64,000 nucleotides of DNA from an uncultured Candidatus Saccharibacteria bacterium (GTDB lineage Bacteria > Patescibacteriota > UBA1384 > XYA2-FULL-43-10): contig CAYRRY010000001.1 of the NCBI GenBank assembly GCA_964426805.1, forward strand, positions 2,504 to 66,503, written 5' to 3'. The position numbers and the translations under genes are program-made. Shown here in pieces: positions 1 through 64,000 of the stretch. Under the pieces are notes generated by a model. That model saw nothing but the letters and a program-made list of their open reading frames with translations, searched no databases and was not told the origin of the DNA. Numbering within the stretch: position 1 is the stretch's first letter; each line of letters begins with the position of its first letter.

Positions 1-425
1 TGGGTTGTGTCGAGAGTTTCTGCTGTGTAGTCGTTTTCGTAAAAAGATCCACTGTTGTTTTCCTCGGTTTCGTTGTTGTTCTCGCCAGCGAAAAATCCTT
101 CGAAATATGAATAATTTTGGTAGAAAAGCAAAAAGACAAGAATGATTATTAGAAACACAACCCATTTAGCCATCGGGTTATTTGTTTTCTTTGGATGGTT
201 GCCAAAATATTCTTTTTCTTCCTTTGTTTTTTCCTCTTCGGCTTGTTTTTCTTCGGTTTCTTCTTCTTCGTGATGGTCAAAGACAAAAGGATCGTCTGAG
301 TATTTTGGAGTATTATTGATATTAATTTCAAAATTTTCACCCTCGACTTTTGTGTCCTTTTTGGTAATATCAGCTTTTTTTGTTTGTTTTTTAGGACTTA
401 TATCGTTAGCTATACCCATATTCAT
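1..425 (-). CDS. hypothetical membrane-anchored protein, partial (3' end lies beyond window start); Lys/Glu-rich low-complexity N-terminal part, one TM helix (WVVFLIIILVFLLFY), acidic tail
   Basis: Minus-strand ATG at 425..423 preceded by GGAGG (forward 428-432). Reading frame is open to position 1. Absent from the ORF track because no stop lies in the window. The track ORF 149..340 is in a different frame. Confidence 0.45.
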   Translation of the reverse strand, partial: MNMGIANDISPKKQTKKADITKKDTKVEGENFEININNTPKYSDDPFVFDHHEEEETEEKQAEEEKTKEEKEYFGNHPKKTNNPMAKWVVFLIIILVFLLFYQNYSYFEGFFAGENNNETEENNSGSFYENDYTAETLDTT

Positions 426-474
426 GCCCCTCCAAGTGCATGGTTATATTATATCAAAAAGATAAAAGAATGTA

Positions 475-1404
475 CTATTTTTGCCAGTTTTTGCTATTTG
501 AGTGATTTTCGTGCATCTTGAATTTCTGAATGTGGGCTCGCCAGTCATCGCCGATTATAAATGGTTCTTTCTCTGGCTTGTTTTGCTCTTCGAGCATAGT
601 AAGATAACCAACGTCTTCGATCTCTATCCCCATCAACTTTAGGGCTAAGATGTCAGCCATAAGTGAGTCCGTAGAGGCTATCGCCCAGTGGGAAGGCACC
701 ATCTCCCCTCCTGCTGCTGGACCGTTGCCTTGCATGGAGGAGAAGCCGTCCAGTACTGCCAAATCAATTTTAATTTTAGAAGCAAGTCTTCGAATATTTT
801 CATTTATAGCCCAGTTGCCCTGGTGTATCATCACTTTGTTATTTTTCCCCATGCCGAATCTTGTGGCCACTCTAGCTGTGAATCCGTTGTCGGGTCGTAA
901 AAGAGAACCTACAGCGATGTTTTTGATAGCTCCCGTATAGACCACGTTGTTGTGTGTTTTGGGCGGAGAAACGCTGATAAGGTAGTCTGACTCTGTAATT
1001 GTTTTTGATATCTGAGCTTTCCATGGTTTTTCATTTTTATCAATTAGCTCAATCTCCTCAAATTCGTCGTTGTTCAGGTCAACTACAGAAAAACCGTAGG
1101 TTTCTTGAAGTGAAAAGTAGTCGTAGTTTTTAAATGCTTCGACGGTATCACCGACTCCTGTTCCTTCGGCTAGGGTTATCTGGTTTCTGGCATACGGTTT
1201 GATAAATTCAAAAACAGCATGAAGCGCATCGACGTGGGTTGATGCGAGCTGAAAATTGTCAACCACACAATTCGGTTTTACTACAATCCGCTCGGCTTTT
1301 TTGAGTCCAGAGATGATGTCGCCCTTGGTGAGCGAAAGAGATCTTTGGACGTTGTATGTCCTGTCGTCGGAATAAATAAAAGAAATCTTGCTCATAAAAA
1401 ACAA
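475..1404 (-). CDS. DUF362-family protein (uncharacterised Fe-S-associated domain family)
   Basis: 309-aa ORF. Motifs VVKPN, GxGxG-like and an overall pattern typical of DUF362 proteins. Family assignment is from memory only. Confidence 0.5.
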   Translation of the reverse strand: MFFMSKISFIYSDDRTYNVQRSLSLTKGDIISGLKKAERIVVKPNCVVDNFQLASTHVDALHAVFEFIKPYARNQITLAEGTGVGDTVEAFKNYDYFSLQETYGFSVVDLNNDEFEEIELIDKNEKPWKAQISKTITESDYLISVSPPKTHNNVVYTGAIKNIAVGSLLRPDNGFTARVATRFGMGKNNKVMIHQGNWAINENIRRLASKIKIDLAVLDGFSSMQGNGPAAGGEMVPSHWAIASTDSLMADILALKLMGIEIEDVGYLTMLEEQNKPEKEPFIIGDDWRAHIQKFKMHENHSNSKNWQK

Positions 1405-1454
1405 TATATATAAAAATATTACCTATATTAAATTCTAGCCGACGAAAGACTTTC

Positions 1455-1688
1455 TTACCAGCGAGAATATTCCTCTTTCTTTTCACCCGCCTTTTTATTT
1501 TTGGCTTGTTTGCCCTTTGAAACTAGAATGGTGCCAGCCTTTTCATCCACTTTCATGTCTACAAGGTCGCCCTTGCCCCATTTTAGCTCTTTTATCACCC
1601 ATTTTGGCAGGGTAACACACAGACTGTAGTTTGAGAATTTAATCAATTTTCTTTTTTCATTTTTCATATGAGTAAAGTATATATCCAT
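1455..1688 (-). CDS. AbrB/MazE/SpoVT-type swapped-hairpin DNA-binding domain protein (start possibly at internal Met ~1667)
   Basis: Segment SLCVTLPKWVIKELKWGKGDLVDMKV resembles the AbrB/MazE beta-barrel core. No toxin partner is adjacent. Confidence 0.35.
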   Translation of the reverse strand: MDIYFTHMKNEKRKLIKFSNYSLCVTLPKWVIKELKWGKGDLVDMKVDEKAGTILVSKGKQAKNKKAGEKKEEYSRW

Positions 1689-1758
1689 TGATTACTTTAA
1701 TCAAATAATATTAGCCTAATATATTTATAGAAAAATCCAACGGCTGGAATATCGTAGG

Positions 1759-2370
1759 CTATAAAACGAATTTTCGAATAACTCCTTTGACTTTGCCCTG
1801 AACAGTAATTCTCTTTTTGGAAAAACGCATCGGTTTCATGGTGCTATTAGCGGGTTGAAGTCGTATATATCCCTTTTCGTTGTAAAAACGCTTTAGGGTT
1901 GCATTTTCGTTGTCTACCAAGGCGACCACTATGTCACCATTGTGTGCGGAGGAGGTTTGCTCAATGATGACATAGTCGCCCTCCAAAATTCCATCTTCAA
2001 TCATAGACTCCCCTCGTACTCGAAGAGCAAATGTTTTTCGGCCCATCATATCTTTGGGGATATCTATGGTTTCGCTGGAACGTATGGCCTCTATCGGCTT
2101 GCCGGCGTCTATCACGCCTTCGAGAGGAACCATACAGAGATCGATGCCGGATGCGAAGGTTGGTGTGAGCTGGATAGATCTGGCGTCCATGTCTTCCTTG
2201 GTCAAGTAACCCTTGTCTTTCAAGATGTTAATATACTCGGCGACAGTGCCGGTGGATGATAGCTCAAAATAATATGCTATTTCGCGATAGCTGGGCGCGT
2301 AGCCGTTTTCGTCGATAAAGCTCTGTATGTAGTCCAAAATCTCTTTTTGTCGTCTTGTTAAAGGCTCCAT
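1759..2370 (-). CDS. lexA: LexA repressor (S24 peptidase)
   Basis: N-terminal winged-HTH (RQKEILDYIQ...GYAPSYREIA). C-terminal S24 autoprotease with RVRGESM (Ser nucleophile) and GDIVVALVDNENATLKRF (Lys general base). Confidence 0.92.
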   Translation of the reverse strand: MEPLTRRQKEILDYIQSFIDENGYAPSYREIAYYFELSSTGTVAEYINILKDKGYLTKEDMDARSIQLTPTFASGIDLCMVPLEGVIDAGKPIEAIRSSETIDIPKDMMGRKTFALRVRGESMIEDGILEGDYVIIEQTSSAHNGDIVVALVDNENATLKRFYNEKGYIRLQPANSTMKPMRFSKKRITVQGKVKGVIRKFVL

Positions 2371-2462
2371 ATTATCTCCCTTATAGAATCCAACCGTCGT
2401 TAAATGGTGGTTGAGAATTTCTAGTTGAATTATTTTCTAAAAACATCGTAAATTTGATTAGT

Positions 2463-2477
2463 GTTCGTCTTATGTTC
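2463..2477. promoter_or_regulatory. candidate LexA operator, direct-repeat type GTTC-N7-GTTC (GAAC-N7-GAAC on the lexA strand), ~90 bp upstream of lexA start
   Basis: Sequence GTTCgtcttatGTTC at 2463-2477. An additional CGAAC half-site lies at 2505-2509. The geometry matches the alphaproteobacterial-style SOS box, not the Gram-positive CGAACN4GTTCG palindrome. Confidence 0.3.
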
Positions 2478-2567
2478 GGTACTTATATAATACCAAACAA
2501 AACCCGAACATCCAGATGAAATTTATCCACAACTAAAAAAATATGCATAGGACTATAGAATACAAAA

Positions 2568-2705
2568 ATTATCCTCTTTTCTTGGTTTTAGATCTTTTGT
2601 CTTTCTTCTCTTTATATCGAATCTTTTTGATCAATTTGTGAAACAAACAACCTCTGTTCGCAAGAGCGAACACTCGCCTTTCAACTCTACTGGCTTTTAT
2701 CTTCA
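2568..2705 (-). CDS. small very basic protein (45 aa), unannotated in ORF track
   Basis: Minus-strand ATG at 2705 with GGAGG 13 nt upstream. Translation: MKIKASRVERRVFALANRGCLFHKLIKKIRYKEKKDKRSKTKKRG. Ribosomal-protein-like composition but no family recognised. Confidence 0.35.
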
Positions 2706-2783
2706 TCGCATAGATAGTGCCTCCAAAGGAGTTATCTAAACTTATAAGCTTGAAGCGTGGTTGGTATTGTTAAAACAATATAC

Positions 2784-4088
2784 TTATTTGCTCTGTTTTG
2801 AAAGCAATCCCACACACTCTATGTGATGAGTCTGTGGAAAGTTGTCTATGGGCTGTACTTTTTCTAAAATTATCTCGTGCTTCTTAAATTCATTTATGTC
2901 ACGTGCGAAAGTGGCTGGGTTGCAGGAAGCATAGATTAGTCGTTTAAATTTTTGTTTCGAAATCTCACTTACTAATTCTTTTGTAATTCCCGCCCTTGGT
3001 GGGTCAACAATCACAACATTGCTCTCGTACTTATTCAAGTTTATTCTATCTCTAAGATCCAGAGTGTAAAAATTACAATTTTGAACATGATTTAGCTTGG
3101 CGTTGTCTCTAGCGTCGTTAACCGCATTTAAAACTACATCTATCCCGGCTACTTCTTTGGCAAGGGTTGAGAGATAAATGCCGATAGTTCCGGTGCCACA
3201 AAATAAATCCAAGATAGTGTCCCCCGCTTCAACCTTGGCGTATTTTTTGATTATTTCGTAAAGTGTTTTAGCGCCGTATGAATTAGTTTGAAAAAAGGAC
3301 TCTGGAGATATTTGGAACTTAAACTTGCCTATTTTCTCATAAATTATCGGCGAACCAAATATCAGCTTTCGCTTAAGGCTCTTGAGTGACTTATTCGGAG
3401 CAATCGTATGATAAATAGATTTGACCTCATCAATCTTTTTTAAAACCTCTACAATCCCCTCTCTGTTTGGAAGCTCTTCATTGGTTGTAATTAGTTCAAC
3501 CATAATTTCACCAGTTATTTTTCCCTCGCGAATTTTTATCTGCCAGAAAGAAGACTTATACAGAACATTATCATTTATGTAGCTTTTTAATTCATTCAAT
3601 ATTTTATTTGATGTTTCTGATTGGAGGAAACATTCATCTATAGGAACCAACTCATTTTTATAATAGTGGTGTCTAGCAAAAGAGATGTTTTTATTGTTGT
3701 CTAGTAAAAAGAAAAAGCGCATAGAGTTCCTGTAATATAGCGGATGGTTTGACCCGGGCAAGATTGTCTCTGCTTCAATATCAATTTTAGCGCGGTCTAA
3801 AACTTCCTGGAATACTTTCTCTTTAATTTTGAGTTGATTGTCGTAGTTTATGTTCTGATGCCCGCATCCGCCACAATCTTCGAAGTGTGGACACTTGGGT
3901 TCAATGCGGATGTTTGAGGGTTTAATAATTTCATCAATCACGCCCTCTGCAAAAGACTTTTTATTTTTTAAAAGCTTAACTTCTACCTCGTCCCCGGGAA
4001 CGGTTTTGGGTACAAAAATAGGACGACCATTTTCGTCTCGTCCTAATCCAACTCCTGGAAATATAATTTTTTCAATTTTGATTTTCAT
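2784..4088 (-). CDS. 23S rRNA (uracil-5)-methyltransferase, RumA/RlmD family (TRAM domain + Fe-S Cys cluster + SAM MTase)
   Basis: N-terminal TRAM-like beta-barrel. Cys cluster CPHFEDCGGCGHQ. SAM motif LDLFCGTGTIG. Catalytic region DPPRAG...ASCNP. Confidence 0.85.
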   Translation of the reverse strand: MKIKIEKIIFPGVGLGRDENGRPIFVPKTVPGDEVEVKLLKNKKSFAEGVIDEIIKPSNIRIEPKCPHFEDCGGCGHQNINYDNQLKIKEKVFQEVLDRAKIDIEAETILPGSNHPLYYRNSMRFFFLLDNNKNISFARHHYYKNELVPIDECFLQSETSNKILNELKSYINDNVLYKSSFWQIKIREGKITGEIMVELITTNEELPNREGIVEVLKKIDEVKSIYHTIAPNKSLKSLKRKLIFGSPIIYEKIGKFKFQISPESFFQTNSYGAKTLYEIIKKYAKVEAGDTILDLFCGTGTIGIYLSTLAKEVAGIDVVLNAVNDARDNAKLNHVQNCNFYTLDLRDRINLNKYESNVVIVDPPRAGITKELVSEISKQKFKRLIYASCNPATFARDINEFKKHEIILEKVQPIDNFPQTHHIECVGLLSKQSK

Positions 4089-4089
4089 A

Positions 4090-4640
4090 TTAAGTTTGTA
4101 CGACGCGGGAAGTTGCCCTCCCGCGTCGCTTCGGATCCCGTGATTTGCTGAAAAGAATTGCTATCAGTAAATCACGGTCGTTGTCTGGCCGTCAGCTCAC
4201 CAGCGTAGAGGCCTGGCTCAGACAACTGTTTGCCCCGTGAGGAGTGGGGCACGACCGCGGTTGCCTCATGCGCTGGCTGTTGCCGCACGAATCAGCAACT
4301 TCTTCTGCGTCGCACCCATAGGGTGTCTCTCCCTTCTTGGGTATGTGAGGGGCGTTTGCCACTCACTATCACTGTGGAGATGTTCTCGACAAGTTAAAAC
4401 TATCATAAATCTGTCTCGACATCAACACACAACAAATAAAAAAAGACTCACCTAGAGTCTGAAAATAATAACAATTTAGAGGGGGGCGCGTCGGGTAACG
4501 CGCCCCCCTGCAGCTCAAGCAGATTGACAGCACCTAGATAGTGATTTATCCCTTGCGGGGCCACGCTATTCTAGCGCCATCATTGTGTCCGCCTATTCAC
4601 CACCTTTCGGTGGCGGACTATGTAAGAATATACCCTATTG
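4090..4640. ncRNA. GC-rich, highly structured non-coding island; candidate structured RNA(s) of unknown class
   Basis: No credible ORF. Perfect helices include CGACGCGGGA/TCCCGCGTCG (4101-4128), CCGTGATTT/AAATCACGG, GGGGGGCGCG/CGCGCCCCCC (4481-4508) and CCACC-GAAA-GGTGG, a GNRA-type tetraloop nested in GTCCGCC/GGCGGAC. A minus-strand intrinsic terminator follows at 4434-4460. Confidence 0.35.
4434..4460 (-). terminator. intrinsic terminator on minus strand (hairpin AGACTC-TAGGTG-AGTCT followed by TTTTTTTATTT)
   Basis: Read on the minus strand: agactctaggtgagtctttttttatttg. Confidence 0.6.
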
Positions 4641-4644
4641 CTGT

Positions 4645-5202
4645 CTATTTTTCAATTGCTTTATATAGTATTATTCCCGCGGATGTTGCAACGTTTAGAG
4701 AGTTGGCCACGCCGTGCATCGGGATATCAACATAAGCATCGCACAGCGCAAGAGCGCCATCTCCTATCCCCTCTACTTCATTTCCCACAACTATGGCTAT
4801 TGGTTTCTTATATTTAAATTTATTGTAATCGATACTTTCGTCGGTTTGCTCTAGAGCGACCACCGACACATTCTTTTTCTTTAGTTTTTCTATCACATCA
4901 ATTGTATTTTCAAAATATTTGTAAGGTACATGTTCGATAGTCTGAAGAGCAGTTTTTTCTAGATCAGGTCTTGGCGGATGCGCAGTGATTCCACAGAGAA
5001 ATATTTTCTTAACTCTTGCAGCATCGGCTGTTCGAAACATGGCTCCCACATTGTGAACAGAGCGAATATTATCCAAAATCAAATAAACCTCATGGCGAGG
5101 TTTATTTTTGAGGATTTGTAAGTCCCCTTTTCTTTTAATCAATTCTTCAGTATTAAGTTTTTTCATAGTTCCAAGTTCTTTATTCTTAATTCTGCAAAAC
5201 AT
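4645..5202 (-). CDS. SpoU/TrmH-family RNA 2'-O-methyltransferase (likely start at internal Met ~5166)
   Basis: SPOUT motifs: NVGAMFRTADA, VVGNEVEGI and the C-terminal LNVATSAGIILY. Confidence 0.8.
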   Translation of the reverse strand: MFCRIKNKELGTMKKLNTEELIKRKGDLQILKNKPRHEVYLILDNIRSVHNVGAMFRTADAARVKKIFLCGITAHPPRPDLEKTALQTIEHVPYKYFENTIDVIEKLKKKNVSVVALEQTDESIDYNKFKYKKPIAIVVGNEVEGIGDGALALCDAYVDIPMHGVANSLNVATSAGIILYKAIEK

Positions 5203-5220
5203 GTATTACCGATTTTGTTC

Positions 5221-6522
5221 TTAGCACTTATCTTTTTCAATTCTTTTCTGTATCTCTTCTAAAATATCTTTGACGAAAAATGTTTCCTGTGAGCTAGCAT
5301 TTAGATTTCTAAGAATCACTTCATCTTTCAGCGCTTCTTTCTGTCCGATAATTAGAGCATATTTTGCGCCAGTTTTAACCGCATGTCTCATCTGGGTTCT
5401 GAGTCCGTCGTTTGTTGGAACGAAGTAAACATTTGTGTTGTGCTTTGAAAGCATCTCGTAAACCTTCTTAGAGACCTCTTTGGCTTTTTCTCCAAGTTGA
5501 AGTATGCAAACCTCTACGCCACGGATAGGGGTAGGTTTAATCTTTTGCTCACGCATCAATTCCACAACCCTGTCAATTCCTAGAGAAAAGCCAACAGCGG
5601 GAGTTTTTGCTCCGCCCAAGAGCTCAACCAATTCATCATATCTTCCGCCTCCACCGATGGAGTTTTGTCTCTCTTTGTCAGACTTTGCAGCAAATTCAAA
5701 AACTGTTCTAGAATAATAATCCAAACCACGCACCAAGTATGGATCTAGGTCGTATCGAATCTCGAAATAATCTAGAAGCTCCAAGGTACTTTGGAAGTGA
5801 TCTTTGCATTCATCGCAGATATTGTCGATAATAAGTGGTGCACTTTTGGCTAATTTTTTGCATCCATCTTCTTTGCAGTCAAGCAAGCGGAGAGGATTTT
5901 CTTCATATCGGACTCTACAATCAGAACAAAGCTTGTTCAGATTTTTCTTGTAGTAGCTTTTTAGTTTCTTGATATATTTTGGTCGGCAAGCGGGGCAACC
6001 AATTGAGTTTGTATATACAATTATGTTTTTGAGGCCCAAGTCAGATAGAATTTTCCAGGCGGACATTATAGATAGATAGTCAGCCTTAGAAGATCTGTCG
6101 CCAAAAATTTCTACACCGACTTGATAAAACTCCCTGTATCTCCCCTTTTGAGGTCTGTCATGTCTGTACATGGGGCCAACGTAGTACATCTTTACCGGCT
6201 GAGGCATACTTCCCATCCCGTTTTCGATATATGCTCGCACGGCGCTAGCTGTTCCCTCTGGCCGTAGCGCGTATGTTGGATCCTTAATGTCATCTCCACG
6301 TTTTGAAATTAGATACATCTCCTTGCTGACGATGTCGGTATCTTTTCCAATCCCACGGGTAAATACTTCGGCATTTTCAAAAGTTGGCAGATCGATGCGT
6401 TGTATGCCCAGGCTTTGCAAAACACACTCGGAGGTGTGTCGAATCATCTGAAAATAAGGCTGGTCTTTGGGTAAAATATCTCTAGTTCCACGCGCTGTTT
6501 GATAAGATTCCTTTTTTGACAT
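5221..6522 (-). CDS. hisS: histidyl-tRNA synthetase
   Basis: Class II motifs. RGTRD at the N-terminus. GGGGRYD and GFSLGIDR are the HisRS signature peptides. A C-terminal anticodon-binding domain is present. Confidence 0.93.
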   Translation of the reverse strand: MSKKESYQTARGTRDILPKDQPYFQMIRHTSECVLQSLGIQRIDLPTFENAEVFTRGIGKDTDIVSKEMYLISKRGDDIKDPTYALRPEGTASAVRAYIENGMGSMPQPVKMYYVGPMYRHDRPQKGRYREFYQVGVEIFGDRSSKADYLSIMSAWKILSDLGLKNIIVYTNSIGCPACRPKYIKKLKSYYKKNLNKLCSDCRVRYEENPLRLLDCKEDGCKKLAKSAPLIIDNICDECKDHFQSTLELLDYFEIRYDLDPYLVRGLDYYSRTVFEFAAKSDKERQNSIGGGGRYDELVELLGGAKTPAVGFSLGIDRVVELMREQKIKPTPIRGVEVCILQLGEKAKEVSKKVYEMLSKHNTNVYFVPTNDGLRTQMRHAVKTGAKYALIIGQKEALKDEVILRNLNASSQETFFVKDILEEIQKRIEKDKC

Positions 6523-6672
6523 ATACGCCTTTCAAATTTTAGTTCTAATTTTTTCTTTGTATGAGGCTAGGTTAGCAATAATTATGGTCCAAGTCAACAC
6601 GAAAATCGGAATATTTTGATGTTATTGGATATTAATTATACAATAAAAATGTAATCAAATAATAAAAAATAT

Positions 6673-7749
6673 ATGGCAAAGCGCAAAAACATAAAAATAC
6701 TAGGAGCGGGTATTTCGGGTCTAACCGCGGCGATTAATTTGGCGAAAGCTGGCTACGGGGTTGTCGTCTACGAAAAGAATAAAGATTGCGGCATGAGATT
6801 TCATGGTGATATGCAAGGTTTGGAAAACTGGTCAAACGAGGAAGATGTATTAGATATGATGCATTCCATGCACATAGATATTAATTTTGACGCGACACCT
6901 TTTAGGAAAGTTCAATTCTCTAATTGCGAGTCTACTAAAGAATTTTCATATGATAAACCTTTGTTTTATCTTGTAAAAAGAGGTAGCCAAAAAGGTAGTT
7001 TAGATATGGGCCTGAAGAAACAATCTCAAGATTGTGGGGTTGTTATTAAATTTGAGCAAGAGGTTGAAGAGAAAGAATGCGATATAGTTGCTACCGGACC
7101 TAAATTTAAGCACATTATAATAGCTGACAAAGGAGAGCTTTTCAAGAACGATTTGCCAGATATGGCCATTGCCATAGTTAACAACGAAGCTGCTTACAAG
7201 GGTTATTCGTATTTCTTAAATGTGGACGGGCATGGTTGTTTATGCAGCTGTGTTTTTGATGACATAAAAAAACTGAATGAATGTTATGATTTTACAAAGA
7301 AATATTTTATCTCAAAATATAATATAAAAATCCTTAAATCAAAAGAAGTTGGTGGTGTGGGATATTTTTCACTAAAAAACTGTTACAGAAAAGGCAAGGC
7401 CTTATATGTTGGTGAATCAGCAGGCATACAAGACTTTCTCGCAGGATTTGGCATGCGAACCGCAATGAAATCAGGGTTTTTGGCTGCCCAATCAATACTT
7501 AACAATACGGATTATGAGAAAATGGCGGAAGAAGAGTTCGGAGATTACTTGCGAGCAGGCATTGTGAATCGTTTCGTCTGGGAACATTCGGACTCAGATA
7601 ACTACCTGTCGGTTCTTGAGAGATTGAATAAAATGGACAATAGTACTAAATATTTAAAATCGATTTATAATTATAATTTAATTGAGCATATTGAATACCC
7701 TATTGCACTTTCATATATAAAGAAGCAATACCCGGAAATATTAGAATAG
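6673..7749 (+). CDS. FAD/NAD(P)-binding oxidoreductase (geranylgeranyl-reductase-like flavoprotein family)
   Basis: N-terminal Rossmann dinucleotide motif ILGAGISGLTAAINLAKAGYGVVVYEK. Second GxG region GESAGIQDFLAGFGM near the C-terminus. Confidence 0.6.
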   Translation: MAKRKNIKILGAGISGLTAAINLAKAGYGVVVYEKNKDCGMRFHGDMQGLENWSNEEDVLDMMHSMHIDINFDATPFRKVQFSNCESTKEFSYDKPLFYLVKRGSQKGSLDMGLKKQSQDCGVVIKFEQEVEEKECDIVATGPKFKHIIIADKGELFKNDLPDMAIAIVNNEAAYKGYSYFLNVDGHGCLCSCVFDDIKKLNECYDFTKKYFISKYNIKILKSKEVGGVGYFSLKNCYRKGKALYVGESAGIQDFLAGFGMRTAMKSGFLAAQSILNNTDYEKMAEEEFGDYLRAGIVNRFVWEHSDSDNYLSVLERLNKMDNSTKYLKSIYNYNLIEHIEYPIALSYIKKQYPEILE

Positions 7750-7755
7750 AAGCCT

Positions 7756-8838
7756 CTACTCGTCGGTAAGTTTGAATCTATAGATCGATATCGCCGCCGC
7801 AACCACAATCCAGGTTATGACAATAATCATATTTATAGGATCTAAAAATGGTGATTTTGCTTCCAGCATTACGGCTCTGAGCATACGGAGTAGCGGCGCA
7901 AGTGGCAACCATTCGACTACGGAGAGCAACCATTCCGGAAGTTGATCAATTGGAAAGAAAACACCTGCCAAAAACATCATCGGTATAGTTATGGTCATGG
8001 ACATACCCTGGGCCGCATCTGCGTTCTTTGAGAAACTCGCCACTACGAAACCTAGAAGTTGGAATAAAAAGGCGCTGATAAGTGCAAAGACGACTGTTAG
8101 CCAGAGGCTTCCAGTTATGTTTGCTCCGAATCCGTAAACACCGATAGCCAAGATAACAGTGATTTGGATGATATTTACTACCAGTCTCGAAAGCACTTCT
8201 GCAAAGACAAATCTCCACGGTTTGATAGGGGTTGTGACAAGTCTTTTTAGGATCTGATCTTCTCTATACTTGCTCATAGTTATGGCGATTCCTTGGACCG
8301 AAGAGTTCATTAGTGCGAGACCGATCAGCCCGACTAGAACAAATTCAAAATAGGTTAACTCGTTTGAGGTAGAGCTGACTTCATTTATCGAAAAAATTGG
8401 TTCGACATTCTGAACTTTAAAATTTGCACCCGTTAGCATGTTGCCGAGAAAGGCTGTTATAACTTGGTTGGAAGTCAGGTTGCCCGGGTCTAAATAAACG
8501 TCAATTTCTTTCGGTGATTCAGGACTTAAAGCCCCAAAATCTTCAGGGATATATATTACGGAGACAATGTCGTTTGTTTCTATCAGCCCCTCTGCTTCTT
8601 CAATATTTTCAGTTTCACGAATCTTGAAAACATCAGAGTCAGTTAAGGTTGTCTCAATTCTGTTCGCAAGTTTTGTTTCTGATTTATTGATAACCGAGAT
8701 TGTGCCCACACTAGTTTCTTCTCCACCGAAAAAGAAACCGAAGATTAAGGTAAACATGATAGGAAATGCCAGGCTCCAAAAAAGACTCTGTCGTTGGCGG
8801 AAAAGCATTTTTAAGTTTAGTTGAATTAGTTTAAGCAT
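7756..8838 (-). CDS. ABC-2 type transporter permease
   Basis: Six predicted TM segments in the C-terminal half. Overlaps the upstream ATPase gene by 8 nt. Confidence 0.75.
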   Translation of the reverse strand: MLKLIQLNLKMLFRQRQSLFWSLAFPIMFTLIFGFFFGGEETSVGTISVINKSETKLANRIETTLTDSDVFKIRETENIEEAEGLIETNDIVSVIYIPEDFGALSPESPKEIDVYLDPGNLTSNQVITAFLGNMLTGANFKVQNVEPIFSINEVSSTSNELTYFEFVLVGLIGLALMNSSVQGIAITMSKYREDQILKRLVTTPIKPWRFVFAEVLSRLVVNIIQITVILAIGVYGFGANITGSLWLTVVFALISAFLFQLLGFVVASFSKNADAAQGMSMTITIPMMFLAGVFFPIDQLPEWLLSVVEWLPLAPLLRMLRAVMLEAKSPFLDPINMIIVITWIVVAAAISIYRFKLTDE

Positions 8839-9772
8839 TTTTGCCTCCTTTATCTTCTCGAATATCTTTTCCGGTTAGTTCAATAAAGAGATCTTCTAGA
8901 TTCGCTTCACCGATACTCAAGTTGTCAGGATGTATCTTTTGGATGATGTTTATCGCTTTATTCAAATTGGCTTTCGTTTTTATATTTAGCTCAAAATAGT
9001 TGTCTTTGCCGGCAGGATTTAGAATTTCACCGCAACAACTAGTAAGTTTTTCTCGAACCTCAGTCGTTACTTTTTTTGAAACGAAATCGACGCGATACGG
9101 ATAGGCCACTTCTCTGATTAGCTCGTTGACAGGGCCATTTTTTAAGATTTTGCCGTTATCCATAATTGCAATTCTGTCACAAAGTTTTTCCGCCTCTTCC
9201 ATGTAGTGAGTCGTCAGAATTATCGACTTGCCCTGCTTCTTGATCTTCACAATTATCTCCCAAAGGTTTCTTCTGGCAACTGGGTCAAGTCCTGTTGTCG
9301 GTTCATCTAGAAAAACCAGGTCGGGATCATTTATAAGAGAAGCTATTATTGAAAAGCGCTGCTGCTGTCCGCCAGAGAGTTTTCCAACATATGAATTTTT
9401 CTTCTCAAACAAATCAACCGAGCGAAGTAATTCATCTATATCAACGTGTTTCTCATAGAACGAGCCGAAAAGCTCGAGTATCTCGTAGAGTTTCAAGTGA
9501 CTATAGTAGGCGGAAGATTGCAATTGCACACCAATCTTCTCTTTAATTTCGGACAAGTCTTTGTTGATGCTTAATCCTAAAACCTGAATCTCTCCTGAAG
9601 TTGGTTTTCGTAGTCCCTCAATCATCTCTAGGGTTGTCGTTTTGCCAGCTCCATTTTCACCGAGCAAACCAAAAACTTCCCCTTGGTCAACGGAGAAGTT
9701 GATTTGGTCAACAGCAATAAATTTACCGTACTTTTTTGTTAGATTTTTTATTTCCAGAACTTTTTTTGCCAT
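8831..9772 (-). CDS. ABC transporter ATP-binding protein
   Basis: Walker A GENGAGKTTT, signature LSGGQQQR, Walker B LVFLDEPTTGLD. Confidence 0.9.
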   Translation of the reverse strand: MAKKVLEIKNLTKKYGKFIAVDQINFSVDQGEVFGLLGENGAGKTTTLEMIEGLRKPTSGEIQVLGLSINKDLSEIKEKIGVQLQSSAYYSHLKLYEILELFGSFYEKHVDIDELLRSVDLFEKKNSYVGKLSGGQQQRFSIIASLINDPDLVFLDEPTTGLDPVARRNLWEIIVKIKKQGKSIILTTHYMEEAEKLCDRIAIMDNGKILKNGPVNELIREVAYPYRVDFVSKKVTTEVREKLTSCCGEILNPAGKDNYFELNIKTKANLNKAINIIQKIHPDNLSIGEANLEDLFIELTGKDIREDKGGKNA

Positions 9773-12275
9773 TTGCTTTTACCAATTTTATCTTGTTTTT
9801 TGTTAATTCCACTAAAACATTGTCCCCTTTTTTGAACTTCTCGTCAAGAATTCCTTCAGCTAGAGGCGCCTCTATATTCTCCGTTATTACTCTTCTCATC
9901 GGTCTTGCACCGTACTCTGGCTTGAAGCCATTTTCGGCTATTTTATCCTTAGCCTTGGTAGATATCTTTATTCGAATCTTCATCTCCCTTATTCTGGAAA
10001 CTAGCTTTGCCACTTCAACATCTACTATTTTTCGGATAGCTTTTTTGTCTAGCGGTTTGAAGATGATAGTTCTGTCAATCCGGTTTAAAAATTCCGGCTT
10101 AAAGTGTTTCTCTATTTTGTCCATTACATTCTCTTTGAGCTTTTCATATTCATCCTGAGCCTTGTTCCCCTTGTCACTTCCCATAAATCCAATCTTAGCA
10201 CCACGAGTAAGGGTATCGGTGCCGAGGTTTGAGGTCATAACAACAAGAGTATTTCTAAAATCGACTCGTCTGCCCTTGGCATCTGTTAGCTCTCCATCTT
10301 CAAAAATCTGCAGCAAAATATTGAACACTTCCGGATGAGCTTTTTCAATTTCGTCTAGCAAGATCAGGGAGTATGGTTGCTTTCTTATTTTCTCGGTCAA
10401 TTTGCCGCCCTCTTCGTAACCTATATAGCCAGCAGGTGCTCCAACTAAACGGGAAACATTGTGTTTCTCCATAAACTCCGACATATCAATTTTGATTAGA
10501 GCATCGTCTTTACCGAAAACTTCTCGGGCCAAAACTTTGACCAGCTCAGTTTTTCCAACTCCAGTAGGACCTAGGAAAATGAATGAGCCAATCGGTCTTT
10601 TGGGGTCAGATATGCCGACGCGAGAGCGTCTTATGGCTTTTGCAATCTCTTCCACTGCTTCATCTTGTCCGATTATATGTTTGGTTATTCTTTTCTCTAG
10701 ATCCATAAACATTCTCTTCTCGGACAAAGTAAGGTTTGTAACTGGTATTCCTGCCCACTTAGAAACAACTTCGGCTATCTCTTCTTCATCTATTTTGCTT
10801 TTTTTATCAAGCGAACTCTTCTTTTCAAGTTTTAAAATATTTTCTCTTAATTTTAACTCTGCCTGTCGAAGTCTAGAAGCATTTTCATATTTTTCATTGA
10901 TCACGGCTTCATCTTTCTCGTTCGAAATTATTGATAATTTACGAGTTATCTTTGAGAGCTCTCTGGCTTCTGGTGTGATAACATTTGTCGCAGCAGCAGC
11001 CTCGTCGATTAGATCGATTGCTTTGTCTGGCAGAAACCTGTCTTGAATATATCTATGAGAGAGCTTTACGGCAGCTTTAAGTGATTCCGGCGTGTACTTT
11101 ACTTTGTGGTGTTGTTCATACTTCTTCTTAATTCCCTTCAAAATCTTTAGCGTCTCTTCTTCGTCAGTTTCATTTACAACAACTGGTTGAAATCTGCGCT
11201 CGAAAGCAGCATCTTTCTCAATATGTTTTTTGAACTCGTCAAATGTTGTGGCGCCCAAAACTTGTATTTCGCCTCTTGCCAAGGGTGGTTTCAGTATATT
11301 CGCAGCGTCCATCGATCCCTCGGCGGAGCCGGTGCCAATTACGGTGTGAATTTCATCGATAAAAAGAAGGATATTTCCTTTCTTTTTGATCTCAGAAATT
11401 ATCTTTTTGATTCGTGATTCAAATTGACCGCGATACATGGTGCCAGCCAAAAGAGAGCCCATGTCTAGCGACAAGACCTCCTTGTTGGCGATTTTTGTAG
11501 GCACTTCCCCTTCAACTATTCTAGACGCCAGTCCTTCAATAATTGCGGTTTTACCAACTCCAGGTTCTCCAATCAGGATAGGATTGTTTTTCTTTCTTCG
11601 CGATAAAATCTGTGTAATTCTGTCAATTTCAACATCTCGCCCGATTACTGGGTCAAGTTTTTTAGTCCTTGCCTGATTAGTGATATTTACAGTAAATGCT
11701 TTTAGCGCAGATTTTTCCTTGGTTTTGGTGGTTTGCATCTGCATCCCAGGTGGTGGCCCCATCGGACCGAAAGAAGCATCAGCCCCAGGCATCTCCATCT
11801 GCTCTAAGTTTGGTGCCTGCATTGCTTCTTTCGATTTGTTTATCTCAGAAAAAACAGACTCAATCTGAGTTTTTATCTCAACGGGGTTGATACCGATACG
11901 TTCAATTATGCTATATGAGTTAAATGTTTTGTTGGAAACTAGCGCCAAAAGTAGATGTTCAGCGTCGACTGTTCTGTGTTTGAACTTAGCAGCAAACTGG
12001 ACGCCAAGTTGTGTTGCGGCTTTGGCGTCTTTCGACATGCCGTTCGGAGCAGAACGGGCTACTCGCTTGCTAACAAGCCCAGCAACCAGGTGTGCTTGGT
12101 CTTCAGAAACTCGATAAACCGAGAGTATATCGTTAGCCAGTGTTCCCTTAATCATTAGAAGCGCCAAAAAAAGATGCTCAGTATCTATGATACTGTTTTG
12201 TTCTTTGGCAATCCTTTCAGCGGTCATCAAAACTTTCTGTAAGTTTGGACTAAATTTTCCAAATACATTTTTCAC
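9723..12275 (-). CDS. clpC: AAA+ chaperone ClpC-type (Clp ATPase with short M-domain and IGF ClpP-docking loop)
   Basis: Two Clp-N repeats. Two AAA modules (GEPGVGKT; GPTGVGKT). Middle domain is only ~60 aa. IGF tripeptide in AAA-2 (AKIGFMG). The 3' end overlaps the ABC ATPase start by 50 nt. Confidence 0.85.
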
Positions 12276-12299
12276 GTTTAGATCTTTAAGATTTAATTC

Positions 12300-13550
12300 T
12301 TACTTACTGTCCTCTTCTTTATCTTCTTTCTTGGCTTTTTTCTTTTTAACTTTTGCCTTCGTTTTTTTAGCTTTCTTTGCAGGCTTCTTCTTCGGTTTTT
12401 CCTCGGCCTCTGATTTCTCGGGTGTGTCGGGGTTCTCTGACTTTTTCTCATCAACCACCTCTTCGACACTTTCTTCTTCCTCATTTTCGGTACTAGTTCC
12501 ACTCTCGTCTTTTACTATGTCTATGCCCCAGTCGGTAAGCTTGGAGGCCAGACGCACATTTTGCCCACCCTTGCCAATAGCAAGCGAAAGACTCTCCTCT
12601 TCGACCATCACAGTAGCCTTGTGGTCCTTAGAAGAGATATTAATAGATTTAGTTTTAGCGGGAGAGAGAGCATTTTTGATAAACTGCTCGACATCTTCAT
12701 CCCAAAGCACGATGTCAATCTTCTCTTCGCCGAGTTCAGCCAATATCGCCTGAACTCTTGTTCCGCGCTGACCAACGCATGATCCAACCGGATCTATGCC
12801 TTCCTCGGTCGCGATAACAGCTATTTTAGTTCGTGATCCGGCTTCCCGGGCGATGCTTTTTATCTCAACTGTTTCTGCCAACACCTCAGGAACTTCAATC
12901 TCGAACAAACCTCGGATCAAGCCTTCATCAGAACGCGACACAATAATCTGAGGACCTCGTGAGGTTTCAGAAACCTCCTTGACCAAAACTTTCAATCTCT
13001 GACCTACATAATATCGCTCTTCATTTACCTGTTCTGATGGATAAAGCACAGCGTTTGCCTTGCCGAGCGAAAGAATAACATTTCTTCCTTCGATCTGCTG
13101 AACAGTTGCGTTTATGATCTCGCCTTCTCTGTCTTTGAACTCGTCGAACATCATATTTCTCTCAGCTTCTCGTATTCGCTGAATTATAACTTGTTTAGCA
13201 GTTTGCGCAGCGATTCTTCCAAAATCTGATTCTTTTGGCAGTGGAAGCTTTATTTCATCGCCCGCTTTAACTTTTTTATCAAACTTCATTGCTTCGGCCA
13301 CAGTAAGCTGTCTTTCGGATTCCTCTACTTCTTCCTCTTCCTCAACAACTTCATAAACACGAAACATGTCAGCCTCTCCGTTCTCTGGGTCGAGCTTCGA
13401 AGTGATAATTTGTTTTGGTTTTCCATAATCTTTTCTATAAGCGGCAGCCAACGCTGCTTCGAGCGCTTCTATAATTGTCTTCTTCTCTAATCCTTTTTCG
13501 TCGCATAGTTCATCGATTGCGCTCATGAACGCGTTCATCTCTTTTGCCAT
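12300..13550 (-). CDS. nusA: transcription termination/antitermination factor NusA with Lys/Glu-rich C-terminal tail
   Basis: NusA N-domain, S1 and two KH regions (GKGGQNVRLA). Basic/acidic repeat tail at the C-terminus. Confidence 0.9.
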   Translation of the reverse strand: MAKEMNAFMSAIDELCDEKGLEKKTIIEALEAALAAAYRKDYGKPKQIITSKLDPENGEADMFRVYEVVEEEEEVEESERQLTVAEAMKFDKKVKAGDEIKLPLPKESDFGRIAAQTAKQVIIQRIREAERNMMFDEFKDREGEIINATVQQIEGRNVILSLGKANAVLYPSEQVNEERYYVGQRLKVLVKEVSETSRGPQIIVSRSDEGLIRGLFEIEVPEVLAETVEIKSIAREAGSRTKIAVIATEEGIDPVGSCVGQRGTRVQAILAELGEEKIDIVLWDEDVEQFIKNALSPAKTKSINISSKDHKATVMVEEESLSLAIGKGGQNVRLASKLTDWGIDIVKDESGTSTENEEEESVEEVVDEKKSENPDTPEKSEAEEKPKKKPAKKAKKTKAKVKKKKAKKEDKEEDSK

Positions 13551-13685
13551 AATCTTCCTTTCGTCCCATTATTGGGAATATTAAATTGTTTTTAGACTAT
13601 TTATTAAAAAAATGGTGCCACAGAAGGGTCACCATAATCCACGTCTCTATACTATCAAATATAGTCACATTTGTCAATAGAATAT

Positions 13686-13725
13686 GCGAAAAATACGAAC
13701 GGCTCACACTAAGTGTGAGCCGTTC
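13686..13725 (-). terminator. intrinsic terminator after the GH5-like gene (13-bp perfect stem GAACGGCTCACAC-taa-GTGTGAGCCGTTC followed by TATTTTTCG on minus strand)
   Basis: Read directly from sequence. Stem sequence is related to the dispersed palindromic repeat family. Confidence 0.6.
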
Positions 13726-13749
13726 GCCTATCTAGAGCGTATTAACTAT

Positions 13750-15189
13750 CTATTTAGTAACTTCAACAAATATAGGTGTATCGGTTATATTTATTGTGCT
13801 CGCATCTTTCGTTTCTTCTTCTCCGTAAATATCAGTAACGGTAACGCTTCCTGATATTTCAGACGGCACGCTCGAGCTCTTGCCCCAGAGGACATATACA
13901 ACATCGCTTCCATCTGTAAACTTGTACTGTCCCGCGGAAGATGTAGCCCCGTCTGAGTCGTGCTCACTTTCTCTATATTCCTCGTTAATTGCTTCGACTT
14001 TATCAAAGCTGCCTAGCTTTTTGACTAAAAACTTATAAAGCTTATGAGTTGTGCTACTGTCTAAGTCGACATTTGACAACGGTCTTTTCTTCTCTTTATC
14101 CTTGTCCGCGCTACTGTAAGCATCTTCCTCGCCCCACATGGTCCAGTTCTCAATCAGAAATATTTTTTCAGCACCGAGAGCTAGTGAGAAAATGGTTGAT
14201 TTTGCCATCAGGGAATTAAACGCTTCAATGTCATCTGGCTCTCCCTGCAGATTTCCAAATTGGGCTTCTGTAATCCATATCGGTTTGTCAGTTATACCGT
14301 AGCCGGATAGATAATCTTTAAATTTCAAAAGATACATATCTTCCCGGCGCTCATCTGTATTTATTGAGTGAATATTAGCTATGTCAAAGTAATCGCCTGC
14401 TCCACCCTTAAACACTGGATTCCAAAACTCCTTAAACTGTTCTTGCATCCCAGCCATCCCGGCGTGAAGAACTTTTGCAGTCGGATCAGCTTTTTTGATA
14501 GCGGTGTATGAGGTTTTCAAAATTTCGAGGTATTCCGCAGAAGTTCCTACAAAAAACTTTAAATCCTCGCCTGCGCCACCTTCGGATCTGCCTTGCATTG
14601 AAGGTTCATTTAGAACTTCCCAATATTTGATAGGAACTTCTAATCCTGGCATATCGTCAACACCATCTCCGTCGTATCGTTCGACTACTTTCTCTAAAAA
14701 TGCGCCGTAAGCTTCCATATCACAAGGAGCGCCCATCAGTAGATTTTCACCATCTCTTTGTAGGTGGCCAGTGGCTTCGTATTTTGAACCGCTGTGACAA
14801 CTCTCCTGGTCCCAATTTGCATACGGCCAGATGATGGACAGATTATAAACTCCATCGGCTGTCATGCCCATATCGCCTTTTACCATCTGGTCCTTAAAGT
14901 CCCAATCATATTTCCCCTCTTTTGTTTCTATGTCGTTCCATACCGTATCATTCCCCCTCATCCAATAAGCGTCCTCTTCTCCAGCTACTTTTGAAATGTG
15001 AGAAGCTTCGGCTACAGGGTCGAGAGCTATAACTCCTGAACCATCTTTAACCACTGGAGCGTTGTTTTCCTTGGGCGCAAAAAATCCGTAGGCGAAATAT
15101 CCAACTACGGCAATTATTACTATTACGATGACCCAGATCCACCACTTGTTTTTTTTGTTGTTAGTTCCCAAATCAATTTCTTCGCTCAT
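13750..15189 (-). CDS. membrane-anchored glycoside hydrolase, family 5-like (TIM-barrel cellulase superfamily)
   Basis: N-terminal TM helix. WEVLNEP (acid/base Glu in NEP) and IWITE (nucleophile Glu) motifs are characteristic of GH5/clan GH-A. Confidence 0.6.
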   Translation of the reverse strand: MSEEIDLGTNNKKNKWWIWVIVIVIIAVVGYFAYGFFAPKENNAPVVKDGSGVIALDPVAEASHISKVAGEEDAYWMRGNDTVWNDIETKEGKYDWDFKDQMVKGDMGMTADGVYNLSIIWPYANWDQESCHSGSKYEATGHLQRDGENLLMGAPCDMEAYGAFLEKVVERYDGDGVDDMPGLEVPIKYWEVLNEPSMQGRSEGGAGEDLKFFVGTSAEYLEILKTSYTAIKKADPTAKVLHAGMAGMQEQFKEFWNPVFKGGAGDYFDIANIHSINTDERREDMYLLKFKDYLSGYGITDKPIWITEAQFGNLQGEPDDIEAFNSLMAKSTIFSLALGAEKIFLIENWTMWGEEDAYSSADKDKEKKRPLSNVDLDSSTTHKLYKFLVKKLGSFDKVEAINEEYRESEHDSDGATSSAGQYKFTDGSDVVYVLWGKSSSVPSEISGSVTVTDIYGEEETKDASTINITDTPIFVEVTK

Positions 15190-15222
15190 ATCCCCTCCAA
15201 AACATTAATTAACTATATTTTA

Positions 15223-16056
15223 TCAAACTAATCTTTTTTTAAGAACTAGCCAAGCAACTTTTATAAGTGCCGTTTGGCGTTTTATTCTCTTTGGGTTTTC
15301 AAGTAAACGATACAACCACTCAAGTCCTATAACCTGCATCCACTTCGGAGCTCTTTTTTGTACGCCGGCGACGAAATCAAATGTGCCTCCTAAACCAATT
15401 CCAATTTTACATCCAGTTTTTGCTAAATTTCGCTTTAACCAAAACTCCTGTCTGGGCGATCCAAATCCACAGAGCAAGATATCTGCAGAGGACTTCTTGA
15501 TCACTTCAAGTATGTGATTTTCTTCACTCGGTGAGTCGGTAGCAGAGAGAGAGCCAACTATTTTTAGGTTATGAATATCGGTTTGTAGTTTTAGCGACGT
15601 TTTCTCAACCACATTTGGATCAAGCCCCTTTTTATAGCCGAGCAGGAAAATGCGTTTTTTGTTTTTTGCGGCGTATTCACAGAGATCCCAAACTAGATCA
15701 GATCCTGAAAGTTTTTGTAAACTCTTTTTAAAAAATTGGTATGAAAACGGAAAAAATATTAGAGATAAAAGCCAGTGAATTGGAGCATAGATATAGTTTA
15801 TGAATTTATTTTTAAACTTAAAGGCGTTCAAAGTCTTGTAAGCCCAAATAACTCCAGCGCCATCGATTATGTTTAGACTTGCAGCTTTGTCTAGCAAGTT
15901 GAAGAAAGCATCATCATTCAAAGCATGACTTACGAACTCAACGTTGACTGTGGTGATGAGGCTCGAGTTTTTCTTCTCCTCCAAGCGAGAAAGCTGATGA
16001 ATGAATTCATCTTTAGAAAGCGAGTCTAATTTTATATCAAGTAGCTTTATTCTCAT
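15223..16056 (-). CDS. WecB/TagA/CpsF-family glycosyltransferase (GT26)
   Basis: C-terminal GLEWLYRLLENPKR motif and GGTFDF region typical of TagA/WecG. Confidence 0.75.
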   Translation of the reverse strand: MRIKLLDIKLDSLSKDEFIHQLSRLEEKKNSSLITTVNVEFVSHALNDDAFFNLLDKAASLNIIDGAGVIWAYKTLNAFKFKNKFINYIYAPIHWLLSLIFFPFSYQFFKKSLQKLSGSDLVWDLCEYAAKNKKRIFLLGYKKGLDPNVVEKTSLKLQTDIHNLKIVGSLSATDSPSEENHILEVIKKSSADILLCGFGSPRQEFWLKRNLAKTGCKIGIGLGGTFDFVAGVQKRAPKWMQVIGLEWLYRLLENPKRIKRQTALIKVAWLVLKKRLV

Positions 16057-17180
16057 TTGCTAAACTTACTATATTTTTCTTCAACATATTTGGTGAATTG
16101 ATTTTTGAATCTCTCAACTCCAAACTCTTTTGACCGATTGATGCATGTTTGTGGATCATACTTCGTAATATTCTTCTCAAACTTCTCTACTGCACCTATA
16201 AGTGATTCATAATTATCATCTTCAAAAAACAGGCCAGTTTTTGCATCTATCACAGTTTCCAGCACTCCACCGGATCCGTAGGCAATAACAGGTGTTCCCT
16301 GAGCCATAGCTTGGAGCGGCGTAAGCCCGAAGTCCTCTTCTCCTGGGAACACTAGAGCTTTTGCTTCGGCCAAATGCTTGGAAACTTCTTTTTCATCGCT
16401 TAAGTATCCCAGAAACTCGATGTTGTCATTTGCTAGAGACTGCAATCTTGCAAAATCTGCTCCCTCCCCTATTATCTTTAGATTTTTGCCAGACTTGTTG
16501 AAGGCCTCGATTGCTAAATCAATCTTTTTGTATGGTGTGAGCCTAGAAAGTATGAGGTAGTAATTTTTCTTTTCTGCATCAACTTTTGTTTGATTGGGAA
16601 ATGGAGGATAAATAACATCCGATTCTGCTCCGTAGTACTTCTTTATTCTTTTTGCTACATGTTTCGATATAGCAATCCAGTAGTTTGTTCGTTTCGACGC
16701 CTCTTTGTCCCACAACCGAAGCCGATAAAGCATGCCCCGTATAATCAACCCTCTTATTCCAAAACCGATATTGTTCTCGTCTAGGTATTGATGATACCAA
16801 TCCCACAAGTATCGTGTTGGCGAGTAACAGTGAGTTATGTGCAGACAGGATTTGGCGGTTATAGCGCCGTGAGCAAATGAGTTAGAATCAGAGATTACGA
16901 TGTCATACTCTGAAAGATCAAGCCTTTCAATGGCCCCGGGGAACTTATTCATCAGAAACTTCTGTTTGTTTTGAATAATTTTTGGGTATTTCTGTAGATA
17001 TGAGGTTTTTATCTCGTATCCTTCTTCAAACACGCCCTTCGTCCCTCTTTTGTCGTACATAAGTGTATATATGGGAGCATCAGGGTAGATCTTATGCAAG
17101 ACCTCCAAAACTTTCTCGGCGCCACCGAGCTTGATAAGAAAATCGTGGACTATGGCTATTTTGGGATTATTTTTTTTCAT
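16053..17180 (-). CDS. glycosyltransferase family 4 (GT-B)
   Basis: EDFGLTPLQAMAQGTPVIA E-x7-E type motif. Overlaps neighbouring genes by a few nt. Confidence 0.75.
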   Translation of the reverse strand: MKKNNPKIAIVHDFLIKLGGAEKVLEVLHKIYPDAPIYTLMYDKRGTKGVFEEGYEIKTSYLQKYPKIIQNKQKFLMNKFPGAIERLDLSEYDIVISDSNSFAHGAITAKSCLHITHCYSPTRYLWDWYHQYLDENNIGFGIRGLIIRGMLYRLRLWDKEASKRTNYWIAISKHVAKRIKKYYGAESDVIYPPFPNQTKVDAEKKNYYLILSRLTPYKKIDLAIEAFNKSGKNLKIIGEGADFARLQSLANDNIEFLGYLSDEKEVSKHLAEAKALVFPGEEDFGLTPLQAMAQGTPVIAYGSGGVLETVIDAKTGLFFEDDNYESLIGAVEKFEKNITKYDPQTCINRSKEFGVERFKNQFTKYVEEKYSKFSK

Positions 17181-18249
17181 CTAGAGAATTAAATACTTCA
17201 ATTACTTTCAGAGCCGTCATTTTCCAACTGTATTTTCCCAATCTCTCGCTACCAAGTTTTACTAGCTTGTCTGCCTCTTTTTTTGATCCAAGAACCACAG
17301 ATATTGTTTCTGCGATTTGTTCTGGCTTTTCAGGATCAAAATATTTTACAGCATCACCAGCTACTTCTGGAAGGGATGAGCTTTTTGAGCAAACCACCGG
17401 CGTCTGTGATGCGAAAGCTTCCAAAATTGGTATGCCGAAACCTTCGTAGAAGCTTGGGAATACAAAAAGAGAAGCATGTTTATAGTAGGAAGGAAGTGCA
17501 TCATCGCTTATATAGCCTGTAATAATTATTTTATTGCCAAGATTGTTCTTTTTTATTTCCTGCTCAATCTTTTCATAACCATATCCATGCTTTCCAGCTA
17601 AAATAAGTTTGTGTTTGAATGATTTCTCTTTGCAAAGAATTGCAAAAGCCTTTACCAAATTCAAGATATTTTTCTTTTTTTCTAATCTACCAACGTAGAG
17701 AAGGTAATCATCTTTGATTGGTTTAGTCGATTCCTTCGTATTTATAAATCTTCCCTCGTCGATACTAAGTCCAGTGACTTGCATCCTACGACGAAAATTA
17801 GGATAGAAGGTTTGAAAATCAGTCTTAGAGCTTTCAGTCAGAAACAGGATTGCTTTTGCTTTTTTGACGGCACTTTTAAGGGCGCTTTCTTGGAGAAGTT
17901 TGTTTTTTATAGAGTAGCACTCGGCATAGTGTTTGAATCCCAAGTCATGAACGTAGGTTGTAGAGTTTCTCGGGCAATACGAAGGAAGCATGTAGCCCGG
18001 CTCTAAAAAAGCGTCATAGTTTCCCCTCATGAGCAATAATGGTAGTTGAAATTTATTCCAAAACCTTTTCTTTTTCGAGTGGATTAGTTCATAATTATTA
18101 GTTGAAAACCGCACTTCTTTATTGGTGAGTATGGTGTACTTATTCTTTTTATCGTTCGACAAAAGAGAATCTATCAATTGATAGGAGAAATATTCTATGC
18201 CTGTTTTTTTATCTGCTGCGGCTTGCGCAGCATCTATAGCAATTTTCAT
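17167..18249 (-). CDS. glycosyltransferase family 4 (GT-B)
   Basis: YEGFGIPILEAFASQTPVVCS motif. Confidence 0.75.
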   Translation of the reverse strand: MKIAIDAAQAAADKKTGIEYFSYQLIDSLLSNDKKNKYTILTNKEVRFSTNNYELIHSKKKRFWNKFQLPLLLMRGNYDAFLEPGYMLPSYCPRNSTTYVHDLGFKHYAECYSIKNKLLQESALKSAVKKAKAILFLTESSKTDFQTFYPNFRRRMQVTGLSIDEGRFINTKESTKPIKDDYLLYVGRLEKKKNILNLVKAFAILCKEKSFKHKLILAGKHGYGYEKIEQEIKKNNLGNKIIITGYISDDALPSYYKHASLFVFPSFYEGFGIPILEAFASQTPVVCSKSSSLPEVAGDAVKYFDPEKPEQIAETISVVLGSKKEADKLVKLGSERLGKYSWKMTALKVIEVFNSLDEKK

Positions 18250-18256
18250 GGTTAAA

Positions 18257-19264
18257 TTAATTCTTCGCCCAAAGGATTGATCGTTTGTAAGCTTCTAAGT
18301 GATCCAAAGCTATGCCACAACCTTTTACTGTACAAAGCTCGGGCTCTTCTGCAACTTCGCAAGGCACTCCTGTAACTTTGGTCAAAAGCGTGTCGATATT
18401 TCGCAACCTTGCTCCACCACCAGTTATTACAATCCCCTTGTCCATAACATCTGAGGCAAGCTCCGGTGGGGTGTTTTGCAACACTTCTTTAACAATATTT
18501 ATAATTTCAAGTAGCGGGCCTTTAACAGCTTTGGCAATATCTTCCGATGATATTATTATGCTCTCCGGCAAACCTGTAACTGAATTTGAGCCCGAAATTT
18601 CCTTGTCTAGTTTCTCTTTTGCTGGTGTGGCTGAGCCGATGCCTATCTTAACCTTTTCTGCAGTTTGGCGACCTATTATTAAATTATGTTTTTTTCGGAT
18701 GTAATTTGATATAGCTGTATCAAGCTTATCTCCGCCTACACGAACTGAGGAAGATACGACAATATCGCCAAGTGCAATTACTGCTACTTCCGAAGTGCCG
18801 CCGCCAATATCTATAATCATGTTTCCGCTCGATGTTGCTATGGGAATACCGGCACCAAGAGCGGCAGCGATCGGTTGTTTTATAAGGTATGCCTGCTTTG
18901 CTCCAGCTGAGACACAGGCGTCGATTACAGCTTTTCTCTCGGTAGAAGTAACTCCAGCCGGCACAGATATCATTATTTCTGGCTTGATAAGCCGGATTCT
19001 GCCCGATACGCGGTTTACAAAGTTCTTGAGCATCGCCTCGGTTATCTTAAAGTTGGCGATAGCGCCTTCCTGAAGTGGATGCGCGGCGATGATACTATCC
19101 GGTGTGCGTCCTATCATCTCTTTTGCTTCCTTGCCAATAGCCATTATTTTATTATCGCTCGCCTGTAATGCAACAACAGAAGGCTCGTTGATAACAATTC
19201 CTTTTTTAGGAATATAAACGAGAGAATCAGTAGTACCCAAATCGATGGCGATTTTTCTGGACAT
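18257..19264 (-). CDS. mreB: rod shape-determining protein MreB
   Basis: Actin-fold motifs IDLGT, IIDIGGGTS, ITGGGA. Full-length MreB. Confidence 0.92.
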   Translation of the reverse strand: MSRKIAIDLGTTDSLVYIPKKGIVINEPSVVALQASDNKIMAIGKEAKEMIGRTPDSIIAAHPLQEGAIANFKITEAMLKNFVNRVSGRIRLIKPEIMISVPAGVTSTERKAVIDACVSAGAKQAYLIKQPIAAALGAGIPIATSSGNMIIDIGGGTSEVAVIALGDIVVSSSVRVGGDKLDTAISNYIRKKHNLIIGRQTAEKVKIGIGSATPAKEKLDKEISGSNSVTGLPESIIISSEDIAKAVKGPLLEIINIVKEVLQNTPPELASDVMDKGIVITGGGARLRNIDTLLTKVTGVPCEVAEEPELCTVKGCGIALDHLEAYKRSILWAKN

Positions 19265-20511
19265 TAGCCTTCCTTTTCTATCGATACTCCAAGATCTCGC
19301 AATTTCTGGTCGATCTTTTCATATCCCCTCTCGATTTGTTCAATATTGTCAATTTTTGTTGTTCCCTCGGCAAGTAGCGCTGCGAGTATAAGTGCTGCAC
19401 CTCCACGGATGTCTGAACTGCTAATAGATGTTCCAGTCAACTTGTCCGGTCCGAAAACATATACGATATGTGGGCTTTCAATGTTTATATTGGCGTTCAT
19501 TTTTTTCAACTCCTTTATATAGCCGAAGCGTGATTCGAAAAGAGTTTCAAAGATGCGAGTAGAGCCATCTGTTTGAGTTGAATAAACTGCATAAACAGAT
19601 TGTAGATCTGTAGGAAAACCAGGATAAGTACGTGTATCAATATCCATGGAACCCAAACCAGTGTGTTTTTTAGTTTTTATAGAATCTTCATTAATTTCAA
19701 AATTTGCACCAGCGTCTTTTAGAATCTTCAAAACAAGACTTAAGTGGTTTTTATTCACGTTTTCTATCTCAATTTCAGAATTTGTGGCCAGAGCCATTAT
19801 CAGATAAGTTCCAGCTTCAATCCGGTCAGATATGGTCGTGTGTTCGGCTCCGCTTAGTGTTTTCACTCCCTCGATCTCTATATCATGGCCGTTGTTAGTG
19901 ATTTTTGCGCCCATTGAGTTGAGGTAGTCTGTAAGGTCTTTAATCTCTGGCTCGGCGGCGGCGGCGTGAATATTACTAGTTCCTTTTGCGAGTGTTGCCA
20001 ACATGATTGCATTTTCAGTAGCGGTTACAGATATTTTCGGCAAGATAATCTCCGAGCCTTTTGGTTTGCCAGTAAGTGTGTATTTCTCACCGTCAATCTC
20101 CGTTTTTATTCCAAACTGCCGAAAGATATCTAAGTGATCGTCGATCTTTCTAGCGCCTATTAGATCGCCTCCTGGTTGATAGATGGTTACTTCGCCAAAA
20201 CGAGCAAGCATAGGTCCCGCCAGAACAATAGAAGCGCGAATCTTTTCAGATAGATCCTTATCTAAGACGTGAGAGTTGATACTTGTTGGATCCACCGTAA
20301 CGCTGTTTCCTTCTACTGTAACGTTCGCGCCGGATTTCTCTATTATCTGTTCTATTTTTTCTATATCTTTAATGCGCGGTACGTTGTGAATAGTCGAAGC
20401 GCTACCAGCCATAATAGAAGCCGCAATTAGCTTTAGGGCTGAATTCTTCGCGCCGGAAACTTTAACTTTACCAGAAAGCTTTGCTCCGCCCTGAATAATA
20501 AATTTTGACAT
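19264..20511 (-). CDS. murA: UDP-N-acetylglucosamine 1-carboxyvinyltransferase
   Basis: EPSP-synthase fold. N-terminus MSKFIIQGGAKLSGKVKVSGAKNS. Length 415 aa. Confidence 0.92.
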   Translation of the reverse strand: MSKFIIQGGAKLSGKVKVSGAKNSALKLIAASIMAGSASTIHNVPRIKDIEKIEQIIEKSGANVTVEGNSVTVDPTSINSHVLDKDLSEKIRASIVLAGPMLARFGEVTIYQPGGDLIGARKIDDHLDIFRQFGIKTEIDGEKYTLTGKPKGSEIILPKISVTATENAIMLATLAKGTSNIHAAAAEPEIKDLTDYLNSMGAKITNNGHDIEIEGVKTLSGAEHTTISDRIEAGTYLIMALATNSEIEIENVNKNHLSLVLKILKDAGANFEINEDSIKTKKHTGLGSMDIDTRTYPGFPTDLQSVYAVYSTQTDGSTRIFETLFESRFGYIKELKKMNANINIESPHIVYVFGPDKLTGTSISSSDIRGGAALILAALLAEGTTKIDNIEQIERGYEKIDQKLRDLGVSIEKEG

Positions 20512-20609
20512 ATTTTCTCCCGATAATTAATAACTCCATTTTAATCTAAAATAGCATAAATTTCAATGCTACCCTTAAAAAAAGTGTAAATATTTGATAT
20601 AATCTCTTT

Positions 20610-21326
20610 ATGTATAATGAGAGACATAAAAGAATGAAGAGTATTATAGTCGGGCAGGCACTAGTTGCGATTGGAATTATATTCATCGCCTCCTGCCTTA
20701 TCTTTTACACGATGGGCTACAGGATAAATTTCAAGAACTATACAATAAACAAAATAGGCATTTTGAGCCTAAATTTTGCCGATCATCCAGACAAAATTTC
20801 GATTGATGGCAAGGAGCACAAAAACGGGAATAATTTCTATATCGACCTAACTCCCGGGAACTACGACGTGATAGCCTCCAAAGCGGGGCATTACGATTGG
20901 AATTCTAGCTATTTGGTAAAATCTGGTCTTGTTCGAAAACAGAACGATATTATCTTTATTAAAGAGAACCCAGAGGTTACGGAGACTTTAGATGAAGAGG
21001 TTATAAACAAGCTGAATTTGCCCAATACGAGTCTGATAAGCGAGGACAAGCAGAAGTTAACCAGCAGCGACTATGAGATTTGGGTTAATTCAAAACTAAT
21101 TACGCGTTATTCAGAGCTGGTTTATGGTGTTACATGGTTCCCCGGCAATGACTATATTGCCTTTCAAATCAACGATGAAATAAGAATAATCGATAAATTT
21201 GGTGAAAATGATACCCTTTTGGTAGAACTAGAAAATTCTTCAATAACAAAATTTGCCTTCAAAGGTAACGGACGAGAACTATATTATAGAGACGATTCTA
21301 AGTACTATGTTGCGAAAATACGATAA
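20610..21326 (+). CDS. membrane-anchored PEGA-domain protein (likely start at Met 20634)
   Basis: TM helix, then ISIDGKEHKNG...LTPGNYDVIASKAGHYDW matching the PEGA pattern. Confidence 0.45.
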   Translation: MYNERHKRMKSIIVGQALVAIGIIFIASCLIFYTMGYRINFKNYTINKIGILSLNFADHPDKISIDGKEHKNGNNFYIDLTPGNYDVIASKAGHYDWNSSYLVKSGLVRKQNDIIFIKENPEVTETLDEEVINKLNLPNTSLISEDKQKLTSSDYEIWVNSKLITRYSELVYGVTWFPGNDYIAFQINDEIRIIDKFGENDTLLVELENSSITKFAFKGNGRELYYRDDSKYYVAKIR

Positions 21327-21382
21327 GAATACGATCTAAGCATTACTTCAAATTCCCTGGTAGGATTTTTTTGTTAATTGTA

Positions 21383-21964
21383 TTAATTATTTGTTTTTAT
21401 ATTTTTAGTAGTTGAATTGATTAAATCCTGCATAAGGTCTCCATATTTTTTAGATTCAATCTTCATTTTTGGGTCAATACTGCTCAGCATCTCCTTGCAT
21501 TCTTTTAGTAATATGCTTTTATTCTTTTTATCAGATGTGTGCTCAATTTCTAGGTAATCGCCCAATATATCGACTCTATCAAGGCAAAGTTCAAAATCCG
21601 TTATTTGAAATGTATCCCTAACCTTTGAAACAGTAAACGCTTCTTCATAGCCAAGACTGGTTAGAAATTCTTCCCCATCACTTATTTCTGGAACTGGTGA
21701 ACTAAATTCTAGTCCAATTCCATTTCTTTTAATTTGTTTAAATTCAACTAAAGTTTTCTTCTCATTTTTTCTTATTCTAGCGCTGAACCGTCCTTCGATT
21801 ATTTTAGTATTGTTATCTAGATCTTTCGGTCTCCCGAAAACCTTATCAATCAGCACCTCGGTTTTTATATGAACAGCGCCGATAGAGATTATTTTATTTT
21901 TCAACTTGTTCAAATTAGCACATTTTGATCTAATTTCGACTTCAAACATAATGGTTCCTTTCAA
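21383..21964 (-). CDS. CYTH-domain protein (CyaB/thiamine-triphosphatase-like)
   Basis: N-terminal FEVEIRSK (ExExK) motif and overall size of the CYTH family. Confidence 0.5.
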   Translation of the reverse strand: MKGTIMFEVEIRSKCANLNKLKNKIISIGAVHIKTEVLIDKVFGRPKDLDNNTKIIEGRFSARIRKNEKKTLVEFKQIKRNGIGLEFSSPVPEISDGEEFLTSLGYEEAFTVSKVRDTFQITDFELCLDRVDILGDYLEIEHTSDKKNKSILLKECKEMLSSIDPKMKIESKKYGDLMQDLINSTTKNIKTNN

Positions 21965-21968
21965 TTGT

Positions 21969-22583
21969 TTAGCTAATATCCGATTTTATTATTTTGATTA
22001 TCTCAGGGAAAGTCGAAATGTTGAAATGACCGTTTTTGCTTTCATATGTTATTATAACGGCGTTCTTTAGTTTATCTCTATATTCGTCTGCGTGAGAAAT
22101 AGGAACAACATCATCGTTTTTCGAAAACATTAGGTATAGGTTTTCGGAACAGCTATCGAGCATTGATAAATCAGAACCAAGTTCGAAACCCCCTACTAGA
22201 TCTTCCTCGGGAATTGAATTATCGAACGGTGGACATATAAGAAAAGTCGAGAGGATTTTTTTAGGTAGTTTGTTTTCTGAAAGATATTTGGCTAAAAATA
22301 TCCCACCCAAAGAAGAGCCTATTAAAATTACATTGTCTTTGAAATGAGGGATGAAACGCTCGAAGTAAATTTTCCAATCTTCGTACTTGGCATTGTCTTG
22401 CAACGGCATACGAGGTTTTATGATCTCAAATTCGTCACCAAGCTCATCTCTAATATATTTATCAGACCAACGTTTTTTATCTTCTAGCCGTATCTTCCGG
22501 TGCTTTAAAAAATCAACATAGTCTGCCCTGTTTTTGAAGGTCGTCCCACCGTGTACTAAAAATATTTGTGTTTTATTCTTCAT
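21969..22583 (-). CDS. alpha/beta-fold serine hydrolase
   Basis: Nucleophile elbow GSSLGG. Small (~200 aa) esterase-like fold. Confidence 0.55.
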   Translation of the reverse strand: MKNKTQIFLVHGGTTFKNRADYVDFLKHRKIRLEDKKRWSDKYIRDELGDEFEIIKPRMPLQDNAKYEDWKIYFERFIPHFKDNVILIGSSLGGIFLAKYLSENKLPKKILSTFLICPPFDNSIPEEDLVGGFELGSDLSMLDSCSENLYLMFSKNDDVVPISHADEYRDKLKNAVIITYESKNGHFNISTFPEIIKIIKSDIS

Positions 22584-22605
22584 ATTTCCTTTTGCGCTAT
22601 AACCA

Positions 22606-23415
22606 TTATTTGTATATCTTTGTTCCTATGTTTTTTCCTGATAATATCGACTTGAGTTGTTCGGGCTTTTTCCCGTTGATGACGCGGACTTCCAGATTTT
22701 CAGTTTCATTTAGCGTATCACGAATTATCTTCAGTTTGCTATGCATCCCGCCAGCTCCAAGCTTGGTTTTGCTTGTGCCGCAGAGATCATTAATGTATTG
22801 ATCGGTCAGTCGATCAGCATTTAACGAGGGAATAACTTTATTGTTTTCCAAAACTCCATCAGAACTTGTATTGAAGACCACTTCAACATTTTTGAAAAGG
22901 CTTGAACATAATTTTGCTAATAGTGCAGTAATCTTGTCGTTATCTCCAAAGTCTCCACCTCTCATCCTTACAAGCTCTTCATCGGTTACAAAATCATTAT
23001 CGTTTATCTGAATAACAGATTCATTCATTTTATATAGAGATAAGATGATTTGAGATATTTTTTCTTTTGAGCTTTCAGAAGATAGATCCCTGTGGGTGAG
23101 TAGGCTCTGAAGAACTCGTTTGTTTGGGATTGCTTTGTCCCAAAGAATAGATAAATGTGGGTTGCCAATAGCAGAGAAAATTCTTTTTCTAACAATTTCG
23201 TCATCTACGTATTGAAAATCATTTTTGAATGTTTTGCCGAAAGCAATAGCGCCCGAGCTAACAATTATGGCTGGGTTCTGAATACTATTAATAATCGATC
23301 CATGAGCTTGAATATTTTCATAATCGATTGAAATTTGTCCATCCTCCTCTTGCTTTACAAGAGTGTTGCTCCCGTACTTGATGATTGAAAGCTTGTTGTT
23401 AATTTTTTCCACCAT
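22606..23415 (-). CDS. amino-acid-kinase-family protein, glutamate-5-kinase-like (no PUA domain)
   Basis: IIKYGSNTLV start, GDNDKITALLA and GAGGMHSKL motifs resembling ProB. No proA nearby. Confidence 0.5.
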   Translation of the reverse strand: MVEKINNKLSIIKYGSNTLVKQEEDGQISIDYENIQAHGSIINSIQNPAIIVSSGAIAFGKTFKNDFQYVDDEIVRKRIFSAIGNPHLSILWDKAIPNKRVLQSLLTHRDLSSESSKEKISQIILSLYKMNESVIQINDNDFVTDEELVRMRGGDFGDNDKITALLAKLCSSLFKNVEVVFNTSSDGVLENNKVIPSLNADRLTDQYINDLCGTSKTKLGAGGMHSKLKIIRDTLNETENLEVRVINGKKPEQLKSILSGKNIGTKIYK

Positions 23416-23419
23416 AGAA

Positions 23420-24154
23420 CTATCTCTTATAGAATTCTTCGGCTACTATTATCAATCTATTTAGTGCAGTGCCGACCGGTGTGCAAGTCATGAGGCTTAG
23501 AATCCTTTTATCTTCTTGATCGAGCACTGAAAGATCGTTTGGTTTTACGCTCTTTTTCTCAACTACGCTGTAACCGTAAATCACATTATTGAAATTTATA
23601 TATATTTTATCCCCCACTACCAATTTATCGAGTAGCACAAAAGCTTCTTTATATTTACCGTTTGACCAAAAATAGTCGGAAGAGTGACCGGTAATAAATA
23701 CATTGCCCCCTTCTCCCGGCTTTGCTGTGCCATGCAGGTGTATGACACCGTTTTTTAGGTTGCTCTCTGTTTCTGTTGGGGTGTTTGGGACATCCCACAC
23801 TATGGGGGCCTGAACATCTATCTTTTCGATCACGATTGCACCATTTGGAACGGCTGGCACATTTATAATATCATCTGTAGAGTTATGCGATTGGTTTGTT
23901 CCAGAGCCTATAAGTGGCGAATTATCGACTTCCTCTGTTGTTATATTTTCCTTATACCAAAAGTCAAACCTTTTTTTAAAGGTTCCGAAGTTTATGAGCG
24001 CAAATATTATTGAGAATCCAATCACTAAATACAAAACGTAGAGAAAATATCGAAGAACTTTGCGCCCCCCGGTTTCTGTATTAGTTCCATATAAATTTTG
24101 GAGATCTTTTTCTTTGAATTTCATAATTTGGTGCCAGAGGTGGGAGTCTGTCAC
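23420..24154 (-). CDS. sortase-family transpeptidase (likely true start at Met ~24124)
   Basis: TM anchor, ITGHS (His), LSLMTCTP (TLxTC Cys) and a downstream Arg. The extreme N-terminus of the track ORF runs into a tRNA-derived repeat. Confidence 0.75.
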   Translation of the reverse strand: MTDSHLWHQIMKFKEKDLQNLYGTNTETGGRKVLRYFLYVLYLVIGFSIIFALINFGTFKKRFDFWYKENITTEEVDNSPLIGSGTNQSHNSTDDIINVPAVPNGAIVIEKIDVQAPIVWDVPNTPTETESNLKNGVIHLHGTAKPGEGGNVFITGHSSDYFWSNGKYKEAFVLLDKLVVGDKIYINFNNVIYGYSVVEKKSVKPNDLSVLDQEDKRILSLMTCTPVGTALNRLIIVAEEFYKR

Positions 24155-24253
24155 TGGTCAAATTCTGTCGAATTTGCCATCGACCCCGTCTCCCCCGACA
24201 TTTCGGGGTCCGACATTCAACTCTTCTTTAATTTGGTGCCAGAGGTGGGAGTC
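24128..24253. repeat. two tandem 21-24-bp copies of the tRNA-Leu 3' end (TTGGTGCCAGAGGTGGGAGTC) at 24128-24148 and 24233-24253
   Basis: Exact 21-mer matches to tRNA-Leu positions 24336-24356. Copy spacing is 105 and 103 bp. Confidence 0.8.
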
Positions 24254-24336
24254 GTCTACAAATATTTTTCTGTTGAAAAATTTCGCAGACCCGCCTCGGC
24301 TCTCAGTCGAACCTGCGGCATTCTCCTCCATATTTT

Positions 24337-24423
24337 TTGGTGCCAGAGGTGGGAGTCGAACCCACATCACGCGAGCGTGATACGATTTTGAGTCGTACGC
24401 GTATACCAATTCCGCCACTCTGG
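24337..24423 (-). tRNA. tRNA-Leu (anticodon CAA), long variable arm, CCA encoded
   Basis: Hand-folded. Acceptor GCCAGAG/CTCTGGC. Anticodon stem TACGA/TCGTA with loop CTCAAAA. Variable arm CACGC..GCGTG. T-arm GTGGG-TTCGACT-CCCAC. Confidence 0.8.
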
Positions 24424-24534
24424 CTAAATATCAAATAATGTATGGTTAATAACTGATAATTAAGAAACGATGTATTATTGACAATTTCAGCTAAAATTAT
24501 AGCAAATTTTACGTTCTTTGGAAAGTGCTAATAT

Positions 24535-24571
24535 GCTAAAATTTTAAACGCCTCACTCGTGTGAGGCGTTT
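24535..24571. repeat. palindromic repeat copy A (AAACGCCTCAC-tcgt-GTGAGGCGTTT, extended to a 17-bp stem)
   Basis: Shares the core with copies at 56521, 60726 and 62396. Confidence 0.7.
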
Positions 24572-24652
24572 AAAATTCATGATGTTGTGCGAATAAACTA
24601 TTTTAAAATCCTGGAAATCGGTATATAATTGATATATAAAAGGAGGGCGTAA

Positions 24653-26269
24653 ATGCCAGAGGTTTTCAATTTCAACACAAAGCGAACCAAGACGAAGCCT
24701 TTTGCTCTGATTATTCTAGACGGTTGGGGCGTAGCTCCTTCATGGGGTGGAAATGCGATAACGCTTGCAAAAACTAGTTATTTTGACGAACTTATTCGGA
24801 CTTATCCAAATACTACTCTCTCCGCCTCCGGACCAAGCGTTGGTCTTTCTGAAGGTTCCCCGGGAAATTCTGAAGCAGGTCACTTGAATATCGGTGCTGG
24901 CAGGATAGTACATCAAGATTTGCCCCTTATCAATCAAAAAATTGAAAGTGGCGAATTTTTTAATAACAAAACAATGAAGGCCTCTTTGGGGTATTTGAAG
25001 AAATATGGAGGTAAGCTTCATGTTATGGGCCTTCTTTCAAAATCTGGGACACATAGCCATCTGAATCACCTTTATGCTACTCTAAAGTTTTATAAGGAAA
25101 ACGGTGTTACGGATGCATATATTCATCTTTTTTCAGATGGACGTGATTCCGACCCCATGAGCGGGATTGAGATGATCGGAGAAGTACAGAAAAAGATTGA
25201 TGAGTTGGGAATAGGTCGTATTTCATCTATCATGGGTAGATTTTATGCTATGGACAGAGATAATCGTTGGGGACGCACCATACGAGCATACAACACACTT
25301 ACTAAAGGGGAAGCAGAGGTTGCTCAGAACGCAAACCAGGTTTTTTCCCATAGCTATAAGAGAGGCATAACGGACGAATTTATCGAGCCGAGGATTATTA
25401 CAAACAAAATTTCAAATTTTGAGAAGATAGTAGACAAAGATGTTGTTCTGTTATTCAATTTTCGCCCTGACAGAGTTAGGCAATTGACAAAAGCATTTTT
25501 GGCCACAGAGGTAAAACAATTTCCGGATAGAAAAAAACTCAAAAATATTATGATGGTTAGCTTTGTTACATACGAAAGAGAAAACCTCGGGGATAAGGTT
25601 TTTTACCCCGACCCTATTGAAAACCCTATAGCAAAAGTAATTTCCGACAAGGGTTACAAGCAACTTCACATGGCTGAAACAGAAAAATACCCACACGTCA
25701 CCTATTTTATGAACGGTGGCAACGAACAAGCCTATCCAGGAGAAACCAGAAAAATGATTCCGTCACCCAAGGTAAGAACTTACGATTACGCTCCGAAGAT
25801 GAGCGCAGAAAAACTCACAAAACAGCTGAACAGTTTCGTAAAACAGGGGAAGAATCATTTCTATATAGTCAACTATGCGAATCCCGACATGGTTGGCCAT
25901 ACAGGGAACTTGGAGGCAACGATACAAGCTATAAGCTATATAGATACATGTCTAAAATCACTCATACCTGAAATCTTGAAACAGGAAGGCACGGCTTTAA
26001 TATTTGCTGATCACGGAAACGCTGAACAGATGATTAATCCGCAAACTTCAGAACCAGATACGGAGCACACTACCAATCCCGTTCCATTTATTTTAGTAAA
26101 CGAGAAATTGAAAGGAAATGTCGTTCTTCAAAATAATGGCTCATTAACCAATATTGCGCCTACGGCACTTGAGCTTCTGGGAATCGATAAACCAAACGAG
26201 ATGTCTTCAAGGGAAAGTCTAATTCTTGCCAATCCTCGATTTGAACATAAAGGAATTCTAAAATTTTAA
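24653..26269 (+). CDS. gpmI: 2,3-bisphosphoglycerate-independent phosphoglycerate mutase
   Basis: ILDGWG, GNSEAGHLNIGAGR and ADHGN metal/catalytic motifs. 538 aa. Confidence 0.92.
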   Translation: MPEVFNFNTKRTKTKPFALIILDGWGVAPSWGGNAITLAKTSYFDELIRTYPNTTLSASGPSVGLSEGSPGNSEAGHLNIGAGRIVHQDLPLINQKIESGEFFNNKTMKASLGYLKKYGGKLHVMGLLSKSGTHSHLNHLYATLKFYKENGVTDAYIHLFSDGRDSDPMSGIEMIGEVQKKIDELGIGRISSIMGRFYAMDRDNRWGRTIRAYNTLTKGEAEVAQNANQVFSHSYKRGITDEFIEPRIITNKISNFEKIVDKDVVLLFNFRPDRVRQLTKAFLATEVKQFPDRKKLKNIMMVSFVTYERENLGDKVFYPDPIENPIAKVISDKGYKQLHMAETEKYPHVTYFMNGGNEQAYPGETRKMIPSPKVRTYDYAPKMSAEKLTKQLNSFVKQGKNHFYIVNYANPDMVGHTGNLEATIQAISYIDTCLKSLIPEILKQEGTALIFADHGNAEQMINPQTSEPDTEHTTNPVPFILVNEKLKGNVVLQNNGSLTNIAPTALELLGIDKPNEMSSRESLILANPRFEHKGILKF

Positions 26270-26270
26270 G

Positions 26271-27815
26271 ATGAATAAGTTGTCTAATTATCGCAAAAAA
26301 GTAGCCCTATTAGTTGTTGAGGGATTGTCGGCCAAGACAAAAAGAGAGGGCTCTCCCCTACTTCCTTCAAACTCGGGCAATATCGAGGTGCTTCTTTCGG
26401 GGTATGAAAAGAAGATTCTAAAAACTTTGGACCCAACAATTGATAGTAACATACTAGAAACAGACATTGTTTCGCTGTACAATACGTTCTCTTCTTCAAA
26501 ACGAGCTCTAAGTGAGGTTGCTAATTTTAAACATGATAAAAATGATTTCAAGAGTAAATTGGAAAAAATCAGTCACAACTGTAAAAATCACTCCTCTTCA
26601 ATGCATTTAGCCATGGTGTACTCTAAAAATCCAAAAGTATTTAACCAAAATATTTTCGACGAAATTATTGCTGGACTTAAGGAAATTGGGTTAAATAGGA
26701 TTTATCTTCATCTGTTTTGCGACTTCACTATGAAATCATCTGAAGTTAGAAATTTTGTTGAGCGATACAACAAGTTAGATGGAGCAAAGTTTCAGATTTC
26801 CTCAGTTTCGGGCACCTCATCCCTTCTGAGCCATAAGCAAAAAAATCAACTAGAAATATACAAATCGATGGTATTTGGAGCCAGTCATCAGATTATGGAT
26901 ATTTCACAGATTGATGATGGGGATTTTTCGCATCTACTCCCACACACGTTTATAAAAAATAGAAAACCGATTGGCATGATAAGCGATTTTGACACGATTC
27001 TATTTTTAAATTCAAGCTCTGAAATTTTCTTCGAACAGATTCATCTCTTAAATAAAAAAAGTAAATCTTTCCGTGGAGACAAAAACCTTTTTATGATAAA
27101 TACTGTATGTTTGACTAAAATTTATCGAAATATTGATGGCAAGGGAGTCGAATACCTAATTAGTAATATGCTTTACCAAAAAAATCTATTTTCAACTTTG
27201 TCTGAATATGGATTAAGCCAGATTAAAATATTTAATGCAGAAGATAGGGACCAGTATCTAGAAGGATATAATGGTTCCAACGAGATATTTGAAAACGAAG
27301 ATGTTGCGTTAATAGAGAGCGAAGGCAACCATGTCCTCTCCGCTCGTCACATCATACAAACATTTATTGAATCTATTGAAAATGATGAGCATGATCTTGT
27401 TTTTGCCTCAATGAACAGTTTAGTCAAATGTTCGTATGATACGGACTTAAAAGATTCGATATCTGTAGTCGACGAAATAAATCAAGCTATACCAGAGATA
27501 ATTAGAATATGCGCAAAAAATAAATTGACCTTTGTTTTTGCCTCGCCTTTTGGCGGTTCAGACTCCTTTTCCTCCGGCGACAAGCAAGGTCAAGAAAAGA
27601 ATTTTGAAAATATCAAACTAACCACTGTGCCTCTGGTGCTTGTAAATAACTTATTTAAAAAAGAGACTAGTAATCAGTTCATGATAAACAATTCCAATTT
27701 AATTGATATAATAAGTAGTAAGTCTAGTGTTTATGATTTTGCCCCGACTATTTTGGATTTATTTAATATTGAAAAGCCGGAAGGTTTTCAGGGAAGAAGC
27801 TTAACAAATGTCTAA
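26271..27815 (+). CDS. divergent iPGM-like paralog with metal-binding and catalytic motifs degenerated (putative pseudoenzyme or altered specificity)
   Basis: N- and C-terminal homology to gpmI (KVALLVVEGLS vs PFALIILDGWG; FAPTILDLFNIEKPEGFQGRS vs IAPTALELLGIDKPNEMSSRES). ADHGN is replaced by ASPFGG and the His of MVGHTG is lost. Confidence 0.6.
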   Translation: MNKLSNYRKKVALLVVEGLSAKTKREGSPLLPSNSGNIEVLLSGYEKKILKTLDPTIDSNILETDIVSLYNTFSSSKRALSEVANFKHDKNDFKSKLEKISHNCKNHSSSMHLAMVYSKNPKVFNQNIFDEIIAGLKEIGLNRIYLHLFCDFTMKSSEVRNFVERYNKLDGAKFQISSVSGTSSLLSHKQKNQLEIYKSMVFGASHQIMDISQIDDGDFSHLLPHTFIKNRKPIGMISDFDTILFLNSSSEIFFEQIHLLNKKSKSFRGDKNLFMINTVCLTKIYRNIDGKGVEYLISNMLYQKNLFSTLSEYGLSQIKIFNAEDRDQYLEGYNGSNEIFENEDVALIESEGNHVLSARHIIQTFIESIENDEHDLVFASMNSLVKCSYDTDLKDSISVVDEINQAIPEIIRICAKNKLTFVFASPFGGSDSFSSGDKQGQEKNFENIKLTTVPLVLVNNLFKKETSNQFMINNSNLIDIISSKSSVYDFAPTILDLFNIEKPEGFQGRSLTNV

Positions 27816-28374
27816 AAAAAGAGTAGAAATTGAGGTTTCGGCAAGGCATATCCATCTTGCTAAAGAAGATTTTGAAACACTTTTTGGCAATGACGCCGTT
27901 CTAGATGTTCGAAACTATCTATCTCAGCCAAATGAATTCGCTTCAAATAAAATTGTCGAGATTGTTGGCCCAGATTACGTTTTCGAGAAGGTTCGAATAC
28001 TTGGTCCATTCAGAAATTATAGTCAGGTAGAAATGTCAAAAACAGATACCTTGAAATCTGGCATAAATGCACCTTACAAAATTTCCGGAGACTTGCCGGG
28101 AGCCAGGGTTCGAGTAATCGGTCCCGAGGGAGAGTTTATAAAAGATATCGCAATAATCGCGAAAAGGCACATCCATTTGAGTCCAGCCGAGGCTCGAACA
28201 CTTAGGGTTCGATCAGGTCAGCACTTATCTGTTAGTATAGGCGGAGAAAGATCTGTAACTTTTGATAGATTTGAGGTTAGAGTTGGTGATAACTTCAAAA
28301 AGGCCTGTCACGTCGATACAGACGAAGGAAATGCGGCTGGAATTGATAAAAAATGTATAGGAACAATTATATGA
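27808..28374 (+). CDS. pduL: phosphate acyltransferase PduL-like (phosphotransacetylase/propanoyltransferase)
   Basis: Two PduL repeats with SARHIHL and KRHIHL motifs. Overlaps ackA by ATGA. Confidence 0.8.
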   Translation: MSKKRVEIEVSARHIHLAKEDFETLFGNDAVLDVRNYLSQPNEFASNKIVEIVGPDYVFEKVRILGPFRNYSQVEMSKTDTLKSGINAPYKISGDLPGARVRVIGPEGEFIKDIAIIAKRHIHLSPAEARTLRVRSGQHLSVSIGGERSVTFDRFEVRVGDNFKKACHVDTDEGNAAGIDKKCIGTII

Positions 28375-29438
28375 TACTAGTTATTAACACAGGTTCGTCT
28401 TCCATAAAGACTAAGCTTTTTAAACGGCACAAGGGTGTATTGATTGAAGTTTCTGCATTTTCCTCTGCTGGTATATCATCGAAGAACATCTCAAATTTTA
28501 GCCGAGCAACAACTTCTTTGTTTCGAGAAAATAATCTGGATAAAAAAGATATTAAAAAAGTTGCTTATAGAATAGTCCACGGTGGCGATGAGGGGAAAAA
28601 CAAATCGACAATTGACGTTAATGTCGAGAAATTGATAGAAAAATACAATCACCTATCTCCGAACCACAACCCATACGCCCTGGCTGTAATTCGTCAAACA
28701 AAGAAATTATTGAAAGATGCTAAGCACTACGCTTTTTTCGACACTGCATATTTTTCAAGCATTCCAGATGAGAACAAGCTCTTTCCCTTACCAAAGCTTA
28801 TCAACCACGGAATAGAGATAAAAAAATACGGTTTTCATGGGCTTTCACATCAATATATATATGAGAAAGGTGCATCTGGAAAAAAGGCCATTACTGTTCA
28901 CCTCGGAGCTGGTTGTTCTATCGCTGCAATAAACAGGGAAGGCCCGCAAAACACAACTATGGGTTCCACTCCTCTCGGTGGACTTGTTATGCTTTCGCGA
29001 CCTGGAGATCTAGATCCTGGTGTAGTTTTAGAATATGCCCAAAAATATGGTTACAAAAAAAGCTTGGACGTTCTAGCCAAAAAATCAGGCCTCCTCTCTA
29101 TTACAAATAAAACTTCCAGCATGCTCGATATTATTTACCAAGCTTTTGGGTATATAGAAGATGATAAATCTATGTTGAGTCGTGGATTGCCAACGGACGT
29201 TGCTTCCACAAAAAAAGCAGAGATCGCAATTAGCAAGTTTGTTAGGTCAATCCAGAAACACATTTGCGAATATTATATAGAACTCGGCGGATGCGATCAT
29301 TTGATTTTTAGCGGTCGAATCGGCACTGGTTCGAAGAAGATACGAAGTTTAATTACAAAAGATATAAAGTTTTTAGATATTAAAAATATTGAAGCTATTA
29401 CAACAGATGAAGAAAAGATGATGGCCTCGTATCTTTAA
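28371..29438 (+). CDS. ackA: acetate/propionate kinase (start at Met 28371; the track ORF begins earlier)
   Basis: ILVINTGSSSIK, HLGAGCSIAAI and GSTPLGGLVMLSRPGDLDP motifs of the ASKHA acetate kinase family. Confidence 0.85.
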   Translation: MILVINTGSSSIKTKLFKRHKGVLIEVSAFSSAGISSKNISNFSRATTSLFRENNLDKKDIKKVAYRIVHGGDEGKNKSTIDVNVEKLIEKYNHLSPNHNPYALAVIRQTKKLLKDAKHYAFFDTAYFSSIPDENKLFPLPKLINHGIEIKKYGFHGLSHQYIYEKGASGKKAITVHLGAGCSIAAINREGPQNTTMGSTPLGGLVMLSRPGDLDPGVVLEYAQKYGYKKSLDVLAKKSGLLSITNKTSSMLDIIYQAFGYIEDDKSMLSRGLPTDVASTKKAEIAISKFVRSIQKHICEYYIELGGCDHLIFSGRIGTGSKKIRSLITKDIKFLDIKNIEAITTDEEKMMASYL

Positions 29439-29469
29439 ATATATTGTTGTATGTGCTAAAATTTAAACA

Positions 29470-30507
29470 ATGACAAAAAAACATTCAAAACTTGTTACTG
29501 GGAATCAAGCGGCAGTTTTGGGAGCTTTAGCGGGCGGTGCTGAAGCTATGTTTGGCTATCCCATAACTCCAGCTACTGAAATTCTCCAAGGATGGATTGA
29601 AAAAGCTCAAAGCGACAAATCTTTGCACTTTTTGCAAACTGAAGATGAAACTTCGGCTGGTTTCGCTGTTTGCGGAGCGCTACTAAACGGCACGAAGGCT
29701 TTTACAGCTTCTGCTGGTCCCGGTCATGTCCTGATGCAGGACCCCGTGTCCATGGCGGAAAATGTTCGGCTTCCCTTCGTTGGGATAATGATGCAAAGAG
29801 GCGGACCATCCACAGGAACGGTTAATTTTTCTCAACAGGAAGTAAACCTTGCTTCCTTCGGTGGTAACGGTGAGGGGTTAAGAATTGTTTATTCGGCTTC
29901 AACTGTTCAGGAAATGTACGACTTGTCAGCAAAGATATTTAATACAGCCTGGAAATACATGTTCCCCACTTTTCTACTTGGTGACGGTTATATCGGGAAA
30001 ATGGAGTCTGAGATAGGTCTAACAAAAAAAGTGAACCCAATAAGTTCGAAGAAACTTCTTAGAGAACAAAAAACACCGACACACTTGAAGAACTGCTACT
30101 CATCCGAGGAAGAGCTAGCCGAGATTTTGAAAGAAAATATCTATGAATGGAACAAGAACAAGAGCGTGATTGCTGAAAGCGAGAAATATCGTACAGAGGA
30201 CGCAAAAGAGATCATTGTTGCTCATGGTCTTGTGGCCTCTGCAGCAAAAGAAGCCGTGGATATGATGCGAAATCATGGCAGAAAAATTGGCCTCTTCAGG
30301 GCTATCACAGTTCATCCGCTAGACACACTGCCTCTCTCAAATTTAGCCAAGAAGGTAAAAAGGATTCATCTTATCGAGGCTTCGCAAAACCAATTTTCAA
30401 GAATAGTTAAATACGAACTTTACGGAGAAACGACAGATATCGTTGAGCATTCCAAGCCGGCAGAGGGATTTTCACCTTCGGAGATAATCGATTTAATACG
30501 AGATTAA
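29470..30507 (+). CDS. 2-oxoacid:ferredoxin oxidoreductase alpha subunit (PorA/KorA-type)
   Basis: GNQAAVLGALAGG, YPITPATEI and FTASAGPGHVLMQD motifs. Confidence 0.85.
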   Translation: MTKKHSKLVTGNQAAVLGALAGGAEAMFGYPITPATEILQGWIEKAQSDKSLHFLQTEDETSAGFAVCGALLNGTKAFTASAGPGHVLMQDPVSMAENVRLPFVGIMMQRGGPSTGTVNFSQQEVNLASFGGNGEGLRIVYSASTVQEMYDLSAKIFNTAWKYMFPTFLLGDGYIGKMESEIGLTKKVNPISSKKLLREQKTPTHLKNCYSSEEELAEILKENIYEWNKNKSVIAESEKYRTEDAKEIIVAHGLVASAAKEAVDMMRNHGRKIGLFRAITVHPLDTLPLSNLAKKVKRIHLIEASQNQFSRIVKYELYGETTDIVEHSKPAEGFSPSEIIDLIRD

Positions 30508-30558
30508 CTTTATTAATTACCTAACAAGCTAATGTCTAAGAAGCTAGGGACATAAACC

Positions 30559-31272
30559 ATGGATCAGATTATGCCAACAAGTTGGTACGCGAAAAGTAAG
30601 CCTCATTTTTTCTGTGGAGGTTGTGGTCACGGTATTACCTTGAAACAACTCGGGTATGCTATAGACGATTTGAAAATTCAGGAAGATATCGTATTTGGTA
30701 TTGATATCGGCTGTTCCCTGCTAGCTTGGGATTTCTTTGCTTGCGATACGATCCAAACCCATCATGGACGCACTACTCCTGTTATGGTTGGCTATAAGAT
30801 GACAAAGCCCTCGAAAATTGCGCTAGCCTATATGGGCGATGGCGGTGGATATGCTATTGGTCTGCAGTCACTACTTCACGCTGCTTTTCGAAATGATCCT
30901 ATAACAGCTATTTTAGTTAACAACGAAAACTATGCCATGACAGGTGGACAAATGGCTCCAACAACTGAATCAGGAGTAAAAACAACAACATCACCCAATG
31001 GAAAACCAATAGAGTTCGGCCCTGGTTTCAAAGGGCCTGAAACAGTGAGAGGGGTTGCTAATAAAGATGCCTATGTTGCTCGTGCTTCTGTTTCTAATCC
31101 AGTAGTACTTCGGAATACCTTGAAAAAAGCTATTGAAACGCAGGCTGAAAAGAATAATTTCTCTTTCGTTGAAATCTTGTCCGTATGCCCTACTAATTGG
31201 AAGACATCGGCAAAAGAATCGCTAGAACGTGTTAAAGATATGGAAAAGTATTATCCTTTGGGAGAGATATAA
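30559..31272 (+). CDS. 2-oxoacid:ferredoxin oxidoreductase beta subunit (TPP-binding)
   Basis: FCGGCGHG and GDGGGYAIG...NENYAMTGGQ TPP-binding motif. Confidence 0.85.
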   Translation: MDQIMPTSWYAKSKPHFFCGGCGHGITLKQLGYAIDDLKIQEDIVFGIDIGCSLLAWDFFACDTIQTHHGRTTPVMVGYKMTKPSKIALAYMGDGGGYAIGLQSLLHAAFRNDPITAILVNNENYAMTGGQMAPTTESGVKTTTSPNGKPIEFGPGFKGPETVRGVANKDAYVARASVSNPVVLRNTLKKAIETQAEKNNFSFVEILSVCPTNWKTSAKESLERVKDMEKYYPLGEI

Positions 31273-31303
31273 ACTTTTATATTAATATCGATTAGGAGTT
31301 ATT

Positions 31304-31630
31304 ATGAATGAAGGAGAACGAGGGGCACCTGCTGACGCAGAGGATTGGACCGCGCCAAAGGATGAGGTCGAAACTAATGATGACATAAGACCGATTGAGA
31401 TGAGCGAAAAAGTTAGAGATAGTTGGACGGGCTTCCATTCGAATTGGATGGACGGTGAAACCGTGTCGTGTGATCAGCTAATCACCTATGTTAAAGATAA
31501 TCTAAATACTTCTGAGCCAGGCATCGGAGAAATGAATGCTGTAATTGATTCACTTGTTTCTGAACACAAAGATTGGTTTATGCCTGAGTTTTGGACTGAA
31601 CACGAGAAAGGCAGAGATAAAGCTGCATAA
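31304..31630 (+). CDS. small acidic hypothetical protein embedded in the OFOR operon
   Basis: 108-aa ORF with own ATG between beta and gamma-delta genes. No recognisable domain. Confidence 0.4.
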   Translation: MNEGERGAPADAEDWTAPKDEVETNDDIRPIEMSEKVRDSWTGFHSNWMDGETVSCDQLITYVKDNLNTSEPGIGEMNAVIDSLVSEHKDWFMPEFWTEHEKGRDKAA

Positions 31631-31636
31631 ATTCTT

Positions 31637-32467
31637 ATGAAAAATTGGTCAAACAAAAAAGTAAAATTGATTTTATCCGGCGAAGGTGGTCAGGGAATTC
31701 AAACTATCGCCAAAGCATTAGTCGCAATGGCAGTGGGGCAGGGATTAAAAGTCTCGTATCTGCCCTCTTTTGGCGTGGAGCAAAGAGGGACTCCCTCAAT
31801 TGCCTATGTAATTATTTCTGGCTCGGATATCAATTATCCAAGATTTGAAGAAGCAGATATTGTGATGGCACTTGCCAACAGAGCCGTTCCAAAAGTAAAT
31901 CATTTTATCACACCAAATACAGATGTTCTTTTCGACTCGTCTGTTATTAAACCAAATACTTTTACCCGTATGGCTGTTCACAAACTTGGAATTCCAGCAA
32001 CAGCACTATCGCATGAAAAATTTAATCCTCGCTCATACAATGTGTTAATGTATGGCGTTTTGGTTAATATGTTAAAGCTTGATTCAAGCCAATCGTGGAA
32101 AGCAATTAAAAATCAACTTAAAGACAAATTTAAAACCAAGAAGATTGAGGACGACAATAAAAATGCGTACGAATTTGGATACGAAGCCGTATTGGAAAAA
32201 AAGAGATTTTCATCCCCCACCTTCGAAACTAAATCAACGATAAATTACTATAAGAGCAAAGACAAAAAAGGAACCATTAACCCCTCTCTCTGCAAAGGTT
32301 GTGGTTTGTGCATTGAAAAATGCCCTACTGGGGCTCTTTCTTTTGGTACTGATTTGGGAGTATTTGGCACTCCTGTACCGGTGGTTGATCTAAACAAATG
32401 TATTGGTTGTGGTCTCTGCCATCAAATCTGCCCAGACGGAGCGATATTTATAGAAAAAAACAAATAG
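31637..32467 (+). CDS. 2-oxoacid:ferredoxin oxidoreductase gamma subunit fused to delta (2x[4Fe-4S] ferredoxin) domain
   Basis: Gamma-like N-terminus (ILSGEGGQGIQT). C-terminal CKGCGLCIEKCP and CIGCGLCHQICP clusters. Confidence 0.8.
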   Translation: MKNWSNKKVKLILSGEGGQGIQTIAKALVAMAVGQGLKVSYLPSFGVEQRGTPSIAYVIISGSDINYPRFEEADIVMALANRAVPKVNHFITPNTDVLFDSSVIKPNTFTRMAVHKLGIPATALSHEKFNPRSYNVLMYGVLVNMLKLDSSQSWKAIKNQLKDKFKTKKIEDDNKNAYEFGYEAVLEKKRFSSPTFETKSTINYYKSKDKKGTINPSLCKGCGLCIEKCPTGALSFGTDLGVFGTPVPVVDLNKCIGCGLCHQICPDGAIFIEKNK

Positions 32468-32470
32468 TAT

Positions 32471-32872
32471 TTATTTTACTCGATCTAAGTTGCTCTCTTT
32501 CACATTTTTCTCTGTGACTTCTTTGTCGGGCATAAGCCCAGGAAGTTTATAGTACTTTACGTTCTGTTTTATTGCACCAGGCAGCATAAAAAATGATAGT
32601 TTACTCCACCAATTCTTTTCTGGGGCCATCCCTACTGCGATTAAAGTTACATCTTTGCTTTTAATTAAATTCCAGTGTGTTCGCGTAAAATCAGTCAATG
32701 GCATAACTCCGCCGTAGGTGCCACTGATAATAAATATCTTCTTGGCCGTTTTAATATCTTTTTCGGCGGCGTGTTCAAATTCAACAGGCTCCGTTTTGTA
32801 CTTTGCTGCCAGCCAACCAGCATATTCTTTTGATGCGCCGTTTTTTGTTTTATAAGCAATAAAAGTGTTCAT
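32471..32872 (-). CDS. flavodoxin-like fold protein (HemG-like short flavodoxin domain)
   Basis: Weak similarity only (IAYKTKNGASKEYAGWLA at the N-terminus). Its position next to OFOR suggests an electron carrier. Confidence 0.35.
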   Translation of the reverse strand: MNTFIAYKTKNGASKEYAGWLAAKYKTEPVEFEHAAEKDIKTAKKIFIISGTYGGVMPLTDFTRTHWNLIKSKDVTLIAVGMAPEKNWWSKLSFFMLPGAIKQNVKYYKLPGLMPDKEVTEKNVKESNLDRVK

Positions 32873-32877
32873 TTTGT

Positions 32878-35580
32878 TTAGTTAATTTTATTTTTAATTT
32901 TTACACCAAGAATATTCTTCCAAAATCTAAGCTTCTCTATAATGCAGTAATAAACAGGGAAAGCTGTAACAGCCAAGATAGTAGATGCTAATAGTCCGAA
33001 TATTATTGTATAGACCAGAGATTCCCAGAAAGGATCGGCAAGTGACAAAGGCACAAGAGCTACAATTGTGGTGATAGTGGTGATAACAATCGGTCGAAAA
33101 CGCACAGCCATCGCCGTAGAGATCGCCTGTCCTGGATTTTTGCCACTCAGGCGCTCTCTATTAGCAAAGTCGATAAGCATGATTGTATTGTTGACCACGA
33201 TACCGGATAGAGCGATAACCCCAATGAGAGCAAAGAAGCTTAGTTCGTTGTTGGAGTAGAAGAGTGCTGGAAATACTCCGGCGAAAGAAAATGGTATGGC
33301 CAGTAAAACCAAGAACGGCAGAGAGAAAGAATTGTACTGGAGTACAAGCAGTACATACATAACTGCGAGTGCTATGTAGAAGAAAAAGAGTGCAGAATCA
33401 AAAGAGCCCATAAGCTCGCTCTCAAGCCCTTGGTTAAAAAGTATTCCCTGGTCAGCGTCTAGTCCAAGCTCTTCTAGTTTCGACTCATTAAATTCCTCTT
33501 CTACAGTTTTTTGCAATTCGATGATAATTCCTGAATTTTGAGTGTCAGATATCTTTGTTTTGACCTGGATAAATCTCTCGCCATCTTTTCTAGCAATAGT
33601 AGTCAAATAATCAACAGCAGGATCAAACGATTTCTCGCCATCCAAAACTTCCTTGTCAGTCAAAAACTCTGTAAGTTCATCGGCGGCTCTCTCTAGCAAG
33701 GCCTGATCATCTGAATAAACTTGAACAAAGAACTTGTACTCTGTTGTGTCTGGAGGACCAGCGCTGTAGGCAGAAGCTTTCATTGAAGCGTTATCAATTT
33801 CAGAATAATCATCGTTTATAGCTTCCACTAGTTCTGGGGCTGTTTTTTCACGGTCTTGAAAATCAGTCAGACGTACAAACAGGTAGCCCTGCGTGCTGTT
33901 CGAGGCAAAATAATCGACTTCTAGAATTTCGTCATCGGCATTTTCAACCAATATATTTTCAGCATCAATTGCAATCTGCTCTGCTTGGTCAACCGTTGTT
34001 CCATCTGGAAAAGACATCTGCACAATCATACTGTTAGCATCTTTTGGCGGAGCGAAAGTTGAGAATTTCAATTTTGTTGAATAGTATATCCCACCACTAA
34101 TTAAACCGAGAGAAACTATCAGAATTATTGTTGCCCATAAGGGTTTGCATACGTACCAGCCGATAAATTGTCCGACTTTCTTACTGGCCATTGAAATGAG
34201 ATCGCCGAGTTCGTTAAATATAACATTTCCAATTTTTGATAAAAAAGTCTTTCTCTCGACTTTTTTATAGTTTGGGATTAAGAAGCTGGATAAAAATGCA
34301 ATCGTAGTAAGAGCAATTATAAGCGAGGCCACAAGCGCAATTATTACTGTTACCGGTATGTACTGGATAAAATCACCTAAAACGCCGGATATCAGTGCCA
34401 TAGGGATAAAGACGAGAAGAGTAGTCAGCGTTCCAGAGATATCAGCAATTCCTATGTCCTTTATGGCAGCAGTTACCGCCTCAGCTCCTTTTTTGCCGAG
34501 TCGTTTCTGCCTATCAACAGATTCCACGACGACTATAGCATCGTCCACGAATAAACCCAAAACAAGGATGAGTCCGAAGAGGACCATAGTATTTAACTCG
34601 TATCCGATAAGATATAAGCCTAGGAATGTTGCAAAGAAAACAGTTGGTATAAAGATGGCACCTATAATTGAAGCTCTCCAGTTGATCATGATAAACAAAA
34701 CTACTACAACAGCTATCAGAGAAGTAAGTGCTGTTGATTCCAAATCCTGAATCTGATCTTTAGTATACTGTGCCATGTCACCGCCGTAAGCGATAGTGTA
34801 TCCGTTTAGCTCTCCCTCATTTTCTAATCGTTTAATTTCTTCGCGAACCTGGTCAGATGTTTCTACAATCCCACTATCTAGCTTTTTAGTTACGCCAACA
34901 TTTATCGCTTCTCTAAAAACAAGCTCGCCATCTTCTTTTAGACCAACTCTAGAATAACCCTCTTTTTGAATAACAGTTTTTCCGGTAAATGGATTGGCTC
35001 GCTCAATTAAAACATCGGTTGCGTTTGAGTTTTTTACAGCGTTAAGTTTAGAAAATTTGTTAGATAAGAATAGGGCCTTATCTTGTAGCTCGAAAGTTGT
35101 TTTGCCTTCTCCTGAAAGAGAAAACAAAAGGTCACTCTCGCCGTCAACTGCTCCAGCATTTATCGTCATATAATTTAGCTCTGCGCCCTCTGGTAGAAAA
35201 CTTGTATCTTTTAGCTCATCTTTTAGAGCATCAACTCCCTGTTCTGAGCTATATCCGGAAACAAATTCAATTTGAATGATTGAAAAATTTGGATAAGACT
35301 GAGTCAAGGTACTTTTTACTTCTGGCACTTCCAGAACTTTCTTCTCAAGTGGTCCAGCTACCCTCAAGTCAACCTCTGCCGAGTCATTTGCTAAATATGA
35401 AGTTTGGAGTATGGCAATTGGGATCTCGATTGGCGGCAAGCCCTCTCTTTTTAGGAACTGAGTATATGTCACGTATCCTATAGCTATAATTGCCAAGAGT
35501 AGCAAAATTGTGATTCTGTAAGTTTTTACAAAGTAGGTGCTAAATGAAGCAATCGCATTTTGTAGGAACGAGCTTTTCAT
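32878..35580 (-). CDS. RND-superfamily transporter permease (AcrB/MMPL-like, 12 TM with two large periplasmic loops)
   Basis: 900 aa. Two repeated 6-TM bundles each preceded by a large soluble loop. Confidence 0.75.
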   Translation of the reverse strand: MKSSFLQNAIASFSTYFVKTYRITILLLLAIIAIGYVTYTQFLKREGLPPIEIPIAILQTSYLANDSAEVDLRVAGPLEKKVLEVPEVKSTLTQSYPNFSIIQIEFVSGYSSEQGVDALKDELKDTSFLPEGAELNYMTINAGAVDGESDLLFSLSGEGKTTFELQDKALFLSNKFSKLNAVKNSNATDVLIERANPFTGKTVIQKEGYSRVGLKEDGELVFREAINVGVTKKLDSGIVETSDQVREEIKRLENEGELNGYTIAYGGDMAQYTKDQIQDLESTALTSLIAVVVVLFIMINWRASIIGAIFIPTVFFATFLGLYLIGYELNTMVLFGLILVLGLFVDDAIVVVESVDRQKRLGKKGAEAVTAAIKDIGIADISGTLTTLLVFIPMALISGVLGDFIQYIPVTVIIALVASLIIALTTIAFLSSFLIPNYKKVERKTFLSKIGNVIFNELGDLISMASKKVGQFIGWYVCKPLWATIILIVSLGLISGGIYYSTKLKFSTFAPPKDANSMIVQMSFPDGTTVDQAEQIAIDAENILVENADDEILEVDYFASNSTQGYLFVRLTDFQDREKTAPELVEAINDDYSEIDNASMKASAYSAGPPDTTEYKFFVQVYSDDQALLERAADELTEFLTDKEVLDGEKSFDPAVDYLTTIARKDGERFIQVKTKISDTQNSGIIIELQKTVEEEFNESKLEELGLDADQGILFNQGLESELMGSFDSALFFFYIALAVMYVLLVLQYNSFSLPFLVLLAIPFSFAGVFPALFYSNNELSFFALIGVIALSGIVVNNTIMLIDFANRERLSGKNPGQAISTAMAVRFRPIVITTITTIVALVPLSLADPFWESLVYTIIFGLLASTILAVTAFPVYYCIIEKLRFWKNILGVKIKNKIN

Positions 35581-35801
35581 AATAAATTAAAGTTAAATAA
35601 TAAAACAAATATTGATAAATATTGATAGTGCTAGTTTACTATAGGATTAGACAAATTTCAATCAGAGCGGCTCTCAATGTTTCGCGTAATAGAATCTATT
35701 TGTAAGTTAAGAGAATTTATATGATTATTTTGAATATCAATTGTTTCAGACATCTTCCATCTTTTACTTAAAACGAACACACCGACACTTGCTTGAATGA
35801 T

Positions 35802-35878
35802 TTGGTGGACCGTAAGGGACTTGAACCCTTGACCTCCTCCATGCCATGGAGGCGCTCTAGCCAACTGAGCTAACGGCC
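35802..35878 (-). tRNA. tRNA-Ala (anticodon GGC) with G3:U70 identity pair, CCA encoded
   Basis: Hand-folded. Acceptor GGGCCGT/ACGGTCC. D-arm GCTC-AGTTGGCTA-GAGC. Anticodon stem CCTCC/GGAGG with loop ATGGCAT. T-arm AAGGG-TTCAAGT-CCCTT. Confidence 0.85.
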
Positions 35879-35944
35879 CACTATAGAAATAATATTACAT
35901 TCATTTAGCTATAAAATCAATCTCATTCGTGATAAAATAGTATT

Positions 35945-36718
35945 ATGGAAACAAAAACAAAGTTATTAAAAATTGCTGGGCTGTCAAAAGCAGAACTTCA
36001 TATTCATAGCAATTATTCTGACGGAAAAGGATCGATTGAAGAAATCTTGGAATATGTTGAACATAACACCGATTTAAAAGTAATTGCCATCACTGATCAT
36101 GATACTATTGAGGGCGCAAAAATAGCAGACAAGTTAGTCAAAAACGGCGACTATAGGTTTGATGTAATAATTGGCGAAGAAGTTACATCGAGAGATGGTC
36201 ACATTGCCGGTCTTTTTCTAAAGGAAAAAGTAAACCCAGGTATGAGTGCTAGAAGAACAGTGAATGCCATTCATCGCCAAGGCGGTTTAGCAATTGCGGT
36301 GCATCCTTTTTTCAAAACACATTATTATCATCCTGATTATCCGATAATGCGTGGAGTAGGCGCAAAAGTGCTGCTGAGACTACGGGGACTATTTGATGCA
36401 ATCGAGGTAATTAATGCTACCCCAACAATGGGTTACGAAAACTATATGGCAGACTTATATAATAAAACTATTGTCCATACCGCAGAAACAGGTGCCTCGG
36501 ACGCTCACATTATAGGTGCTATCGGTCATGGCTACACTCTTTTCGAAGGAAATTGTAAAAAAGATCTTAAAAACGCTATAAAAAAAGCTCAGACAAAAGC
36601 GATGTCAAAAAAATGGAGCATTCTTGAAATGTTGAGGTATCTTTACTTCTTTATACCAAGTGGATTGAGAATACTGACATATTCCATTTTGCACCCAAGA
36701 CAATTGAAAAATAGTTAA
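35945..36718 (+). CDS. PHP-domain metal-dependent phosphoesterase
   Basis: ELHIHSNYSDG and ITDHD His/Asp motifs. Confidence 0.75.
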   Translation: METKTKLLKIAGLSKAELHIHSNYSDGKGSIEEILEYVEHNTDLKVIAITDHDTIEGAKIADKLVKNGDYRFDVIIGEEVTSRDGHIAGLFLKEKVNPGMSARRTVNAIHRQGGLAIAVHPFFKTHYYHPDYPIMRGVGAKVLLRLRGLFDAIEVINATPTMGYENYMADLYNKTIVHTAETGASDAHIIGAIGHGYTLFEGNCKKDLKNAIKKAQTKAMSKKWSILEMLRYLYFFIPSGLRILTYSILHPRQLKNS

Positions 36719-36740
36719 ATTGTTGGTATTTTAAGTACAT

Positions 36741-39641
36741 ATGAAATACGACTTCAAATCAATCGAGAAAAAATGGCAAGAACGTTGGGAGAAGTCGGAT
36801 GAGTTTATGGCTTCCGACGACTCAGACAAACCAAAACACTATAATTTGGTAGAATTTCCCTATCCATCTGGTGCTGGTCTCCATGTGGGGCACGTTATGG
36901 GTTATGGCGCCTCAGACGCTTACTGTCGCATGAAACGGATGCAGGGTTACAATGTGCTTTTCCCAATTGGTTGGGACTCTTTTGGTTTGCCCACCGAAAA
37001 CTACGCCATAAAGAACAAGATTCACCCACGAGTAGCTACCGACCAAAATATAAAAACATTTATTAAACAGTTTAAATCGCTAGGCATCTCTTTCGATTGG
37101 TCGAGAGAAATCGATACAACTGATCCAAATTATTATAAGTGGACTCAGTGGATATTTTTGAAGTTCTACAAACACGCAATAGTCGATGGAAAATTAGTTG
37201 AAGTAGCTGACGACGATACTATAACTCCCAGATTAGCTTATCAAGATGAGATAGCAATCAATTGGTGTCCGTCATGCAAAATAGGTTTAGCAAATGAAGA
37301 AGTAGTAAACGGCAAATGTGAACGATGCGGAGAAGAAACATCTAAAAAAATGCAGAAACAGTGGATGCTTCGCATAACCGACTATGCTGATAGGCTTATA
37401 GATGACCTTGATACCGTTGATTATCTAGAAAGGATAAGAACCCAACAAATAAATTGGATCGGGCGATCCGAAGGTACAGATGTGGACTTTAAGCTAAAAG
37501 GTTTAGATCAAATCATAAAGGTTTTTACTACGAGAGTAGATACCCTTTTCGGTTGTACATATATGGTACTTTCGCCAGAACATACACTTGTTAAAAAGCT
37601 GGACTCTTCAATAAAGAATGCTAATGAAGTTAACAAATATATCGAAAATGCTAAAAATAAATCTGATTTAGAACGAACAGAGCTTCAAAAAGAAAAAACT
37701 GGCGTACGGCTCGAGGGGATAACAGCCATCAACCCTATCAACAATGAAGAGGTTGAGGTTTGGATCGCAGACTACGTTCTAGCTAACTACGGTACAGGGG
37801 CTGTTATGGCTGTGCCGGCCCATGATGACCGTGATTATGAATTCGCCAAGAAATATGGGATTGAAATAAAAAACGTGATTATCCCAAAAGTAGTCGACAA
37901 ACACGATCCGCCAATGGAAGGTGTAGAAACAATTTATAGATTTTCGATACAAGCTATCATTATAAATCAGAAAGATGGGAAAGTCTTAACTCTCAAATGG
38001 AAAAAACTCCCGTGGAGAACATTTATCACTGGTGGTATAGACGAAGGCGAAGATGTTGTAGAGGGGGCTAAGCGAGAAATATTAGAAGAGACTGGGTACA
38101 AAAACATTAAATTCATTCGAAATCTTGGTGAAATCGTAGAGTCGCATTTTTATGCTAATCATAAAGAAGAAAACCGCAAGGCTCATTTTCAGGGTATACT
38201 TTTTGAACTAGAAAACGATGAACGAGATGAGGTGTCTAGCAAAGAAAAAGAAATCCATGAGGCCGAATGGATGACCTGGGAAGATTTGAACAATGACAAA
38301 CAGATTAAATGCGCTGAGTATGACATCTGGTTGGACAGAATTAATAATGACGAACACGCCTTTATTGAATACGGTGTTTTAATAAATAGCGGTAAGTTTG
38401 ATGGACTGGAGTCAAAAGAAGCAATTCAAAAAATCACACAAAAGATTAAAGACAATAATAGTGGAGATTTTGCAAAGAACTTCAAGCTTCGAGATTGGAT
38501 TTTTTCGCGACAGCACTACTGGGGTGAACCGATACCTATCATACATTGTAATACTTGTGGCACTTTACCTATGGACGAAAAGAACCTGCCTCTAGAATTG
38601 CCAGTAGTTGAGAACTATCAGCCCACAGACACTGGCGAGTCACCCTTGGCAAAAATCAAAGAATGGGTCAACGTTAAATGTCCTAAATGTGGAGCTGAAG
38701 CCAAAAGAGAAACCGACACAATGCCAAATTGGGCTGGCTCTTCTTGGTATTTCTTAAGATATTGCGACCCTAAGAATAATGATGAGTTTATATCTAAAAC
38801 AATGCTTGCTAGTTGGATGCCCGTAGATCTTTATAATGGTGGCATGGAACACACAACACTTCATCTTCTATATTCGAGGTTTTGGCACAAGTTTTTATAT
38901 GACTTAGGAGCCGTAAATACAGCTGAGCCTTACAAAAAGAGAATAGCTCATGGCATTATCCTTGGTACTGACAACCAGAAAATGAGCAAATCAAAGGGAA
39001 ACGTAATAAGCCCCGATGATATAGTTGAGCAATACGGAGCGGACACTCTTCGAGCCTATATTATGTTTATTGGACCATATGATCAAGAATCCGCTTGGAA
39101 TATGGACGGAGTTGCTGGTGTTAACAGGTTTTTGAATAAAGTAGTAAATAATTTTGAGAAAGTTGACGGTAATCACAAAGATGACGACAATACTATAAAG
39201 TTGATAAACAAGACAGTAAAAGGTGTCGGCGAGGACATTGAGAGGTATTATCTAAACACCTACATTGCCAAGTTAATGGAGTTCAACAACCATCTCTTCA
39301 CACTCGACAAAATATCTAGTCTAACATTAACTACATTTGCAAAGCTTCTCTCTCCTGCTTGCCCCCACCTAGCATCAGAAATGTTAGAGAGATTGAAGTC
39401 AGAGGACAATCTATGGCCAGAGTACGACAAATTAAAAATAATAGATAGCGAAATTACACTTGTTGTTCAGATAAATGGCAAAGTTCGTGACAAGATGACA
39501 GTACCCGCCAACATAAGCAAAGATGAGATGCTCAAAATTTCCAAAGAGAGCAAAATCGTTCAAAAATGGACAAAGAACAAGGAGATAATCAAAGAGATAG
39601 TCGTCCTAGGAAAGCTTGTTAACATTGTTATCAAGGGTTAG
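36741..39641 (+). CDS. leuS: leucyl-tRNA synthetase with an inserted NUDIX hydrolase domain (~37885-38367)
   Basis: HVGH, zinc knuckle WCPSCKIGLANEEVVNGKCERCG, CP1 editing domain (TTRVDTLFG...GTGAVMAVPAHDDRDYEFAKKYG), KMSKS. Between the editing domain and the EYGVLINSGKFDGL region lies GGIDEGEDVVEGAKREILEETGY, a perfect Nudix box. Confidence 0.9.
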   Translation: MKYDFKSIEKKWQERWEKSDEFMASDDSDKPKHYNLVEFPYPSGAGLHVGHVMGYGASDAYCRMKRMQGYNVLFPIGWDSFGLPTENYAIKNKIHPRVATDQNIKTFIKQFKSLGISFDWSREIDTTDPNYYKWTQWIFLKFYKHAIVDGKLVEVADDDTITPRLAYQDEIAINWCPSCKIGLANEEVVNGKCERCGEETSKKMQKQWMLRITDYADRLIDDLDTVDYLERIRTQQINWIGRSEGTDVDFKLKGLDQIIKVFTTRVDTLFGCTYMVLSPEHTLVKKLDSSIKNANEVNKYIENAKNKSDLERTELQKEKTGVRLEGITAINPINNEEVEVWIADYVLANYGTGAVMAVPAHDDRDYEFAKKYGIEIKNVIIPKVVDKHDPPMEGVETIYRFSIQAIIINQKDGKVLTLKWKKLPWRTFITGGIDEGEDVVEGAKREILEETGYKNIKFIRNLGEIVESHFYANHKEENRKAHFQGILFELENDERDEVSSKEKEIHEAEWMTWEDLNNDKQIKCAEYDIWLDRINNDEHAFIEYGVLINSGKFDGLESKEAIQKITQKIKDNNSGDFAKNFKLRDWIFSRQHYWGEPIPIIHCNTCGTLPMDEKNLPLELPVVENYQPTDTGESPLAKIKEWVNVKCPKCGAEAKRETDTMPNWAGSSWYFLRYCDPKNNDEFISKTMLASWMPVDLYNGGMEHTTLHLLYSRFWHKFLYDLGAVNTAEPYKKRIAHGIILGTDNQKMSKSKGNVISPDDIVEQYGADTLRAYIMFIGPYDQESAWNMDGVAGVNRFLNKVVNNFEKVDGNHKDDDNTIKLINKTVKGVGEDIERYYLNTYIAKLMEFNNHLFTLDKISSLTLTTFAKLLSPACPHLASEMLERLKSEDNLWPEYDKLKIIDSEITLVVQINGKVRDKMTVPANISKDEMLKISKESKIVQKWTKNKEIIKEIVVLGKLVNIVIKG

Positions 39642-39709
39642 CTTGATATTTTAGCTATTTTGTGCGATAATTCATTAGTGTTAAATCATAAATATTATTT
39701 AGATCAGTT

Positions 39710-39913
39710 ATGGCAGAACCAAAAAAGAGAACAAACAAATCCAAGCGTGGTATGAGAAGAATGTGTATTAAAGCCAAGGCTCCATCTATCGCCTACTGCG
39801 ACAATTGTCACGAGGCAGTTATTAGCCACCAAGTATGCAAAAACTGTGGTTTTTATAATGGCAAAAAAGTTATTGATATAGAAAGCAAAAAAGAAGTAAT
39901 CGAAGAGAAGTAA
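39710..39913 (+). CDS. rpmF: 50S ribosomal protein L32 (zinc-ribbon form)
   Basis: [17 protein letters not shown] start with CDNC...CKNC. Confidence 0.85.
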
Positions 39914-39917
39914 AAAT

Positions 39918-40349
39918 ATGAATCGTCACCTGGGCAGAATTGTAGCAATGCAGACCCTGTATGAGAATGATTTTCGAGAGGGATCTGACTTAGAAGAGAT
40001 AAAATCTAGAAACATTGGAGAATACTCCGATAAGGTAGATGATACTTTTATCATAGGTATTGTTGACGGTGTTTTAAAAGAAAAGGAGAAGATAGACGAG
40101 ATAATCCAGGACTCTGCACCAGAGTGGCCGATAGATCAAATATCAATCATTGATAAAAATATCCTACGAATTTCGATCCATGAGTTAGTATTTTCGAAAG
40201 ATGTTCCGCCAAAAGTTTCAATTAATGAAGCGGTAGAACTTGGCAAACAGTTCGGCGGCGAAAATTCATCTAAGTTTATAAATGGAGTTTTAGGTACAGT
40301 ACATGAAAAATATTCTGATGAATCAGATAATAAGAAAGGCAAAAAATGA
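39918..40349 (+). CDS. nusB: transcription antitermination factor NusB
   Basis: R(I)VAMQTLY start and [11 protein letters not shown]...FINGVLG C-terminal motif. Confidence 0.85.
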
Positions 40350-41050
40350 AAACAATTGAAGAATTTGAAAAAAGTATAGGAGTAGAGTTTAAGGACAGAG
40401 AGTTGATAGAAACCGTCTTTACACACCGATCTTATCTAAATGAACACCGAAACTTGAGTCATGATCATAACGAACGGTTAGAGTTTCTCGGCGATGCCGT
40501 CTTGGAGTTATGCGTTACTGAGTATTTATATGAAAAATACGACAAACCCGAAGGAATTATGACAAACTGGAGAAGTGCTCTCGTAAAGGGAGAATCGCTT
40601 TCGACAGAGGCAAAAAGAATAGGGATGAATGAGTTGATTAAAACTTCTCGCGGTGAATCAAAAAATACTGGAAAGGCCAGGGATCTGATTATGGCCAATG
40701 CTTTTGAAGCCCTTTTAGGGGCAATATATCTAGATAATGATTACAAAAAGGCCTACACCTTCGTTAAAAAGAATGTAGCTTATAAGTTAGATGATATAGT
40801 AAAAAAAGGCTTGGATTACGACGCAAAAAGCAAGTTCCAAGAACTTGCTCAAGATACCCTTGGTATTACACCATCATACGATGAATTAACATCTGTCGGC
40901 CCAGATCATAACAAAGAATTCACAATGGCTGCATTTTTAAACGGTAAAGAGGTTGGAAAAGGCAAAGGAAGATCAAAACAGAAAGCTCAAACTGACGCAG
41001 CCACCGAATCACTTAAAAATTGGGAAAAGATAAAAAAAGAATTCAAATAG
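40346..41050 (+). CDS. rnc: ribonuclease III
   Basis: [13 protein letters not shown] signature and C-terminal dsRBD. Confidence 0.92.
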
Positions 41051-41090
41051 ATTGAATAATAAAAAGGCAATTACATATTAAGTGTTTTTT

Positions 41091-42047
41091 TTAGTGCCAA
41101 TCAATATTACGAAATCCCCAATCAAGCAAGCGAACCGATTCATCCGCAGATGCGGTTACAGTATCTAGATAGGTATGAAGAACAACTCCGACCAATGTGT
41201 TACCCTCTCTGCTAGCAGCAGAGACAAGACAGTGACCTGCTTCCGGCATATATCCTGTTTTTACTCCGATAGCTCCAATGTAGTTGTATTCTCCGACCAA
41301 CCTATTCGAGTTCTTAAGTTCATGATAAATTGATTTTTCTGTATTCTTTGCCACATACTTTTCAGTTCCTACAATTTTTCTAAATATTTTACTTTTCAGA
41401 GCCTCGCTGGTCAAAGTAAAAAGATCATAAGCCGTGGAGTAACCAGTAACATCCAGTCCGGCGGGATCTTCGTATTTTGTATCAGTCATACCTAGTTCTA
41501 CGGCCTTTTCGTTCATTAGTGAAATAAATTTCGATATACCCACATCGTCAGCATTATTTGCATGTTCTGCTAACGCATAAGCTGAATCATTGCCAGATTT
41601 TATAAGAAGACAGTGCAAAAGCTCAGACACGCTCATCTTCTCACCGACTCTTAAAAACGCGTCGGCACCAACTTGATAAGCAGCATCAGCGGAGACTGTT
41701 ACAACCTCATCCAGAGCATATTCGTCGAGCACGACCAAAGCTGTCATTATCTTTGTAGTAGAGGCTATGGGAACTTCTGTCTTGTCGCCCTTCTTCAACA
41801 TCACCTTACCGCTCTCCAAGTCAGCTAACAGGTAGTTGTTTGCTCTTATGTTCGCACTTGGCGCACTTTTCTTCACCTCAGGAGTTCTAATCAGTTCAGG
41901 TAGATATGCGTCTATACCAGAAGCTACAACGCCCCTGTCATCACGCTGTTCAAGATTATAAACTGCGTCGTCAAACCTGTCCTCAGCAAAAGAAAAACCA
42001 AGTACGGAGCTAATAATCGATACCAAAAATAGTGATTTTTCAATCAT
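41091..42047 (-). CDS. D-alanyl-D-alanine carboxypeptidase (S11 low-MW PBP)
   Basis: SxxK (ASTTK), SxN (SGND) and KTG (KTGY) motifs. Confidence 0.8.
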   Translation of the reverse strand: MIEKSLFLVSIISSVLGFSFAEDRFDDAVYNLEQRDDRGVVASGIDAYLPELIRTPEVKKSAPSANIRANNYLLADLESGKVMLKKGDKTEVPIASTTKIMTALVVLDEYALDEVVTVSADAAYQVGADAFLRVGEKMSVSELLHCLLIKSGNDSAYALAEHANNADDVGISKFISLMNEKAVELGMTDTKYEDPAGLDVTGYSTAYDLFTLTSEALKSKIFRKIVGTEKYVAKNTEKSIYHELKNSNRLVGEYNYIGAIGVKTGYMPEAGHCLVSAASREGNTLVGVVLHTYLDTVTASADESVRLLDWGFRNIDWH

Positions 42048-42056
42048 CTTGTTTAT

Positions 42057-43490
42057 TTAGTCGTTTGTTTCAGTGTCCTTTATGGAAAGCGCCTTACTTT
42101 TTGCTTCTTTTGATAGTTCTATATGAACTGTTTTTAGCTGATTTTCCGATATGCTTGAGGGCGCTCCCATCATAGGATCTCTTGCGTCGCCAGTTTTTGG
42201 AAATGCCATAGCCTCTCTTATGGCTTTCTCTCCAGAAAATATGGCTGCGATTCTGTCTATTCCAGCAGCAATTCCACCGTGAGGCGGTGCTCCGTATTCA
42301 AAAGCTTCTAACATGTGGCCGAATCTTCTCTCTTTCTCCTCTGCTGATACGCCCAGTATATCAAAAACTTTTTCCTGGATATCTCTTTCGTGAATTCTTA
42401 TTGATCCTCCAAAAATCTCAAACCCATTTAGCGCCAGGTCATAGGCATATGCTTTTGCGTCTTCGGGCTTTGAGTCCAGCAATAATCTATCCTCCTTGGC
42501 TGGAGAGGTAAACGGGTGATGAACAGAGACAAGCTTGCCCTCGCTCTTGGATTTGGTAAACATCGGCGTATCGACAATCCACGCAAAGGCGAATTCTTCA
42601 GTATTATTTTTATCAGCTCGAAGATCCGGCTTATCGGTTTTATATTTTTCAATAGATTCCTTATATGTGATGCGTGGAAATGGGGTTTCGGTGATGCTAG
42701 CCTCAGGTTTAAGTTTTTTCACCATCTCTATCATCATCGGTTCAATCAAGTTTAGAATGTCTTCCTGTTCTACAAAGCTCATCTCCAAGTCCATTTGAGT
42801 GAATTCTGGTTGTCTGTCACCTCTTTGGTCTTCATCGCGAAAACATCGTGCAATCTGAAAATATCTCTCAATGCCGCCAACCATCAAAAGTTGTTTGAAT
42901 TGTTGTGGGCTCTGAGGTAACACATAAAATTGACCTGGGAAAAGTCTTGCCGGCACCACAAACTCTCGAGCACCTTCTGGGGTCGACTTTGTTAGATACG
43001 GCGTCTCAATCTCTCTAAAATCGTTTTTATATAAATACTCTCGAATATACTTAATTATTTCATGACGAAGAGTAATATTTTTGTTCATTCTATCTGTTCG
43101 TAAATCCAGATATCGATATTTTAGTCGAAGTTCTTCATCTACTTTTGAAGTATCTTTATCTATTTCAAAAGGTGGCGTCTTCGCCTTATTCAATATCTCA
43201 ATCTCAGAAGCTTCGAGTTCTATAGTTCCGGTAGCATTATCTTTGTTTACCATCTTTTCTGGTCTCTCCTTGACCTTACCGTTTATTCGAAGTACCCATT
43301 CTGTCCGTATATCAGAGACAACCTCATATGCTCTAGAGCCCGGCACAACTACAACTTGAACAATCCCAGTCATATCTCTAAGATCAAGAAAAACGATCTT
43401 TCCGTGATCACGCCTCGCATGAACCCAGCCATTGATTGACACATCTTTCCCTGCTTCTTTTGATAAATCTTTTATCCATTCTCTTTTCAT
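42057..43490 (-). CDS. aspS: aspartyl-tRNA synthetase, bacterial type, short form lacking the GAD insertion domain
   Basis: N-terminal OB fold. FRDED, QSPQQFKQLLM and GGIERYFQIARCFR class II motifs. 477 aa. Confidence 0.88.
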   Translation of the reverse strand: MKREWIKDLSKEAGKDVSINGWVHARRDHGKIVFLDLRDMTGIVQVVVVPGSRAYEVVSDIRTEWVLRINGKVKERPEKMVNKDNATGTIELEASEIEILNKAKTPPFEIDKDTSKVDEELRLKYRYLDLRTDRMNKNITLRHEIIKYIREYLYKNDFREIETPYLTKSTPEGAREFVVPARLFPGQFYVLPQSPQQFKQLLMVGGIERYFQIARCFRDEDQRGDRQPEFTQMDLEMSFVEQEDILNLIEPMMIEMVKKLKPEASITETPFPRITYKESIEKYKTDKPDLRADKNNTEEFAFAWIVDTPMFTKSKSEGKLVSVHHPFTSPAKEDRLLLDSKPEDAKAYAYDLALNGFEIFGGSIRIHERDIQEKVFDILGVSAEEKERRFGHMLEAFEYGAPPHGGIAAGIDRIAAIFSGEKAIREAMAFPKTGDARDPMMGAPSSISENQLKTVHIELSKEAKSKALSIKDTETND

Positions 43491-43502
43491 GTTGTCTCCA
43501 TA

Positions 43503-45761
43503 TTAGGTACGTAGCTTCGCTTTATATTTATTCTCTAGTTTGTTTACTATGCTAGAAAATATTTTGTCACCTTCTTCGTCCAATAGTGTCTTGTCGTCTG
43601 CTTGAAAGAAAAGGTGAAAGGCGATATTTTTCATCCCTTTGCCAAACTTATCCGAAGCAAATTCATCAAAGCAGTCCACTCTCTTTATTTGATCAGATAT
43701 TGAATATATAGTCTGCTCTATCTCTTCTGGCTTGATATTCTTTTTAACTATTACTGCAATATCCCTTGATACGGATGGATATTTTGATATTTTTCTATAT
43801 ATTTTACCTTTCTTCTCAACCTTGTAGGAAAGGAGTTTTTTGTCAAATCGTCTTTTCGCTATAGCTTTTGATATGTCGGTTTCAATTACTGTTACTGACT
43901 TTTTCTTGATTTTATAGGGTTTCAACTCTTCACTGAAAAGTTCGGTGATTTTAAATTCTCTCGAGCCAAAGCTGTATTTATCAGACAGCAAACTTATCAC
44001 TTCCTCACTAGAGATTTCACTTTTATTTGTAAGTGCCATCGCCAAAGACGTAGACTCCTTACTTTTTGAAAATACCTGACCAATTTCAAATATCTCAATC
44101 GGATCAAAGCTTGCGTTTTTCGAAATAGTTTTTAGTAGTCCTGAAGACAGATTGTTTCGTAGGTATTTGTTTTCAGGTTGCAGTGGGTTTTCTACTTCCA
44201 AGAGAGAAGATGATTTTATTTTGAAAACTTCAGTATCTCCTTTTGATAAAAACGAATAGTTGTAAACCTCAACCAAGCCAGCATCGACTAGCGTATCTTT
44301 GATATTCTCAAACAGATTGTAATTGGACAACGCCTTGTCAGAAGATTTCTTGATAGGTTTTGGTGTGATGTTATCATACCCATGTATTCTCCCCACTTCT
44401 TCAGACAAATCTTGCCAAACCTCGATGTCGTGACGAAAACTTGGAGGCATGCACCTGTTTTCACTAATACTGAACCCCAAACGAGAAAGAATCGACTTAA
44501 TTTGTTCGTCGTTTATTTCCAAATCAAGATATTTACGAATATTGTCAGGTTCAATCTCTAGCCAATTCTCCGAGTGCTCCCCATGGGGACCCACAACGCC
44601 AGATAATATAACACCACCCGCAACTTCGCTTATTAGTTTTGCTGCTTTATTTATTGCATGCTCAATACCTTTTGAGTCTACACCGCGTTCAAACCTATAG
44701 CTTGCTTCAGTATTTAGATTTAGGTTTTTGATGCTTTTTCGAATAACTTTTCGATCAAACTCAGCGCCTTCGATAACAATATTTGTAGTATCGTCTGAAA
44801 CCTGGCTGTTCTCTCCCCCTATAATTCCAGCAATCGCAATGGGTTTTTTATCGTCAGCTATTACTAGCTCTTCGCGAGTTAGGCTTCTCTTCTCTCCATC
44901 TAGTGAAATAATGGATTCGTTGCCCGAAGCTCTTCGAACCACAATTCTATTTTTATTGATCTTGTCCATGTCAAAAGCATGCAATGGGTGTCCTAAATCA
45001 TAGAGTATATAGTTGGTAATATCTACAACGTTATTTATGCTTTTCAGCCCCATTTTAGAAAGTGCGTTTTTAAGCCATTTTGGGGACGGAGCTATAGACA
45101 CACCTTCGACAACTCGAGCAAAATATCTCGGACAATCTTCATCTCGTTTTACATCCACCTTTATCACGTCTGAAGCTTTTTTAGATGATTTTTCAAGTGA
45201 AATGGGCTCTCGCATCACTTTCTCTGTAGAGATGGCTGATATCTCTCGGGCCATGCCTAAATGAGAAAGACAGTCGCCTCTGTTTGGAGTAATGTCTAGG
45301 TCAAATATAGTATCTTTTTCATAAACTTTATTCAAACCATCGCCTTCTTTCTCTTCTGGACTTAATATTAGAATTCCTGCGTGGTCGTTCCCAAGCCCAA
45401 GCTCTTTTTCAGAACAAAGCATACCTTCGGAGTCAACACCTCTAATCTTTGTCTTCTTAATCTCAAAATCACCTACTTTTGCACCAACCTTGGCTAAGGC
45501 CACACGATCGCCGATTTTGTAATTGTCCGCACCGCAGACAATCTTGTAGCTCTTACCACCAGTGGCTGCATCGACTACTTTTAGCTTGTCCGCGTTTTTA
45601 TGTTTTTCAATCTTCATAACCGTTGCAACGAAAATCTTGTCAAAAGAGACTTTTTTAATTTCTTCAACTTCACTTCCTGTTGAATTCAAAATATCTGCGA
45701 GCTCTGAGTCGCTGTAGCCAAACTTTGTATGTTTTTTTAACCAGTTTTTCGAGATTAACAT
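43503..45761 (-). CDS. pheT: phenylalanyl-tRNA synthetase beta subunit
   Basis: N-terminal tRNA-binding (EMAP-like) domain, B3/B4 and B5 domains, C-terminal anticodon-binding region. 752 aa. Confidence 0.9.
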   Translation of the reverse strand: MLISKNWLKKHTKFGYSDSELADILNSTGSEVEEIKKVSFDKIFVATVMKIEKHKNADKLKVVDAATGGKSYKIVCGADNYKIGDRVALAKVGAKVGDFEIKKTKIRGVDSEGMLCSEKELGLGNDHAGILILSPEEKEGDGLNKVYEKDTIFDLDITPNRGDCLSHLGMAREISAISTEKVMREPISLEKSSKKASDVIKVDVKRDEDCPRYFARVVEGVSIAPSPKWLKNALSKMGLKSINNVVDITNYILYDLGHPLHAFDMDKINKNRIVVRRASGNESIISLDGEKRSLTREELVIADDKKPIAIAGIIGGENSQVSDDTTNIVIEGAEFDRKVIRKSIKNLNLNTEASYRFERGVDSKGIEHAINKAAKLISEVAGGVILSGVVGPHGEHSENWLEIEPDNIRKYLDLEINDEQIKSILSRLGFSISENRCMPPSFRHDIEVWQDLSEEVGRIHGYDNITPKPIKKSSDKALSNYNLFENIKDTLVDAGLVEVYNYSFLSKGDTEVFKIKSSSLLEVENPLQPENKYLRNNLSSGLLKTISKNASFDPIEIFEIGQVFSKSKESTSLAMALTNKSEISSEEVISLLSDKYSFGSREFKITELFSEELKPYKIKKKSVTVIETDISKAIAKRRFDKKLLSYKVEKKGKIYRKISKYPSVSRDIAVIVKKNIKPEEIEQTIYSISDQIKRVDCFDEFASDKFGKGMKNIAFHLFFQADDKTLLDEEGDKIFSSIVNKLENKYKAKLRT

Positions 45762-46445
45762 TTAGAACTGTTTAATGAATCGTAAATCACCACTATAAAA
45801 TTGTCTTATATCGTCTATGCCATATTTGAGCATTACCATCCTGTCTATACCTATTCCGAAAGCAAAGCCACTATATTTTTCAGGATCTATCCCCATGTTT
45901 TTCAATACCTTAGGGTGAACCATGCCAGAGCCCAAAACCTCTAACCACTTACCTTTAAACCAGATATCTATATCAAAACCAGGCTCTACAAATGAGTAAT
46001 GATGAGGCCGCCTGCGAATCTTTATCTCGTCTCCGAACATCTTTTTTATGAAGTTCTCAAGCATCCAAAAAAGATTGCCAATATTTACATCCCTATCAAT
46101 ATATAAACACTCTAGTTGATAGAAAGTAGTTTCATGCCTGGCGTCGGTGGATTCATTCCTAAAACATCTCCCCGGAATTACCACTCTAATCGGCGGCTTC
46201 TTTTCTTTCCCCGCTCGTACCTGGCCATTCGAAGTATGCGTTCTTAAAACTCGTTTATCGGTCAACCAAAAAGTATCCTGCACGTCTCTAGAGGGATGGT
46301 CTCCCGGCACATTCACAGCATCAAAATTATACCATTCAGTGTCAACTTCTGGGCTAGAATAAACTTCGAAACCGAGCTCTTCAAATAATTTTAGCGCTTC
46401 TCTGAAATACAATGTTATTGGATGTAAATTCCCCTTTTTCTTCAT
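45762..46445 (-). CDS. pheS: phenylalanyl-tRNA synthetase alpha subunit, catalytic core only (start at Met 46445; the track ORF extension to 46517 is not supported)
   Basis: Class II motifs (HPSRDVQDTFW; FRNE; GFAFGIGIDRM). The ATG overlaps the stop of the upstream membrane-protein gene as ATGA. Confidence 0.85.
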   Translation of the reverse strand: MKKKGNLHPITLYFREALKLFEELGFEVYSSPEVDTEWYNFDAVNVPGDHPSRDVQDTFWLTDKRVLRTHTSNGQVRAGKEKKPPIRVVIPGRCFRNESTDARHETTFYQLECLYIDRDVNIGNLFWMLENFIKKMFGDEIKIRRRPHHYSFVEPGFDIDIWFKGKWLEVLGSGMVHPKVLKNMGIDPEKYSGFAFGIGIDRMVMLKYGIDDIRQFYSGDLRFIKQF

Positions 46446-46819
46446 GTTGACGAACCTTTTGTTTGAAAAAATAACTCTATTAATACTATCACAATTAGGA
46501 GTGGAATTCCAACCCAAAAATCCAATACTCTTAGCCCTTGAAGAAGCACAGTGACCACTATTCCCATTGATACTATAACACCTTGGCGAAGTGATGGTCT
46601 AAAAAGGGAATAAATCATCGAATTTTTAAATATGTAGATCTTTGAATAAAAAATTATCAGCGATAAAATGCCTACCAAGGTTACAAAGAGCGATAGATAG
46701 AAAAGCGAAAAGATAAATTGACTAGATTCATAGGGATTGTAGTTGTTGACAACAATTATGAAAGTCGCAATTGCGACTACCGTAATCGAAAAGATAAAAA
46801 ATAAATTTTTCTTAAGCAT
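46442..46819 (-). CDS. small integral membrane protein (4 predicted TM)
   Basis: 125 aa, strongly hydrophobic. ATGA-coupled to pheS. Confidence 0.55.
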   Translation of the reverse strand: MLKKNLFFIFSITVVAIATFIIVVNNYNPYESSQFIFSLFYLSLFVTLVGILSLIIFYSKIYIFKNSMIYSLFRPSLRQGVIVSMGIVVTVLLQGLRVLDFWVGIPLLIVIVLIELFFQTKGSST

Positions 46820-46849
46820 ATATATATTTTATCAAATTTATGCTTAGAA

Positions 46850-46881
46850 TGAAAAAATCCCCAATTTCCGGGGATTTTTTT
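46850..46881 (-). terminator. intrinsic terminator after rplM-rpsI (A-tract, stem ATCCCC/GGGGAT, T-tract; bidirectional)
   Basis: aaaaaatccccaatttccggggattttttt read directly from sequence. Confidence 0.65.
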
Positions 46882-47259
46882 CTATCGCTTAGACCATTGT
46901 GGAGATTTCCTAGCCTTTTTGTGTCCAGGCTTCTTTCTCTCTTTTTCTCTAGGATCACGTTTCAGGAGCCCTGCCTTTTTGAGGGGTGCGCGGAATTCTT
47001 GTTCGTACTCAACTAACGCTCGCGATATTCCATGTCTTATAGCTTCTAGTTGGCCCTGCTTTCCGCCACCAGAGACTTTTACGCTAATTCCGAATGACGA
47101 TAGCTTCCCGACGACTTCAAATGGTTTGTTTAGCTCATCAGAAGTAAACTCTTTTTCATTAACAATAAAACCTTTATCGCCCTCAGTAATTCTGACGCGC
47201 GCGATTGATGTTTTTCGTCTGCCTACTCCGTATTGATATCTTTTAGTTTTTTCTGCCAT
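46882..47259 (-). CDS. rpsI: 30S ribosomal protein S9 (start at Met 47259)
   Basis: GGGKQGQLEAIRHGISRAL and C-terminal KKPGHKKARKSPQWSKR. Confidence 0.9.
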   Translation of the reverse strand: MAEKTKRYQYGVGRRKTSIARVRITEGDKGFIVNEKEFTSDELNKPFEVVGKLSSFGISVKVSGGGKQGQLEAIRHGISRALVEYEQEFRAPLKKAGLLKRDPREKERKKPGHKKARKSPQWSKR

Positions 47260-47260
47260 A

Positions 47261-47671
47261 TTACTCGTTTTCGAATTTAATATTTTGATGTAAATGCTTG
47301 TCAGATTTGTATACATGCAATCTAGCCAGCCTGCTCTTTGTTTGCTTGTTCTTTGGAAGCATGCCTGCTACAGCTTTTTTGATAATCATGTCGGACTTTT
47401 TCTCTTTAGCTTCCTTGAATTCTAAAGTTTTTGTGCTTCCAATATATCCCGAGTGAGTGTGGTACTGTTTTGAATTTTCTTTATTGCCGGTAAGATATAG
47501 TTTGTCAGAGTTTATTACTACAACGTGATCTCCACCGTCTATGTTTTTAGCAAAACTAGGCTTGTGTTTTCCAATAATAAGAGAAGCAACTTCGGTACAG
47601 ACTCTGCCAACAGGAGCAGTTGATGCGTCGAATATATGCCAATTTCTCTGAATTTGTTTATTTTTTTCCAT
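47261..47671 (-). CDS. rplM: 50S ribosomal protein L13
   Basis: Sequence matches the L13 family over its full 136-aa length. Confidence 0.88.
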   Translation of the reverse strand: MEKNKQIQRNWHIFDASTAPVGRVCTEVASLIIGKHKPSFAKNIDGGDHVVVINSDKLYLTGNKENSKQYHTHSGYIGSTKTLEFKEAKEKKSDMIIKKAVAGMLPKNKQTKSRLARLHVYKSDKHLHQNIKFENE

Positions 47672-48044
47672 CTGTTTCCTTTTTCTCTACTGAGGGCTTT
47701 TTTTCGATCTTGTCTGTCATCTCAATCAACATCATCTCGGCGTTATCTCCAAGTCTGCTGGAAATCGACAGTGTCCGAGTAAATCCTGAGTTTCTGTTCT
47801 TAAATCTAGGCACCAATACTTCAAATGTCTTTTTATAAGCATTTTTATCTAGCATATATCCTGCAACGAAACGTTTCGCTGGAAGATCGTTTTTCTTTGC
47901 TCGAGTCATGATTTTATCAAACTCACTTTTTAGCACCTTGGCTTTTGCCTTAGTGGTTTGAATTGACTCATACAAAACAAGAGAGGTAACAAGATTTCGC
48001 ACCATTAGCTCCCTATTATCTTTTTTTCTGCCAAGCTTACGCAT
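47658..48044 (-). CDS. rplQ: 50S ribosomal protein L17
   Basis: MRKLGRKKDNR...SGFTRT pattern. Confidence 0.88.
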   Translation of the reverse strand: MRKLGRKKDNRELMVRNLVTSLVLYESIQTTKAKAKVLKSEFDKIMTRAKKNDLPAKRFVAGYMLDKNAYKKTFEVLVPRFKNRNSGFTRTLSISSRLGDNAEMMLIEMTDKIEKKPSVEKKETDGKK

Positions 48045-48978
48045 TTATCATCTCTTTTATTTCATCTACACCCTTATTTCCCAAGCCCTTTATTTCAGAT
48101 AGTTTAAGATCGGAAAGTCTCTTAAGTCCTGCGATAGACTTGATTCCAGCGTTGACCAAAGCGTTCGTGGTTCTAGCAGAAAATCCAGCTTCCTCAATTT
48201 TAGTCTTTGGATCCATATCTGCAATTTCACTGGTCTCCGGGGCAATTTCAGGAACGATTTCCTTCTCGACACTCTCCTCTGTTAGTTTATCCTCAACCTC
48301 TACGTTGAAAGCGATCTGTCTGTAGTGGTCTATTAAAATATTTGAAGCTTCTACCATGGCCTGTTTGGCCTCTGTTGTGCTATTGGTTTTCACGTCCAGA
48401 ATTAATCTGTCGTAGTTTGTCATCTGACCAACACGAGTGTTCTCTATCTCCATCTTAACTCTTTGAATTGGGGAGAAGGCCGCATCTGTCATAATTCGTC
48501 CTATCTCTTTTGTTGACTCTTCGCCAGATTCAATTGTGATAAAACCTCTGTTATTTTCAATAACCACTTCTAGCTCGAAGTTTGCCTTGTTGTCTAAATC
48601 GCAGATATATACATCTTCATTTACGATTTCTACCTGAGAATTGGCTTTAAAATCTTTGGAAGTAACCGTTCCTGGCCCCTTCTTGTTTAAATGAAGGACC
48701 ACAGGCTCATCACTGTGTGAGATGTAATTTATATCCTTTAGGTTCAGCATAAGCTCGATCATATCTTCCTTAACGTGTGGAACAGATGTAAATTCATGGG
48801 TTATGCCCTCAACTTTGAAAGAAGTCATGGCTGCACCTTCTAGTGAAGATAGCAAAACTCTTCGAAGAGCGTTTCCAATTGTAGAACCATATCCAGGATA
48901 AAGAGGCTCAACCGTAAAGATTGAATTATCTTCAGATACTTTTTTCTCAACAATTTTTGGTAATGTAATTTTTTCCAT
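48037..48978 (-). CDS. rpoA: DNA-directed RNA polymerase alpha subunit
   Basis: N-terminal dimerisation domain (GYGSTIGNALRRVLLSS) and C-terminal alpha-CTD. Confidence 0.92.
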   Translation of the reverse strand: MEKITLPKIVEKKVSEDNSIFTVEPLYPGYGSTIGNALRRVLLSSLEGAAMTSFKVEGITHEFTSVPHVKEDMIELMLNLKDINYISHSDEPVVLHLNKKGPGTVTSKDFKANSQVEIVNEDVYICDLDNKANFELEVVIENNRGFITIESGEESTKEIGRIMTDAAFSPIQRVKMEIENTRVGQMTNYDRLILDVKTNSTTEAKQAMVEASNILIDHYRQIAFNVEVEDKLTEESVEKEIVPEIAPETSEIADMDPKTKIEEAGFSARTTNALVNAGIKSIAGLKRLSDLKLSEIKGLGNKGVDEIKEMINA

Positions 48979-49007
48979 TTTTGTCCTTTTTCCCGCCGAA
49001 AGGCGAT

Positions 49008-49598
49008 TTATCTAGAATAATATTCCGCGACTAAACTTTCATTAATGCTCAAGTCTACTTCATCGCGATTTGGTATATGTTTAATAGTTATCTCTTTTTT
49101 CTTGGCATCTACCTCTATCCAGTTAGGTATATCACTTTTTACGTTTTTCTCTTCAGGTTTGTAGTTAATCTTTATTTTGTCACCTTCTGAGAGAAGAATA
49201 GATGGCACAGTAACTCTACCGCCGTTTAGGGAAACTAAACCGTGAGAAACTTTTTGTCTAGACTGTGGCCTAGAGCTAGCAAATCCAGCTCTGTAAACTA
49301 CATTATCTATTCTCGATTCAAGTATTTTAATTAGGTTCTCAGTAGTGTTTCCTTCAGATTTATCAGCTAATGCGTAGTATTTGGAAAGTGTTGATTCGGA
49401 TAAACCGTAAACTGATTTACTTTTCTGCTTTTCTCGAAGTTGTTTTCCGAACTCGGATAGTTTTGTTCTCTGAGTTGGACCGTGGTCACCAGGAACATAT
49501 GAACGTCTGGAGAACGCACACTTCGTAGTAAAACATCGGTCACCTTTAAGCATCAATTTGGCGCCTTCTCTTCTGCATCTTTTACAAGCTTTTTTCAT
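49008..49598 (-). CDS. rpsD: 30S ribosomal protein S4 (zinc-ribbon N-terminus; start at Met 49598)
   Basis: CKRCRREGAKLMLKGDRC and LSEFGKQLREKQK. Confidence 0.9.
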   Translation of the reverse strand: MKKACKRCRREGAKLMLKGDRCFTTKCAFSRRSYVPGDHGPTQRTKLSEFGKQLREKQKSKSVYGLSESTLSKYYALADKSEGNTTENLIKILESRIDNVVYRAGFASSRPQSRQKVSHGLVSLNGGRVTVPSILLSEGDKIKINYKPEEKNVKSDIPNWIEVDAKKKEITIKHIPNRDEVDLSINESLVAEYYSR

Positions 49599-49599
49599 A

Positions 49600-49995
49600 T
49601 TAGTTTCTTCTCGCTTTCTTTGGTCGACAACCGTTATGAGCAATCGGAGTTGTATCTTTTATAACATCTATTTCTAGTCTAGAATTTGTTAGGGCTCGAA
49701 CAGCCTGTTCTCTTCCAGATCCAACGCCGTTTACGAAAAGATTTGCTTTTGAGAGGCCCATTGCTCGAGCTTTCTCAATTGCAGACGTAGCAGCAAGACC
49801 AGCAGCGTATGGAGTAGACTTCTTTGTTCCCTTAAATCCGATCGAGCCTGCAGAAGCCCAAGCAACAACGTTACCACTCTCATCGGTGATGGTTACGATT
49901 GTGTTATTGAAAGATGACTGAATGTAAATATTTCCAACCGTAAGTGTACGTTTGCTTTTTTTGCTTTTTGTCTTTTTTGGTTCTTCTTTGGCCAT
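49600..49995 (-). CDS. rpsK: 30S ribosomal protein S11
   Basis: IAHNGCRPKKARR C-terminus. Confidence 0.92.
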   Translation of the reverse strand: MAKEEPKKTKSKKSKRTLTVGNIYIQSSFNNTIVTITDESGNVVAWASAGSIGFKGTKKSTPYAAGLAATSAIEKARAMGLSKANLFVNGVGSGREQAVRALTNSRLEIDVIKDTTPIAHNGCRPKKARRN

Positions 49996-50018
49996 ATTAA
50001 TAAGTAATATTAAATAAT

Positions 50019-50405
50019 TTAAGTCTTTTGGTCAGCTTTCTTTCTACCAGATCCAACTGTAATTTTTTTACCACGCTTTGTTCTGGCATTAGTTTTCGTT
50101 CTCTGGCCACGAACCGGTAGGCCTTTTTTGTGTCTTAAACCTCGAAAAGATGAAATATCTTTTAGTCTTCTCACATTTTGGGTAACTTCCGAGCGAAGAT
50201 CGCCTTCAACTTTATGTTTTAGGTTGATATTCTTTCGAATCTTTTCAATTTCGTCCTCGGTCAGATCCTTCACTCTTTTCTCAGCATCAATATTAGTTGA
50301 TTCCAAGATATTTTGACTCTGTTTTGACCCTATGCCAAATATATAGGTTAATGAAACCTTAACCTTTTTATCTGTTGGAATGTTTACACCGCTTATTCTG
50401 GCCAT
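50019..50405 (-). CDS. rpsM: 30S ribosomal protein S13
   Basis: MARISGVNIP start. Confidence 0.92.
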   Translation of the reverse strand: MARISGVNIPTDKKVKVSLTYIFGIGSKQSQNILESTNIDAEKRVKDLTEDEIEKIRKNINLKHKVEGDLRSEVTQNVRRLKDISSFRGLRHKKGLPVRGQRTKTNARTKRGKKITVGSGRKKADQKT

Positions 50406-50430
50406 GATTATCTTTAATTAGAAATTAATA

Positions 50431-50577
50431 CTATCCCTGTCTTTGTTTATGTTTTGGATTTTCGCATATAACAAAAAATCGTTTCTTAGCGCTTGGACGT
50501 GAAGATTTGCCCTTACTACTACGTGAAACAATTTTACACTTGTCACACATTTTTCTCACAGATGGTCTGACTTTCAT
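50431..50577 (-). CDS. rpmJ: 50S ribosomal protein L36 (with short internal insertion)
   Basis: Translated by hand: [48 protein letters not shown]. Not in the ORF track (<60 aa). Confidence 0.85.
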
Positions 50578-50817
50578 TTAAGACTGCTTCTTTTCAATTT
50601 TGTTTCGCCGAGTAATTCTGCCCTTTGCTAAATCGTAAACAGACAATTCAACAGTAACAGCGTCACCTGGCATACAATTAATTCTATATTTTCGCATTTT
50701 GCCACTTAGAGTAACAGTGACCAAATGGCCCGAGTCTAATTCAACATTGAAACGAGCATCAGGGAGTGACTCGGTAATGACTCCTTGCGCCTCGACATAA
50801 TCTTTATTATTTTTCAT
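50578..50817 (-). CDS. infA: translation initiation factor IF-1
   Basis: S1-like OB fold, 79 aa, conserved IF-1 sequence. Confidence 0.92.
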
Positions 50818-50866
50818 ATCTTGTGTTAAAATTTAGCATAATTATTTACTCTTGTCAACAAAAAAC

Positions 50867-51625
50867 TTAGGTTACGACCTCATATCCGTTTTTCATCACC
50901 AAAATCGTATGTTCAAAGTGAGCAGTCATCGACTTGTCTATAGTCCCTATCGACCAACCATCAGCACCGGTTTTAAGGTCATTTTTACCAACCACCACCA
51001 TCGGTTCTATTGCAATAGCGGTATTCTCCTCCAAAGCAACGCCTGTGCCAGCTTTACCAAAATTCGGCACCTGTGGCTCCTGATGCGGGTTTCTACCTAT
51101 TCCGTGGCCAACTAAAGATTTAATCACAGAAAACCCTCGATCAAGCACAACCTTTTCTACTGCCTCTCCAATATCGCCAGTAGTCGCACCAGCTTTAACT
51201 TTCCGAATACCAGCCATGAGAGACTCTTTTGTGGCTTCAAGCAATTTTTTGTGATTTGGGTCACGTGGTTTGCCTACAATTACGGTAATGGCAGAGTCAG
51301 TACACAACCCTTTATATTTCACTCCCAAATCTAGGCCAACAATATCGCCCTCTTGTAATATCTGACTTTCGCTCGGTATGCCATGAACAACATTCTCATT
51401 TATAGATACACAGAGCGATGCCGGAAATGGCTTATCACCATCCGAAGGGTAGTTTAAAAATGATGGTTTTGCACCGTGCTTTCGTATATTCTCCTCGGCC
51501 ATCGCATCTAAGTGACTGCCACTTACGCCAGGTTTCGCTAACTTAGCTAAAAGTTCAAGCGTTTCATTCAAAATTACTCCGCTAGCTCGAATGCTCTCAA
51601 TGTCTTGATCCGTTAGATGTTCCAT
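50867..51625 (-). CDS. map: methionine aminopeptidase type I
   Basis: Pita-bread fold metal ligands (D..D..H..E..E pattern), 252 aa. Confidence 0.9.
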   Translation of the reverse strand: MEHLTDQDIESIRASGVILNETLELLAKLAKPGVSGSHLDAMAEENIRKHGAKPSFLNYPSDGDKPFPASLCVSINENVVHGIPSESQILQEGDIVGLDLGVKYKGLCTDSAITVIVGKPRDPNHKKLLEATKESLMAGIRKVKAGATTGDIGEAVEKVVLDRGFSVIKSLVGHGIGRNPHQEPQVPNFGKAGTGVALEENTAIAIEPMVVVGKNDLKTGADGWSIGTIDKSMTAHFEHTILVMKNGYEVVT

Positions 51626-52284
51626 TTGTCAAACTTACTATTTATCTCTTCGCGCACCTCTTCTGGTGTTCGTTCGCCATCGATTCGTATATACTTACCC
51701 TCTCTATCGAAGTTTTTTGAAATCTCCTCAATTCGCGGAATATATTTAATAATCCTATTTTTTACCACCTCTTCCTTGTCATCAGCTCTATGAACCAAGG
51801 GTACGTTACATTTTGGACAGATATCTCCAGCCGCAAGTCCTCGGAAACTCTCTCCGCACTTCTGGCAAACTACTCTTCCAGCGATACGACTCATCGCAGT
51901 TTCTTGATCAATCTCAATATTCAAAGCGACATATTTGTCGATCTTAGACTCTTTCATAATATTCTTAAAATCTACCATCTGATTTTTGGAAAATGGATAA
52001 TTATCAAAAACAATGTTCCGATTTTTGTATTTAGAAATCTCGTCCTTGATAATCATCATTATGAAATCGTCATCTACGGGTTGACCTGAATTATACTTTT
52101 CCTCTGCTTTTGATTTTATCTCGCTTTCAGGATAACTTTTTAGGGCATTTCTAACTAATTCACCAACGGAGATACTAACGGCATTCAGTTTTTCCAGCAA
52201 AAAAATTGCCTGAGTTCCTTTTCCAGACCCCGGCAGACCCATAAGAGCCACTGCTATAGTTTTGTCTTGGTTAGTATTTGTCAT
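51613..52284 (-). CDS. adk: adenylate kinase with zinc-binding LID
   Basis: P-loop GLPGSGKGTQ and LID Cys pairs CQKCG...CPKC. Confidence 0.9.
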   Translation of the reverse strand: MTNTNQDKTIAVALMGLPGSGKGTQAIFLLEKLNAVSISVGELVRNALKSYPESEIKSKAEEKYNSGQPVDDDFIMMIIKDEISKYKNRNIVFDNYPFSKNQMVDFKNIMKESKIDKYVALNIEIDQETAMSRIAGRVVCQKCGESFRGLAAGDICPKCNVPLVHRADDKEEVVKNRIIKYIPRIEEISKNFDREGKYIRIDGERTPEEVREEINSKFDKWNI

Positions 52285-53548
52285 ATGTGTGCATTACTAG
52301 TTGCGCATCAATCTGTTTCATTGTTTCGATTACAACCGAGACCAAAATAAGAAGCCCTGTGCCACCCAAAACCAAGGTATCAATATTAGTTATTGCCTGG
52401 ACTATAAAAGGAAGAACGGCCACAATGCCTAAAAACAATCCCCCGAAAAATGTAATTCTAGAAATCACCTTTTTTAGAAAAAGCCTTGTTTCTTCTCCTG
52501 GGCGAAGACCTGGGATAAATCCACCCTGCTTCTGCAAGTTTTCAGCAACTTGATCTGGCTTAAAAACTACGTTTGTGTAGAAAAAGGTAAAGGCAAACAC
52601 AAGAACAAAGTAGATTACACCATAAAAGACTTGGTTATTTTGAAATAGATCTACCGTATATACAGCTGCGTTTCTAACCCATTCAGTATTGGCGTTTTCT
52701 AAATATTTTCCTACTACGCCTGGCACGATCAAAACCGACATAGCAAAAATAATTGGGATAACCCCAGCCGTGTTCACACGAAGTGGTAGATGAGAATCTA
52801 CACCACCATGAGATCTGTTGCCAGAAACTTGTCTAGCATAGGAGACAGGTATATTGCGTTGCCCCTCGGTTATATAGACTATGGCAGCAATAACAACGAT
52901 GAAAATTACTAAGAAAGCCGCAACACCTATTATAGTGCCTATGTCACCACCTTGCATCAAAGCCCAAGTATTTCGGATTTGCGAGGGAAAACCTGACAAA
53001 ATTCCAAGTGTGATAATAAGAGATATTCCATTTCCTATACCTTTTTCAGTAATAAGCTCGCCTAGCCACATCAAGAGAATCGTTCCAGCTGCAGATGATA
53101 TAAGCATCAAAGCTAAGTCAAATGAAGTCCAACCAGGGATAATGCCTTGGTTTTGAAGAAGCACCAACATACTATAAGCCTGGATAACGGCAAAAGGAAT
53201 AGTAGCTATTCTGGTGTATTGGTTTATCTTGTTTCTGCCCGCTTCCCCCTCTTTTTGCATCTCTTCCAGTCGTGGTACAACCATAACTAGAAGCTGAAAA
53301 ACGATAGAGGAAGTAATGTATGGCCCAACACCCATAAGAACAATTGAAAAGTTACTCATAGTACCACCAGAGAACATATTCAGAAGTCCGAAAATCTGGT
53401 TCTGCTCGAAGAACAATCGAAGTTGTGCCAAATCAACACCAGGAAGAGGTATATGTGCGACAACTCGAGTCAACAACAAAAGACCAGCTGCATACAAAAT
53501 CTTGTTTCGCAGGTCTTTAAACTGCCAAATTTTAGCCAATTTACTCAT
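52271..53548 (-). CDS. secY: preprotein translocase SecY
   Basis: 10 TM, 425 aa, canonical SecY sequence. Confidence 0.93.
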   Translation of the reverse strand: MSKLAKIWQFKDLRNKILYAAGLLLLTRVVAHIPLPGVDLAQLRLFFEQNQIFGLLNMFSGGTMSNFSIVLMGVGPYITSSIVFQLLVMVVPRLEEMQKEGEAGRNKINQYTRIATIPFAVIQAYSMLVLLQNQGIIPGWTSFDLALMLISSAAGTILLMWLGELITEKGIGNGISLIITLGILSGFPSQIRNTWALMQGGDIGTIIGVAAFLVIFIVVIAAIVYITEGQRNIPVSYARQVSGNRSHGGVDSHLPLRVNTAGVIPIIFAMSVLIVPGVVGKYLENANTEWVRNAAVYTVDLFQNNQVFYGVIYFVLVFAFTFFYTNVVFKPDQVAENLQKQGGFIPGLRPGEETRLFLKKVISRITFFGGLFLGIVAVLPFIVQAITNIDTLVLGGTGLLILVSVVIETMKQIDAQLVMHTYDKY

Positions 53549-53590
53549 TTACATTTTTAATTCTATCAGATTTTTCGAGCCTTGGAAAGG

Positions 53591-53695
53591 CTATTTCCTC
53601 TTATTCTTAAATAGTATATAGTAAATAGCCAAAACCGGGCCTACTATCAGAGCCAGCGAAGTTGCGATAATTATTGATATTGCCGTATCATTCAT
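53591..53695 (-). CDS. 34-aa single-TM micro-protein immediately upstream of secY
   Basis: Hand translation: MNDTAISIIIATSLALIVGPVLAIYYILFKNKRK. No strong RBS. Confidence 0.25.
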   Translation of the reverse strand: MNDTAISIIIATSLALIVGPVLAIYYILFKNKRK

Positions 53696-53730
53696 AATGA
53701 GTTTTTCCCTAAGAATCTAATTCCTAAATT

Positions 53731-54354
53731 CTAGTTCAGTTTCATTGTTTTTAGGAAAAGCTCACCCAAGTCAATCATATCTGCATCCTGAGAAGCATCT
53801 GTGTATTCATGCGAGAACATAGTCACATGTTGAGTTGAGTCGTTATAGAAAGATGCTACCTGTATTCTGCCATTTGTATCAAATGAAAAGTTTATCAAAG
53901 TCTCCGTCTGGCAATCTATCTCGAAATCTCCCTGTGATTCCATTACGTAACCTCCAAAGCCCATAATTGCTGCCTCAGCAGAATAAACGTTGAACGCACC
54001 TTCACTGCCGTCGATCTCTCCGCTAACGTTAATTTTAGCCGGGCTCAAAACATCAAGCATCCAATCGCTCGGGTACTGAAAGCTATAATCATATGATGAA
54101 CTCGTATAGGTGTCCCAAGTCGAAACAGTTGCTTCTTCGTCTGAAGTTAAGCCGTGATCACAGCCTCCAACCACTTCGTCTACCGTTTCTGCCTTCTCAA
54201 CATCAACCTCCAAACTGGCTATCTCTGTTTTCAAAGTTTCGACTTCTTCAGATTTCTTAGAATACTCGCCGTAGTACGAATATGCAGCATATCCGGCTCC
54301 TGCAATAATTATCACCAGTATTATCGTAATTGTCATTTTCCAAGCTTTACTCAT
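53731..54354 (-). CDS. membrane-anchored hypothetical protein (TM, coiled-coil, then conserved W-TYT...Y-FSF-YP domain)
   Basis: Paralogous to 54451..55185. Confidence 0.5.
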   Translation of the reverse strand: MSKAWKMTITIILVIIIAGAGYAAYSYYGEYSKKSEEVETLKTEIASLEVDVEKAETVDEVVGGCDHGLTSDEEATVSTWDTYTSSSYDYSFQYPSDWMLDVLSPAKINVSGEIDGSEGAFNVYSAEAAIMGFGGYVMESQGDFEIDCQTETLINFSFDTNGRIQVASFYNDSTQHVTMFSHEYTDASQDADMIDLGELFLKTMKLN

Positions 54355-54450
54355 AATTCCTCCTATTTTTTGTCATTCCCGCGAAGGCGGGAATCTACTT
54401 ATTAGATTATTAACCTTCCAAAACTTTTTACTATTTACCTGCTTTCATAT

Positions 54451-55185
54451 TTAATAGATGAAAGTTTCAAGCCAAGCATCGTAAAATGGCGATGAATAGC
54501 TCTCATAGTCGTACATCTGTATTACAAACATCTCGTTATCGTCGTTTACAAAGTTAATGTAGCGCTGAGAATAAGACTGTGGAGAAGAAGGAACCGCATA
54601 GTCATATCCGGAATATGAGCCCCCGGCCGATGTAGCTACTGTGTAGTTAGAACTAAGAGAGAGATAATCATCGTAATATGAGAAGCTATCCACGATCCAC
54701 TCGCGAAGATCAGTTCCCTCGGGTGGATTATAGTAATCACTAGATAGATGCATGATAGCTGTATTCGGCCAACCTACTTCAGATATGTCACCCTGCATTA
54801 TTGTCATGTCCCCCTCCGTCTCTTCACCGATAAACTCGCCACAAGGTTTTGTGGGGCAACCCTCGGTAGTATAAGTGGGTGGATGTTTGAAGCTAAAACC
54901 ATATTTATCATTTGTATATGTCACCCAATCCGATGTATCAACTTCCACCAGCTCATCCGCATCATCAGCATCTTCATCTACCTCCTCTTCTTCGTCTGCG
55001 TCATCAGCCGCCTCTAGCACCGCTAAATCACTCTGCAACAAGGTTTTCTTGTCTACTAGCTCCATGTGCTCTTTATCAATCTTTTTGTACTGATTGAAAT
55101 AATAATATGCGCCGTAAACCGTAGTTCCACATACTACTATCAGCAATGCCAATACAATGTAATAAGCCGTTTTCTTCATAAACAC
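54451..55185 (-). CDS. membrane-anchored hypothetical protein, paralog of 53731..54354, with poly-acidic linker
   Basis: Same architecture and shared motifs (WVTYTNDKYGFSFKHP vs WDTYTSSSYDYSFQYP). Confidence 0.5.
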   Translation of the reverse strand: MFMKKTAYYIVLALLIVVCGTTVYGAYYYFNQYKKIDKEHMELVDKKTLLQSDLAVLEAADDADEEEEVDEDADDADELVEVDTSDWVTYTNDKYGFSFKHPPTYTTEGCPTKPCGEFIGEETEGDMTIMQGDISEVGWPNTAIMHLSSDYYNPPEGTDLREWIVDSFSYYDDYLSLSSNYTVATSAGGSYSGYDYAVPSSPQSYSQRYINFVNDDNEMFVIQMYDYESYSSPFYDAWLETFIY

Positions 55186-55212
55186 TCTGTTGTTTTACCA
55201 ACACCCTCCTAA

Positions 55213-55626
55213 TTATTCAATAATTTCAAATTCTCGTAACAGGTCTGTCATTTTATGATGCCATACATTCGCCTTACTTTTAATATCTTCATCTGTCTTA
55301 TCCCCCGCAAATTCATCAAGAGTAACATAGAAGTGATTTTCTTGATCCGATACTTCGTTCCCTTCTTCTTCTAAATCACCTTTATACTCGTCAAAATTCA
55401 CTCCCAACTTTAGAATTGAATACATCGCATAGTAATTGAGCCAAACAACACTCTCTAGCCCAGGAAATAATTCGTTTGCTCTTTCTTGCAAGTACACATG
55501 AATTCCTCCTAACGCTTCTTTGGCTTTGTCGATGTCCCCTTCGGGAACTTGCTCAATTTTACTATCTATCTGGCATTTTGTGTCCGCTTCGATAACTTCT
55601 GGAGTTTGCTCACCTTCTTGTAACAT
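55213..55626 (-). CDS. acidic hypothetical protein
   Basis: 137-aa ORF, no recognisable domain. Confidence 0.4.
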   Translation of the reverse strand: MLQEGEQTPEVIEADTKCQIDSKIEQVPEGDIDKAKEALGGIHVYLQERANELFPGLESVVWLNYYAMYSILKLGVNFDEYKGDLEEEGNEVSDQENHFYVTLDEFAGDKTDEDIKSKANVWHHKMTDLLREFEIIE

Positions 55627-55770
55627 GTTAATTTCTAATATTTATTCCATTATACCAAATATTTACTAAATCACTAAAGACAGAACCCGGAGAGCACTCT
55701 CTTTTAAGTTAATAGGCATTATGGTATATTCTAACTGTTCACGAATTCGACTCCCGGGAGAGATGAAATT

Positions 55771-56445
55771 ATGCCGGATACTGACGTTGCATACGGCCTC
55801 AACGAGGCCGCAGCTCGAGCAACACGAAAGGGAAAGATCCCGTGGTCAGCTGAGGAACTCACCTTCTTCGAATGCCTCGTCTACCTACTCGCTGACAATT
55901 TCCCCTCGTTTGCCAGCGTGTCGTTTGTGGAGAGCGTGGCAAAGCAAGCATTCGCACGGGCTAGCGGCGCCGAAGAGATTCACGCGCTGGCACTCCTCGA
56001 TCGCGAAGGAAGCGTCATCGACAAGTACGTCACTGGGAAGACCAGAACGGATGCCTATATCAGAATGAGGTCGATTCTCACCGATCCGTTCGAGACAATG
56101 AACACAGTGGAGGAGTGCCGCGCGCAACTTCACCTCTGCAAACGCCTGGTCGACCACCCCAGCCTGTACAACGAGCATTACGAACGGCGAGTAGCGGAAC
56201 TCGTGCGACCGCAGCTATCCTCATGCCTCGGCACTAGCTCATTCCTCGGTATCATCGAGCAACTGCCGCCGAACCCAGTCACTATTCTTCCGGAACTCCT
56301 CGAGATCGCCGGCAGACTTTTCGCAGATGCTACTCCCGCGGAGAAAGCCATGATAGCTTGCGCCCTGGGCTACATCGGACTCCCGCCGGAGGGCTGTCCT
56401 GAGTGGATCCGGGAGTACCTGGCGGAGCACCCGCCCGATGCGTAA
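55771..56445 (+). CDS. hypothetical protein encoded by a visibly GC-rich segment (probable foreign origin)
   Basis: 224-aa ORF with Ala/Arg/Pro-rich composition atypical for the window. Followed by a GC hairpin at 56471-56499. Confidence 0.5.
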   Translation: MPDTDVAYGLNEAAARATRKGKIPWSAEELTFFECLVYLLADNFPSFASVSFVESVAKQAFARASGAEEIHALALLDREGSVIDKYVTGKTRTDAYIRMRSILTDPFETMNTVEECRAQLHLCKRLVDHPSLYNEHYERRVAELVRPQLSSCLGTSSFLGIIEQLPPNPVTILPELLEIAGRLFADATPAEKAMIACALGYIGLPPEGCPEWIREYLAEHPPDA

Positions 56446-56470
56446 TCAGCGCATCAAAGCACGAACATAA

Positions 56471-56550
56471 AGACCACCTGGCATGCCAGGTGGTCTTTCT
56501 GCGTATAAATGGAGTATCTCTGCTAAACGCCTCACTCGTGTGAGCCGTAT
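56471..56550. repeat. 14-bp perfect palindrome AAGACCACCTGGCA/TGCCAGGTGGTCTT followed by palindromic repeat copy B (degenerate right arm)
   Basis: Read directly from sequence. Copy B is TGCTAAACGCCTCACTCGTGTGAGCCGTAT. Confidence 0.7.
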
Positions 56551-56576
56551 AATTAGCCTTATTTCAGCTATAGCCC

Positions 56577-56605
56577 TTGACAAGGCTTTTTATACGTGAT
56601 ATATT
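56577..56605 (+). promoter_or_regulatory. sigma70-like promoter TTGACA-17-TATATT upstream of the DEAD-box helicase gene, followed by a ~110-nt leader containing a 9-bp inverted repeat
   Basis: Exact consensus -35 hexamer and 17-nt spacer. Leader has AACTTCGAT...ATCGAAGTT. Confidence 0.45.
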
Positions 56606-56724
56606 AAACATTGTAAAGATTACGTTCTATAGATTTCCGAACTTGAAACTTCGATGTTCTACAGAGCCAAATCGAAGTTATCAATAATAAACGGAATGTT
56701 TTTTGCGTTCCAAGAAGGAAATCA

Positions 56725-57975
56725 ATGAGAAAATTTAAAGCAAAGAAAACGAACTATTTTGGTGGTCCCAGAAAAAAGACTACCGGCAATCCCGGACAAT
56801 TTTCTAATTCTCGAGGCAGAGTTAGAAAATCTGGAAACGTAGGACAAAGAAAGAAAGCTGGCAGAGGAAAAAGAGAAAATATAGATGTATCAAAGTTCAT
56901 CCGTCACGCTAAACCAAATCAGCCCATAGAGGTCGCAAAAATTCAAAACACTTTTGCTGATTTTGGCTTTTGTAACGAGATTAACAAAAACTTGAACGAA
57001 ATCGGATACGTCTCCCCTACCCCCATTCAGGACAAATCAATCAAACCAATTATGGAGGGACGCGATCTAACTGGTATTGCAAACACAGGAACCGGCAAAA
57101 CCGCTGCTTTCTTGCTACCGCTGATTAACAAATGTTTCAAAGACAAAAATCAGAGAGTTCTAATCATAGCCCCTACGCGAGAACTCGCTCAACAAATTGA
57201 TCAGGAATTCAGAAAGTTTTCCAAAAACATGAATCTGTATTCCGCTACCTGCGTTGGAGGTCTACCTATTCACAGACAGATAAGCATGCTAAAACGAAGA
57301 CCAAGCTTTGTGATAGGAACTCCCGGCAGACTAAAAGATCTAAAAGATAGAAAAACTGTTAATTTCAGCTATTTCCAAAATATAGTGTTAGATGAGATAG
57401 ACAGGATGTTGGATATGGGATTTGTGGATGAGATAAAACAGATTCTTTCCGATCTACCACAAAACCGACACTCACTATTCTTCTCAGCCACACTGCCTCT
57501 AAAGATTGAATCACTTGTTAAGCAATTTTCAAACGATCCAATCATAGTTCGTACAAAAACTGGAGAAACCGCTGCAAATGTTGAGCAAGATGTGATAAAA
57601 GTAAACGAAAAGGAGAAGTTCAACAAACTAAGAGAGATTTTAGTAAGATCTGAGCTAAACAAGGTTCTAATATTTTCAGAAACCAAAAGAGGCGTAGATA
57701 AACTTTCCAAAAATCTTGCAGCCAACGGATTTAGAGCTGACTGCATTCACGGAGATAAACGTCAAAACCAGAGACAAAAAGCACTTTCTAGATTCAAAGA
57801 GAACAATGTCCAGATACTAGTAGCAACAGACGTTGCCGCTCGTGGTCTAGATATCGACAATGTTTCACACGTTATAAACTATACTATTCCAAATAGCTAC
57901 GACGATTACGTTCATCGAATCGGCCGAACTGGCCGTGGAGACAAATCCGGTGTAGCCCTTACGTTTGTAGAATAA
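56725..57975 (+). CDS. DEAD-box ATP-dependent RNA helicase (DEID variant) with Arg/Gly-rich N-terminal extension
   Basis: Q motif, GTGKTAAF, DEID, SAT, HRIGRTGR. Confidence 0.9.
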   Translation: MRKFKAKKTNYFGGPRKKTTGNPGQFSNSRGRVRKSGNVGQRKKAGRGKRENIDVSKFIRHAKPNQPIEVAKIQNTFADFGFCNEINKNLNEIGYVSPTPIQDKSIKPIMEGRDLTGIANTGTGKTAAFLLPLINKCFKDKNQRVLIIAPTRELAQQIDQEFRKFSKNMNLYSATCVGGLPIHRQISMLKRRPSFVIGTPGRLKDLKDRKTVNFSYFQNIVLDEIDRMLDMGFVDEIKQILSDLPQNRHSLFFSATLPLKIESLVKQFSNDPIIVRTKTGETAANVEQDVIKVNEKEKFNKLREILVRSELNKVLIFSETKRGVDKLSKNLAANGFRADCIHGDKRQNQRQKALSRFKENNVQILVATDVAARGLDIDNVSHVINYTIPNSYDDYVHRIGRTGRGDKSGVALTFVE

Positions 57976-58009
57976 TATTCTAGAATTAAATCATTCAGTA
58001 GGTATTGCT

Positions 58010-59830
58010 ATGTATGATTCTTCGAAAATTCGAAATATTGCCATCATCGCTCATGTTGATCACGGCAAAACAACACTTGTTGACGGACTTCTAAAACAGT
58101 CCGGTACTTTTCGCGATAACCAGCTAGAGATGAGCCAAACAACTATTCTGGATACCGGCGACTTGGAGAAAGAGCGTGGTATCACCATCTCTGCCAAGAT
58201 AGCTTCGGTAAAATACAAAGATTGTAAAATCAATATTATAGATACTCCCGGTCACGCAGATTTTTCAGGTGAAGTCGAGAGAACACTAAGCATGGCAGAC
58301 GGTGTTCTTCTTGTTGTAGATGCCCAGGAAGGCCCTATGCCGCAAACCAAGTTTGTACTGAGCCGAGCCCTAGCCCTGAACTTGAAACCGATAGTTATTA
58401 TAAACAAGATTGATAAAAAGGATGCACGGACTTTCGACGTTATAGGAGAAGTAGAGAACCTATTTTTAGACCTAGCCACTACAGACGATCAGCTAGATTT
58501 TCCTGTTTACTTTGCAGTTGGTCGCGAAGGTAAGGCTTTCGATGAAATACCAGAAGATATTTCTAACACAAAGGGCGACCTGTTGCCCATCTTCGATGCA
58601 ATCCTAAGTCACATACCTGCCCCTACTGCGAACATTGATGGAGAGTTCCAGATGCTGGTATCCGCCCTTGAGTGGGATTCTTTTAAAGGCAAGTACGCTG
58701 TCGGTAAAATTCAGCGTGGAAAAGTATCTAAAGGTGACACAGTATCCCTAATTAATAATGAAGGACTAATAACAGAATCAAATATTGAAAATATCTATAT
58801 TTCAGACGGACTAGAAAAAAACGAAGCATCGGTTGCTGGTGCAGGAGAGATTGTTCGCCTTACAGGTGTTCCAAATGCTAATATCGGCGAAACTATTACC
58901 TCATCCGAAAATCCTGAGCCGCTACCTCACATAGAAGTAGAAGCTCCCACACTACAAATCACCATAGGCCCAAACACTTCACCCTTTGCGGGACTTGAGG
59001 GAAAATTCACAACTTCAAGACAGATCGAAGCCCGTCTAAACAAAGAGCTAGAAACCAACGTTAGCCTTCGAGTTGAAAAAAAGGATACGACTTTTGTAGT
59101 TTCTGGCCGAGGAGAACTTCACCTCTCGATTCTAATCGAAACATTGCGTAGAGAAGGGTATGAGATGGAAGTTGGACGACCAACAGTTGTTACGAAATTT
59201 GAAGATAATGTTGAACTTGAGCCCGTTGAAGAGTTGACTATTGATGTTCCAGACGAATTTTGTGGAGCGATCAACAGTGAACTTGGCAACAGACGAGCGA
59301 TTTTAATTAATTCTGCAGTAACCACTGTAGGTTCAACTAGACTAACGTTTAAAATATCAACAAGAGCACTTTTAGGGCTTAGAAACGTTCTTCTGACCAG
59401 AACCAAGGGCACAGCAATTATGAATAGCTTACTTGTAGGATACGAGCCCATGGGAGATAAACTTCAGAAACTCAGAAACGGAGCGCTTATATCTGCCGAA
59501 AACGGAACAGCAGTCACATATGGGCTAAAGGTTGTAGAAGAACGCGGAACATCCTTTGTGGGCCCCGCCACACGTATATACGAAGGTATGATAGTAGGTT
59601 TAAACAGACGATCTGAGGATATGGAGATAAATGCTTGTAAAGAGAAACAGCTAACCAATGTTCGGGCCGCATCCAGCGACATCGCAACAGCGCTAGTGCC
59701 ATTTATTTCGCTATCCCTGGAGGAATCACTAGATTTTATAGAAGATGACGAGCTTTTAGAAGTTACTCCCGCATCGCTTCGTATGCGAAAAAGGCACCTA
59801 ACAGCTCTCAGTCGAAAAAAGAACAAATAA
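58010..59830 (+). CDS. typA: translational GTPase TypA/BipA
   Basis: AHVDHGKTTL, DTPGHADF, NKID and BipA-specific C-terminal domain. 606 aa. Confidence 0.92.
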   Translation: MYDSSKIRNIAIIAHVDHGKTTLVDGLLKQSGTFRDNQLEMSQTTILDTGDLEKERGITISAKIASVKYKDCKINIIDTPGHADFSGEVERTLSMADGVLLVVDAQEGPMPQTKFVLSRALALNLKPIVIINKIDKKDARTFDVIGEVENLFLDLATTDDQLDFPVYFAVGREGKAFDEIPEDISNTKGDLLPIFDAILSHIPAPTANIDGEFQMLVSALEWDSFKGKYAVGKIQRGKVSKGDTVSLINNEGLITESNIENIYISDGLEKNEASVAGAGEIVRLTGVPNANIGETITSSENPEPLPHIEVEAPTLQITIGPNTSPFAGLEGKFTTSRQIEARLNKELETNVSLRVEKKDTTFVVSGRGELHLSILIETLRREGYEMEVGRPTVVTKFEDNVELEPVEELTIDVPDEFCGAINSELGNRRAILINSAVTTVGSTRLTFKISTRALLGLRNVLLTRTKGTAIMNSLLVGYEPMGDKLQKLRNGALISAENGTAVTYGLKVVEERGTSFVGPATRIYEGMIVGLNRRSEDMEINACKEKQLTNVRAASSDIATALVPFISLSLEESLDFIEDDELLEVTPASLRMRKRHLTALSRKKNK

Positions 59831-59899
59831 TTTCCAACCATATAAATACTAAAAACACACCCATTTGGGTGTGTTTTTAGTTAAACAAATATCTATCGA

Positions 59900-60064
59900 T
59901 TAAGCTCGTTCGTGTTTTTCTACAAACCTCTTTATCGCATCGATGTTTTCTATCACCATCTTCGCTTTTTTAACACCAAACTGAAAAGGATATTTGTCTT
60001 CCTCATCATTTTTGATAACTATCATCGCGTTTCCCTTGAACTCTGATTCTTCTACAATCGCCAT
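59900..60064 (-). CDS. 54-aa hypothetical small protein
   Basis: Minus-strand ATG at 60064 with GGAGG 6 nt upstream. The leader shares a 19-bp stretch with the leader of ORF 60352..60669. Confidence 0.35.
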   Translation of the reverse strand: MAIVEESEFKGNAMIVIKNDEEDKYPFQFGVKKAKMVIENIDAIKRFVEKHERA

Positions 60065-60139
60065 TTTGCCTCCAAATTAAATATATAAAGATTATAACAA
60101 TTCTGCAGCTCCAGTGCCACTTTCTATTACTTCACGAGC

Positions 60140-60373
60140 CTACTGCATCGATATCCATTGGTTCATAGTGTCAACAGCATCTTGTTTCGCCACCATCAGC
60201 TCATTCCACTCTTGATCATCAAGCTCCCTGAGTCTCCGCTGCAATCTGTTTATCGTATCACTATCACGCGGGCTGATAATGTCACCCGTATGCCCACCCA
60301 ACTTATGCACCTTGTCTATTGTCGCTGTGGATTCTACATAAGGTTTTTTGTTCACGTCTTCTCGACCAGACAT
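60140..60373 (-). CDS. small hypothetical protein, paralog of 60352..60669
   Basis: Shared motifs VHKLGGHTGDIIS / VHQFGGRTRDIIS and EWNELMVAKQDA / EWDELMALKTDA. Confidence 0.45.
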   Translation of the reverse strand: MSGREDVNKKPYVESTATIDKVHKLGGHTGDIISPRDSDTINRLQRRLRELDDQEWNELMVAKQDAVDTMNQWISMQ

Positions 60374-60669
60374 TTTTTCTTGTAACCAAGCCCCCCCATT
60401 CTTTCATTAGCATCAGTTTTTAATGCCATGAGTTCATCCCACTCAGCGTTGTCCAGGTTGCTTCTAAATCTGCCTACGCTTTCTTGTAGCTTATTAATTC
60501 TAGCAAGACTTTCTTGGCTAATAATATCCCTAGTTCGTCCTCCAAATTGATGCACTCGTTTAGCCATTTCAGAGGAACTAACGTATTCCGCTATTTTATC
60601 AGTGTTTCCATCTACTTCTTCTCTTTCGTCTTCCGCTGGATTATGCGAAGTCGGTCTTGCTTCCACCAT
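60352..60669 (-). CDS. small hypothetical protein, paralog of 60140..60373
   Basis: As above. GGAGG RBS. Confidence 0.45.
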   Translation of the reverse strand: MVEARPTSHNPAEDEREEVDGNTDKIAEYVSSSEMAKRVHQFGGRTRDIISQESLARINKLQESVGRFRSNLDNAEWDELMALKTDANERMGGLGYKKKCLVEKT

Positions 60670-60725
60670 AGTTCCTCCAAATTAAATATATAGAAATTAT
60701 ATCATCTTTTGATTTATTTTCATAT

Positions 60726-60758
60726 TTGCTAAACGCCTCATACGAGTGAGGCGTTTAG
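60726..60758. repeat. palindromic repeat copy C (TTGCTAAACGCCTCA-tacgag-TGAGGCGTTTAG)
   Basis: Near-identical to copy D. A second GC hairpin CGGCCTCGC-atgag-GCGAGGCCG lies at 60808-60830. Confidence 0.75.
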
Positions 60759-60853
60759 ACTCAAACCACGCTCACATTTATTTGATTATAATATTTTTTA
60801 AACAGCTACGGCCTCGCATGAGGCGAGGCCGCTAGTAACGATACATCTTACTC

Positions 60854-62221
60854 TTAATGAGCGGGATAGTTCCCGTCAAAACATGCTTTACAGAAATCCT
60901 CAGGATCCCACCCAAAAGATCTTATGACTTCATCTAGGCCTTCGAGCGAGAGAAAGTGAAGCTTGTCTGCACCGATCTCTTTGCGAATAGCCTCAACATC
61001 TCCTTTCAGCCGGTGAGCAATCAGCTCCTCGTTGGTTGGGGTATCTATGCCAAGGTTACATCGACAGTAAAACATGGGACAGGGAATAAATACTTCAACC
61101 GAGCTTGGGTTGTTTCTTCGTAGAACCTCGACAACAGGGCCGATAGTTGTTCCACGAACAATTGAGTCGTCCACTACCAACAAGCGAAGACCAGGCTCTG
61201 TCCTGCAAGGAACGTGTTTGCTCCAAACACTAGCTACTCTCATCGACTGCAAAGGCTGAAGAAACGTACGCCTTTTGCCGACGTTAATCAAAAACGGATC
61301 ATATTCTATTCCGCTCTCCCGATACAGTCCAAGAGCTCCACCAAGACCGCTGTTGAGCACTGGCACCACGCGAGCGTCGGAGTCAGGCAAGAGGCCAACT
61401 TCCCTGGCAAGCTGTGCGCCCAAAGCTTTTCGGAAATCCAAGCAGGTAACGCCTCTGAACTTAGAAAACGCTCTTTGGAAATAGATGAACTCGAAGATGC
61501 AGTTGTCAGGATCTGCTGGCGCAAAACGTTCACGTTGCACGGTGCCGTCCGGGTGGACGTAGACCACCTCTCCCGGCTCAACCTCACCATCGACAGTCCC
61601 GCCGACACTCTCTATGGCACAAGTCTCGGAAGCGGCAAGAAAGGCAGTGCGACCATCTATCTCGATATGCCCGGTGTACAAAGGACGAATGCCGTGCGGG
61701 TCTCGCACATAGGCCACAACTCCTCCTGATTGAAGAATACAGAGGGAGTAAGAGCCTTCAAGTTTCGTACAAACCGAGGTAATCCGTTCATGCAATGTCC
61801 CTTTGGCCTGCGCCAGAAGTGCAGCCACGTACTCGGTATCGCTTCCGAACTCCATCTCCTTCTCTGTTCCTGGAACGAGCATGCCTTGAAGATCGTCAAC
61901 GTTGGTAATGTTGCCGTTGTGAGCAAGTGCAATATCACCAACGTGGAACGGGTGTGCACCCGCTTCGCCAGAGCCAGCGCTTGTTGGGTATCGGACATGG
62001 CCGATGCTTGCTCGACCAAGCAGAAGCGTTCGCATGCGCTCAGAAAAAACTTCTTCCGGACTGCCTTGGCCCTTGACTACTCTCAGCTCATTTGGCTCGC
62101 ACCCCCCGGATATCGCTATCCCAGCTGCATCATCGCCCCTGTTTGTCTGCATTTCAAGCATTCCCAATACGAGCGTTGCGGCCGAAAGATCTATGCAACT
62201 TGCACCGGCAATACCACACAT
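60854..62221 (-). CDS. purF: amidophosphoribosyltransferase (glutamine PRPP amidotransferase), GC-rich gene; start at Met 62221 so that Cys is the N-terminal nucleophile
   Basis: MCGIAG Ntn start, PRTase motif VVDDSIVRGTT, C-terminal Cys cluster. Codon usage is visibly GC-richer than neighbours. Confidence 0.85.
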   Translation of the reverse strand: MCGIAGASCIDLSAATLVLGMLEMQTNRGDDAAGIAISGGCEPNELRVVKGQGSPEEVFSERMRTLLLGRASIGHVRYPTSAGSGEAGAHPFHVGDIALAHNGNITNVDDLQGMLVPGTEKEMEFGSDTEYVAALLAQAKGTLHERITSVCTKLEGSYSLCILQSGGVVAYVRDPHGIRPLYTGHIEIDGRTAFLAASETCAIESVGGTVDGEVEPGEVVYVHPDGTVQRERFAPADPDNCIFEFIYFQRAFSKFRGVTCLDFRKALGAQLAREVGLLPDSDARVVPVLNSGLGGALGLYRESGIEYDPFLINVGKRRTFLQPLQSMRVASVWSKHVPCRTEPGLRLLVVDDSIVRGTTIGPVVEVLRRNNPSSVEVFIPCPMFYCRCNLGIDTPTNEELIAHRLKGDVEAIRKEIGADKLHFLSLEGLDEVIRSFGWDPEDFCKACFDGNYPAH

Positions 62222-62395
62222 GCAATTCGCTCTCCTTTTTGGATGTAAAAGTGCAAAGTTCACTTCTCACTGTTAATATAACAGCTATTCAGGTTAAAGT
62301 AATCTTTTTGTTCCAAATTAAACAATATAAAAAAATACCCGCGTAGACAGGCATGTAATAGCAAAACAATTTAGGCTAACCCAATAATTTCGAAC

Positions 62396-62428
62396 TTGCT
62401 AAACGCCTCATGCGAGTGAGGCGTTTGG
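62396..62428. repeat. palindromic repeat copy D (TTGCTAAACGCCTCA-tgcgag-TGAGGCGTTTGG), direct orientation relative to copy C
   Basis: Read directly from sequence. Confidence 0.75.
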
Positions 62429-62439
62429 CGACAAGACAA

Positions 62440-63040
62440 AAAAAACACCGAGCTATATGCAATGTGTATTTTTTTATACTATATAATCAATCCTCTTTTG
62501 CTCCATAAAAACAACACAGGCCCGACGACTGTCGAGACCTGCTAGTAGTGTGCATTCCCCAATTGAGGAGTGCTGTATTATTGCGAGGCGTAGTGAAACC
62601 GCCCAGTCCACCGTAGTGCAGTAGTACATACTGCTGCCGTAAGTGGCATGTCTTTGCGCGGGTTTTTCCTGAGGCGCCAGGGCGACTTACGGTGCCCTAG
62701 CCTGCGTCGATATGCGCGCGTGACTGAGTGCGCGAAGTGTCATGATACCACCTCCAGCAAACGAGATGTGCTCGCGCTAGGCCTTGATACAGTGGAGCGG
62801 AACTTCTGAGGGTTCGAACAACTGGGTTGGTTGACGTCACGAGTCCCGGAGTCCAGGAGGTGGATCGGACAGGGGCCAAAGATGGGTACATCTTGCGCGA
62901 TGGAGCGCGGTGTTTATGTATTGTCATGCTTTTACCGCTCAGCATGACTCGGAAAGCCTCGCCTCCTTAAATGCATCGCCAACAATTATGCTCATGTTCA
63001 ATATTTAGTATACTCTAAACATTTTCGATGTCAACAATAA
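62440..63040. ncRNA. GC-rich, non-coding, highly structured region; candidate large structured RNA of unknown class
   Basis: No credible ORF. Local hairpins GCAGTA-gtaca-TACTGC, CGCGC..GCGCG and CATGCT..AGCATG. Long-range complementarity CCGTAAGT/ACTTACGG and CCACCTCC (62748)/GGAGGTGG (62866). Ends at a terminator-like hairpin. Confidence 0.3.
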
Positions 63041-63043
63041 AAA

Positions 63044-63075
63044 AACACCCATTCACGTTAGGTGTTTTTTTAAAA
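63044..63075. terminator. bidirectional intrinsic-terminator-like hairpin (A-tract, AACACC..GGTGTT, TTTTTTT)
   Basis: aaaaaacacccattcacgttaggtgttttttt. Confidence 0.5.
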
Positions 63076-63124
63076 AATATATACAATCTTCTACGTGTAA
63101 AGTGTTACTATAATATATCTATTC

Positions 63125-64000
63125 TCAAACTTTTTTTACCAAGTGTTGATATATTTTAACCATAGCAAAAGTATCTAGCTCGCAATATTTATCAAGATCA
63201 GACAATATCTTCTCTTTTTCATCTTCTCTTTTCCCGTCGAGCACCGATTCCATCCAAAGCCTTTGGGCTGCTGTTCCCCCCTGAATATCCAAATCTTCAT
63301 AAGAAAGCTCAGGGATTAGAGCTGGCAAAACTTTTTTTATAGAAGCACTCCCGAAGAAATCTTTATGGGCGTACGAACCTGTTGAAAATGGCAACATCAG
63401 GTCAACTATCCTATCATTCAAATCTTCATAAAACTTAAGGTGCTCAGGAACCATGCGACCCATTAGTTCGTTGCGACCTTTCTCAAAACCTTCGAACCAA
63501 ACCAAGACCGTGCCCTTGTCACCAATCTGTGATTTTAGTGCCCCAGAGAGGGGCTCCGCTGGATTGCTACTATCTTTATGCAGATACTCAAAGTGTTTCG
63601 CCTCGCCCCCAGGCTTTTCAATCAAGTGCAGAGAATATTGAAATGGAAGTTGCTCGTACGGCTTCAGCCCATCAAAATACGGTATTGTAGAAGATAGCGT
63701 CTCGTAGTCGAGAAAATACAGAGGGTATTTGAGAGTATCTAGAAATGCTTTTATTCTCGGCTTGTTGATAACAGCTTTATCAAATTTGGTAGTCTCAACC
63801 TGGCTTCTCTGTTTACTGTTGAGATTGAAGTCGTTTGGTATTTCAGAGATATTCTTTATTCCCAGCTCCTCAAGTTCTCCGATCTTACTCGCCCCAGATG
63901 AGCAAAGATTGTAAATGCTATATTTTTCGACTTTTTCCAAAGTTTTATAAATATCGAGCCAGTCACCGAATGCACTAAGTCCCGTTTCAGATGGCGATAT
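63125..64000 (-). CDS. DUF2779-family protein (RecB-nuclease-like fold), partial: reading frame is open to the window end, so the true N-terminus lies beyond 64000
   Basis: YFLDYETL motif typical of DUF2779. The track start at 63940 is a TTG, and the frame upstream (…DWLDIYKT) has no stop to position 64000. Confidence 0.55.
   Translation of the reverse strand: MSPSETGLSAFGDWLDIYKTLEKVEKYSIYNLCSSGASKIGELEELGIKNISEIPNDFNLNSKQRSQVETTKFDKAVINKPRIKAFLDTLKYPLYFLDYETLSSTIPYFDGLKPYEQLPFQYSLHLIEKPGGEAKHFEYLHKDSSNPAEPLSGALKSQIGDKGTVLVWFEGFEKGRNELMGRMVPEHLKFYEDLNDRIVDLMLPFSTGSYAHKDFFGSASIKKVLPALIPELSYEDLDIQGGTAAQRLWMESVLDGKREDEKEKILSDLDKYCELDTFAMVKIYQHLVKKV

Follow-up and report, generated by a model that had tools for sequence, protein, structure and literature searches.

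Between a purF-like gene and a DUF2779 gene in the 64-kb stretch of Saccharibacteria DNA analysed here (hereafter the window) lies a gene-free island of elevated G+C content, and the question raised by this locus is whether the island encodes a large structured RNA, as a first-pass annotation of the letters had suggested, or has some other origin. The reading favoured here, to which I assign a probability of roughly one half, is that the island is an orphan ~0.5-kb non-coding insert in a variable slot, probably transcribed and without demonstrated function.

The gap between the start of the purF-like gene (62221) and the stop of the DUF2779 gene (63125) measures 903 bp and contains a core that stands out by its composition. 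The core and the two hairpins on either side of it are as follows:

62510 to 62975, no strand: GC-rich non-coding core, delimited by composition, the lack of a gene call, codon score and six-frame Pfam search
62398 to 62429, no strand: hairpin of repeat family D1 (copy D), -18.1 kcal/mol, z -5.96
63038 to 63072, no strand: bidirectional terminator hairpin TAAAAAAACACC...GGTGTTTTTTTA downstream of the DUF2779 gene, which is also the right copy of a flanking module, -14.2 kcal/mol, z -3.98

The core spans 466 bp with 55.6% G+C. In windows of 200 nt, the G+C content ranges from 0.55 to 0.59 between ~62500 and ~63000, while it is 0.26-0.43 in the immediate flanks and 0.398 in the window as a whole, and the borders are sharp. 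The first-pass annotation had described an island of ~600 bp, and the island is indeed present but shorter, since what remains of 62440-63075 outside the ~466-bp core is AT-rich flank. Its placement between repeat copy D (62385-62426) and the bidirectional terminator hairpin was accurate. The statement that it is much GC-richer than its coding neighbours is only partly correct, as the adjacent purF-like gene itself has a G+C content of 0.47-0.59. The tRNAs of the window have 56-60% G+C, the same level as the 56% of the island, and the public annotation of an identical contig calls no gene within it.

A candidate for a protein gene, intact or decayed, is the longest open reading frame of the island:

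62697 to 62945, minus strand: 82-codon ORF, the longest in the island, judged not to be a gene on account of its negative coding score

Some features of the frame would suit either the relic of a protein gene or a genuine small basic protein made from this ORF via the minus-strand promoter described below: the frame is interrupted by only 2 stops in 164 codons, where each of the other five has 5-7, it shares the strand of the promoter, and it opens with an AAGGAGG motif. This motif, however, is not a normal ribosome-binding site because at 16 nt upstream of the AUG it lies too far away, and the frame continues through the terminator hairpin. The G+C content at codon positions one, two and three is 0.53, 0.59 and 0.55, and is therefore highest at the second position, while the codon-usage score of the ORF is negative under both the native and the GC-rich codon model. 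Neither model gave a positive score in any frame of the island; real genes in the window score +0.22 to +0.25 in frame. Database searches pointed in the same direction: six-frame translations of the island had no match in Pfam, a concatenated six-frame query retrieved nothing at E ≤ 10 from 5.8 billion proteins, and tblastn produced noise only, both with the six-frame query against plasmids and with all ORFs of related loci against the gap. Among 1.84 billion protein representatives, the 82-codon ORF had no credible homolog, its sole match being a repetitive 1389-aa protein that aligned in 20 stretches, and gene callers passed it over. The island is thus non-coding and a protein gene, intact or decayed, is quite improbable; the first-pass annotation was right to see no plausible ORF here and to set aside the Arg/Ser-rich antisense ORF as an artefact.

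Known RNA families did not account for the island either. At gathering scores, Rfam 15 returned two tRNAs for the whole window and nothing else, and ARAGORN likewise found two tRNAs and no tmRNA. Relaxing the threshold to E ≤ 10, with queries of 1001 nt and 501 nt on both strands, yielded no match inside the island and no Rfam 15 family anywhere within 62500-63000. This includes the RNase P models RF00010/RF00011 and the tmRNA families (no island match at gathering score or at E ≤ 10), the SRP RNA and 6S RNA covariance models, group I and group II introns and, insofar as Rfam 15 includes them, ROOL, GOLLD, OLE, HEARO and raiA (all at E ≤ 10). The length of the island unit, ~495 nt, is in addition unlike that of 6S RNA. 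The Rfam scan, which had been put forward as a test of the structured-RNA proposal, gave it no support, with nothing in the island even at the permissive threshold.

In some CPR bacteria, the RNase P RNA has diverged so far that it falls below the standard Rfam score thresholds, and RNase P was searched for at 5 bits in the study that described this (PMC8172020). Because such RNAs can escape these thresholds, both strands were additionally scanned by regular expression for the RNase P motifs CR-I (GNAANNUCNGNG / GGAAAGUCC) and CR-V (ACNNNANNNNGNNUA / GGCUUA). CR-V was absent from both strands of the island and CR-I had no true match on the minus (promoter) strand; there was a single loose CR-I-like string on the plus strand, at the wrong end, and the other such strings had two mismatches. 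CR-I and CR-V are the universal regions of RNase P RNA (CR-I GGAAAGUCC; CR-V ACAGAA...GGCUUA) and together form the P4 helix, and no long-range helix of the P4 type was found in the island. Like the diverged CPR RNase P RNAs (PMC8172020), the island belongs to a CPR host, occupies a GC-rich gap of the size of an RNA gene and fails the Rfam gathering threshold, but unlike them it has no CR-V, no P4-type helix and no match to RF00010/RF00011 at E ≤ 10. The earlier remark that RNase P, tmRNA and SRP signatures are missing is borne out by Rfam at E ≤ 10, ARAGORN and the CR-I/CR-V scan. A CsrB-like sponge was also considered and rejected, as a hand count gave ~8 GGA motifs compared with ~7 expected, which is no enrichment.

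The folding of the island was compared with dinucleotide shuffles. For the whole island, the z-scores of the minimum free energy were -0.92 (plus) and -1.87 (minus), and windows of 120 nt had mean z-scores of -0.25 and -0.42, compared with 0.0 and -0.1 for the same windows in a composition-matched control, the purF-like coding sequence. The island is not distinguishable from this coding control and shows no excess stability. Many real structured RNAs fold little better than their shuffles, which softens this result. Two long-range complementarities had been quoted in support of a structure:

62637 to 62692, no strand: CCGTAAGT / ACTTACGG complementarity, with arms at 62637 and 62685; pair count within chance
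62748 to 62863, no strand: CCACCTCC / GGAGGTGG complementarity, with arms at 62748 and 62856; pair count within chance

Both of these, as well as the perfect hairpin, are present in the island, but they carry no structural signal since their number is within chance: three perfect 8-mer inverted repeats occur, the dinucleotide shuffles have 1.16 +/- 1.39, and a count of three is reached by 15% of them (p about 0.15). The arms of CCACCTCC / GGAGGTGG are spaced as described at ~110 nt (~108 nt from start to start), while those of CCGTAAGT / ACTTACGG have 40 nt between them instead of ~60 nt. Structured RNAs are usually G-rich and an excess of C over G is not typical of a folded RNA; on the minus strand, the core has 30.5% C compared with 25.1% G. 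The proposal of a large ornate RNA of the ROOL, GOLLD or OLE type, or of a degenerate ribozyme or intron, is therefore not upheld, there being no Rfam match, no folding excess and complementarity at the level of chance.

A different picture emerged for a second GC-rich gene-free gap in the window at 4089-4644 (556 bp, ~51% G+C and locally up to 0.57). Here, folding z-scores reached -5.1 for 4436-4622 and -6.0 for 4089-4440, both on the minus strand, and there are 13-bp perfect G+C hairpins, a promoter with 10 of 12 matches at 4655..4627 (-) and a terminator at 4460..4444 (-). Rfam at E ≤ 10 gave seven weak matches to this gap at chance level, none of which reached its family's gathering score, and the gap had no homolog in the 47 related loci described below. 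It is a much stronger candidate than the island for one or two novel structured RNAs.

What the island does possess, in addition to the features of the first-pass annotation, is a promoter and a terminator:

63007 to 63034, minus strand: sigma-70-type promoter TTGACA-16 nt-TATACT with 11 of 12 matches, predicted from sequence
62503 to 62541, minus strand: intrinsic terminator with an 11-bp G+C-rich stem and one bulge (62517-62541) followed by UGUUGUUUUUAU, -16.4 kcal/mol, z -2.45
62503 to 62999, minus strand: predicted transcript of ~495 nt, deduced from the promoter and terminator, with a presumed start near 62999 and its end at the U-tract of the terminator

Only two promoter sites with at least 11 of 12 matches exist on both strands of the 64-kb window (128 kb), and the other one lies 120 nt upstream of a DEAD-box helicase gene. 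Of the two hexamers of the island promoter, the -35 falls within the right-hand copy of the module and the -10 within sequence specific to the island; on the plus strand there is a -10 box only, with no match to a -35 hexamer. The predicted promoter and terminator thus bracket the island on one strand, as in an independent transcription unit, and the ends of the ~495-nt unit coincide with the rise in G+C. Since a near-consensus promoter and a terminator bracket the island, a discrete transcript is likely, and the island is probably transcribed on the minus strand as a C-rich RNA of ~495 nt.

These signals would suit a functional non-coding RNA gene confined to this lineage, ~495 nt long and read from the minus strand (the plus strand being less likely), that belongs to no described family and would act via its sequence, or via a fold that is hidden from single-sequence energy statistics. 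A strong promoter and terminator at the edges, the sharp rise of G+C to the level of tRNAs and the lack of coding potential would all fit such a gene, and the precedent of CPR RNase P RNAs that standard Rfam thresholds miss (PMC8172020) favours it as well. Against it stand the lack of an Rfam match at E ≤ 10, a folding z-score equal to that of the coding control whereas the 4089-4644 gap scores -5 to -6, an inverted-repeat count within chance, the preponderance of C over G on the promoter strand (30.5% vs 25.1%), and the failure to find a homolog in any search or in the same slot of relatives (see below). On balance, I consider such a gene unlikely.

OLE, GOLLD, ROOL, HEARO and raiA are large bacterial non-coding RNAs known from long GC-rich intergenic regions of AT-rich genomes, the setting of the GC-IGR/DIMPL approach (PMC6429828, PMC8723152). 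The island resembles these RNAs in its size of ~0.5 kb, its G+C excess over an AT-rich genome, its lack of an ORF, and its own promoter and terminator, but differs from them in that it has no covariance-model match, no homologs and no folding excess, and in that the predicted transcript strand is C-rich rather than G-rich.

Alternatively, the island might regulate the purF-like gene as a long 5' leader or attenuator, since it lies upstream of this gene on the same strand and its promoter is directed at it. Another three hairpins (-10.4, -18.1 and -8.5 kcal/mol), of which two are followed by U runs, lie between the ~495-nt unit and the purF-like start, such that four successive hairpins, three of them with U runs, separate the island from the start codon. 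A leader role is unlikely because these hairpins intervene; moreover, no riboswitch family matched, and the relatives of the purF-like gene keep ~100 nt of upstream homology but do so without the island. A leader is consequently very improbable, the least credible of the explanations weighed here.

The same relatives bear on how the island arrived. It had been suggested that the island is non-coding foreign DNA that was transferred together with purF. Foreign DNA remains the best fit, but the co-transfer is not borne out: the three known relatives match the purF-like unit at the DNA level only as far as ~62325-62338, the island is absent from all three loci, and the gene and the island are flanked by separate repeats, with D1 copies at 60715-60756 and 62385-62426 bracketing the gene. 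As the homology of the relatives stops before the island and they lack it, the purF-like gene and the island were not acquired as one block.

Several observations were made on the purF-like gene and its surroundings in their own right. It is a lone purF-like gene in a Saccharibacteria genome (60854-62221, minus strand), and its 455-aa product begins with MCGIAG and matches only GATase_6/7 in Pfam, without the phosphoribosyltransferase domain PF00156. Among 5.8 billion proteins, only three relatives were found at 54-61% identity, followed by true Nitrospirota PurF at 41%. One of the three, in locus L008, has SecY within a few kb and is directly followed downstream by a 900-nt block (11351-12250) with a G+C content of 0.61 in a genome of 0.41, in which two ORFs (115 and 132 aa) without Pfam match are called, but only one in the sister contig L010; this block has no similarity to the island. 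Between typA and the purF-like gene of the window (59900-60669, minus strand) there are three small ORFs of 54, 77 and 105 aa, none with a meaningful Pfam match. Read by eye, the 77- and 105-aa translations resemble paralogs of each other, and the 54- and 105-aa ORFs have in common a 39-nt upstream region that is 85% identical (repeat D5) and contains a -10 box and a ribosome-binding site.

Homologs of the island were sought in 47 related loci, comprising TypA relatives, the three purF-like relatives and 32 DUF2779 relatives from GTDB genomes. Neither nhmmer nor blastn found a homolog in these loci, which are syntenic via typA, the purF-like gene or DUF2779, and there was no DNA similarity to phages and plasmids. 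Larger collections were scanned using translations of the island as pseudo-proteins with six spaced 24-nt seeds per scan, an approach for which the seeds have to be conserved. These scans returned nothing from IMG/VR and the JGI metagenomes, where the host organism itself was also unmatched, suggesting that it is absent there. The only other copies of the island were 100% identical, namely the public contig and Logan SRR8862237 over 2506 nt. The missing homologs are suggestive but weak evidence, because the lineage is isolated and the scans need conserved 24-nt seeds: the nearest TypA (gene 58010-59830) is only 77% identical, and the named relatives belong to Saccharibacteria/Patescibacteria.

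The DUF2779 and typA genes are convergent, and the 3.3-kb gap between them holds the three small ORFs, the purF-like gene and the island. In six relatives (L024, L026-L029 and L039) the two genes are also neighbours, with gaps of 235-1366 nt. That of L024 is gene-free, that of L026 has an AT-rich ORF of 154 codons, and that of L027 has a GC-rich orphan ORF of 160 aa that is unrelated to the island; the content of the slot hence varies among relatives. As a side note, the L027 block (CAYMHI010000006.1, 7600-8150, Saccharibacteria) has a G+C content of 0.58-0.59 compared with 0.33-0.45 in its flanks, and carries the 160-aa ORF on the opposite strand; the block has no similarity to the island and the ORF no match in Pfam.

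The island is moreover flanked by repeats. The hairpin at 63038-63072 (pair I5) has 12 bp that are 100% complementary, and a degenerate version of its palindromic module, A7CACC...GGTGT7, is found on the left side:

62438 to 62478, no strand: hairpin module A7CACC...GTGT(A)T7 in its degenerate left copy, -10.4 kcal/mol

Both A7CACC modules sit within a ~65-nt repeat (62428-62492 and 63025-63088) that aligns locally with a score of 47, compared with 29 +/- 4 and a maximum of 40 in shuffles, although runs of A and T inflate this score. In the window, the 10-mer AAAAAACACC is present at four sites compared with 0.27 expected, and three of the four are at the flanks of the island. The island therefore combines the three marks of an insertion or horizontal transfer that were looked for: it is missing from the slot of relatives, has an atypical composition, and has flanking repeats. 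Around another GC-rich ORF of the window (55771-56445), flanking repeats were not significant. This plus-strand ORF encodes 224 aa without a Pfam match at a G+C content of 0.61, and of the two codon models only the GC-rich one gives it a positive in-frame score, which is partly circular as the ORF was in that model's training set; an orphan gene gained by horizontal transfer is the probable explanation.

The D1 family deserves mention separately from the A7CACC modules. Its copies (24530-24571, 56509-56550, 60715-60756 and 62385-62426) consist of a 26-nt near-perfect hairpin AAACGCCTCAnnCGnGTGAGGCGTTT of -18 kcal/mol with a conserved TTGCT lead, are REP-like or terminator-like, and one of them follows the GC-rich orphan ORF 55771-56445. 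A reading of D1 as integron attC sites was rejected by inspection, as the hairpins are too short (~32 nt) and the flanked units are oppositely oriented.

Repeats on both sides may also mean that the island is what is left of an element, either a small non-autonomous mobile one or one integrated site-specifically, that inserted at the DUF2779 terminator and either duplicated the module or carried it along. The two flanking modules are palindromic and can thus be read as direct as well as inverted repeats, TATACT-like boxes face inward at both ends (pair I4), the insertion adjoins an intrinsic terminator, and the three tRNA-Leu 3' ends described below would be a second apparent integration scar in the window. 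On the other hand, the island is a single copy in the 64-kb window with none in the collections searched, no frame contains a remnant of a transposase or integrase, no group II intron matched at E ≤ 10, and the repeat, besides being imperfect, contains many runs of A and T. ORF-less bacterial class C group II introns insert just after intrinsic terminators, and the island shares with them its nature as an ORF-less insertion of ~0.5-0.6 kb immediately past a terminator hairpin, as seen on the transcribed strand. It differs from these introns in that neither Intron_gpII nor any group-II domain matched at E ≤ 10 and that a 5' GUGYG is missing, and its CCGUAAGU/ACUUACGG helix encloses 40 nt, unlike the hairpin of group II domain V. 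A mobile element of this kind is a possible but doubtful explanation.

The tRNA-Leu repeats are situated at 24124-24424, where the 25-nt 3' end of tRNA-Leu(CAA) (TAATTTGGTGCCAGAGGTGGGAGTC) occurs three times with a spacing of ~105 nt, the last copy belonging to the intact tRNA-Leu(CAA) at 24338-24424 (-). They look like scars of repeated integration or partial duplications of the tRNA.

Taken together, an orphan insert accounts best for a non-coding island with no known RNA family and no structure signal that has flanking repeats and is absent from relatives in which the slot is variable. The host provides a plausible route, as Saccharibacteria are naturally competent and gaps between their convergent ORFs have served as neutral insertion sites (PMC10633639). 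In such a scenario, ~0.5 kb of non-coding DNA would have arrived as foreign DNA, for example by natural transformation, and inserted beside the DUF2779 terminator in the variable DUF2779-typA gap, which would have grown to 3.3 kb by separate additions of the small ORFs, the D1-bracketed purF-like gene and the A7CACC-bracketed island. Transcription of the minus strand would then start from the promoter at the junction and end at the island's own terminator, producing an RNA that would have no conserved structural or catalytic role.

Compared with acquired orphan DNA in competent bacteria, the island is alike in its atypical G+C, its absence from the slot of relatives, the variable content of that slot and its flanking repeats, but its very good promoter and terminator set it apart, as they would be unusual for inert DNA; it also encodes nothing. 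Several points weigh against the orphan-insert reading: a near-consensus promoter and a terminator at the G+C edges are what one would expect of a real small RNA gene, the 56% G+C matches the tRNAs of the window (56-60%), and long GC-rich gaps in AT-rich genomes are enriched in structured RNAs (PMC6429828, PMC8723152). Besides, no donor was identified, the score of the flanking repeats is raised by A/T runs, the missing homologs are weak evidence and real structured RNAs often fold little better than shuffles.

An orphan insert of atypical G+C in a variable slot of a competent bacterium with a reduced genome matters little as it stands, beyond the caution that a long GC-rich gap with a few perfect hairpins does not by itself amount to a structured RNA. 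If the island were a non-coding RNA gene after all, the Patescibacteria, whose RNA repertoire is poorly charted, would gain a large class of non-coding RNA.
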